From Sandaracinaceae bacterium (lineage in GTDB: Bacteria; Myxococcota_A; Polyangia; Polyangiales; Sandaracinaceae), in the NCBI GenBank assembly GCA_041918555.1, contig JAYRVK010001221.1, forward strand, positions 1-37,277: 37,277 bases of DNA. The letters run 5' to 3'. The stretch's first letter is position 1. The number at the start of each line of letters is the position of its first letter. Both the position numbers and the translations under genes were made by a program. The notes under the pieces were generated by a model that was not told the origin of the DNA, ran no database searches, and saw only the letters and a list, made by a program, of their open reading frames with translations. Below are positions 1-37,277 of the stretch, piece after piece.

Positions 1-1
1 C

Positions 2-325
2 ACCGCGGCGCGCGCCGAGCTAGCCCGGTTGCGCCCCCTCATCCCCGCCCCGCGCGCCTACCTAGATGAGCTCGACCAGGCGGGGCTCGCCCTCGCCCTC
101 GCCGATGCCGCGCTCGGCGCGGCCGTCCACGAGCTCGTGGCGCGCGCCGAGTCCGCCGCGGCGCTCGCCTCGGCTCGGGTACCCTACGCCGTCGCCCTCG
201 GCTGCGCCCCGGCGATCGACCGGACCGTGCGCATGCTCGACGCGCGGCGCAGTGGCCGCGACGGCTTCGCCCTCGTCGGCTGGGCCGTCGCCGAGTGCGC
301 CGCGGGGCGCTACGGGAGCGCGTGA
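2..325 (+). CDS. 3' end of an unidentified protein-coding gene; the ORF is open to the left window edge
   Basis: The frame has no stop from nt 2 to TGA at 323-325. Third-position GC is high. The Ala/Leu-rich sequence contains no motif I recognise. Confidence 0.35.
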   Translation, partial: TAARAELARLRPLIPAPRAYLDELDQAGLALALADAALGAAVHELVARAESAAALASARVPYAVALGCAPAIDRTVRMLDARRSGRDGFALVGWAVAECAAGRYGSA

Positions 326-397
326 GCATGCCCCGCCCCCCGCAAGACGACGTGCGATGCTTCACGGGTCCTGTGGAGCCTCCCGCGCGCGGTGCGC

Positions 398-474
398 TTT
401 ATAAAGATGGCGCAGAAATTCCGAAATCTGGCCCCGAGGTCGCTTTGAACTTGAACCGCCCGATTGAACCGCCC
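398..474 (+). promoter_or_regulatory. AT-rich patch (TTTATAAAG) followed by three direct TTGAAC repeats; candidate promoter/operator of the downstream operon
   Basis: TATAAA at 400-405 is the only AT-rich spot in about 1 kb. TTGAAC occurs at 445, 451 and 464, and the last two copies are the 11-mer TTGAACCGCCC. The repeats overlap the candidate TTG start codons. Confidence 0.3.
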
Positions 475-747
475 TGCTCCGCCCGGCTCGTCACGCGCAG
501 CGAGCTCGCGCGGATCGCGGGGGTGTCGCCGGCGGCGATCACCAAGGCCTGCAAGAACTCCCTCGCGCCGGCCGTGGTCGGCAAGCTCGTGGACCTTGAG
601 GCGACCTGCACCCTCTCCTACCTCGCGAAGTCCGGCGCCTCCCCGACGACGGTCCGACCGACGGAGGCCGATCTCGCCGCGCTGCGCGCGCAGCACGGGG
701 CGGTCTACCGCGTGTGCCTCCCCGATCTCGAGGAGGTCGTCCGATGA
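445..747 (+). CDS. Small helix-turn-helix DNA-binding protein (about 100 aa); the start is uncertain (TTG 445 or 451)
   Basis: It lies in the frame of ORF 295..747, downstream of the AT-rich patch. VTRSELARIAGVSPAAITKACKN is a typical HTH, with a layout reminiscent of Nu1/excisionase-like winged HTH proteins. Its stop overlaps the next start as ATGA at 744-747. Confidence 0.5.
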   Translation: MNLNRPIEPPCSARLVTRSELARIAGVSPAAITKACKNSLAPAVVGKLVDLEATCTLSYLAKSGASPTTVRPTEADLAALRAQHGAVYRVCLPDLEEVVR

Positions 748-1520
748 TCCCCTTCTGGGACGATGCGCCGGGGGCGTGGGAGACGCTGTCGCTCGGCGGG
801 GTGACGCTGCCGGGGCTCGCCTTCGTGTCGGGGCGCGTGGCTCGCAAGATGGACACGCGCTCGCGCGCGGGCGCGGACGGCGCGACGGTGCGCGATCGCG
901 GCTACGAGCCCGCGCAGATCGAGATCCACGTGAAGGTGTGGACCGCCGAGCAGCTTGAGCAGCTCGAGCAGATCCTCGCGACGATCCACCCGCGCAACGT
1001 CGTGCAGCCCACGACCCCGAATCAGGCGCGCGCCGAGCGCGACCTCGAGCGCGCGCGCCAGCGGGAGGCAGCGACGCGGACGGGACCCTTCGCCGGCGCG
1101 GTGGGCGAGACGGCGGGGGACTCTCTCGGCGCCTCGGCGTCAGCGGGCGCGGCCGTGGGCGACGCCTTCGCGGGCGCGAGCGCGACTGCGGCGCTCGAGG
1201 CGCAGGTGGCGACCGAACGCGCGCGGCCGCGGGCGCGAGCGACGCGGACGCCGCTCGACATCGCGCACCCCGCGACCGAGCTCCTCGGCATCCGCCGGGT
1301 CTATGTCACAGGGATCAGCGTCCCCGAGCTGCAGGGCGGCGAGTTCGTGACCACGATCAGCGCGCTCGAGTGGACCGAGGCGCCGCGCACCGCGCCGCCA
1401 CCGGCCGCGAACAGCGCGGGAGGGTCCTTCGCCGACGGGAACGACGCCTTCACGCGCCACCAAGCGGCGCAGCGACCGACCGCCGCGCCGCCCTCGCGCG
1501 TCCGGGGTCCGGGCTCATGA
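744..1520 (+). CDS. Phage-like protein; the N- and C-terminal segments resemble the Mu gpN 'DNA circulation' N-terminal domain, split by an Ala/Gly/Arg-rich low-complexity insert
   Basis: ATG at 744 is aa 11 of ORF 714..1520. LSLGGVTLPG...AGADGATVRDRGYEPAQIEIHVKVW...LEQIL and LDIAHPATELLGIRRVYVTGISVPE...FVTTISALEWTE fit my memory of PF07157 (FRGVxF..GRR..P..D.P.vEDLG..a..f.v.a.v...L..al...LvHP.lG...v.v......f.l.F.E). There are ATGA overlaps at both ends. Confidence 0.55.
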   Translation: MIPFWDDAPGAWETLSLGGVTLPGLAFVSGRVARKMDTRSRAGADGATVRDRGYEPAQIEIHVKVWTAEQLEQLEQILATIHPRNVVQPTTPNQARAERDLERARQREAATRTGPFAGAVGETAGDSLGASASAGAAVGDAFAGASATAALEAQVATERARPRARATRTPLDIAHPATELLGIRRVYVTGISVPELQGGEFVTTISALEWTEAPRTAPPPAANSAGGSFADGNDAFTRHQAAQRPTAAPPSRVRGPGS

Positions 1521-1846
1521 GCGAGCACGCCAAGGCGATCGCGCGGTTCGCGTGGATGGACGAGCGCGGCGTGAGGCAATCCGTCGAGGACCTCCCTGCC
1601 GCGGCGCGCGCGGAGCTCGCCGCTCTCGTAAGGGTCATCGAGGCGATCCCCGACGCGACCGAGCGGCGGCGCGTGTTGTTCGAGCGGATCGAGGCGGGGC
1701 CGACGCACGTGCGGATGGCGGCGCGCTACCTGCTCTGGCGTCAGCTGTACGGCGAGATCTGGCCGGTCGCCTTCGAGGAAGGGCCGCTCGCCATCGAGGA
1801 ACCGTCCCCGCAACTAAGCATGCGCAATCCAGGCGGCATGCAGTGA
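1517..1846 (+). CDS. Hypothetical 109-aa, probably helical protein
   Basis: ATG at 1517 (aa 50 of ORF 1370..1846) overlaps the upstream stop as ATGA. Its own stop overlaps the next start as GTGA. GC3 is high. Confidence 0.5.
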   Translation: MSEHAKAIARFAWMDERGVRQSVEDLPAAARAELAALVRVIEAIPDATERRRVLFERIEAGPTHVRMAARYLLWRQLYGEIWPVAFEEGPLAIEEPSPQLSMRNPGGMQ

Positions 1847-2484
1847 CGGCGCGCGACGGCACGGGCGCGTGGCGCGCCGAGCTCGATCCCCCGCGCGAGC
1901 GGCCGGAGTACACCGTGGGCGGGCATCTCGCGGCGCTCGGCGCCGCAGAAGCGTCGCCCGCCCCGACCGGACCGGCGCCCGCGATCCAGGTCCGCTCGTC
2001 CCCGCACCACGAGCCCGCGATCGTCATCGAGGCGGGGCCCTCGCCGGCCGCCGACGTGCGGCGCCACATCGTGCGCCGATGGCGGTCGACCGCGTGCACG
2101 CGCTGCGGCGGAACCTCGTGGGGTGCGCACGGGCCCGGGTGGCTCCGCCTGCCCGACGAGAACGGCGGCGCCGATGCGCCGGTCGTCGTGCTCTGGTGCA
2201 ACGGCTGCGGGGTGATGGAGTTCCTTCACGCCGCGGTGGTCGAGCACCGGCTGCTCGAGGCGGACCGCACGGGCGCGGATCCGACCCCGATCCCCGAGGC
2301 CCCGGCCGCGGCGCACGCCGAGGTCGAGCCCGCCCCGGCGCCAGCGTCGACGCGCGACGACGAGGGCCCTCCGAGCGCCGTCGCGGCGCTCCCTGGGGCG
2401 CAGTCGCTCGCGCCCGTCCTCGTCGTCGCCCTGGTCGTGCTCGGGCTCCTCGCGGCGGCGCTCAGCGCGGCGCTCGGGCCCTGA
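1843..2484 (+). CDS. Tail-anchored zinc-ribbon protein (CxxC...CxxC, Pro/Ala-rich linker, C-terminal TM helix)
   Basis: GTG at 1843 (aa 98 of ORF 1552..2484) overlaps the upstream stop as GTGA. It contains CTRCGG...WCNGCG and ends in the hydrophobic stretch LAPVLVVALVVLGLLAAALSAALGP. Confidence 0.5.
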   Translation: MTARDGTGAWRAELDPPRERPEYTVGGHLAALGAAEASPAPTGPAPAIQVRSSPHHEPAIVIEAGPSPAADVRRHIVRRWRSTACTRCGGTSWGAHGPGWLRLPDENGGADAPVVVLWCNGCGVMEFLHAAVVEHRLLEADRTGADPTPIPEAPAAAHAEVEPAPAPASTRDDEGPPSAVAALPGAQSLAPVLVVALVVLGLLAAALSAALGP

Positions 2485-2598
2485 GCTACGCGGCTCGCTT
2501 CCCCGGCAGCCTCGTCGGCGCCCCCCGCAGACACCCTATGAGGGCTCCGCGAGCGCGGGCCGCGGCGCCCTCTTCAACCGGCCCGCGAGGATACGAAC

Positions 2599-2847
2599 AT
2601 GCCGAGCAAGCCAAGCCCCTACGTCACCACCAGCAGCAACGAGCTCGCCGTCGCGATCCCCGTCGACGTCCCCCTGTACGGCGCGGGCGTCGTGCTCTTC
2701 TATGGCCACCCTCGGGCCCTCCAGGCCGTGCCTGGGCCGCATGCCGAGCCGCAGCGGAGGGCGCTTGAGCAAGGCCGCGCCATCCTCGAGGGTCGCAAGG
2801 ACGAGCTCGAGGCCATGCTCGCGGCAGCGCGGTCGGCGCGCCGGTAA
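2599..2847 (+). CDS. Hypothetical 82-aa protein
   Basis: ATG at 2599 is preceded by GAGGA eight nt upstream. GC3 is consistently high. I see no recognisable motif. Confidence 0.4.
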   Translation: MPSKPSPYVTTSSNELAVAIPVDVPLYGAGVVLFYGHPRALQAVPGPHAEPQRRALEQGRAILEGRKDELEAMLAAARSARR

Positions 2848-3010
2848 GCGCTCAGCGGGCGCCGTCGTCGGGTGCGCTCTCGGGCGCCTCGACGACGGAC
2901 GCCGGCTGCCGGCGCGCACTGCTGCGACGAGGTAGCGCTAAAAAGGCGCGTCGAGGCCCGGTAGGGAGTGGCCGGATGGAAGGCCGCGCTCTCGCTCTGC
3001 TCGCACGGTG

Positions 3011-3037
3011 GCTCGCGCTCTTGTGATCGCGAGCACA
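3011..3037. promoter_or_regulatory. Overlapping inverted repeats upstream of the antitoxin gene (candidate TA operator)
   Basis: GCTCGCG (3011-3017) pairs with CGCGAGC (3028-3034). TGTGATCGCGAGCACA (3022-3037) is a 14/16 palindrome. The repeats lie 43-69 nt upstream of GTG 3080. Confidence 0.3.
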
Positions 3038-3079
3038 CGTCCACTCGCGCCCGGAGGGCGAACGTGCGATCTTCGATAC

Positions 3080-3658
3080 GTGGCTGGGGACGAGCGCAAG
3101 GATCGCCTCCTAGCGGCTGCGTCGCAGGTACTGGACGCTGCCCCCAGGAAGCGCATGAACATCGTCAAGATCAACAAGGCGTTGTTCTACGCGGACATCC
3201 TCGCCTTGCGGGACCTCGGCAACACCATCACGCGGAACACGTTCCTGGCCCTCGATCAGGGCCCGGTGGTCGCGAAGTACGACAAGCACCTGGTGAAGGC
3301 GATGGAGAAGGCAGGGCTCGGCCGGCAGCTCAAGATCGGCAAGGCTAAGCCGCTCGAGCTGACCGCCGCCCCCATGCGGGGCCCCCTCACCGACGACGAG
3401 GTCAGGCTCCTTCGCATCGTCAGCGGCTCCCTCACCCACGCGACGTCGGCGGACGCATCCGCCTTCTCGCACGAGAACCACGCGTGGCGCCTCGCCTACG
3501 AGGCGGGCCTGGGCGCGGGTGGACCGCCGAAACCGGTGAACCTCGTACTCGCGATGCAGCAGATGGTGGACCCGGATCCGTGGCTCGCAACGACCGACGG
3601 AGCGACCGCCGCCGCGCTGGCTCGCGTGGGTGTGGACCCGGACGAGCAATGGGACTGA
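3080..3658 (+). CDS. Panacea-domain (DUF4065, SocA/GepA-like) antitoxin candidate; the start is uncertain (GTG 3080, or ATG 3155 with a better AGGAAG SD)
   Basis: LLAAASQVLDAAPRKRMNIVKINKALFYADILALRDLGNTITRNTFLALDQGPV matches the remembered DUF4065 signature (helix, then i.kLqKLLYyA, then G.pit...f.a...GPV). Its stop overlaps the downstream toxin-like gene by 10 nt. Confidence 0.7.
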   Translation: MAGDERKDRLLAAASQVLDAAPRKRMNIVKINKALFYADILALRDLGNTITRNTFLALDQGPVVAKYDKHLVKAMEKAGLGRQLKIGKAKPLELTAAPMRGPLTDDEVRLLRIVSGSLTHATSADASAFSHENHAWRLAYEAGLGAGGPPKPVNLVLAMQQMVDPDPWLATTDGATAAALARVGVDPDEQWD

Positions 3659-4032
3659 CCCCGGGTCAGATCAAGTGGCGTGTTCTGGACGCTGCGCAGA
3701 AGTGCCTCACCCCGATCCGGCGGATGAACGGGGCGGTCTACGAGGCCAGTCGGGACGCGCTGCAGCAGTTCCTCTGCGCCTACTTCGACTCGGACACGGA
3801 CTGCATCCACGGTATCGACGGGAGCGTGGCCTGCATCGGCGCCAACGGCTCGAGGAAGCACCTGAAGGTCAGGTGGGCCCTTCCCGGGGGCGGCAAGCGC
3901 GGCGGGCTGCGCCTCGCCGTGGCCGTTGACTGCGCGGCTCAGCAGGTCTGGATCGCTGGCGCGTGGGAACGGAAGAGCGACCCCGACGACGCCGACTTCG
4001 AACGGGCGCTGAACGACGTTCCCTCCGAGTAG
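3649..4032 (+). CDS. RelE/HigB-type (Gp49-like) toxin candidate, 127 aa
   Basis: ATG at 3649 is aa 56 of ORF 3484..4032. SRKHLKVRWALPGGGKRGGLRLAVAVDCAAQQVWIAGAWERKSDPDD resembles the RelE/HigB core 'RKlR....gKrGGyRviy.....i.ll.iy.K.e..d'. Confidence 0.65.
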   Translation: MGLTPGQIKWRVLDAAQKCLTPIRRMNGAVYEASRDALQQFLCAYFDSDTDCIHGIDGSVACIGANGSRKHLKVRWALPGGGKRGGLRLAVAVDCAAQQVWIAGAWERKSDPDDADFERALNDVPSE

Positions 4033-4159
4033 ATCCCCGGCTCGATCCCCGGCAACCTCTCCCGGATCGTCTCCCTGCGTCCCCGGTCGCCCTCGACACC
4101 GCCCGTGCTCGCCCCGAAAACGCCCATGGATCGGTACCGCGTCGCGATCGAAGGAGACC

Positions 4160-4201
4160 TTCCCAAGCTGAATGTCGACGGTTCGATCCCGTTCACCCGC
4201 T
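4160..4201 (+). other. tRNA-Gly(CCC) 3' half-like fragment (anticodon loop to discriminator); candidate attR scar, not an intact tRNA
   Basis: It reads TTCCCAA / GCTGA / ATGTC / GACGG-TTCGATC-CCGTT / CACCCGC / T. The T arm pairs 5/5, counting one G-U pair, and the T loop is canonical. There is no 5' acceptor strand (GCGGGTG), no D arm, and the upstream pentamer AGACC does not pair with GCTGA. Confidence 0.4.
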
Positions 4202-4267
4202 ACTCGGTTCGTCCTCCGGCCGGATCCGGCCGTGCTCGCGGTGCGGCGATCCTCCGCAACGCGGCGC

Positions 4268-4576
4268 TCAGGCCTTCTTCACGAACTCGGCCTTGAGCAT
4301 GATGCTCATCCCGTCGATCTTGCAGTCGAGCTCGTGGTCTCCGTCGACGAGGCGGATGTTCTTCACCTTGGTGCCGACCTTGAGGGTCGTGGTACTGCCC
4401 TTGAGCTTGAGGGCCTTCACGAGCGTGACGCTGTCGCCGTCGGTGAGGACGTTGCCGTTCGCGTCGCGGACCTGGCGCGCGCGCGGCCACTCGTGGCCGC
4501 ACGTCGCGCACTCGAAGTGATCGGGCGCGTCGAGGACCTCCGTCATCGTGCAGACGGGACAGGCTTGGTCGGTCAT
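4268..4576 (-). CDS. yjdM: Zinc-ribbon protein YjdM (PhnA family)
   Basis: The 102 aa are colinear with E. coli YjdM/PhnA as I remember it. It has CPVC...CATCGHEW, then RDANGNVLTDGDSVTLVKALKLKGSTTTLKVGTKVKNIRLVDGDHELDCKIDG...LKAEFVKKA. The ATG overlaps the upstream stop as ATGA. Confidence 0.9.
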   Translation of the reverse strand: MTDQACPVCTMTEVLDAPDHFECATCGHEWPRARQVRDANGNVLTDGDSVTLVKALKLKGSTTTLKVGTKVKNIRLVDGDHELDCKIDGMSIMLKAEFVKKA

Positions 4577-5734
4577 CGGACGCTCGTAGCGCCCAGGATC
4601 TCCACGCGCCAGGGCTCGGCGATTCGGTAGCCGCCCTCGACGGTCTCCACGACGTCGCGCAGGCCGAGGTCGCGCAAGCGGTTGATCGCGACCTGCAAGC
4701 GGCGCACGCCGGAGGTGCCGACCATCTTCTCGCCAGGCCACCCAGCCTCGAGGAGCTCGTCGACCGCGACCTCGCGGGCGCCGCGGCGCGCCGCCTCGGC
4801 GAGGCACAGGAGGAGGCGGCCGAGGAGGGGGCGACGCGCGAGGTCCACGTCGCCGAAGCGCGCGGTGCGCGCGGCGCGTCCGTCGCGCGCGACGAGGACC
4901 ACCGGGGCTCGACGCGGTCGTCGATCCAGCGCTGGATCAGGCGCGCCGCGAGGCGGACGTCGCTGACCGCTTCACCCGATCCGTCCGCGGCGCGCAGCAA
5001 GTCGGGCGAGGCGCGCTCGAGGAGGCCGCTTGCGCGCGCACGCGCCTCGGGCGCATCGATCTGGCTGGCGCGCAGCGCGAGGACGAGCTCCACGGCCGCG
5101 GCGAGCAGCTCGACGGCGAGGCGGAAGTTCGAGGGCCCGAGGTCGTGGCGCGCCGCGCGCGCGAGCTGCTCGCGCGCGATGCTCGGGTCGTGCGCCTCCG
5201 CGAGGAGGAACGCGAGGAGGGCCCGCAGCACCGCGCGATACGGGGGCGCGCCCAGTGCGTCGAAGCGATCGAGGCCTCGAGCGCGGCAGGCACGTCGCCC
5301 GCGCCGCGCTCGAGCGCGGCGAGCGCACGATACCCGCCAGAGACGTGCACGAGCAGCGCGTCACCGGAGCGCGCCGCGCCCTGCGCCGCGCCGTCGTAGC
5401 GCGCGATGGCGGCGTCGAGATCCCCCTCTACGTGCAGCTGGATGGCCCAGGCCGCGTCGAGGTAGGCGGCGAGGTAGTCGTGGCCGTGTCGCGCGAGGAG
5501 CGGGCGCGCGCGCTCGGCCGCGGGGGCTCGATCCTCGAGGTGCTGCGCCGCCTGCTGGTCGCCTCCGGCGTCGTCGCGCCGGAGCGCGCGCTCCACGCGG
5601 TGCTCGGACGGCAGCCGACGCCGGCGCGGCTCCACGAGCAGCTCGCGACGCACCTCTTCGCTCGGCGCTACGCGTACGAGCGCAGGGGCGTCGCGTCGAT
5701 CGCGCGCGAGCACCGGGCGCGCTCGGGCGTGCAT
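4573..5734 (-). pseudogene. TPR-like regulator with a C-terminal OmpR/BTAD-type winged helix, readable only by joining three frames (two frameshifts)
   Basis: Frame A (ORF 4937..5734) is sensible down to about ...ALERGAGDVPAA near 5285. Frame B (ORF 4200..5231 and upstream) reads ...LDRFDALGAPPYRAVLRALLAFLLAEAHD...LIQRWIDDRVEPR down to about 4905. Frame C (ORF 4573..4902) reads VVLVARDG...DELLEAGWPGEKM...RLQVAINRLRDLGL...EGGYRI. Each frame turns into Arg/Ser/Pro nonsense after its switch point. Confidence 0.5.
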
Positions 5735-5782
5735 CGCGCGGAGTCCGAGGCGCCCGAGCTCCTCCTCGCGTGGTCGGCGTGA

Positions 5783-6256
5783 TCAGCGCTTCTGCTTCTG
5801 GTACGTGCCCATCAACGTGGCCTTGCCGAGGAAGTGCTCGCGCAGGGTCTCGAGGATCTGCGGCCGCGTCGGCTCGCCGAGATCGCCGAGGACCACGTCG
5901 AGGGCGTAGAGCTCGAAGAAGTAGCGGTGACGGCCGATCGGTGGGCAGGGTCCTCCCCAGCCCGTGCGCTTCCAGTCGTTCAGCCCCTCGCGAGCGCCTG
6001 GGGGCAGCGTCGAGACCCCCGCGGGGAGCCCCGGCGCGTCCGGCGGGAGATCGTAGAGCACCCAGTGCGTCCACGTCGTCTTCGGGTGCGCCGGATCGGG
6101 CGCGTCCGGGTCGGCCACGACCAAGGCGAGCGAGCGCGCGACCGCGGGGACGCCGGTCCACGCGAGCGGGGGCGAGACGTCCTCCCCCTCGCACGTGTAG
6201 CGCGCGGGGATCTCGGCTCCGTCCGCGAACGCGGGGCTCGTCAACGTCATGTGCAT
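5783..6256 (-). CDS. YbhB/YbcL family Raf-kinase-inhibitor-like protein (PEBP)
   Basis: This is the C-terminal 157 aa of ORF 5783..6805. [43 protein letters not shown] and [19 protein letters not shown] are hallmark bacterial PEBP motifs. Confidence 0.9.
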
Positions 6257-6343
6257 GCCTCCGAGGTACACGCGACGGCGCCCGTCGACCAGTCGCTTGT
6301 CGGGCCGCGCGCGGTGGCTAGGTCCACGACGAGGAGGCTCGTC

Positions 6344-7969
6344 ATGACGACGCACACCGTCTTGAAATTCGGGGACGCGGCGCGGGCCCGGGTCCTCGCG
6401 GGCGCGACGCAGCTCGCCGACGCCGTCCGGCTCACCCTCGGTCCCCGCTCGCGCAGCGTGTTGATCGGCCAGAAGTGGGGCGCGCCCATCGTCTGCGACG
6501 ACGGCGTGACCATCGCGAAGAAGATCAAGCTCGAGGATCCCGAGGAGGACCTCGGCGCGCAGATCCTCCGCGAGGCCGCGGTCAAGACCGGCGATGCGGT
6601 CGGCGACGGGACGAGCACCGCGACGGTGCTCGCCCACGCGCTCTTCGCCGAGGGGCTGCGCAACGTCGTCGCGGGCGCGAGCGCGGTGGAGCTGCGCTTG
6701 GGGATGCAGGCGGGCCTGCGCGCGGTCAAGGACGCGCTCGCGGCGATGGCCAAGCCCGTCTCGACGCGGCTCGAGAAGGTGCAGGTCGCCACGGTGTCGG
6801 CCCACGGCGACGCGATCACCGGCGAGCTCGTCGCGGACGCGATCGAGCGCGTGGGCGGCGAGGGGGTCGTGACGGTCGAGGAGGCCAAGGCCACCGAGAC
6901 CACGGTCGAGGTCGTCGAGGGGATGCGCTTCGATCGCGGGTTCCTGTCACCGTACTTCATCACCTCGGCGGAGAAGATGGAGACGGTCCTCGAGCGGCCG
7001 TACCTGTTCCTCACCGATCGCAAGATCGCGGCGGTCCGCGACCTCGTGCCGCTGATGGAGGCGGTGGCGCAGACCGGTCGGCCGCTCCTCGTCATCGCGG
7101 AGGACGTGACGGGCGACGCGCTCGCGACGCTCGTGGTCAACAAGCTGCGCGGCGTGTTCTCGTCGGCGGCGGTGAAGGCCCCGGGCTTCGGGGATCGGCG
7201 CAAGGCGATGCTCTCGGACATCGCGATCCTCACCGGCGGCGAGGTCGTGAGCGAGGAGGTCGGCCTGCGCCTCGAGGACGTGACGATCGAGCACCTCGGG
7301 AGCGCGGAGCGCGTCGAGATCGATCGCGAGTCCACGACCATCGTCGGCGGCGCGGGGAAGCGCGACGCGATCCAGGCGCGCTGCACGGAGCTGCGCGCGC
7401 AGATCGAGGAGACGACCTCCGACTACGACAAGGAGAAGCTCGAGGAGCGGCTCGCCAAGCTCGCGGGCGGGGTCGCGGTGATCCGCGCGGGCGCGGCCAC
7501 CGAGGCCGAGATGAAGTCGAAGAAGGAGGCGATCGAGGACGCGATCAGCGCCACACAGGCGGCGATCGCCGAGGGGATCGTGGTCGGCGGCGGCGTGGCC
7601 CTCGCGCGGGCCGGCGAGGCGACGCGGCGCCTCGAGGGAGAGCTCTCGGGCGATCGGCTCACGGGGCTGCGGGTGCTCCAGCACGCCATGCAAGTTCCCT
7701 TGCGGCAGATCGCGAAGAACTCCGGCTTCGATCCGGGCGTGGTGGTCGATCGCGTGCTCGCTTCGGCGGACACCAAGCACGGCTTCGACGCGGCCGCGGG
7801 GCGCTACGGCGACCTCGTGTCGGCGGGGATCCTCGATCCGCACAAGGTCGTGCGCGTCGCGCTCGAGAACGCGGTGAGCGTCGCGACGACGCTGCTCGTG
7901 GCCGAGGCGACGATGACGGAGATCGAGGAGGAGGCGCCGAGCGCGCCCCACGAGGCGCCGAGCTTCTGA
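6344..7969 (+). CDS. groEL: Chaperonin GroEL (Cpn60) paralogue with no adjacent groES
   Basis: ATG at 6344 is aa 171 of ORF 5834..7969, preceded by [48 protein letters not shown] and [14 protein letters not shown] are canonical. The C-terminus is [14 protein letters not shown] instead of a GGM repeat. Confidence 0.95.
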
Positions 7970-7981
7970 CCGAGGACGCAG

Positions 7982-8698
7982 GTGGCCCGGGTCGCACGCG
8001 CCACCCATGCTTGCGCGGTGACGCGACGCGGATGGACGGCGGTGGCCGCGATGGCGGCGGTGGTCGCGCTGATCGCCGGAACGTGGTGGCTCGCGCTCGG
8101 TGGCGAGGAGCCGGCGGCGGAGCCAGCCGCGGGAGGTCCCCCCGGGACCGACGTCCCCGAGCGGCCGGCGCGCGCCCGTGACGACGCGCCGGCCGAGCCC
8201 GCGCGCGAAACAGGCCGTCCCGAGCGACCGGGCTTCGAGGCGCGCCGCGCCGAGTGGCAGGAGCGCTGGCGCCAGGCGGTGACGATCGCACCGACGGGTG
8301 CGCGCGCGCCGGGCTTCACCCCGGACGCGATCCGCGAGGCGCTCTCGCCCTCGCGAGAGCAGCTGCGCGCGTGCGTCACCGAGTCGGGCGGCTGGCGCGG
8401 GCTCTTCGAGGCGCGGCGCGCCCAATGGGCGGAGCGCCGCGCCGCGGCCGACGGCGTGCCGCGCGAGCGGCCGCGGTCGCGCGTGTCGTTCCAGGTCCGC
8501 GCGGACGGCACCGTCGACCCGGCGACGGTCGCGTTCGATCCGCCGATGCCCGACGCGTACCGACCCTGCTTCGAGGCGCACTTCACGTCGCTGCGCCTCG
8601 ACGACGTGGGCGACGGCGCCCGCGTCGATCTGCCGATGGGCCCGCCCGGCGGGCGACCGATGCAGCTCGGCGACGGCGGCGTGCCAACCGCGGGCTGA
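7982..8698 (+). CDS. Membrane-anchored hypothetical protein (N-terminal TM, Pro/Arg/Glu-rich linker, Cys-containing C-terminal domain)
   Basis: GTG at 7982 lies 12 nt after the groEL stop. The TM segment is WTAVAAMAAVVALIAGTWWLAL. The C-terminal part (LRACV...VSFQVRADGTVDPATVAFDPP...YRPCFEAHF) resembles myxobacterial AgmX/TonB-C-like domains, with weak recall. Confidence 0.5.
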   Translation: MARVARATHACAVTRRGWTAVAAMAAVVALIAGTWWLALGGEEPAAEPAAGGPPGTDVPERPARARDDAPAEPARETGRPERPGFEARRAEWQERWRQAVTIAPTGARAPGFTPDAIREALSPSREQLRACVTESGGWRGLFEARRAQWAERRAAADGVPRERPRSRVSFQVRADGTVDPATVAFDPPMPDAYRPCFEAHFTSLRLDDVGDGARVDLPMGPPGGRPMQLGDGGVPTAG

Positions 8699-8972
8699 CG
8701 CGGGCGGGCGCGGGGACGCCCTCCCGGCGAGACCGCGCCGGAGTGAGCCTCGGCGCCGCGCCCCCACGGCGCGCCGAGCCGCGATGGCGCCGAGGCCTCC
8801 GCGCGCGAGCTCGGCCCACGTGGGGAGCACCGTGGCGTGGCTCCGGTCGCGGCCCTCCTCGCCGGCGCCGCGATCGGCGCCGCCACCGGCGCGCTGCTCC
8901 TGCGCGTGGCGCGCGGATCGCGGGGCCGATCTCGACACGACCAGAGCGAGCACGTAGCGTGTCGGGCGTTCC

Positions 8973-11231
8973 ATGCAGCACTCGACGGTTCTCCGGTCGA
9001 CCCTCGTCCTCGCCTCCTCGATCCTCGGCCTCGCGTGCGAGAGCCCGGTGGAGCGGCCGCCGCCCCCCGAGAACGACGGGATCCACGGGTTCGCCAACGG
9101 GTGCTATGCGCTCGACGCGACCGAGCCGGGCAGCACCGACACGCGCTGGCTCGAGCCGACCGAGACGGGCGAGGGCTTCGCGTTCACCGCGCGCGAGGCG
9201 AGCGCGGGCTCGCGCTTCTTCCTCAAGGCCTCCGATCTCGGGACCTACCTCTTCTTCGACGCCGACGGGCGCTACCTCGTCGCGGAGGACGGGCCGCTCC
9301 TGCGCCAGGACGAGCTCCTCTCGGACGTGCTCACGGTCGACGACACCTACGATCCCGGCGCGGAGTGGGAGGTGCAAGTCTCCGTGCACGATGCAGCGCG
9401 CTTCCAGCTCCGACACCGGAAGAGCGGACGCTGGCTGGGGCGCGCCGGGCTCGTCGCGGACGAGGCGAGCGCCGCGGTGGTCGCGCTGTATCCACAGGAG
9501 GGCTGCGCGGAGCACCCGGAGCTCACCCTCGACGCCGAGGGCTCACCGGCGCCGCGCGCGTTCGACGACGGCGCGGTCTACGGGATCGTCGACACGCACT
9601 CGCACATCATGAGCAACTTCGGCTTCGGCGGCGGCGGCATCTTCCACGGCGCGCCGTTCCACCCGCTCGGCGTCGAGCACGCCCTCCCCGACTGCAGCCT
9701 CTTCCACGGCAACGAGGGCCGGATGGACCTGTTCGGCTACGGCTACGACCAGGGCAGCGACATCGACGTGAACGTGCTCTTGCCCGCGTTCATCTCGGGC
9801 CGGCTCTCGGAGTTCAACCACTTCACCGCGGGCTACCCCGACTTCACGGAGTGGCCGAGCGCGCCCGACAGCTCGACGCACCAGACCCAGTACTGGCGCT
9901 GGCTCGAGCGCGCGTGGCTCGGCGGCCTGCGCCTCGTCGTCCAGCACGCGACGACGAACTCGATCATCTGCGAGCTCCTCGTCGGCGAGGGCATCCAGCG
10001 CGTGCGCTACTCGTGCAACGACATGGTCGCGGTCGATCGGATCATCGAGGAGACCTACAACCTCGAGCGCTACATCGACGCGCACTACGGGGGTCCCGGG
10101 CGCGGCTTCTTCCGGGTCGTGCGCACGCCCGCGGAGGCGCGCGCGGTGATCCTCGAGGGCAAGATGGCGGTGATCCTCGGGATCGAGACCGCGAACATCT
10201 TCGACTGCTTCAGCGTGCCGCGCGCCGGGTTCCCCATGTGCGACGAGGCGTTCATGCGCGCGCAGCTCGACCGCTACTACGAGCTCGGGGTGCGCGCGGT
10301 GTTCCCGGTCCACAAGTACGACAACGCGTTCTCCGCCGGCGACGGCAACCGCTCGTTCATCGAGCTCGGCAACTTCGTGAACAGCGGCCACTGGTCGAGC
10401 TTCACAGAGGACTGCCCCGACGTGCCGGGCGGCGCGTTCGATCACGGGCCCGTCCAGTTCGGCGGCCTCAACATGCCGCGCGACGACTACGGGGCGCCGC
10501 CGCCGAACGACATGAGCATGTTCGCGTCGAACCCGGTGCAGACCGTCGCGCCGTTCCTGGACCAGGTGCTCGAGCCCGCGCTCGAGGGCGAGTGGTGCCA
10601 GAGCCACGGGCTCACCCCGCTCGGCGAGCAGCTCCTCGACGAGCTGATGGCGCGCGGGATGATCATCGAGATCGATCACCTGCCGCGGCGGAGCTACGCG
10701 CGCGCCTTCGAGATCCTCACCGCCGCCGACTACCCGGCGGTCGGCACGCACGGCGAGAACAATCGCGGCTTGATCTACGCGCTCGGCGGGCTGTCGACGG
10801 TCGGCATCGGCCGCTGCGCGGACCCCGCGAACCCGGGCGCGATGACGGATCGGCTGAACGCGCGCGCGGAGCTCGCCGCGTCGATGGGGGGCTACCGCGC
10901 GGAGGGGTTCGGGTTCGATCTCAACGGCTTCGCGGGCGGGCCGGGGCCGCGCTTCGGCGAGGGCCGATGCGGCACCCCGCAGACCAACCCCGTCACCTAC
11001 CCGTTCACCTCGTACGCGGGCGACGTGACCTTCACCGAGCCGCGCGTCGGCAACCGCGTCATCGACTTCAACACCGAGGGGATGGCCCACATCGGGCTGC
11101 TCCCGGAGCTGATCGAGGACGCGCGCCGCGGAGGATCGACCGAGGAGGACCTCGAGCCGCTCTTCCGCAGCGCGGAAGGTTACTTGCGGATGTGGGAGCG
11201 GGCGGAGGCGCGCGCCGCCGCCCGGCCGTAG
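8973..11231 (+). CDS. Lipoprotein with an N-terminal beta-trefoil-like region and a divergent membrane-dipeptidase (peptidase M19)-like TIM-barrel hydrolase domain
   Basis: The lipobox is LGLAC. VDTHSHI, AVILGIETANIF...YYELGVRAVFPVHKYDNAF, GLTPLGEQLLDELMARGMIIEIDHL...AVGTHG, GFGFDLNGF and a GYLRMWE tail follow the M19 motif order. Confidence 0.7.
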   Translation: MQHSTVLRSTLVLASSILGLACESPVERPPPPENDGIHGFANGCYALDATEPGSTDTRWLEPTETGEGFAFTAREASAGSRFFLKASDLGTYLFFDADGRYLVAEDGPLLRQDELLSDVLTVDDTYDPGAEWEVQVSVHDAARFQLRHRKSGRWLGRAGLVADEASAAVVALYPQEGCAEHPELTLDAEGSPAPRAFDDGAVYGIVDTHSHIMSNFGFGGGGIFHGAPFHPLGVEHALPDCSLFHGNEGRMDLFGYGYDQGSDIDVNVLLPAFISGRLSEFNHFTAGYPDFTEWPSAPDSSTHQTQYWRWLERAWLGGLRLVVQHATTNSIICELLVGEGIQRVRYSCNDMVAVDRIIEETYNLERYIDAHYGGPGRGFFRVVRTPAEARAVILEGKMAVILGIETANIFDCFSVPRAGFPMCDEAFMRAQLDRYYELGVRAVFPVHKYDNAFSAGDGNRSFIELGNFVNSGHWSSFTEDCPDVPGGAFDHGPVQFGGLNMPRDDYGAPPPNDMSMFASNPVQTVAPFLDQVLEPALEGEWCQSHGLTPLGEQLLDELMARGMIIEIDHLPRRSYARAFEILTAADYPAVGTHGENNRGLIYALGGLSTVGIGRCADPANPGAMTDRLNARAELAASMGGYRAEGFGFDLNGFAGGPGPRFGEGRCGTPQTNPVTYPFTSYAGDVTFTEPRVGNRVIDFNTEGMAHIGLLPELIEDARRGGSTEEDLEPLFRSAEGYLRMWERAEARAAARP

Positions 11232-13508
11232 CTACGGGCAGCTCGGGTTCGGGCCGCCGGGGGTGCCGACGTTCACGCCGTCGTAGGGCGGCGAGATGAG
11301 CGCGCACCAGTTGCCACCGGCGTCGTTCATCACGTCGTCCTGCGCGGCCGGGTCCAGGCTCATCGAGAGCGAGTCCGGGCTCGGGAAGGTCGCGCCGCCG
11401 TCGTAGGCGACGCGGTCGACGAGCGTCGGGCCCGCGCCGCACTCGATCACGATCTCGTCGGCGTTGTTGTCGAGCTGGAAGCCGTTCGGGTACTCGTAGT
11501 CCGCGGTGAACGGGACCATGCGCTGGCCGAAGGACAGGATCTGCCCGGGCCGGACGAGCAGGTCGCCCGCGATCGTGAAGGTGTTGGCGCCGTCGTCGAA
11601 GACGCGGCAGCCGTTGAGGTTGAGGGTCGCCGTCGTCGTGTTGGCGATCTCGAACCACTCGCGGCCGGCGTCGGTGCCCGCCGGGTTCTTCATGATCTCG
11701 TTGACCACGAGGTCCCCCGCGGTGGTCGGCGGCCCGAAGGTCATCGCCGCGGTCGTGATGTTGAGGGTCAGCGGACCCTCGGCGCCGGCGAAGCCGTCGA
11801 CCACGATGATGACGGTCTCCCCCGCGGCGAGGCCGACGGTGAGGCGCGACGCCGTGCCGAGGGCCGCGTCGTCGTTGTTGCAGGCGATCTCTTCACCGAG
11901 GCACGACGCGGCGAGCAGGTACAGGGTCGTGTCGTGCGCCGTGCCCGCGGTGTCGATGGTGTAGAGGCCGGTGGAGGGCGCGGTGAACTCGAAGGTCGTG
12001 TCCGGCCCCGAGCCGCCGCAGCTCCCGGTCCGCCGGCTGACCCCGCCGGTCGTGTCGCCGGTGCCCACCCCCGCGCCGACCATCATCGCCAGGTCGGTCG
12101 CCGGGCACGGATCGCACGGCGCGAGGCGCGTGCAGTCGAAGTCGTCGCAGTCGACGTCGCCGTCCCCGTCGTCGTCGGTCGCGTTGCCGCACGCCGTCTC
12201 GGTGCAGTCCGCGTAGCCGGTGCAGTCCGCGTCGGCGCAGTCGACGTCCATGTCGCCGTCGTCGTCGGTGCCGTTGCCGCACTCGGTCGCCGTCTCGGCG
12301 CACGCGTCGACGGCCTGGCAGTCGCCGTCGAGGCAGTCGATGCTGCCGTCGCGGTCGTCGTCCATCCCGTTCGTGCACGACGACTCGCGGGTGGCGGTCG
12401 GCGTCGGGACGATGCTGAGGACGTAGTTGCCCTCCTCCCCGAAGTCGAAGCCGTCGACGACCAGCGTCACGGTGTCGCCCGCGGTGAGCATCAGGTCGAC
12501 GCGCGACTGGAGCGTCCCCGCCGAGGCGTTGTCCTCGCACGCGATCTCGTCCGCGGAGGCGCAGCTCGCGCCGGTGTGGACCGCGAGCACGGTGTCGAAG
12601 TCCGAGCCGAGCGTGTCGAAGGTCCAGCTCCCGGTCGAGGGCGCGGTCCACGTGAACGTCGCGTCGCCCGTGCCCGCGCCGAAGAAGTCGCAGCTCGGGG
12701 CCACGTCGTCGGGCGCGCCCACCGTCGTGCCGGTCGCGACCGAGTCGCCGACCATCATCCCGAGGTCCGTGTCCGGGCACGCGAACGGGTTGATGTTGAG
12801 GACGTAGTTGCCCTCCTCGGTCGCGTCGTAGCCGTCGACCACGATGGTGATCATCTGGCCCGCGGTGAGGTCGAGGGTGATCGACGACAGGAGGCCGGTG
12901 CCCGTGTCGTCGCTGCAGTCGAGCTCGGTCCCCGCGCAGTCGAAGCCGTCGCGGACGTGGAGCGCGGTGTCGTAGTCCGAGCCGAAGGTGTCGAAGACGA
13001 ACGGTCCCGTCGACGGCGCCGTCCAGGTGAACGCGATGTCGGGGCCCCCCACGTCGGCGCAGGTCGCCGGGGAGTCGTCGCCCGCGCCGACCGTGGAGCC
13101 GGTCGAGACGGCCGCGCCGACCGCGCTGCCGAGACCCATGTCGGGGACGCACCCGGTCGGGCCCGCGTCCATGCCGCCGCCCGCGTCGGTCCCGCCGCCC
13201 GCGTCCGCCCCGCCGCCCGCGTCCATGCCGCCGGCGTCGGTGCCGCCCGCGTCGGTCCCGCCGCCCGCGTCGGTGTCACCCGCGTCCGTCGCGCCAGCGT
13301 CGTCGCCGGGGCCCGCGTCGTCGCCCGGGCCCGCGTCGGTGCCCATCGGGCCCGCGTCGGTGCCCATCGGGCCCGCGTCCGTGCCCATGGGGCCCGCGTC
13401 CGTGCCCATGGGGCCCGCGTCCGTGCCCGTGTCGCCGTCGCAGCCGCCGATCGCGAGCGCGCAGAAGAGTGCCGAGAAGACCAGCTTGGTGGTCGCAGTA
13501 CGATCCAT
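11232..13508 (-). CDS. Lipoprotein with a TDAG-type repeat linker, three PPC-like (pre-peptidase C-terminal) modules, MopE-like C-x-N-G-x-DDDGDG repeats and a C-terminal lamin-tail domain (LTD)
   Basis: The start is ATG 13508 (GAGGG eight nt upstream); the alternative is 13514. Signal peptide and lipobox read FCALAIGGC. Three copies of ...FTWTAPSTG.F.FDT.GSD.DT.L......C...E..C.DD......S...L.L.AG....VVDG......G.Y.L.I occur. LTD motifs are VVNEIMKNPAG.DAGREWFEIANTT...LNGCRVFDD. The rest of the 1295-aa ORF is read-through into the antisense of the next gene. Confidence 0.8.
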   Translation of the reverse strand: MDRTATTKLVFSALFCALAIGGCDGDTGTDAGPMGTDAGPMGTDAGPMGTDAGPMGTDAGPGDDAGPGDDAGATDAGDTDAGGGTDAGGTDAGGMDAGGGADAGGGTDAGGGMDAGPTGCVPDMGLGSAVGAAVSTGSTVGAGDDSPATCADVGGPDIAFTWTAPSTGPFVFDTFGSDYDTALHVRDGFDCAGTELDCSDDTGTGLLSSITLDLTAGQMITIVVDGYDATEEGNYVLNINPFACPDTDLGMMVGDSVATGTTVGAPDDVAPSCDFFGAGTGDATFTWTAPSTGSWTFDTLGSDFDTVLAVHTGASCASADEIACEDNASAGTLQSRVDLMLTAGDTVTLVVDGFDFGEEGNYVLSIVPTPTATRESSCTNGMDDDRDGSIDCLDGDCQAVDACAETATECGNGTDDDGDMDVDCADADCTGYADCTETACGNATDDDGDGDVDCDDFDCTRLAPCDPCPATDLAMMVGAGVGTGDTTGGVSRRTGSCGGSGPDTTFEFTAPSTGLYTIDTAGTAHDTTLYLLAASCLGEEIACNNDDAALGTASRLTVGLAAGETVIIVVDGFAGAEGPLTLNITTAAMTFGPPTTAGDLVVNEIMKNPAGTDAGREWFEIANTTTATLNLNGCRVFDDGANTFTIAGDLLVRPGQILSFGQRMVPFTADYEYPNGFQLDNNADEIVIECGAGPTLVDRVAYDGGATFPSPDSLSMSLDPAAQDDVMNDAGGNWCALISPPYDGVNVGTPGGPNPSCP
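13327..13431 (-). repeat. 5 x 21-bp in-frame tandem repeat encoding (GTDAGPM)n in the lipoprotein linker
   Basis: The units are 13327-47, 13348-68, 13369-89, 13390-410 and 13411-31. Units 1 and 2 are identical, units 3 and 4 are identical, and the groups differ by 1-2 nt. Confidence 0.9.
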
Positions 13509-13600
13509 CGTCATCACCCTCGTCACGGCGACCGCCCCCAAAACCTGGGCCGCCGAAGTGGCGGTCCTTACCCCGCGAGGCCGACCCGCGCCACCCGAAG

Positions 13601-15163
13601 CTACGCGGTGAGCTCGCGCGGCCAGAGCGGGAGCCGCCCGCGCAGGGCCTCGAGGACGTCGTCGAGCTCGCGCGAGGTGTCGACCGGGAGGTGCTCGTCC
13701 GCAGGCAGCTCCTCGACCGCCTCCCAGCGCGCGAGGAAGTCGTCGAAGATCTCGAGCCGCCCGTCGCTGACGCTCGCCTCGCGGTCGCGGACGCGTAAAC
13801 GCGCCTTGCAGATGCGCGGATCCGCACGGCACTCGACGAAGCGGAACGGGACGCCGGCCTCCGCCGCGACGCGCCGCGCGTCGGCCCGCATCGCGCGCGA
13901 CCGGAACGACGCGTCGAGGATGACGGGCCGGCCGGAGGCGAGCACGACCTTGGCGAGGCGATCGACCTCCTCGTAGACGCGCGAGGTGAAGTCGGGATCG
14001 TAGGCCCCCGCCCACGAGCCGTCGTAGAGCTTGTCGGTCGCGCGCGCGCCGAGCAGGTGCTTGCGGATGCGATCGGTGTTGATCGCGGGCGCGCCCATCG
14101 CGGCGCCCAGCCGATCCGCGAGCGTCGACTTGCCCGACGCGATCGGACCGCCGATGGCGACGAGCATCGGGGGCATCAGCGGGCGGCGCTCCGCGGCGAG
14201 CGCGAGGAGGAGGTAGCGGCGCGCCTCGCGCCGCGCGCGCTCGCGCGTCTCGACGGGGGCGCGCTCGTCGGCCGCGACCATCGCCGCGATCTTCCCGCGC
14301 ACGTAGGCGCGATAGCTCTCGTAGAAGTCGACGAGCGGGTAGAGGTCGTAGTCGCTCGTCTCGCGCGCGTAGGTCGCGAGCGCGCGCTCGGCGAGGTCGA
14401 CGCGGCCGTGCCACGCGAGGTCCATGGACAGGAACGCCAGGTCGGCGCACACGTCCGCGAAGCGGAACCGCTCGTTGTACTCGATGCAGTCGAGGACGCG
14501 CACGAGCCCGTCGTCCTCGAGGTAGAAGTGCTCGAGGCGGAGGTCGCCGTGCCCGTCGCGCACGCGGCGCGCGGCGATGCGCGCGGCGAAGAGCTCGCCG
14601 TGCGTCGCGAGGAAGTCGAGCTGCCAGCGCTCGATCGCCTGGGCCTCCTCCGCGGTGAGCAGCCCGTCGAGGAGCCCGCGGGTCTGCTCGAAGTTCTCGC
14701 GGACGTTGAGGCCGATCGCGTCCGGCCGGCCGAACGCGGCGGTCTCGGGGCCCGCGGGGCACTCCGCGTGGAACGCTGCGATCCGGAGCGCCATGCGATC
14801 GACCTCGGCGACGCCGAGGCGTCCCTCCGCGAGCCGGACGTCGGCGCGCGCCGCGTCGGGGAGGCGACGCATGCGCACCGCCCAGTCGACGAGCTCGCCC
14901 GATCCGTCGATCGCGTGCCGGCCCGCCGCGTCGCGCGTGATCGGGACCACGCCGCGGTACACGTCGGGCGCGAGGCGCGCGTTGAGCGCGTGCTCGGCGT
15001 CGCAAGCCGCCTTGCGCCTCTCGATGGTCGTGAAGTCCAGAAAGCCGAAATTCACGGGCTTCTTGACCTTGAAGACCTCGTCGCCGACGGCGAAGACCCA
15101 CGAGACGTGGGTCTGCCACACCCGGTCGGCGCCCTGGCCCAGATCGATCGCGAGCTCGCCCAC
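13601..15163 (-). CDS. Bifunctional aminoglycoside-phosphotransferase-like kinase / P-loop (AAA_33-type) ATP-binding protein
   Basis: The N-terminal APH fold has VFKVKKP...HGDLRLEHFY...LDCIEYNERFRFADVCADLAFL. The C-terminal Walker A is IGGPIASGKSTLA, followed by a VILDASF Walker B-like motif. Confidence 0.85.
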   Translation of the reverse strand: MGELAIDLGQGADRVWQTHVSWVFAVGDEVFKVKKPVNFGFLDFTTIERRKAACDAEHALNARLAPDVYRGVVPITRDAAGRHAIDGSGELVDWAVRMRRLPDAARADVRLAEGRLGVAEVDRMALRIAAFHAECPAGPETAAFGRPDAIGLNVRENFEQTRGLLDGLLTAEEAQAIERWQLDFLATHGELFAARIAARRVRDGHGDLRLEHFYLEDDGLVRVLDCIEYNERFRFADVCADLAFLSMDLAWHGRVDLAERALATYARETSDYDLYPLVDFYESYRAYVRGKIAAMVAADERAPVETRERARREARRYLLLALAAERRPLMPPMLVAIGGPIASGKSTLADRLGAAMGAPAINTDRIRKHLLGARATDKLYDGSWAGAYDPDFTSRVYEEVDRLAKVVLASGRPVILDASFRSRAMRADARRVAAEAGVPFRFVECRADPRICKARLRVRDREASVSDGRLEIFDDFLARWEAVEELPADEHLPVDTSRELDDVLEALRGRLPLWPRELTA

Positions 15164-15260
15164 GGTGCGGACGTATGCGCGTTGATCACTCCGGGCAAGT
15201 CGCGTGACTCACGCGCCGGGTCTCGATTCCGAGGCCACGGTCTCGGACCCGGAGGAGCTC

Positions 15261-16925
15261 ATGCGCCGTCTTCGCTTTCCGTTCTTGGGCCTCGTCCTCT
15301 TGACCGCCTGCGGTGACGGCACCGGCGATCCCGACGCCGCGACGTCGATGGACGGCGCGGCCCTCGCCGACGCGGCCGGCCTCGACGGAGCGATCGGCGC
15401 CGACGCGGGTCCGGGCTGCCCGGGCCTGACCGTGCCCTGCGGAACCGAGTGCGTGATCCCATCGGTCGATCCCGATCACTGCGGCGCATGCGGCGTGGTC
15501 TGCGCGGCGGCCGAAGCCTGCGTCTCGGGCGGGTGCGTGGGCTCGTGTCCGGACGGCCTGTCGATGTGCGATCGCGCGTGCGTCGACACCGACACCGACA
15601 ACGCGCATTGCGGGACGTGTGGCGCCGCGTGCGACGTCGGCGAGGGGTGCATGGGCGGCGCGTGCGTGCCGAGCGTCCCGCTCGGGCCCGGCCCGGAGGG
15701 ATGCGTGGGCGGCGGCCCGCCGATCGTGATCCGCGACGCGCCCGCGGCCGAAGGCGTCTGCGCGGACCGCACCGCGGCGATCACGTTCACGTGGGGCCTC
15801 TGCTCGTGCGACGACGTCGGCCTCCCCGAGCTGAGCTCGGAGACCCGGATCGACGCCTTCGACAGCACCGTGGGCCCGTACGAGCCGGGCGGCGCCGGCG
15901 GCGGCATGGCGGCCAACGGCCGCATCCAGACCTCGGAGCTCGACGTCTCGGGCGACGTGCGCGTCGCCGGTGAAGAAGGATTGCGCACTGCACGAGCGCA
16001 GATCGGGCAAGAGGTGCGCTCGGGCGGGGACCTCCGCACCGGTGAGACGATGCGCATCGGCGAGGACGCGTTCGTCGCGGGCGCGCTGGAGGGGACGATC
16101 GAGATCGCGGGGGCGCTGCACACGCCCGACTGCGGGAGCGTGCCCGGGGACGTGAGCCACGCGAGCTGCGTGGACGAGGCCGTCACCGTCCCCGCTCCGT
16201 GCGCGTGCGCGCCGTCCGAGCTCGTGCCGATCGCCGAGATCGTCGCGCACTACGCGATGCCCGCGAACAACGACAACGCGATCGTCATGCTCGAGCCCGA
16301 CGTCTTCACGACGGGCGGCGGCCCGCGGCGGCTCGATCTCCCCTGCGGCTACTACTACCTCGACGCGATCGAGGGGGCGGTCACCATCGCCGCGCACGGG
16401 CGCACCGCGCTCTTCATCGGAGGCGACGTCGACGCGGGCTCCGCGATGGCGTTCGTGGTCGATCCGGGAGCGACCCTCGACGTGTTCGTCGGGGGCACCC
16501 TGCGCGCCACCTCCTCGCTCCGCGTCGGCTCTCCCGCGTACCCCCGCAACGTTCGTTTCTACGTCGGAGGCGTCGACGCGTCCGTCGATCCGCCGCGCTC
16601 GGTCGACCTGACCAGCGACGTCGATCTCGCGGGCCTGTTCTACGCGCCGAACGGCGTGGTCTCGTCGACCTCGTCGCTCGAGATGTACGGCGCGATCTTC
16701 GCCGGCGACTTCCACAACACCGCGGCCACGCGGATCCACTACGACGCCGCGGCGGCCCGCCTCGGCGAGGACTGCCCGGACGTGCCGGACTCCGGGTGCA
16801 GCTCGTGCCGTGACTGCGGCAACCAGGCGTGCATCGCGGGGGAGTGCGCCGCCTGCACGGACAGCTCGCAGTGCTGCGCCCCGCTCCGCTGCGTCGCGGG
16901 CACGTGCGTGCCCCCGCTCTTCTGA
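15261..16925 (+). CDS. Cysteine-rich secreted lipoprotein (CGxCGxxC repeats at both ends, beta-helix-like middle)
   Basis: ATG at 15261 is preceded by GGAGGAG. The lipobox is LLTAC. Repeats include DPDHCGACGVVC...C, NAHCGTCGAAC and CSSCRDCGNQAC...CAAC, which are typical myxobacterial Cys-rich repeats. Confidence 0.7.
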   Translation: MRRLRFPFLGLVLLTACGDGTGDPDAATSMDGAALADAAGLDGAIGADAGPGCPGLTVPCGTECVIPSVDPDHCGACGVVCAAAEACVSGGCVGSCPDGLSMCDRACVDTDTDNAHCGTCGAACDVGEGCMGGACVPSVPLGPGPEGCVGGGPPIVIRDAPAAEGVCADRTAAITFTWGLCSCDDVGLPELSSETRIDAFDSTVGPYEPGGAGGGMAANGRIQTSELDVSGDVRVAGEEGLRTARAQIGQEVRSGGDLRTGETMRIGEDAFVAGALEGTIEIAGALHTPDCGSVPGDVSHASCVDEAVTVPAPCACAPSELVPIAEIVAHYAMPANNDNAIVMLEPDVFTTGGGPRRLDLPCGYYYLDAIEGAVTIAAHGRTALFIGGDVDAGSAMAFVVDPGATLDVFVGGTLRATSSLRVGSPAYPRNVRFYVGGVDASVDPPRSVDLTSDVDLAGLFYAPNGVVSSTSSLEMYGAIFAGDFHNTAATRIHYDAAAARLGEDCPDVPDSGCSSCRDCGNQACIAGECAACTDSSQCCAPLRCVAGTCVPPLF

Positions 16926-16931
16926 CGCGGT

Positions 16932-17501
16932 TCACGTCGAGCGCGGGGCGAGGAGCTCCTCGAGGAAGAACGCCGCGAGGTCGGCGCGGCCCGCGAGCCC
17001 GGCCTTCTTGTAGACCGCGCGCGCCTGCTGGCGCGCCGTCGCCTCTCCGATCCCGCGGGCCTCGGCGACCTCCTTGTGGCTGAGGCCCTTGAGCAGCAGG
17101 AGCGCGACCTCCTTCTCGGCGGGGCTCAGGCCCCAGCGCCCGAGCTGACGATCGATCTCGGCGCCGAGGCCCTCGACGTGGGCGCGCGCCTCCGCACGCC
17201 AGCGCGCGGCGTCGGCCTGGGTCGCCTCGAGCCGGCCGGCCAGCGCCTCGGCCTCGTCCTCGAGCGCCTTCGCCCGCCGGCGCAGCCCGACGTACCGCGC
17301 GAGGACCAGACCGAGCCCCGCGAGGCCGAGGGCGAGCAGGCCGCCCTCCGTGAGGCTGTGCCGCAGGCTCGCGCCCTCCCCCACGTCGGACAGGAGGTCC
17401 GCCGCCGCGAGCGCCGCGATGCCGGCGAACACGACGGCGAGGCCCACCGCGAGCCGGCCCTCGCGTCCGTCATTCGTCGAAGGGGGCCCGGGAATCTCCA
17501 T
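16932..17501 (-). CDS. Membrane-anchored LuxR/GerE-family transcription regulator (2 TM, coiled coil, HTH)
   Basis: ATG at 17501 is aa 196 of ORF 16932..18086. Two hydrophobic helices are followed by an Ala/Glu/Arg coiled coil. The end reads LSPAEKEVALLLLKGLSHKEVAEARGIGEATARQQARAVYKKAGL. Confidence 0.8.
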   Translation of the reverse strand: MEIPGPPSTNDGREGRLAVGLAVVFAGIAALAAADLLSDVGEGASLRHSLTEGGLLALGLAGLGLVLARYVGLRRRAKALEDEAEALAGRLEATQADAARWRAEARAHVEGLGAEIDRQLGRWGLSPAEKEVALLLLKGLSHKEVAEARGIGEATARQQARAVYKKAGLAGRADLAAFFLEELLAPRST

Positions 17502-17528
17502 GCTTCCGAGGGCTATCACACCTGGCGG

Positions 17529-18104
17529 ATGGCCTCCGGGGGACGACGTGACGAAGGTCTCCGCGTCGAAAGCGAGGTCTCCGTGGAACAGCTGCTCTTC
17601 CATCCCAAGGTCGTCCACCTCCCCATCGCGCTCGCGGTGCTCATGCCGCTCGTCTCGGCCGGGCTCGTCCTGGCGTGGTGGCGCGAGTGGCTCCCGCGCC
17701 GCGCCTGGATCCTCGCCGCGGCCCTCCAGGGCGTGCTCCTCGTGAGCGGGATCGTGAGCCTGCGGACGGGGGAGGCCGACGAGGAGCGCGTCGAGGCGGT
17801 CGTCCCCGAGGCGGCGCTGGAGGCGCACGAGGAGGCCGCCACGATCTTCGTGGCGGCGAGCGGGATCGTGCTGGCGCTCGCGCTCGCGGCGGCGCTCGTG
17901 CCCAAGCCCCAGGTGGGCCTCGGGCTCGCGGCGGCGACGGCGCTCGGGGCGGTCGTGGTGCTCGGGCTCGGCTACCAGGTCGGCGAGGCGGGCGGGCGGC
18001 TGGTGTACGAGCACGGGGCGGCGAGCGTCCACGTAGGCGGCGGCACCGCGCCGCCGGGCGAGCTCGCCGGAGCCGGCGAAGATCACGACGACGACGACGA
18101 CTGA
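17529..18104 (+). CDS. DUF2231-like polytopic membrane protein with a poly-Asp C-terminus; the start is uncertain (ATG 17529 or GTG 17583)
   Basis: LFHPKVVHLPIALAVLMPLV resembles the HP..VHFPIAL opening of DUF2231. There are four predicted TM helices. The tail is GEDHDDDDD. Confidence 0.55.
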   Translation: MASGGRRDEGLRVESEVSVEQLLFHPKVVHLPIALAVLMPLVSAGLVLAWWREWLPRRAWILAAALQGVLLVSGIVSLRTGEADEERVEAVVPEAALEAHEEAATIFVAASGIVLALALAAALVPKPQVGLGLAAATALGAVVVLGLGYQVGEAGGRLVYEHGAASVHVGGGTAPPGELAGAGEDHDDDDD

Positions 18105-18107
18105 TGG

Positions 18108-19064
18108 TCAGCGGAGCTCGAGCTCGAGGCTCGCCCCGATCATCCCGGCCCAGGGGAGCTCGACCGCCGGCGCACCCCCGAAGGCCGCCGGCGGCGTCTC
18201 GACGAAGAGGTCGCGCTCCCACGCGTCGACGTCGACGCGGAACACGATCGCGAGGCCGCCGTTCAGCGGCATGGTCACGCGCGCGAGGCCGCCGAAGGCC
18301 GCGCCGCTCGCCCAGTGATCCCGGGTGTCGCGGAGGTGTCGCGAGACGCTGAGGCAGATCTTGGGACCGAGCGCGAACCGCACCGCGTCGAGATCGAACG
18401 TCGCCTGGGGCTCGGCGCACGATCGCAAGAAAGGTTGCACGTGCCCGAACGGCTCGAAGATCGCGCCGCCCTCGAGCGAGCCGCCGACGAGGAGCCAGTC
18501 GAGCACGTGCGCGAAGGCCCCGGCGCGCGCGAGGACGGCGTGCTGGGACAGCTCGACGGGATCGAGGAAGAACGCGTAGCCCGCGCTCACCGCGACGACG
18601 AGCCGCGGGTACGCCGGCGCGCGAGGGACGGGCGGGGGCGGCGGCTCGGACGCTGGCGCAGCCGCCGCAGGGGGTGGCGCCGGGACGGACACCGTGGCGG
18701 GATCGTCGAGGGCCGCGCCCGGGGGCGCGAGGCGGTCCGAGGCCCACAGCGCGGCGATTCGCGCGCGCGTGCCCGGGTCGAACGTGGTCATGTCGATCGA
18801 CTCCGGGCCCGCGAGATCCTGCGGGCCCTCGGTGACCCGCAGCGTCCACGTCGTGGCGGCGCAGTCGGCGAGCGCGACGCGGACCACGAGGGCCGCCTCG
18901 CCCTCGACGACCTGCCAGCCGTCCCCGGCCTCGAGCCGGAGCGCCTGCGCGAGCGGCTCCGCGAGCGGGGGGCAGCCCTCGGCGACGACGCCGACGGTCT
19001 GTGCGCGCGCCGGCACGGCGCCGAGCGCGATCGTGGCGAGCAAGGCGAGCTGACACCCCGTCAC
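18108..19064 (-). CDS. Secreted hypothetical protein (signal peptide; C-terminal half possibly beta-barrel-like)
   Basis: GTG at 19064 (aa 152 of ORF 18108..19517) overlaps the upstream stop as GTGA. The signal is CQLALLATIALGAVPARAQT. A Pro/Ala-rich linker is followed by alternating hydrophobic strands. Confidence 0.5.
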   Translation of the reverse strand: MTGCQLALLATIALGAVPARAQTVGVVAEGCPPLAEPLAQALRLEAGDGWQVVEGEAALVVRVALADCAATTWTLRVTEGPQDLAGPESIDMTTFDPGTRARIAALWASDRLAPPGAALDDPATVSVPAPPPAAAAPASEPPPPPVPRAPAYPRLVVAVSAGYAFFLDPVELSQHAVLARAGAFAHVLDWLLVGGSLEGGAIFEPFGHVQPFLRSCAEPQATFDLDAVRFALGPKICLSVSRHLRDTRDHWASGAAFGGLARVTMPLNGGLAIVFRVDVDAWERDLFVETPPAAFGGAPAVELPWAGMIGASLELELR

Positions 19065-19510
19065 GCGAAGCGGAGCACCCCCTCGAGGCCGGCCTCGATC
19101 TGCTCCACCGTCCCACGCGTCAAGTTCTTGTGCACCTCTCCACGAATCAACGCCGCGGTCGGCGGGTCGAGGTCGGCGCGGAGCAGGCCGAGGAAGCCCG
19201 GCTCCGCCACGAGCACGAGGCGCTCGAAGCCCTCGTGCGTGCGGCGATGGAGGATCGCGCGCGCGACCTCTCGCGCGAAGTTCGCCGCCTCGCGCTCCTT
19301 GGGCGTCTCCTCCTGCGACAGCCCGTGCCGCACGGAGCCCTGCCGGTTCTGGACGCGGCCCGGGCGGTCGGTCTCGAGGTCGATCCCGTGGGCGCGGCTC
19401 TCCGGGTGGACCAGATCGGTCACCTCCTCGAGGCCTTGCCCGGGCCCGTCCTGCACGAAGAACCGCGCCTGGGCGCGCTGGGCCACCACCACGAGGGTCG
19501 TCTCGCTCAT
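19061..19510 (-). CDS. Host-attachment-protein family (PF10116-like) protein
   Basis: LVVVAQRAQARFF...DRPGRVQN...FAREVARAILHRRTHEGFERLVLVAEPGFLGLLRADL...EVHKNLT matches the remembered family pattern. There are ATGA and GTGA overlaps with both neighbours. Confidence 0.75.
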   Translation of the reverse strand: MSETTLVVVAQRAQARFFVQDGPGQGLEEVTDLVHPESRAHGIDLETDRPGRVQNRQGSVRHGLSQEETPKEREAANFAREVARAILHRRTHEGFERLVLVAEPGFLGLLRADLDPPTAALIRGEVHKNLTRGTVEQIEAGLEGVLRFA

Positions 19511-20370
19511 CGCTCACCTCCGTCGCGGACCACCATCACGGGGACGTGACAGGTCCGCAGCATCCGCTCGGCAACGCTACCGAGCAACCACCGTTGCGCT
19601 CCCGAGCGGCCGTGGGTGCCCATGACGACGAGATCGATCGCCTCGTCTCCGATCAGCGCGTCGGCCACCGCCGCGGGCGTACCCTCGACGAGGTGCACGC
19701 GCACCGGCGACCTCGTCGGCCGCTCCGCGAGCAGCGCCTCGATCGCCGCGCTCGCCTGCGCGCGCACGCGCGGTGCGAGGTCCGCCTCGAAGATGCTCCC
19801 CCCGTCGGGCAGCGTGTACATCGGCAGCTCGTACACGTGCAGCACGTGGAGCCCGGCCCCGGCGCGCTCGGCCCACCGCGCCGCCTCCTCGAGCGCGCGC
19901 GCGGAGCCAGGCGAGAGATCGATCATGCAAAGTACGTTGCGGATCGGACGGAGCGCCGCGCCGGGATCGATCGAGAGGAGCGGCACGGGACAGCTCCTGG
20001 CGACCTTGTGCGCCACCGAGCCGAGCAGCGCGCGCGCCACCGCGTTCCGTCCGCGGGTGCTCATGACCACGAGGTCCACGCCCGACGCGTGCGCGACGAT
20101 CTCGTCGGCGGGCTTCCCGCGGCCGAGCTCGGGCACGATCGGGACGCCGTCCCCGAAGCGCTCGACCCGCTCCGCGAGCGCCTCGCGCCACCCGGCGCGC
20201 ACCGGCTCGTCGAGCACGCTCCCCTCGGGGAGCCCGTAGGTCGGGAGATCGTCCACGTGCAGGAGCCGGATCGAGGCGCCGGCGTGCGGCCGCGCGAGCG
20301 CGACGGCGTACTCCAGCGCGCGGTCCGAGGGCGCGGAGAAGTCGGTCGGGCACAGGACGGTGAACGCCAT
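19507..20370 (-). CDS. Tandem-domain universal stress protein (UspA family)
   Basis: There are two Usp repeats, each ending in G(S/T)(R/H)GR...LGSVA..V.R....PVL/M. ATG at 20370 is aa 6 of the ORF. Confidence 0.85.
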   Translation of the reverse strand: MAFTVLCPTDFSAPSDRALEYAVALARPHAGASIRLLHVDDLPTYGLPEGSVLDEPVRAGWREALAERVERFGDGVPIVPELGRGKPADEIVAHASGVDLVVMSTRGRNAVARALLGSVAHKVARSCPVPLLSIDPGAALRPIRNVLCMIDLSPGSARALEEAARWAERAGAGLHVLHVYELPMYTLPDGGSIFEADLAPRVRAQASAAIEALLAERPTRSPVRVHLVEGTPAAVADALIGDEAIDLVVMGTHGRSGAQRWLLGSVAERMLRTCHVPVMVVRDGGER

Positions 20371-20406
20371 GCCGAATAGGTACACGCGCCACGCGCGGAG
20401 TCACGC

Positions 20407-23400
20407 ATGGACAGCACGCGGGCGACTCGGCAGAGTCACCGCGTGACGCGGTGGCTCGGCGCGGCGCTCGTCCTCCTGGCGATCCCCTCGACGGGGCGCG
20501 CGCAGCCTCTCGACGCGTACGCCGCGGCGCCGCGGGCGCGGGGCCCCGTCCTCGCGCCGGTCCCCGCCGGCCTCGTGGTGACGGCGCACGACGAGGCCCG
20601 GGGCGTGCCGGTCTTCCTGATGGGCCGGCGCCCCGCGAGCCGCGCGCATCGGCGCGTGCGTGATCGCGCGCTCGATCATCTCCGCGCCCTCGCGCCCGGA
20701 TGGGGTGTCTCCGCGCGTGACCTCGAGGCGTCCCTCGAGCGGCGCCTCGAGCGCGCCCTGCCGTCCGGCGGCGCGCTCGTGATCTTCGGGCAGCGCCCCC
20801 ACGGCGTGCCGGCCTTCGAGACCCGGGTGACGCTGCTCCTCGCGGCCGACGGGGCGCTCGTCGCGGCCGGCGGACAGCTCTTCCCGATCCCGGCCGCCGC
20901 GACCTTCGCCCGCACGCACGAGAGCGCGGTCGCGCGCGCGCTCGAGGATCGCCTCGGGCCCGGCGCGGGCGCGGGGCTGCGCTGGTCGCACACCGGGCCC
21001 GACGGCCACCAGCGCTGGACGCTCGATGGCGGGGGCCTCGATCGACCCGCGCGCGCGCGGCGCATCTTCTACCCGCTCCCGCGCGGGCTCGTCGCCGCGC
21101 ACTACGTCGAGGTGTGGACCGACGGCGAGCTCCACGCGTACGCACTCGCGGCCGTCGTCGGCCGGCTCCTGATGCGGCGGCAGCTCACCGTCGCCGACGC
21201 GTACGAGTTCGGCGTGTACGTCGTCCCCGCGCGGCCGCTCGAGCACCTGTACGACAGCCCGTTCGGCGACACCTCGCCGGACCCCGCGGGCGTGCCGGTC
21301 GAGCTGCCGCCGTCGTCCTTCGTCGATCAGGTCCGCGTGATGGTCGAGGGGCTCAACCACGACGGCGTGCGCGCGCCCGACCCGTGGCTGCCGCCCGGCG
21401 CCGACGCGACCGTCGGCAACAACGTCGACGCGTACGCGGACCTCGCGGAGCCGGACGGGCTCGGCGACGGAGACTTCCGCGCGCTGACGACTTCGCCCGG
21501 GGTGTTCGCGCACCCCTTCGATCCCACGCGCGGGCCGCGCGACGACGACGTGCAGACGCAGGCCGCGATCACGCACCTCTTCTTCGTGAACAACTGGCTC
21601 CACGACTACTGGTACGACCTCGGCTTCGACGAGGTCGCGGGCAACGCGCAGGCCGACAACCTCGGGCGCGGCGGGCTCGAGGGCGATCGGCTGCACGCGC
21701 AGGCGTCCGACTACACGCGGCGGAACAACGCGAACATGAGCACGCCGGCCGACGGCGACTCGCCGCGGATGCAGATGTTCCGGTGGGACGGGCTCGCGCT
21801 TCGGAGCCTCGCGGTCGGCGCGGACGACTTCCCGATCGGGATCGCGAGCTTCGGGCCGATCGACTACGACGTCACGGGCCCCCTCGCGCTCGCCGACGAC
21901 GGCGTCGATCCGCGCGGCGACGCCTGCAGCGCGCTCCCCGGGCCGCTCGCCGGGGCGATCCTCCTCGTGGACCGCGGTGACTGCAGCTTCGTGTCGAAGA
22001 CCGAGCGCGCCGAGGCGGCGGGCGCCGCGGGGGTGATCATCGTCAACGACGAGCCCGGCGACGTCCGCATCAACATGACGGGCGAGGGGACGGTCGGGAT
22101 CCCGACGGTGATGGTGAGCGCCGACGACGGCGCGATGCTGCGCGCGAGGCTCGGCGCGACGGCGCGGCTGTGGCGCGACGTGCGGCCCGAGGTCGAGAGC
22201 TCGCTCGACACGCAGGTCGTCGCGCACGAGTGGGGCCACTACCTCCACCACCGCCTCGTCGCGTGCGGCTCCTACCAGTGCGGCGCAGAGAGCGAGGGTT
22301 GGGGTGACTTCCTCGGCGTGATGATGCTCATGCGCGCGGGCGACGATCTCGAGGCGCCCTACCCGACGGGCAGCTACTCGAACCAGGGCCGCGAGGCGAT
22401 CTACTTCGGCACGCGCCGGGTCCCGTACTCGGTCGATCGCGCGCTCAACGATCTCTCCTTCCGGCACATCACGAACGAGGTGCCCCTGCCCGACACGCAC
22501 CCGCTCGACGAGACGTCGCTGCCCAACGCCGAGGTCCACAACGCGGGCGAGATCTGGGCGACGATGATGCACGAGGCGATGGTCGCGATGCTCCGGCGGA
22601 GCGAGACGCCGGGCGCGCCCTACGACTTCGAGGGCGCGCTGCGCCAGCTCGGCCGGTACGTGGTGACCGGGATGCAGCTCGCGCCGCGCGCGCCGACCTT
22701 CACGGAGCAGCGCGACGCGATCGTCGCGGCCGCCCTCGAGCACGACGCCGAGGACGCGCGCCTCATCGCGGAGGCGTTCGCGCGCCGCGGCGCAGGCACC
22801 TGCGCCGTCGCTCCCTCGCGCTTCTCGGACGACTTCGCCGGCGTGATGGAGGACTTCGAGGTCGGCGCGCGCCCGCGCGTCGCCGAGGTCGAGGTGATCT
22901 TCGACGGCGCGCGACGGCTCTGCGACGACGACGCCTACCTCGACGTCGGCGAGACCGCGTGGGTGCGCGCGCGCGTGGTCAACGACGGCGTGGTCGACCT
23001 CGTGGGCGCGACGCTCGCGCTCGAGCCCAACGACCTCGGCGCGACGATCGTGGGCGACGCGGAGCAGACCCTGCCCGACGTGCCGGCCGGCGGCTCGGTC
23101 GAGGTGTGGGCGGAGCTCGCGATCGGCGCGACGGATCTGCGCGGCGGCCCGATGGACGTGCGCGCGACCGTGACGGGCGCGACGATGTGCGCGACGAGCT
23201 TCGCGACGGCGCGCGTGATGGTCGACCGCGACCCGGGGACGAGCCTCCTCGAGGACTTCGAGATCGAGCCGCGCTGGTTGAACGAGGTGAGCCTCGACGG
23301 AGGCACCGTCGGCGCGTGGACGGTCGGCCCCTCGGTGCTCGGCGACGACGACTGGGTGCTGCGCGGGGCGGCGAACGGCGCGCCGAGCGACACCGCGATG

Positions 23401-24330
23401 GAGCTGCCCGAGGTGAACGTGGTGCCCGGCATCCCGTTCGTCGTGCGCTTCGATCACCGGTACGACTTCGAGGGCGACGAGGAGACGCTCTGGGACGGCG
23501 GCGTGATCGAGCTGAGCACCGACGGCGGCGCGAGCTGGCGGGACGTCTCGGAGTACGTCGACCCGGGCTACACCGGCCCGCTCGGCGACGAGGCCGAGAA
23601 CGTGCTCGCGCACCGGCCCGCGTACTCGCGGCGCAACGACTCCTTCCCCGGACAAGACGTCGTGCGCCTCGACTTCGGGACCGCGCTCGCGGGCCAGCGG
23701 GTGCGCCTCCGCTTCCGGATCGGCACGGACCGCGCCGTGGGGACGCCCGGCTGGGAGCTCGACGACCTCGTGCTGACGGGCGTGGACCCGCCGGTCTTCC
23801 CGAGCCACGTCGCCGACGAGGACGACTGCTCGGGCGCCCCGAGCGCCGACGCGGGCGAGGATGTCGCGGTCGCCGCTGGGGACCTCGTCACGCTCGACGG
23901 GACCGGGAGCTCGGACCCCGACGGCGACGCGCTCGCGTTCGCGTGGGAGGTCCTCGATCCGGTGGCCGCGCTCGCGCTCTCGGATCCGTCGAGCGCGACG
24001 CCGTCGTTCCCGGCGCCCGCGGCGATCGCGGCGCGCCGCGCGGTCCGGCTCCGCCTGCGGGTGAGCGACGGCCGCGGCGGCAGCGCGAGCGACGACGTGA
24101 CGGTCACCTTCGCGCCCGACGCGCCCGACTCGATCCCGGACGCGGGCCCGCCGCGTCCCGACGCAGGTCCGGCCGGCGACGGCGGCCCGCCCGACGCGTT
24201 CGACGCGGGCGACGTCGCGATCGGCGGCGGCGGCTGCGCGTGCGAGGCCGGCGCGCGGCCCATGGGGTCGTCAACGTTCCTTGCAATCCTCGGGCTCGTG
24301 GTCGGGATCGGGCTCCGCCGCCGCCGCTAG
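20407..24330 (+). CDS. Secreted M36 (fungalysin-like) metallopeptidase with a PA-domain insert, a PKD-like domain and a MYXO-CTERM tail
   Basis: The signal is LLAIPSTGRAQP. M36 core motifs are NNVDAYAD, FFVNNWLHDYWYDLGFDEVAGNAQADNLGRGGLEGD, NNANMSTPADGDSPRMQMF and the HExxH motif VVAHEWGHYLHHRL. The PA-like segment is GAILLVDRGDCSF. The PKD-like segment is LDGTGSSDPDGDALAFAWEV. The tail is GGGGCACEAG...LAILGLVVGIGLRRRR. Confidence 0.85.
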   Translation: MDSTRATRQSHRVTRWLGAALVLLAIPSTGRAQPLDAYAAAPRARGPVLAPVPAGLVVTAHDEARGVPVFLMGRRPASRAHRRVRDRALDHLRALAPGWGVSARDLEASLERRLERALPSGGALVIFGQRPHGVPAFETRVTLLLAADGALVAAGGQLFPIPAAATFARTHESAVARALEDRLGPGAGAGLRWSHTGPDGHQRWTLDGGGLDRPARARRIFYPLPRGLVAAHYVEVWTDGELHAYALAAVVGRLLMRRQLTVADAYEFGVYVVPARPLEHLYDSPFGDTSPDPAGVPVELPPSSFVDQVRVMVEGLNHDGVRAPDPWLPPGADATVGNNVDAYADLAEPDGLGDGDFRALTTSPGVFAHPFDPTRGPRDDDVQTQAAITHLFFVNNWLHDYWYDLGFDEVAGNAQADNLGRGGLEGDRLHAQASDYTRRNNANMSTPADGDSPRMQMFRWDGLALRSLAVGADDFPIGIASFGPIDYDVTGPLALADDGVDPRGDACSALPGPLAGAILLVDRGDCSFVSKTERAEAAGAAGVIIVNDEPGDVRINMTGEGTVGIPTVMVSADDGAMLRARLGATARLWRDVRPEVESSLDTQVVAHEWGHYLHHRLVACGSYQCGAESEGWGDFLGVMMLMRAGDDLEAPYPTGSYSNQGREAIYFGTRRVPYSVDRALNDLSFRHITNEVPLPDTHPLDETSLPNAEVHNAGEIWATMMHEAMVAMLRRSETPGAPYDFEGALRQLGRYVVTGMQLAPRAPTFTEQRDAIVAAALEHDAEDARLIAEAFARRGAGTCAVAPSRFSDDFAGVMEDFEVGARPRVAEVEVIFDGARRLCDDDAYLDVGETAWVRARVVNDGVVDLVGATLALEPNDLGATIVGDAEQTLPDVPAGGSVEVWAELAIGATDLRGGPMDVRATVTGATMCATSFATARVMVDRDPGTSLLEDFEIEPRWLNEVSLDGGTVGAWTVGPSVLGDDDWVLRGAANGAPSDTAMELPEVNVVPGIPFVVRFDHRYDFEGDEETLWDGGVIELSTDGGASWRDVSEYVDPGYTGPLGDEAENVLAHRPAYSRRNDSFPGQDVVRLDFGTALAGQRVRLRFRIGTDRAVGTPGWELDDLVLTGVDPPVFPSHVADEDDCSGAPSADAGEDVAVAAGDLVTLDGTGSSDPDGDALAFAWEVLDPVAALALSDPSSATPSFPAPAAIAARRAVRLRLRVSDGRGGSASDDVTVTFAPDAPDSIPDAGPPRPDAGPAGDGGPPDAFDAGDVAIGGGGCACEAGARPMGSSTFLAILGLVVGIGLRRRR

Positions 24331-24343
24331 GCGCGCACCGCGG

Positions 24344-24727
24344 CTACTCGGTCAGGGTCCCCAGCGACAGCCCGCGGACGCGCTCGAAGTGCGCGCGGTT
24401 GCGCGTGAGCAGGATCGCGTTCCGCGACCGGCAGATGCCTGCGATCAGGGTGTCCGCGGTGGCGATCGCGGCTCCCGCCGCCGCGAGCTCCCGCCGGATG
24501 GCCGCGGCCTCCCTCGCCGCCCGGTCGTCCAGAGGGAGCGCCGTCAGAGCACCCAGCAACGCATCGACCGCCCGCCGCTCCTTGTCGGTGCGGGCGCCGG
24601 AGACCAGCTCGTACACCGAGATCGTCGTGGTCGCGAGCGTGCCCGTCGCGATCTCGATCCTCATCCGATTCGCGGCCCCCTTGCCCCGGAGCGCGTCGAT
24701 GAGGACGTCCGTGTCGGCGACGATCAT
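24344..24727 (-). CDS. vapC: PIN-domain toxin VapC
   Basis: MIVADTDVLID...YELV...ADTLIAGIC...LLTRNRAHF carries the conserved acidic residues of PIN domains. It is coupled to the upstream antitoxin by an ATGA overlap. Confidence 0.85.
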   Translation of the reverse strand: MIVADTDVLIDALRGKGAANRMRIEIATGTLATTTISVYELVSGARTDKERRAVDALLGALTALPLDDRAAREAAAIRRELAAAGAAIATADTLIAGICRSRNAILLTRNRAHFERVRGLSLGTLTE

Positions 24728-24963
24728 CGCCAGCTCTCTCGAGATCGCTTCACGGAGTCGCGGAGGGCAGCGGCGGCCTTCTCGTCGAGCGAGCCGATGG
24801 CCGCGAGGGCCAGACGGACCTCTTCGGTCCGGCGAGCCTGCGCCTCGAGGTAGAGGTCGACGGCCTCCTGCACGAGCGCGGAGAAGCCCTTCACCCCGCG
24901 CCGGCCCGCGAGCTCGAGCAGCCGCGCCCGCTGCGCATCGGTGAGCTCGATCGTCGTACGCAT
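24724..24963 (-). CDS. vapB: Ribbon-helix-helix (CopG/VapB-type) antitoxin
   Basis: ATG at 24963 is aa 11 of ORF 24724..24993. MRTTIELTDAQRARLLELA is a typical RHH N-terminus. Confidence 0.75.
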   Translation of the reverse strand: MRTTIELTDAQRARLLELAGRRGVKGFSALVQEAVDLYLEAQARRTEEVRLALAAIGSLDEKAAAALRDSVKRSRESWR

Positions 24964-24994
24964 ACGTGCATGATGCTCGGCATGCACATGCACG

Positions 24995-26530
24995 TCAAGG
25001 CTCGCGCGGCCGCGCCGCGGCGGACGCGAGGGCCGCGAACGCGAGCGGGAGGACCACGAGGTTCCGCGGGCGGACGCTGCGCGTGAGGCCGATCGCGAGG
25101 GCCAGCGCCAGCGCCAGCGCGAGCGCGACCGAGAGCTCGGCCCGCCGCCGGGCTCGGACCGCGGTCCACCCCGCGAGCGCGAGGGCCGGCAGGCCGAGCC
25201 ACCCGACGTCCACGCCCGCCACGGTGAACGCGGCGACGCGCCCCGCGAAGGAGAGCGGCCCGCCTGCGGCCATCCCCGCCTCGGGCGCCTGACCTGCGGC
25301 GACCGCGGCGTCCCAGTGCGCGGCGAGGACCGGATGGGATGCGGCGATCGCGATCCCGGGCACGAGCGGCGCGGAGAACAGCGCGAGCGCGAGGATCCCG
25401 AGCGCCGCGCGGGAGGGCGGCGCGCGCCGCGCGAGCGACGCGACGACGACGAGCGCGGTCATCGCGCCGCCGATCGCGTCGGTCCAGACCGCGAGGCCAC
25501 ACGCCGCGAGGGCGAGCGGGAAGCGGCGCGTGGCGAGCCCGAAGAGCGCGACGCTCGCGAGGAGGATCGTGAGCGCGTACGGGCGCGCGAGGACGCTGGC
25601 CGAGACGAAGGTCGGCGCGACGAGGACCGCCCCGAGCGCAAACCACCCGAGCGGGCCCGCGCCGCGCGCGTGCCGATGCGCGGCCGCGCTCAGGAACGCG
25701 AGCGCGAGCGCGGAGGCGAGGACGAACGGCGCGCGAAGGAGGAGCGGCGCGCCGCCGGCTCTCCAGCCGACGAGCTCGACCCACGCGGTGCCGAGCGCGC
25801 GCGCGAGCGGCGGGTGGAGCCACGCGTCGTGATCCTCGGAGAAGAGCGCCATCCCGCTCGTCAGCGGGCGCACCTCGTCGGTCTCGAGCGGGAGCGTGGC
25901 CGCGAGCGCGACGCGCAGGACGACCGCGACCCCGAGGGCACCGAGGAGCCACCCGCGGAGCGACAAGACGACTTGCGAGCGATACCGAGCGTGCGTCCCG
26001 AGGCTGGCGAGCACGCCGAGGCCGAGCGCGAGGACGACGAGCCACCCGGGCGCGAGCCCGGTCGCGCGCGACGCCGGCCCGAGCAGCCCGAGGCGGCCGC
26101 GCGCATCTCCTTCGGGGCGCTCGGCGGCGGGCGCCGCGCGCCGCTCGAACAGCGCGTCGACGGAGCGCGCCTCGAGGGCCTCGACCAGCGCGGGGTCGGG
26201 CGGGACGCCCTCGAGCGCGACCACCGCCCGCGGCGCGACGCGGCCCTCGGCGCGCGCGACCAACGCGCCGCCGCCCTCGAGCGCGACGCGGACCTCGCCC
26301 CCCTCGAGCGCGACCGACGCGAGCGCTCGCCCCGAGACGCCCGCCTCCCTCGCCGGCGCGAGCCACTGCAACGCGACTTGCTCTCGTCCAGGCGGGATGA
26401 TCCACGAGCTCTCGGTCGGTGCTCGGCGCGACGCGGGCGCCGGCGCGTCGAGGACCGCGCGGAGCGCGAGCCCGCCGCCGAGCGCCACGAGGAGCGCGGC
26501 CGCGAGCCCCGCGATCGCGCGCTCGCTCAC
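24995..26530 (-). CDS. Polytopic membrane protein, GT-C (ArnT/PMT)-like glycosyltransferase fold candidate, with an N-terminal periplasmic domain
   Basis: There is one N-terminal TM, about 130 aa of soluble domain, then about 10 TM helices. The first loop carries an acidic motif (LPLETDEVRPL) as in GT-C enzymes. GTG at 26530 lies 4 nt from the true acylase stop. Confidence 0.6.
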   Translation of the reverse strand: MSERAIAGLAAALLVALGGGLALRAVLDAPAPASRRAPTESSWIIPPGREQVALQWLAPAREAGVSGRALASVALEGGEVRVALEGGGALVARAEGRVAPRAVVALEGVPPDPALVEALEARSVDALFERRAAPAAERPEGDARGRLGLLGPASRATGLAPGWLVVLALGLGVLASLGTHARYRSQVVLSLRGWLLGALGVAVVLRVALAATLPLETDEVRPLTSGMALFSEDHDAWLHPPLARALGTAWVELVGWRAGGAPLLLRAPFVLASALALAFLSAAAHRHARGAGPLGWFALGAVLVAPTFVSASVLARPYALTILLASVALFGLATRRFPLALAACGLAVWTDAIGGAMTALVVVASLARRAPPSRAALGILALALFSAPLVPGIAIAASHPVLAAHWDAAVAAGQAPEAGMAAGGPLSFAGRVAAFTVAGVDVGWLGLPALALAGWTAVRARRRAELSVALALALALALAIGLTRSVRPRNLVVLPLAFAALASAAARPREP

Positions 26531-29500
26531 CGTGTCACTCGCTCGTGAACAGCTCGCGGCTCACCGCGCCGGACGCGACCTGTGCGGGCGTGAAGTAGAG
26601 CGGCGTGGTCTCGTTCGCGAGCCAGTCGCGCGCGCGGTCCGCGAAGTGCGGCGAGTCGGGGTTGCCGCTCTGGCCGCCGGGGATCGCGTTGTAGCCCTCG
26701 ACGCCGTCGGGCCCGAGGGCGATCACGGTGCGCATGACCGGGCCGTTGCGGTGCGTGAAGCCGGTGCCGCCGTAGCCGGGGTTCGCCGCGTCGACGTCGT
26801 ACTGGTCGCCGGGGCGCGGGAACCGTCAGGGCCGCGCGCGGATCGGTCGCGGGGAGATCCTCGGCGAGGGGCAGGCGCGCCGTCGTGAGGTCGAACATGT
26901 CGAAGAGAAAGGAGAGCGATGGATCGTCGCCGATGAAGTCCGCGAGGAGCGACTCGAAGCGCACCTGATGGCGCAGGCCCCAGCGCCACTCGTCCATCGT
27001 CTCGGTGCCGAAGCCGCCCGAGGCCCCGCCCTCGTCGGGCGGCCCGGCGAGGAAGTCGAGCGTCCCCTCGAGCGCGCGGATCGCGATCTCGTGGCTGCTC
27101 TCGGTCTCGGAGGTCCCGAGCACGTCGAAGAACACCGACTCGCCGGTCGCGGGGTCGTGCGACGGCAGCGCGAGCGGGTTCGCGGCGCCGCGGCCGCGCA
27201 CGAGGAGATCGAGCGCGCGCAGGCGCCAGTCCTGCCCGGGGCTCACGCCGCCGTCGATCCCCTCGTCGTCCCACACGCCCGCGAGGTAGCGCGACATCCA
27301 CGCCGCGAAGATCATGGTGGCCACCGACTGCCGCCGCGTGTCCTCGGTGCTCGTGTCGTAGAAGGTGTCGACGCCCGAGGGCGTCGGGTACCCGTCGTCG
27401 CGCCAGTCCGCGATGCGGCCCTCGACCTCGTCGAGGCGCGCGCCGCGCGCGGCGTAGCGCGCGGCGAGCCGCGCCTCGGGTGTGCCGGGCGCCGGGGACC
27501 CCGTCGCGGCGTCGCGGGCCGCGCCGATCGCCTCGATCAGCACGGGCGCGAAGTCCTCGCCGACGTTGCTGTGGTGATCGCCCTGGATGCTCTGCATCTC
27601 CGCGATGCTCGCGGTGCCCCCCGCGATCGCGGCCTCGAGCCGCGCCGCGATCCGCGACGCGCGGTAGCCGAGATCCCAGGGTCCGCCGAGGTAGTAGGGG
27701 TCGTTCCAGGGATCGCCGTCGACGGTGGTGATGGCCCCCGGATCGTTGTTTGCGTTGTGCACGTACTGCCGCGCGGGGTTGACCGCCTGCGGCCACTCGT
27801 CGAAGGGCACCGCGCACGCGGTCGGCCCGCCCGCGGCGGCCGCCGCTTCATCGACACGTCCCTGCGCGTCGAGCGGGATGCTCCACGCCCCGTAGCGCGT
27901 GCCGTCGATGATCAGCGAGGGGTCCGCGTCGAGCTCGAAGCGACCCGTCGCCGGATCGCGCGGCAGGTACGTGCGGCACGGCATCGCGTGGTAGCCGGTG
28001 TACGCGACGCCGCCGTCGCGATCCGCCGCCGCGAAATTCAGGCCGAAGCCGATCACGTGGCGCATCGCCTGGCGCCACTCCTCCACGTCGTCCGCGCGCT
28101 CGAAGCCGGCGACCGCGCGCAGCAGGCTGCCGCCGTCGAACGGCGCGTAGTAGAAGCTCAGCGCGGTCACGACCCCGTCGCCGTCCTCGTCGCCGGGGAC
28201 GACCCAGTCGCCCATCAGGTTCACGAGCGTCTCCCCGGGCCCGAGCACCTCGTCCTCGCTCGCCGCGCGGCCCTCGATCGAGGTGATCATGCGGCCGTCG
28301 AAGGTGACCCAGCGCGGGAGCACGAGCGTGCGCCCCGGGCTGTCGAGCGCGGGCACGTCGGCGATCTCGTACGTCTCGTCGATGCGCGTGAGCGGCCGCT
28401 CCTCGCCGCCGAAGCGCGAGGCGCGGGGCGCGCCCTCCGCGTCGAGGAGGAGCTCCTCCGCGTACCAGTCGGTCACGTCGGTGACGAAGTTGGTGCCGCC
28501 CCACGCGACGCGACCGTTCGTGCCCGTCGCGATCCCGGGCGCGCCGATCAGCGTGACGCCCACGACGGTGATCGGGTCGGCGTCGCCGAGCAGCTCGGTG
28601 TCGAGCCCGTACTCCCACATGAGCGAGGGGATGGAGAGCTGGAGGTGTCCGTCGCCCGCGAGGAGCGCGCGCCCGTCGCTCGTCGCGGCCCCCATCACCG
28701 CCCACACGTTCGAGCCCCAGCCCTCGAGATCCGCGGGGTGCCAGCGCGCGTCGAGGCGCTCGAGGCGGCGCACCGCGCGGTCGAGCGCGCCGGTCTCGAC
28801 GCGGAGCGGGCCGACCGCGCGCACGCCGCGGCGCGGCGCCACGAACGGCGCGCTCGTCCGGCCCGCGGTGTCGATGCCCCAGCCGTTCGCCGACGCGCTC
28901 GGCCGCGCCGGGGCCCAGCGGTCCGCGATGTCGCGCAGCCCCGCCATGCGTAGGTCCCGGTTCACCGCGCCCGTGAAGTGCGTCTCGATCCGCGCGAGCG
29001 CGCGCGCGAGGCCGGGGCCGCGGGTCTCGAAGCCCGTCTGGAAGGTCATCGTCGCGGCGAGCGCCATCACGTCGCGGCGCGTCCAGTAGCGCATGACCTC
29101 GCCCGCGTTCCGCGCCCCGAGGAGGCCGAACGCGAGCTCGTACTCCTTGGGCGCGGGGAGCTGGCGGGCGCGGACCGCGTCGACGTACGCGTTGACGCCC
29201 GCGGCGAACGCGTCGACGTCGGCGGCCTCCTCGGGCGAGAGCGCGTCGACGTAGATCTGCGTGAGGAGATCCGCGCCCGTCATCCGGTTCTCGATGTCGC
29301 TCGCGAGCCCCACGTCCCCGAGCGCCTGGCTGACGAGGCCCTGCGAGAGCCGCGCGACGATGTCCAGCTGAAAGTACCGGTCACGCCCGAGCACGAAGCC
29401 GAGCACGCGGTAGGCGTCTAGACGACTTGCGGCATACACATGGGGTACGAAGTGATCCGTCCGCACCACGTGCGCGGGCGCGCTCAGCCCCGGGACGCGG

Positions 29501-29664
29501 TAGTGGCCGTCGAGCGCGACGGCCGCGAACGCCTCGGGCGGCGGCGGGAGCGGCGGGCCCGCGTCGGTGCCGGCCGCGGCGTCGGGCGGCGGGCCCGGCT
29601 CATCGCACGAGGCCGCGAGGGCGAGCAAGAGAAGCAAGGCGGGCCGTCGACGCATGCCGGACAT
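26527..29664 (-). CDS. Penicillin/AHL acylase family (S45, Ntn-hydrolase) lipoprotein, apparently frameshifted near 26823; the genuine C-terminus is in the frame of ORF 26535..26735
   Basis: The lipobox is LALAASC. The family motifs are DRYFQLD and the autoprocessing nucleophile site EGWGSNVWAV. After ...DPRAALT the long frame becomes Arg/Pro nonsense, while the other frame reads FPRPGDQYDVDAANPGYGGTGFTHRNGPVMRTVIALGPDGVEGYNAIPGGQSGNPDSPHF..W, which is the canonical C-terminal S45 motif. Confidence 0.85.
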   Translation of the reverse strand: MSGMRRRPALLLLLALAASCDEPGPPPDAAAGTDAGPPLPPPPEAFAAVALDGHYRVPGLSAPAHVVRTDHFVPHVYAASRLDAYRVLGFVLGRDRYFQLDIVARLSQGLVSQALGDVGLASDIENRMTGADLLTQIYVDALSPEEAADVDAFAAGVNAYVDAVRARQLPAPKEYELAFGLLGARNAGEVMRYWTRRDVMALAATMTFQTGFETRGPGLARALARIETHFTGAVNRDLRMAGLRDIADRWAPARPSASANGWGIDTAGRTSAPFVAPRRGVRAVGPLRVETGALDRAVRRLERLDARWHPADLEGWGSNVWAVMGAATSDGRALLAGDGHLQLSIPSLMWEYGLDTELLGDADPITVVGVTLIGAPGIATGTNGRVAWGGTNFVTDVTDWYAEELLLDAEGAPRASRFGGEERPLTRIDETYEIADVPALDSPGRTLVLPRWVTFDGRMITSIEGRAASEDEVLGPGETLVNLMGDWVVPGDEDGDGVVTALSFYYAPFDGGSLLRAVAGFERADDVEEWRQAMRHVIGFGLNFAAADRDGGVAYTGYHAMPCRTYLPRDPATGRFELDADPSLIIDGTRYGAWSIPLDAQGRVDEAAAAAGGPTACAVPFDEWPQAVNPARQYVHNANNDPGAITTVDGDPWNDPYYLGGPWDLGYRASRIAARLEAAIAGGTASIAEMQSIQGDHHSNVGEDFAPVLIEAIGAARDAATGSPAPGTPEARLAARYAARGARLDEVEGRIADWRDDGYPTPSGVDTFYDTSTEDTRRQSVATMIFAAWMSRYLAGVWDDEGIDGGVSPGQDWRLRALDLLVRGRGAANPLALPSHDPATGESVFFDVLGTSETESSHEIAIRALEGTLDFLAGPPDEGGASGGFGTETMDEWRWGLRHQVRFESLLADFIGDDPSLSFLFDMFDLTTARLPLAEDLPATDPRAALTVPAPRRPVRRRRGEPRLRRHRLHAPQRPGHAHRDRPRARRRRGLQRDPRRPERQPRLAALRGPRARLARERDHAALLHARTGRVRRGEPRAVHERVTR

Positions 29665-29781
29665 GCTACCGAGAGGAGGGCCGGCTGTGCCACGGAGCGT
29701 GAGCCCCATTCACGCTGCCTCGCTCACCGCGCGCGGCTCGCCGGTTTTCGCACGTGCCCGGTTCTTGCCAGAGTGCCGGGC

Positions 29782-30861
29782 ATGACGACTTCACCTCGCC
29801 TCCTCCCCGTCGCCCTCTTCGCGCTCGCGGTCCCCCTCGCCGGCTGCCAGGCCCCGCGCCTCGCCGACGGGATCGACTTCGAGTGGGACTTCTTCCAGCT
29901 GCTCGGCCCGAGCGATCAGCTGCACAGCCCGTACGTCGCGGGCGCGAGCTTCTCGGTGTGGTCGATCGGTGTCGACGAGGACGAGGAGGTCGGCTGGACC
30001 ATCGCCACCTCGGACCCCGCGGTCATCGGCGTGGTGGAGCAGGTCGGCGACGGACACGCGCGCGTGCGGGCCAACGGCGCGGGTCAAGTCGACTTGCTGT
30101 TGAACGACGAGACCGGCGAGGAGGTGCACCGCTCGGCGGTCGAGGTCGTCGCGGCCGACCGCGCGGAGCTGCTCGCGCACGGCCCGATCATCGTCGGGCG
30201 CCCCGAGCTGCAGCCGGAGACCTTTGACACGATCCAGGTGCTCGTCGGCGGCTCGGGGACCTTCCTCGTCGAGTGGTCGGCGGGCGGCGACGCGCTCTCG
30301 GGCAACGGCGCCCTGAGCACCGAGAGCGATCCCGGCGTCGTGGCCGAGCCGCGCCAGACCTACCTCTTCGAGGATCGCGAGTGGGTCACGTTCCACGTCG
30401 AGGCGCCGGGGGAGCACTCCGTCACGCTGCTCGCGAACGGGGTCGCGGTGCGCACGATCACCGTGATCGGCGTGGAGGAGGCCGCGATCGATCGCGTGGA
30501 GCTCCACGGGATGGACGAGAGCGACGCGGACCGCGGGGACGCGCTCGTGGTGTACGCGCAGGCCTATGCTTCGGACGGAACGCCCATCTACGGCGTCGAG
30601 TACACGTGGGACGTCAACGGCACGACGGAGCCGGGCCTGGGCGATCTCTACCGCTACAGCTACGCGCCGGGGGTGATCGTCGACGTCGAGGCGCGCCACG
30701 AGGACCTCGCCGCGGCGGTCACGATCATGTCGAGCGGCGGGTGGGTGGACTCGACGAACCGCCTCGGGTGCAGCGTGGGCGCGGTCGGCGCGGGCTCGGG
30801 CGGCGCGCTGCCGCTGCTCGCGCTCGGCCTGCTCGCGTGGCGGCGCCGCCGCATCGGCTGA
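29782..30861 (+). CDS. Lipoprotein with Ig-like (BIG-type) repeats and a MYXO-CTERM tail
   Basis: ATG at 29782 is aa 115 of ORF 29440..30861. The lipobox is PLAGC. The tail is GCSVGAVGAGSGGALPLLALGLLAWRRRRIG. Confidence 0.7.
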   Translation: MTTSPRLLPVALFALAVPLAGCQAPRLADGIDFEWDFFQLLGPSDQLHSPYVAGASFSVWSIGVDEDEEVGWTIATSDPAVIGVVEQVGDGHARVRANGAGQVDLLLNDETGEEVHRSAVEVVAADRAELLAHGPIIVGRPELQPETFDTIQVLVGGSGTFLVEWSAGGDALSGNGALSTESDPGVVAEPRQTYLFEDREWVTFHVEAPGEHSVTLLANGVAVRTITVIGVEEAAIDRVELHGMDESDADRGDALVVYAQAYASDGTPIYGVEYTWDVNGTTEPGLGDLYRYSYAPGVIVDVEARHEDLAAAVTIMSSGGWVDSTNRLGCSVGAVGAGSGGALPLLALGLLAWRRRRIG

Positions 30862-30878
30862 GGGCCCCACTCTCGGGC

Positions 30879-31174
30879 ATGGAGCCCGAGGTCGTATCAT
30901 CGCAAGTGAAGTTGCGTCGTCCGGAGGTCGATCGCGCGGCGGAGGCGGAGCTCCGCTTCCCGAACGGCGCCGCTGGGCGGCTGCGCGCGTCGCTGCTGTC
31001 GCGCGCGAGCGCGTGCCCGGCGAGCCGACGTACACGCGCCAGCACCGCGCATTCCTCGCGGCGGTGCGCGAGGGCGCGCCGATCCCGACCGACGGCGAGG
31101 ACGGGGTGAAGAACATGGCGGTGATCGACGCCGTGTACCGCGCGGCCGGGCTCGCGCCGCGCACGGGGGTGTGA
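30879..31174 (+). pseudogene. Relic of a Gfo/Idh/MocA-family oxidoreductase: only the C-terminal ~95 codons remain, with one internal frameshift near 31010
   Basis: The first frame reads ...PEVDRAAEAELRFPNGAAGRLRASLLS. The second frame reads PGEPTYTRQHRAFLAAVREGAPIPTDGEDGVKNMAVIDAVYRAAGLAP, with TGA at 31172-31174. These are typical C-terminal motifs of the family. The Rossmann N-terminal domain is absent. Confidence 0.5.
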
Positions 31175-31253
31175 CGTCGCCGACTGGAGATTGGCGTGCG
31201 ACGCGTGCCTTCCGTCACGCCTCCGCCGCGAGGCGCTGCTAGTGTCGGCCCTC

Positions 31254-33506
31254 ATGAACGCCACTCGCCTCGGTCTCCTCGCGTGCGTCTCGCTCCTCGG
31301 CCTCGCCACGCCCGCGTCGGCGCAGCTGCCGTTCTTCGAGAACTTCAGCTCGTTCACGGGGGCCGGCTTCGCGCCGTCGCCTACGGCAGGGCAGTTCGAC
31401 TCGGACGTGTACCGGATCGACGGAACCTCCGACAGCGGCGGGAGCATGGCCTACGGCGACACCGAGACCGCGGGCGACTTCGCGCGCGGCGCTTCGGCCG
31501 GCGGGGTGACCACCGGGGGCGTCTACGCGTTCACCGTGTCCACCACGAACCCCGCGTTCGGAGTGCAGCCGACGGGATCCGACTTCCAACCGGGCAGGCT
31601 GTTCGTCCGGCTGACGAACTCCACGGGCGTGGCCCTCACCGCGGTGACGGTCAGCGCCGATCTCTGGGTCTTCAACGACCAGGCCCGGAGCCAATCCTAC
31701 GAGGTGGCGGTCCTCGACGGGACGACCACGCAGATCGTCTCCAGCGGTTCCACGCCGGGAGCGGCGACCGGAGCGGCCTGGGTCGGAAGCCCGGTCTCCG
31801 CCACGGTTCCCGTGACGGTAGCGGCGGGCGCGGCGTTCGAGATTCGGATCTCCACGCAAGACGCTGGGGGTTCCGGCAATCGCGACGAGCTCGCGATCGA
31901 CAACCTCCGCGTGTCGGTCTGCGGCAACGGCGTCGTCGACTCCGGCGAGCAGTGCGACCAGGCCGACATGGGCACCGCCGGCTCGTGCTGCACCGCGCTC
32001 TGCGGGTTCGTCGCAGCGAGCACCGAGTGCCGCGCCGGCGCGGGCGTCTGCGACGTCGCGGAGTCCTGCACCGGCGCGTCGGCCACGTGCCCGGCCGACG
32101 CCCTCGCGCCGTCGAGCACCGAGTGCCGCGCGTCGGCCGGGGTCTGCGACCCCGCCGAATTCTGCACGGGCTCGGGGACCGCGTGCCCGGCGAACGCGTT
32201 CGAGCCCGGCACGACGGTCTGCCGGCCGGCCGCCGGCCCCTGCGACGTGGCCGAGACCTGCAACGGCACGCGCGCGGCCTGCCCAGGCGACGGCGTGCGC
32301 CCGACCTCGTTCCTGTGCCAGGCCGCGAGCGGCGCCTGCGATCCGGATCACTTCTGCGACGGGCTCGGCGTGACCTGCGCGCTGAGGTTCGCGCCGGCGG
32401 GCACGCCGTGCCGCGCGTCCGCGGGCGACTGCGACGTCGCCGAGGTGTGCGACGGCGCCCGCACCTCGTGCCCCGCCGACGCGTTCGCGCCCGCGATGAC
32501 GGCGTGCCGCGCCGCGAGCGGCGCGTGCGACGTCGCCGAGGCGTGCAGCGGCGCCTCCGCCGGCTGCCCGAGCGACGGGTTCGTCGCCGACGGCACCGCG
32601 TGCGGAGACGGCGCGGTCTGCAACGGCGACGAGGAGTGCACGAGCGGCGCGTGCGCCGCGGGCACCGCCCTCGACTGCGACGACGCCAACGCCTGCACCG
32701 CCGACGCGTGCGCGGAGCCGGGCGGCTGCGCGTCGAGCCCGGTCGCCGGGTGCTGCAACGTGGACGGCGACTGCGACGACGGCGACGTGTGCAGCGCGGA
32801 CGTATGCTCGGGCCCGGGCGGGACCTGCAGCGCGGCGCCGATCGACGGCTGCTGCGAGGCCGACGCCGAGTGCGACGACGGCAACGCGTGCACCGCGGAC
32901 GCCTGCGACGCGGCGACCAACCGCTGCACGCGCAGCCCGGTCCCCGGCTGCTGCGCGACCGACGCGGAGTGCGACGACACCGACGCGTGCACCACCGACG
33001 CCTGCGACGCGACGACGGGCGCGTGCACGAACGACGCGGTCGCCGGGTGCTGCACCTCCGATGGCGAGTGCGACGACGCCAACACGTGTACCCGCGACAC
33101 CTGCGACGCGGCGGGCATGACGTGCTCACACGAGGCCCTCGCGGGCTGCTGCCTCGTCGACGCCGACTGCGACGACGGCGACGAGTGCACGACCGACGGA
33201 TGCGACGCGGTCACCGCGGTCTGCACGTTCGACCCGATCCCGGGCTGCGGCGAGACGGACGCCGGCGTTCCCGACGAGGACGCGGGCTCCACGGGCGACG
33301 ACGCGGGCGGGGCCGGCACGGACGCGGGCGGGGCCGGCACCGACGCCGGGTCGGCCGGCACGGACGCGGGCGGCGGCGTGGACGCGGGCATGGATATGAT
33401 GGACGGCGGCTGCAGCTGCCGCACCGCGGCGCCGAGCGAGCTCCCGCTCGGTGGGATGCTCCTCGCGCTCGGCGCGGTGTTGTTCGGGATCCGCCGGCGA
33501 CGGTAG
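31254..33506 (+). CDS. Secreted protein with an N-terminal beta-sandwich-like domain, six disintegrin-like Cys repeats, five GCC-x-D-x-x-CDD-x-x-x-CT-x-D-x-C repeats, a TDAG linker and a MYXO-CTERM tail
   Basis: The signal is LLGLATPASAQ. Six repeats read ECR...G.CD.AE.C.G....CP.D. CDDGNACTADACD-type repeats follow. The tail is GGCSCRTAAPSELPLGGMLLALGAVLFGIRRRR. Confidence 0.8.
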   Translation: MNATRLGLLACVSLLGLATPASAQLPFFENFSSFTGAGFAPSPTAGQFDSDVYRIDGTSDSGGSMAYGDTETAGDFARGASAGGVTTGGVYAFTVSTTNPAFGVQPTGSDFQPGRLFVRLTNSTGVALTAVTVSADLWVFNDQARSQSYEVAVLDGTTTQIVSSGSTPGAATGAAWVGSPVSATVPVTVAAGAAFEIRISTQDAGGSGNRDELAIDNLRVSVCGNGVVDSGEQCDQADMGTAGSCCTALCGFVAASTECRAGAGVCDVAESCTGASATCPADALAPSSTECRASAGVCDPAEFCTGSGTACPANAFEPGTTVCRPAAGPCDVAETCNGTRAACPGDGVRPTSFLCQAASGACDPDHFCDGLGVTCALRFAPAGTPCRASAGDCDVAEVCDGARTSCPADAFAPAMTACRAASGACDVAEACSGASAGCPSDGFVADGTACGDGAVCNGDEECTSGACAAGTALDCDDANACTADACAEPGGCASSPVAGCCNVDGDCDDGDVCSADVCSGPGGTCSAAPIDGCCEADAECDDGNACTADACDAATNRCTRSPVPGCCATDAECDDTDACTTDACDATTGACTNDAVAGCCTSDGECDDANTCTRDTCDAAGMTCSHEALAGCCLVDADCDDGDECTTDGCDAVTAVCTFDPIPGCGETDAGVPDEDAGSTGDDAGGAGTDAGGAGTDAGSAGTDAGGGVDAGMDMMDGGCSCRTAAPSELPLGGMLLALGAVLFGIRRRR
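33300..33362 (+). repeat. 3 x 21-bp in-frame tandem repeat encoding (DAGGAGT)n
   Basis: The units are 33300-20, 33321-41 and 33342-62. The first two differ by 1 nt. Confidence 0.85.
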
Positions 33507-33563
33507 GCGGTCGAGTCGAGAAGTCCCCGGCGCAGGCCGCGCCGGGGGTACGCTCGCCGTCTC

Positions 33564-34655
33564 GTGCGCAGGAGCGTCATCCCGCCGCGGCCCGGGCGGC
33601 CGACCCTCGAGCTCGCGACCGTCGTGGTGCGCTACCCCGCGGCGCGCGGGCGCGTGCTCCTGCGCGGGAGCACGCCCCCGCTCGACTGGGAGCGCGACGT
33701 CGAGCCGGTCAGCGTCGACGGCGACGTGAGCGTCTTCCGCGTCCCCGTCACGGGCGGCGGCACCGTCGAGGTGAAGCCCATCCGCGAGGACGGCCGCTGG
33801 GCCTTCGGACGCAACCTGATCCTCGGCGCGCGCGACGTGGTCGAGGTCGCGCCGTCGTTCGATCACGAGTCCGGGCGCCTCGGCGCGTGGCGCGAGGTCC
33901 CCGTGGAGGGCGCCTCGCCGCTCAAGATCCGCTACTTCCTCCCCCCCGGCTACGACGAGCACCCGAGCACGCGCTACCCGACGCTCTATTGCCTCGACGG
34001 ACAGGCCCTGTTCTCCGACGGCCAGGATCCCTACGGAATCTGGGAGATCGACCACGTCCTCGACGAGCTGTGGGCGCTCGGCGTGATCGAGGAGCTCATC
34101 GTGGTCGCGGTCGAGACCTCGCACGAGCGCCTCGATCGGCTCGGCCCGGTCCCCGACCCGCAGCACGGCGGCGGGCGCGCGCGCGAGTTCCTCGAGACGC
34201 TGAGCGAGGTGCTCGTGCCGCTCGTCGACGACGAGCTGCGCCCGCTCCCCGAGCACGGCGAGCGCGCGATCCTCGGCGCGTCGATGGGCGGCCTCTTCTC
34301 GCTCTTCGCGGTGTGGCGCCGGCCCGACGTGTTCGGCAATGCGATCTGCTTCTCCAGCTCGTTCTGGTGGGCCTCGCGCTGGCTCGTCCACGACGTCCAG
34401 TCGAGCCCGTGCCCCGAGCCGCGCCCGCTGATCTACCTCGACTCCGGCGCCACCTCCTCACCGTTCGCCGAGGACGCGAGCCTGCGCGACGGGCAGCACC
34501 ACACGCGCGCGATGCTGCGGGCGATCGTCGAGCACGGCTACGTGCTCGGCGACGACCTCCACGTGCTCGCGTTCCCCGGCCAGCCCCACGCCGCGCCCGC
34601 GTGGGGCGCGCGCCTCGCGGTGCCGCTCCAGCTGCTGTTCCCGAAGGTGGGATGA
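33564..34655 (+). CDS. Alpha/beta-hydrolase 'putative esterase' family protein (enterochelin-esterase/IroE-like) with an N-terminal Ig/CBM-like domain
   Basis: YFLPPGYDEHPSTRYPTLYCLDGQ is the family opening. The nucleophile elbow is GASMGG. A catalytic His lies in the late FPGQPHA region. Confidence 0.8.
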   Translation: MRRSVIPPRPGRPTLELATVVVRYPAARGRVLLRGSTPPLDWERDVEPVSVDGDVSVFRVPVTGGGTVEVKPIREDGRWAFGRNLILGARDVVEVAPSFDHESGRLGAWREVPVEGASPLKIRYFLPPGYDEHPSTRYPTLYCLDGQALFSDGQDPYGIWEIDHVLDELWALGVIEELIVVAVETSHERLDRLGPVPDPQHGGGRAREFLETLSEVLVPLVDDELRPLPEHGERAILGASMGGLFSLFAVWRRPDVFGNAICFSSSFWWASRWLVHDVQSSPCPEPRPLIYLDSGATSSPFAEDASLRDGQHHTRAMLRAIVEHGYVLGDDLHVLAFPGQPHAAPAWGARLAVPLQLLFPKVG

Positions 34656-34658
34656 CGC

Positions 34659-35651
34659 TCAGGCGGCGCGATAGGCGAGGCGATCGGCCAGTTCGCCGAG
34701 CATCGCGCGGCCGGGATCCTCGAGCGGCGCCTTCGCGAGGATCGCGCGGGCCTCCGCGAGGAGCGCGTCGAGCCGCTGCTCCACCGCGCGCCGCGCGCCG
34801 ACGCGCGTGAGGAGCGCGCGCGCGGCGTCGATCGCGGCGTCGGGCGCGTCCGCGACGCCGAGCACCGCGTCGAGCTCCGCGAGGGGCGCGCCGCTCTTCT
34901 GCGCGGCGAGGACGAGCGCGGTGCGCTTGCCCGCGCGCAGGTCGTTCCCCGCCGGCTTGCCGGTGTCGCGCGGATCGCCGTACGTGCCGAGCAGGTCGTC
35001 GCGGAGCTGGAAGGCCTCGCCGAGCGGGACCGCGAGCGCGTCGAGCGCCGCGAGCGCCGCGTCGCTCGCGCCGCCGAGCACCGCGCCGAGCGCCATGGGG
35101 CCGCGCAGCGTGTAGCTCCCGGTCTTGAGGCGGTGCATGCGCGCGACGTCCTCGACCGCCATGAGATCGAGCGCCTGGCCGACGAGCACCTCCTCGTGCA
35201 TCCGCAGGACCACCTCGCGCACGCGCGGGTCGCTCCCGAAGAGGCGCCAGCTCCACGCGCACGCGAGGTTCCCCGCGAGGATGGCGAGGGAGTCCGCGAG
35301 ATGCGGCGCGAAGCGGGCGCGGAGCGCGGCGTGCGCGGACGGACCGCCGCGGCGCTCGTCGTCTCCGTCCATCCAGTCGTCGTGGATCAACAGGTACGTC
35401 TGCAGCACCTCGAGCCCCGCGCACGCGTCGATCACGTCGCCGAGCCCGCCCCCGGGTCGCACCGAGCGATACGCCGCGTAGAGCAGCGCCGGGCGCAGGC
35501 GCTTGCCGCCGCGAGTCGTCAGCGCCTCGACCGCGCCGTGCAGGATCGCGCCCTCGGGCGCGATCGCGATCAGGCGCGCGCGCTCCTCGGTGAAGTGCTC
35601 GACGAGGCGCCGCTCGACGCCCGCCCCGACCTCGCTGGCCCAGCCAGACAC
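34659..35651 (-). CDS. Polyprenyl diphosphate synthase (FPP/GGPP synthase family)
   Basis: GGKRLRP is present. The first Asp-rich motif is LLIHDDWMDGDDERRG and the second is FQLRDDLLG, followed by GKPAGNDLRAGKRT. Confidence 0.9.
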   Translation of the reverse strand: MSGWASEVGAGVERRLVEHFTEERARLIAIAPEGAILHGAVEALTTRGGKRLRPALLYAAYRSVRPGGGLGDVIDACAGLEVLQTYLLIHDDWMDGDDERRGGPSAHAALRARFAPHLADSLAILAGNLACAWSWRLFGSDPRVREVVLRMHEEVLVGQALDLMAVEDVARMHRLKTGSYTLRGPMALGAVLGGASDAALAALDALAVPLGEAFQLRDDLLGTYGDPRDTGKPAGNDLRAGKRTALVLAAQKSGAPLAELDAVLGVADAPDAAIDAARALLTRVGARRAVEQRLDALLAEARAILAKAPLEDPGRAMLGELADRLAYRAA

Positions 35652-35694
35652 GCGCGGACGGTGATCCGCCGGGGCGCGGCTGTCAACGCGAACC

Positions 35695-35752
35695 GTGAAA
35701 CGAAGTTCACCCCTATGAAACCTTTGTGAACTGGGTTCATGAACGAAGTTCG
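35695..35752. promoter_or_regulatory. Array of GAAC/GTTC palindromes in the divergent promoter region (candidate operator)
   Basis: The elements are GTGAA-N6-TTCAC (35695-35710), TGAAC-TGG-GTTCA (35727-35739), GTTCATGAAC (35735-35744) and GAAC-GAA-GTTC (35741-35751). The 10-mer AACGAAGTTC occurs twice. This is the most AT-rich stretch of the right half of the window. Confidence 0.4.
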
Positions 35753-35854
35753 CAGCGCGGAAATCGCCTGGACCCCTTCCACCGCGTGGGCTAGCGTCGC
35801 CCCCTGCGCGAGCGCGGGACCTGGGCCGAGCGGCGACGTGGAGGGCACGGAACG

Positions 35855-37255
35855 GTGACGAGCTGCAGCTGCATCTCCCGCTTCTACCGGCTGAGCATGC
35901 CCGAGCGGCGCGCGCGGATCGGCGAGGTGTGCGACCTCCACGCAGACGAGCTGGCGCGGCTGGCGCCGCACGCGGGCCTCGAGGAGCCGCAGGCCGAGCG
36001 GATGATCGAGAACGCGCTCGGCGTGTTCGGGCTCCCGTTCGGGGTGTGCGTGAACCTCCGCATCAACGGCCGCGACGTGCTCGCGCCGATGGTCGTCGAG
36101 GAGCCCAGCGTGATCGCGGCGTGCAGCTACGCGGCGAAGCTCCTGCGCGAGGGCGACGGGATCGAGGCCTCGTGCAGCGCTCCGATCGTGATCGGGCAGA
36201 TCCAGGTGCTCGAGGTCCCCGACGCGAGCGCGGCCGAGCGGGAGATCCTCCGCGCCGAGCCCGAGCTCCTGGCGCTCGCGAGCGCCGGCCACCCGCGCCT
36301 CGTCGAGGCCGGCGGCGGCGCGCGCGGGCTGCGCGTGCGGCGGCTGCCTCGCGTCGCGCCCGAGGATCCGTGCGGCGACATGCTCGTCGTCCACCTCGCG
36401 GTCGACGTGCGCGACGCGATGGGCGCGAACGCCGTCAACTCGATGTGCGAGCGACTCGCGCCCCGCGTCGCGGAGCTGAGCGGCGGGCGCGTCGCGCTGC
36501 GCATCCTCTCGAACCTCACCGACGAGCGGACGGTGACCGTGATCGGGCGCGTCCCCTACGCCGAGCTCGAGGGCAAGGGCGCGGGGAGCGGCGAGGAGCT
36601 CGCGCGCCGGATCGAGGAGGCGAGCGTCTTCGCGGAGCGCGATCCCTACCGCGCGTGCACGCACAACAAGGGGATCATGAACGGCGTCGACGCCACGCTC
36701 ATCGCGCTCGGTCAGGACTGGCGCGCGGTCGAGGCCGGCGCGCACGCCTTCGCCGCGGCGAGCGGGCGCTACACCGCGATGGCGACGTGGCGCGCGGAGC
36801 ACGGCGCGCTCGTCGGTCGGATGACGATCCCGCTCGCGGTGGGCACCGTCGGCGGCGTCGTGCGCTCGCACCCCGTCGTCGAGGTCGCGCGGCGGATCGC
36901 GAAGGTCGAGCGCGCGGACGAGGTGGCGCAGCTCTGCGCCGCGGTCGGCCTCGCGCAGAACCTCGGCGCGCTGCGCGCGCTCGCCGCGGAGGGGATCCAG
37001 AAGGGGCACATGCGGCTCCACGCGCGCAACGTCGCGGTCGAGGCGGGCGCCGAGGAGCACGAGGTGCTCGAGGTCGCGCGCCGGATCGCCGACGCCGGCG
37101 AGGTCAACGCGCGGGCGGCGGCGGAGGCGCTCCGCGAGCTGCGCGCGGCGCCGGCGCCACCCAACCCCGAGCCCGCGCGCCCCGTGCCGCGCACGCGCGC
37201 GCGGCGGCCGAGCACCCCGCCCTCGCCGCCGAGCGCGGCGCCGCCCGCGCGTTGA
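35855..37255 (+). CDS. mvaA: Class II hydroxymethylglutaryl-CoA reductase (NAD(P)H-dependent) with an atypical Pro/Arg-rich ~40-aa tail
   Basis: GTG at 35855 has GGAGGG nine nt upstream. SRFYRLS..ERR, MIENALGVFGLPFGV, MVVEEPSVIAA, DAMGANAVN, HNKGIMNG and IQKGHMRLHARN are class II HMGR motifs. Confidence 0.9.
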   Translation: MTSCSCISRFYRLSMPERRARIGEVCDLHADELARLAPHAGLEEPQAERMIENALGVFGLPFGVCVNLRINGRDVLAPMVVEEPSVIAACSYAAKLLREGDGIEASCSAPIVIGQIQVLEVPDASAAEREILRAEPELLALASAGHPRLVEAGGGARGLRVRRLPRVAPEDPCGDMLVVHLAVDVRDAMGANAVNSMCERLAPRVAELSGGRVALRILSNLTDERTVTVIGRVPYAELEGKGAGSGEELARRIEEASVFAERDPYRACTHNKGIMNGVDATLIALGQDWRAVEAGAHAFAAASGRYTAMATWRAEHGALVGRMTIPLAVGTVGGVVRSHPVVEVARRIAKVERADEVAQLCAAVGLAQNLGALRALAAEGIQKGHMRLHARNVAVEAGAEEHEVLEVARRIADAGEVNARAAAEALRELRAAPAPPNPEPARPVPRTRARRPSTPPSPPSAAPPAR

Positions 37256-37277
37256 CCTCGCCGGCGTCGGCGATCCG
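37082..37277. repeat. Perfect 39-bp inverted repeat (arms 37082-37120 and 37239-37277) separated by 118 nt; the right arm is cut by the window end
   Basis: I checked the pairing base by base and all 39 positions are complementary. The first mismatch is 37121/37238. The left arm encodes RIADAGEVNARAA of the reductase. The right arm contains its stop codon. Confidence 0.85.

Follow-up and report, generated by a model that had tools for sequence, protein, structure and literature searches.

Introduction

In cos phages, the small terminase (TerS) binds repeated sites; the comparison with cosB made below rests on lambda. HK97 gp15 is an example of a moron in a prophage tail operon, a membrane protein for superinfection exclusion. 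In phage Mu, gp43 (N) is the tail-tube initiator, and its C-terminal domain is rich in helices and contains LysM (PMC11915804). Myxococcus phage Mx4 is classified as Mu-like (PMC8530038). In the Mx4 genome, p59, a putative tape-measure gene, is followed by p60 and then by baseplate genes.

Here we compare these systems with a cassette of four genes (g1–g4) located close to the start of a 37,277-nt stretch of DNA, which is referred to as the window. A sequence-only reading of the window had proposed that the cassette is an undescribed four-gene system whose products form one complex. Our analysis favours another origin. With a probability of about 0.75, g1–g4 come from the virion operon of a phage in an uncultured Mu/Mx4-like family and were left behind as pieces where a decayed prophage ends. 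The candidate system would then be removed as a false lead, consisting of prophage debris.

Layout of the cassette

The four ORFs, the three 4-nt overlaps between them and the three TTGAAC repeats described in the sequence-only reading are all present. The features upstream of and within the cassette are as follows.

2–325, plus strand: 3′ end of orf0, which continues past the window start (third-position GC, 0.93)
363–470, plus strand: cos-like terS leader, recognised by alignment to the leaders of relatives; it contains the 13-mer ACGGGTCCTGTGG (364–376), the AT-rich stretch GCGCTTTATAAAG (394–406) and three TTGAAC(C) repeats
445–747, plus strand: g1, apparent remnant of a lambda-type TerS with the N-terminal HTH only, 100 aa, by homology to the TerS of L021 and L011
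744–1520, plus strand: g2, predicted tail-tube initiator or Dit-like baseplate protein, 258 aa, from gene position in relatives, profiles and predicted fold
1517–1846, plus strand: g3, putative tail-operon accessory protein, 109 aa, with homologues directly 3′ of the g2 homologues in L014 and L015
1843–2484, plus strand: g4, 213 aa, with a CxxC..CxxC motif, a TM helix at the C-terminus and a single homologue, in L014

The third-position GC contents of g1–g4 are 0.92, 0.92, 0.89 and 0.93, respectively, and those of the second positions are 0.49–0.63; this pattern is a strong coding signal. The ORFs are uninterrupted and in register, and they are preceded by good Shine-Dalgarno sequences. Neither a sigma-70 promoter nor a terminator 3′ of g4 was found by our scans. 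One sigma-54-like candidate, TGGCGC-N5-TT at 408–420, was rejected, as the GC of the −12 element is missing.

The overlaps are ATGA (744–747), ATGA (1517–1520) and GTGA (1843–1846). They had been taken as a sign of stoichiometric co-translation, an argument that loses its ground among the relatives: the gap between g3 and g4 is 26 nt in L014 and that between g1 and g2 is 52 nt in L011. The tight overlaps are thus not conserved.

The g1 gene and its leader

Residues 14–69 of g1 are 68% identical to residues 3–58 of the L021 TerS. The L021 protein is 233 residues in length, and downstream of its gene lie a gpA-type TerL (PF05876/PF20454) and a lambda-family portal (PF05136). Compared to the L011 protein (222 aa), g1 is 53% identical over 64 aa, and residues 2–65 of L011 alone align. 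The full-length L011 protein has counterparts 5′ of terL, at the TerS position, in 39 phage records; coverage is no less than 80% in 37 of these. The phrog_57 profile, terminase small subunit, also matches g1 (E 1.7e-5); the full-length TerS has no meaningful match in a PDB sequence search.

The full-length relatives are ∼210–235 aa in size, versus 100 aa for g1. The C-terminal ∼150 aa of TerS were not found in any frame at the g1 locus, and the window contains no terL homologue anywhere, the gene after g1 being g2. The start codon has been lost as well. The ATG of the relatives' terS is replaced by TCC in g1, and the in-frame starts that are left are TTG codons inside the repeats; the gene caller picked ATG 328, and the position of the start codon is uncertain. 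Of the ∼100-aa HTH protein starting inside the repeats that had been described earlier, the HTH and the TTG codons therefore stand, whereas the start is uncertain and the protein appears to be a remnant of terS. Judged by these alignments, g1 is what is left of the N-terminal domain of a TerS, together with the conserved leader of that gene, and not a dedicated regulator.

Like the lambda-type TerS, which occupies the Nu1 position, g1 has an N-terminal HTH, homologous to that of the TerS preceding gpA-type TerL and lambda-family portal. Different from it, g1 retains ∼65 conserved residues and lacks the oligomerisation/TerL-binding domain, the native start codon and terL. We also considered whether the tail of g1 is a TerS C-terminus that survived a deletion inside the gene; aligned as DNA, the two scored no better than shuffles, and the source of positions 672–722 could not be traced by comparison.

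The three repeats are located at 445–450, 451–457 and 464–470. The whole window has six TTGAAC copies, with 1.8 expected, and three of the six sit in the g1 leader; this clustering is non-random. The leader (363–470) aligns with the leader of a full-length terS in the IMG/VR contig L022 and with L007, and its repeats only align with L011. In both L021 and L022, three copies of TTGAACC lie just 5′ of the terS ATG; L011 has three copies of GTGAACCT in their place. The L021 contig starts at the AT-rich stretch of the leader. By analogy to lambda cosB, three short direct repeats just 5′ of the g1 start resemble the repeated TerS sites of cos phages, and the leader with its repeats is a putative cos or TerS-binding site. 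A cos-proximal leader with TTGAACC repeats can thus be proposed for an uncultured phage family that likely infects Myxococcota.

The g2 gene

Homologues of g2 are found 3′ of a tape-measure gene in eight lineages (L002, L003/4/5, L006, L008, L009, L014, L015 and Mx4). In seven of the eight, the homologue follows the tape-measure gene directly; one 115-aa gene lies between them in L003–5. Hub or baseplate genes are present 3′ of the homologue in five of the eight (L002, L003/4, L006, L009 and Mx4). In the window, the gene before g2 is a terS fragment, and neither a hub nor a wedge gene comes after it. The lack of tail partners pointed out in the sequence-only reading was confirmed for the whole window: no homologue of tape-measure protein, hub, gp25-like wedge, baseplate J, sheath or capsid was detected in the 37 kb.

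A profile search with g2 collected 1591 relatives (representatives, E ≤ 1e-3). Scans of Pfam, PHROG, NCBIfam and PADLOC gave nothing significant for g2 itself, and the PDB sequence search gave no meaningful match. PF07157, which had been suggested as the family to search, does not match g2 even at E ≤ 1. Among 51 relatives detected by the profile, five have weak PF07157 matches (best E 0.0014, below the gathering threshold) and two match DUF6046. An alignment scan found no match in GTDB genomes or IMG/VR, and two short contigs in metagenomes.

The AF2 model of g2 has a pLDDT of 68, and both conserved halves contribute beta strands. Baseplate chains of phages 7-7-1, Milano, XM1 and Mu head its list of PDB matches, at E values of only 0.03–0.1; in BFVD, where E values go down to 1e-6, Dit-like, DUF6046 and DNA-circulation N-terminal proteins are among the matches. 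The linker between the conserved halves is ∼75 aa in length, with a 21-aa extra stretch in the window copy. It had been described as low complexity splitting the protein; an insertion is indeed present between the halves, but it is a variable, family-wide one and is predicted to form a helical hairpin. After residue ∼215, the model is of low confidence and the sequence is Pro/Ala-rich.

The relationship to Mu gpN that was proposed earlier is borne out remotely, on the basis of relatives, fold and gene position. Like Mu gp43/N (PF07157, DNA_circ_N), the g2 relatives occupy the slot after the tape measure and, in the five lineages named above, before hub or baseplate genes, and the predicted tube-like beta domain of g2 has its best structural matches, weak ones in PDB, among baseplate and tube proteins. 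Different from the matched Mu baseplate chains, which are 419 and 446 aa in size, g2 is 258 aa. It has no recognisable helix-rich C-terminal domain, and a search for LysM gave no match; its tube-like domain is split by the variable helical hairpin, and the tail partners are absent from the window.

The sole match to g2 in a cultured phage is Mx4 p60, which is annotated as a hypothetical protein (251 aa). Their N-terminal domains are 34% identical (E 2e-7), and p60 lies in the same slot as the g2 relatives, between p59 and the baseplate genes. The relationship is distant, and p60 has no g1-, g3- or g4-like neighbours. A sizeable family without a Pfam entry, comprising the 1591 representatives and including Mx4 p60, may thus gain the label of tail-tube initiator.

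The window copy of g2 keeps all residues that are invariant in the close family. Its pairwise dN/dS is 0.3–0.45, no higher than between phage-borne copies, a comparison that the extreme GC3 bias makes not decisive. Intact ORFs in g1–g4, the kept invariant residues and the unraised dN/dS are features that speak against a remnant.

The g3 and g4 genes

In a word-indexed protein search, g3 and g4 matched only themselves and looked like orphans; BLAST against the contig ORFs found homologues in L014 and L015, both metagenomic contigs. In L014, g2-g3-g4 follow the tape-measure gene, and in L015 g2-g3 likewise. The g3 protein is 60% identical to its L014 homologue (E 5e-44) and 51% identical to that of L015, and the C-terminus, MRNPGGMQ, is invariant; g3 has no family, phage-database or PDB match. 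The sole g4 homologue is located 3′ of the g3 homologue in L014. The TM helix is conserved, as is the cysteine core (47% identity over 105 aa); DNA homology to L014 ends 14 nt beyond the g4 stop codon. No baseplate genes are present in L014 within ∼770 nt after g4.

The cysteine pairs of g4 are C85/C88 and C119/C122, and its one strongly hydrophobic segment spans residues 189–207, in agreement with the CxxC..CxxC protein with a single C-terminal TM helix described in the sequence-only reading. Searches of Pfam, PHROG, NCBIfam, PADLOC and PDB sequences gave nothing significant for g4, IMG/VR scans with g3 and g4 gave no match, and the AF2 single-sequence model of g4 is poor (pLDDT 50). Frameshifted remains of a hub gene were considered for both genes and rejected, as no similarity was seen in any frame.

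Judged by where their homologues occur, g3 and g4 are lineage-specific accessory genes, and g4 is probably a non-virion protein. Like HK97 gp15-like morons, g4 is small and membrane-anchored, lies among the tail genes of temperate-phage-like elements and is patchy in close relatives. Different from HK97 gp15, with which it shares neither sequence nor fold similarity, no independent promoter is evident for g4.

Gene order in the relatives

Homologues of g2 occur in ten other distinct lineages. Two of them (L007 and L010–13) have g1 and g2, L014 has g2, g3 and g4, and L015 has g2 and g3. None of the ten has all four genes, which was the outcome of the co-occurrence search suggested for the cassette; the claim of a four-gene system fails because g1–g4 were never found together in any other locus. 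The window reaches only 444 nt 5′ of g1, short of the stretch where the sequence-only reading had asked for tape-measure and baseplate genes as a refutation; the relatives nevertheless place the cassette genes in a standard morphogenesis region.

IMG/VR contigs with a g1-type terS carry S49, HDPD and capsid genes whose identity to the L002 and L003 counterparts reaches 54%, and L002 and L003 also carry sheath, tape-measure and g2 genes. We infer from these similarities that the g1-type terS and g2 stem from one phage family. Given this link, terS and g2 are estimated to lie ∼6.2 + 7.5 kb (about 14 kb) from each other within a single late region of an intact genome, versus 299 nt in the window. 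A first tblastx run gave uninformative noise in this high-GC DNA.

In L010–13, g2 comes directly after a full-length terS and precedes two small genes and a hub gene; in L007, a truncated terS is followed by g2. With the window included, three lineages have terS next to g2, and the junction is not obviously a one-off accident. The occurrence of this junction in L010–13 and L007, and the L014 contig, which likewise shows no baseplate genes past g4, fit less well with a remnant.

The L010–13 arrangement would also suit a prophage that still functions and has its genes in an unusual order, the other structural genes being located 5′ of the window. The window opens only 444 nt upstream of g1, further upstream DNA lies beyond it, and structural genes could in principle be located there. 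The gene directly upstream, orf0, probably belongs to the same integrated element as g1–g4. It has no Pfam, PHROG, NCBIfam, PADLOC or phage-database match; comparison ruled out a tape-measure protein, and orf0 is no recognisable phage protein either. A functional prophage is further at odds with a terS that has lost its start codon, has no C-terminal domain and is not followed by terL. Between g4 and the tRNA scar described below, there are no hub, wedge or fibre genes, the genes that come after g2 where the contigs reach far enough. We regard this explanation as improbable.

The right edge of the element

Downstream of g4, the following features were identified.

2599–2847, plus strand: 82-aa ORF, treated as cargo of the element (third-position GC, 0.86)
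3128–4032, plus strand: gene for a Panacea-domain antitoxin (PF13274, E 4.9e-11), ending at 3658, and an overlapping partner gene (3649–4032)
4159–4201, plus strand: 43-nt 3′ fragment of tRNA-Gly(CCC), an attR-like scar, 100% identical to intact genes

The 82-aa ORF has no homologues and no family matches. The partner gene at 3649–4032, presumed to encode the toxin, gives weak matches only, and the local GC content falls to 0.68. The fragment at 4159–4201 is identical to the 3′ end of the intact tRNA-Gly(CCC) in L017, a Sandaracinaceae MAG, and in L018; no intact tRNA was found in the window by ARAGORN or Rfam. The right boundary of the integrated element is thereby set at this fragment, and the earlier placement of the cassette next to a toxin-antitoxin pair at the edge of such an element is upheld. 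The remainder of the window contains ordinary cellular genes.

Integration at a tRNA gene is also compatible with a phage satellite or hijacker, which would carry a helper-type cos, a TerS DNA-binding domain and a tail adaptor and be packaged by a helper of the L021/L003 family. The conservation of the cos-like leader with bona fide viral contigs and the adjacency of terS and g2 in three lineages agree with such an element. However, integrase, replication and capsid-redirecting genes are not visible, L007 appears scrambled rather than streamlined, and a tube initiator alone has no known satellite function; a satellite is very unlikely.

The toxin-antitoxin pair adjoining the cassette at the prophage edge bears on another possibility, namely that a cryptic prophage has kept or co-opted the cassette as an anti-phage or superinfection-exclusion module. 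The TerS HTH could occupy the cos repeats of related incoming phages, free tube initiator could poison their tail assembly, and g4, as a Zn-ribbon protein anchored in the membrane, could block DNA entry, as tail-operon morons do. Such a role would account for the intact ORFs with good Shine-Dalgarno sequences, the absence of excess dN/dS in the window copy, the second terS-fragment/g2 junction in L007, the conserved cos-like leader and the conserved membrane anchor of g4, which is unusual for a virion protein. Defence profiles do not bear out the idea of anti-phage cargo in the sequence-only reading, however. In PADLOC-DB v2, g1 matches mad1 (HTH, E 7e-5) and g3 matches Cas11a (E 0.003, 37 residues), both generic or weak, and g2 and g4 have no match. 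Moreover, g1–g4 never occur together elsewhere, g3 and g4 are found only in tail operons, downstream of a tape-measure gene, g1 no longer has its native start codon, and chance keeps ORFs open in 74% GC DNA. We consider an exclusion module unlikely.

Proposed origin of the cassette

Under the favoured reading, leftover virion-operon pieces of a decayed prophage, the source phage would have been temperate, Mu/Mx4-like and contractile-tailed, with a tRNA-Gly(CCC) gene of a high-GC, probably Myxococcota, genome as its integration site. In the intact relatives, the gene order starts with a putative cos site with TTGAACC repeats, terS, gpA-type terL, lambda-family portal, S49 protease and decoration protein. 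Capsid, sheath, tube, tape measure, the g2 tube initiator and optional small genes including g3 and g4 come next, and hub, gp25-like wedge and baseplate J follow. In an intact phage of this kind, the TerS HTH would bind the repeats to start packaging, and g2 would form a hexameric ring on the complex of hub and tape measure and nucleate the tail tube. The g3 and g4 genes would be carried in the operon as accessory genes, with g4 anchored in the membrane.

A deletion of ∼14 kb may then have joined the cos-like leader and the initial ∼75 codons of terS (g1) to the leader of g2. The hub, wedge and fibre genes after g4 would have been lost and replaced by the 82-aa ORF, the Panacea toxin-antitoxin pair and the attR scar. 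The cassette presumably no longer builds anything.

The fused cassette unites a cos-like site, a TerS DNA-binding fragment, a free tube initiator and the membrane Zn-ribbon protein g4. That it persists in the cryptic prophages of several lineages by interfering with related incoming phages, at the stage of packaging, of tail assembly or of DNA entry, seems to us distinctly unlikely. If it did, it would be a defence module made of dominant-negative virion-assembly parts. The recurrent junction between terS and the tube-initiator gene is flagged here as a feature of these loci.

Features of the four-gene cluster

The window has a GC content of ∼74%, and the cluster consists of four ORFs.

445–747, + strand, ORF g1
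744–1520, + strand, ORF g2
1517–1846, + strand, ORF g3
1843–2484, + strand, ORF g4

The GC content of g1–g4 is 0.89–0.93 at the third codon position and lower, 0.49–0.63, at the second, indicating that all four are real coding frames. The 4-nt overlaps ATGA, ATGA and GTGA are located where the sequence-only reading had placed them; the g1/g2 and g3/g4 overlaps are not kept in relatives. The TTGAAC repeats that it described at the g1 start are present in three copies within 445–469; the 37-kb window has only three more, against 1.8 copies expected in total. In g4, the proposed CxxC...CxxC motif and C-terminal helix correspond to C85/88, C119/122 and a single strongly hydrophobic C-terminal segment. 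One 2798-nt contig from a different sample (L001) is identical to window 103–2900.

g2 probably encodes a tail-tube initiator

Direct family scans gave no match for g2, and only eight close homologues were present in the large protein collection. In the comparison contigs L002, L003/4/5, L006, L008, L009, L014 and L015, the g2 homologue follows the tape-measure gene (PF20155); its start abuts or overlaps the end of that gene, except in L003–5, where one 115-aa gene lies in between. In the long contigs it is part of a complete contractile-tail module with the order S49 protease, decoration protein, Phage_cap_E capsid, DUF2586 sheath, tape measure, g2 homologue, hub, gp25-like wedge and Baseplate_J. 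The sole cultured match to g2 is Myxococcus phage Mx4 p60, whose gene is likewise flanked by the putative tape-measure gene p59 and the baseplate genes. Mx4 is described as a Mu-like myovirus (PMC8530038). DNA homology between the window and L003 sets in 21 nt ahead of the g2 ATG, with 82% nucleotide identity over 720 nt.

The g2-family profile search retrieved 1591 representatives at E ≤ 1e-3. Most of them are 170–270 aa in size and match in two separate blocks, which makes the split architecture characteristic of the family. Among 51 sampled members, five weakly matched PF07157 (DNA_circ_N), two matched DUF6046, and one matched a PHROG 'baseplate hub'. The AF2 model of g2 (pLDDT 68) contains a beta domain to which the two conserved halves both contribute; a helical hairpin separates them. 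In the PDB, the model most resembles baseplate chains of phages 7-7-1, Milano, XM1 and Mu (E 0.03–0.1); among its top hits in BFVD (to E 1e-6) are Dit-like, DUF6046 and 'DNA circulation, N-terminal' proteins. For phage Mu, structural work showed gp43 (N) to be the tube initiator (PMC11915804). Taken together, gene position, family profile, fold matches and the role of Mu gp43 indicate that the suggested resemblance to Mu gpN is right at superfamily level; g2 itself gives no significant match to Pfam PF07157. g2 is probably a tail-tube initiator, and this uncurated family gains a functional label as a by-product.

g1 encodes a truncated small terminase

g1 is a truncated small terminase (TerS) behind its conserved cos-like leader (363–470). 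Homologues of g1 are located upstream of g2 homologues in L007 (113 aa) and L010–L013 (222 aa, read from the ATG at L011:82). In 39 phage records, the product of the gene directly before the large terminase gene matches the whole of the 222-aa L011 protein; in AeroV_348, this gene carries the annotation small terminase. An IMG/VR scan identified the g1-type HTH in nine viral contigs, five of which have the gene ∼90–100 nt from the contig end. Residues 14–69 of g1 share 68% identity with one 233-aa protein of L021, downstream of which lie genes for gpA-type TerL (PF05876 and PF20454) and lambda-family portal (PF05136). The window and L007 keep only the first ∼65 TerS residues; the remaining ∼150 aa were not found in any frame of either.

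Within the leader, the 13-mer ACGGGTCCTGTGG (window 364–376) is common to L007 and L022, and the AT-rich stretch at 394–406 corresponds to the point at which contig L021 starts. In L021, L022 and L011, three copies of (T/G)TGAACC are located directly upstream of the start codon. Their ATG aligns with TCC in the window, where the only possible g1 starts are TTG codons within the repeats. Most simply, we infer that these are putative TerS recognition repeats (cosB-like) of the phage family; the description of cos-proximal repeats in this uncultured phage group is a second by-product.

The segment separating the AT-rich stretch from the repeats contains a conserved imperfect palindrome, ATGGCGC(A/G)(G/C)AA(A/T)TT (window 407–420, L007 3872–3885, L011 11–24). 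In all three loci it opens a mini-ORF of 13–18 codons, for which a TGAAC repeat supplies the TGA stop. The palindrome may be a nicking or operator site, or coincidental.

g3 and g4 are accessory genes

Judged by their uneven presence beside g2 homologues in the tail operons of L014 and L015, g3 and g4 are patchily distributed accessory genes of the g2 tail operon. The L014 order is tape-measure C-terminus, g2 homologue, g3 homologue (60% identity) and g4 homologue (47% identity over the Cys core, TM helix conserved); DNA homology to the window ends 14 nt beyond the stop codon of g4. In L015, the tape-measure gene is followed by the homologues of g2 and g3 (the latter with 51% identity) and by one 113-aa gene, whose L003 equivalent is located before g2. 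For both g3 and g4, a word-indexed search across 5.8 billion proteins gave nothing but the query. Their homologues, found by BLAST against Logan contigs fetched through g2, were missed by that tool, so its null result is no proof of orphan status. No clue to the function of g3 or g4 came from family, phage-database or PDB-sequence searches, nor from any usable structural evidence.

All three copies of g3 (window 1819–1846, L014 and L015) end in the same eight residues, MRNPGGMQ. In the window, the DNA at this point has a pair of GCATGC palindromes spaced 13 nt apart.

The edge of the element

Three features lie beyond g4.

2599–2847, 82-aa ORF between g4 and the toxin-antitoxin pair, GC3 0.86
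3128–4032, putative toxin-antitoxin pair
4159–4201, exact 43-nt 3′ fragment of tRNA-Gly(CCC)

The 82-aa ORF has no homologue and no family match in any search. The neighbouring toxin-antitoxin pair, already recognized from sequence, comprises a Panacea-domain antitoxin (PF13274, E 4.9e-11) and a partner gene overlapping it by 10 nt, for which only weak matches were obtained (RelE 0.086; phrog_5869 4e-4); GC falls to 0.68 here. It may be a Panacea pair with an uncharacterised toxin. The tRNA fragment extends from the anticodon loop to the acceptor end, without the 5′ half, and is identical to intact genes in a Sandaracinaceae MAG (L017) and a Phycisphaerae MAG (L018); no intact tRNA was found in the window. 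The fragment looks like an attR scar, the right end of a tRNA-integrated element, and a Myxococcota host would fit the Sandaracinaceae match.

At the extreme end of L014 (∼2585–2600), ∼750 nt after the g4 homologue, one T-arm-like motif, GGGGGTTCGAATCC, is present. ARAGORN made no tRNA call there; it may mark another tRNA-proximal element edge. L002, a 25-kb phage contig, has a tRNA-Met gene (7054–7126) inside its tail module, between tube-region genes and DUF6848.

Origin of the cluster

Viral contigs with g1-type terS continue with S49, HDPD and capsid genes, showing up to 54% identity to their counterparts in L002 and L003, two contigs that also have sheath, tape-measure and g2 genes; identity to the HDPD of L007 is 73%. 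Joining the two maps places terS and g2 ∼14 kb apart in the intact genome; in the window, the g1 and g2 starts are 299 nt apart. Homologues of tape-measure, hub, gp25-like, baseplate-J, sheath and capsid proteins were found nowhere in the window, whose other 33 kb encodes ordinary cellular proteins, including GroEL-like chaperonin, M36 protease, penicillin amidase, Usp and HMG-CoA reductase. With a probability of roughly three in four, the cluster is a cryptic prophage remnant; the element would be a decayed tRNA-integrated prophage of a Mu/Mx4-like family. One deletion would have brought the tube-initiator gene and the two accessory genes up against what is left of terS, its first third with the cos-like leader, and a second loss would have taken out the hub, wedge and fibre genes; the 82-aa ORF and the Panacea pair would then be cargo, followed by the attR scar.

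Against pure debris, all four ORFs are intact, and dN/dS of the window copy is not raised (0.3–0.45 for g2, although GC3-biased). Junctions of terS and g2 also occur in L007 and L010–L013, and L014 has no baseplate genes directly after g4 either. Owing to these observations, three other explanations stay alive, each at low probability: that the genes were co-opted as an interference or exclusion cassette, that they belong to a functional prophage of unusual gene order, or that the element is satellite-like.

The non-canonical terS/g2 junction recurs in L010–L013, four contigs from runs SRR26786796, SRR26786797, SRR26786804 and SRR26786805, and resembles that of the window. In these, the gene for full-length TerS (222 aa) leads straight into the tube-initiator gene; two small genes, one encoding an N-terminal TM helix, and the hub gene come next, and terL is absent. 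L007 (1–5587) is a scrambled phage-like contig and appears to be another decayed relative. It contains, in order, genes for DnaB helicase, RHH protein, head-decoration protein (73% identical to that of L021) and coiled-coil protein, the cos-like leader, truncated terS, tube initiator, a 53-aa ORF and Baseplate_J, without hub or gp25-like gene.
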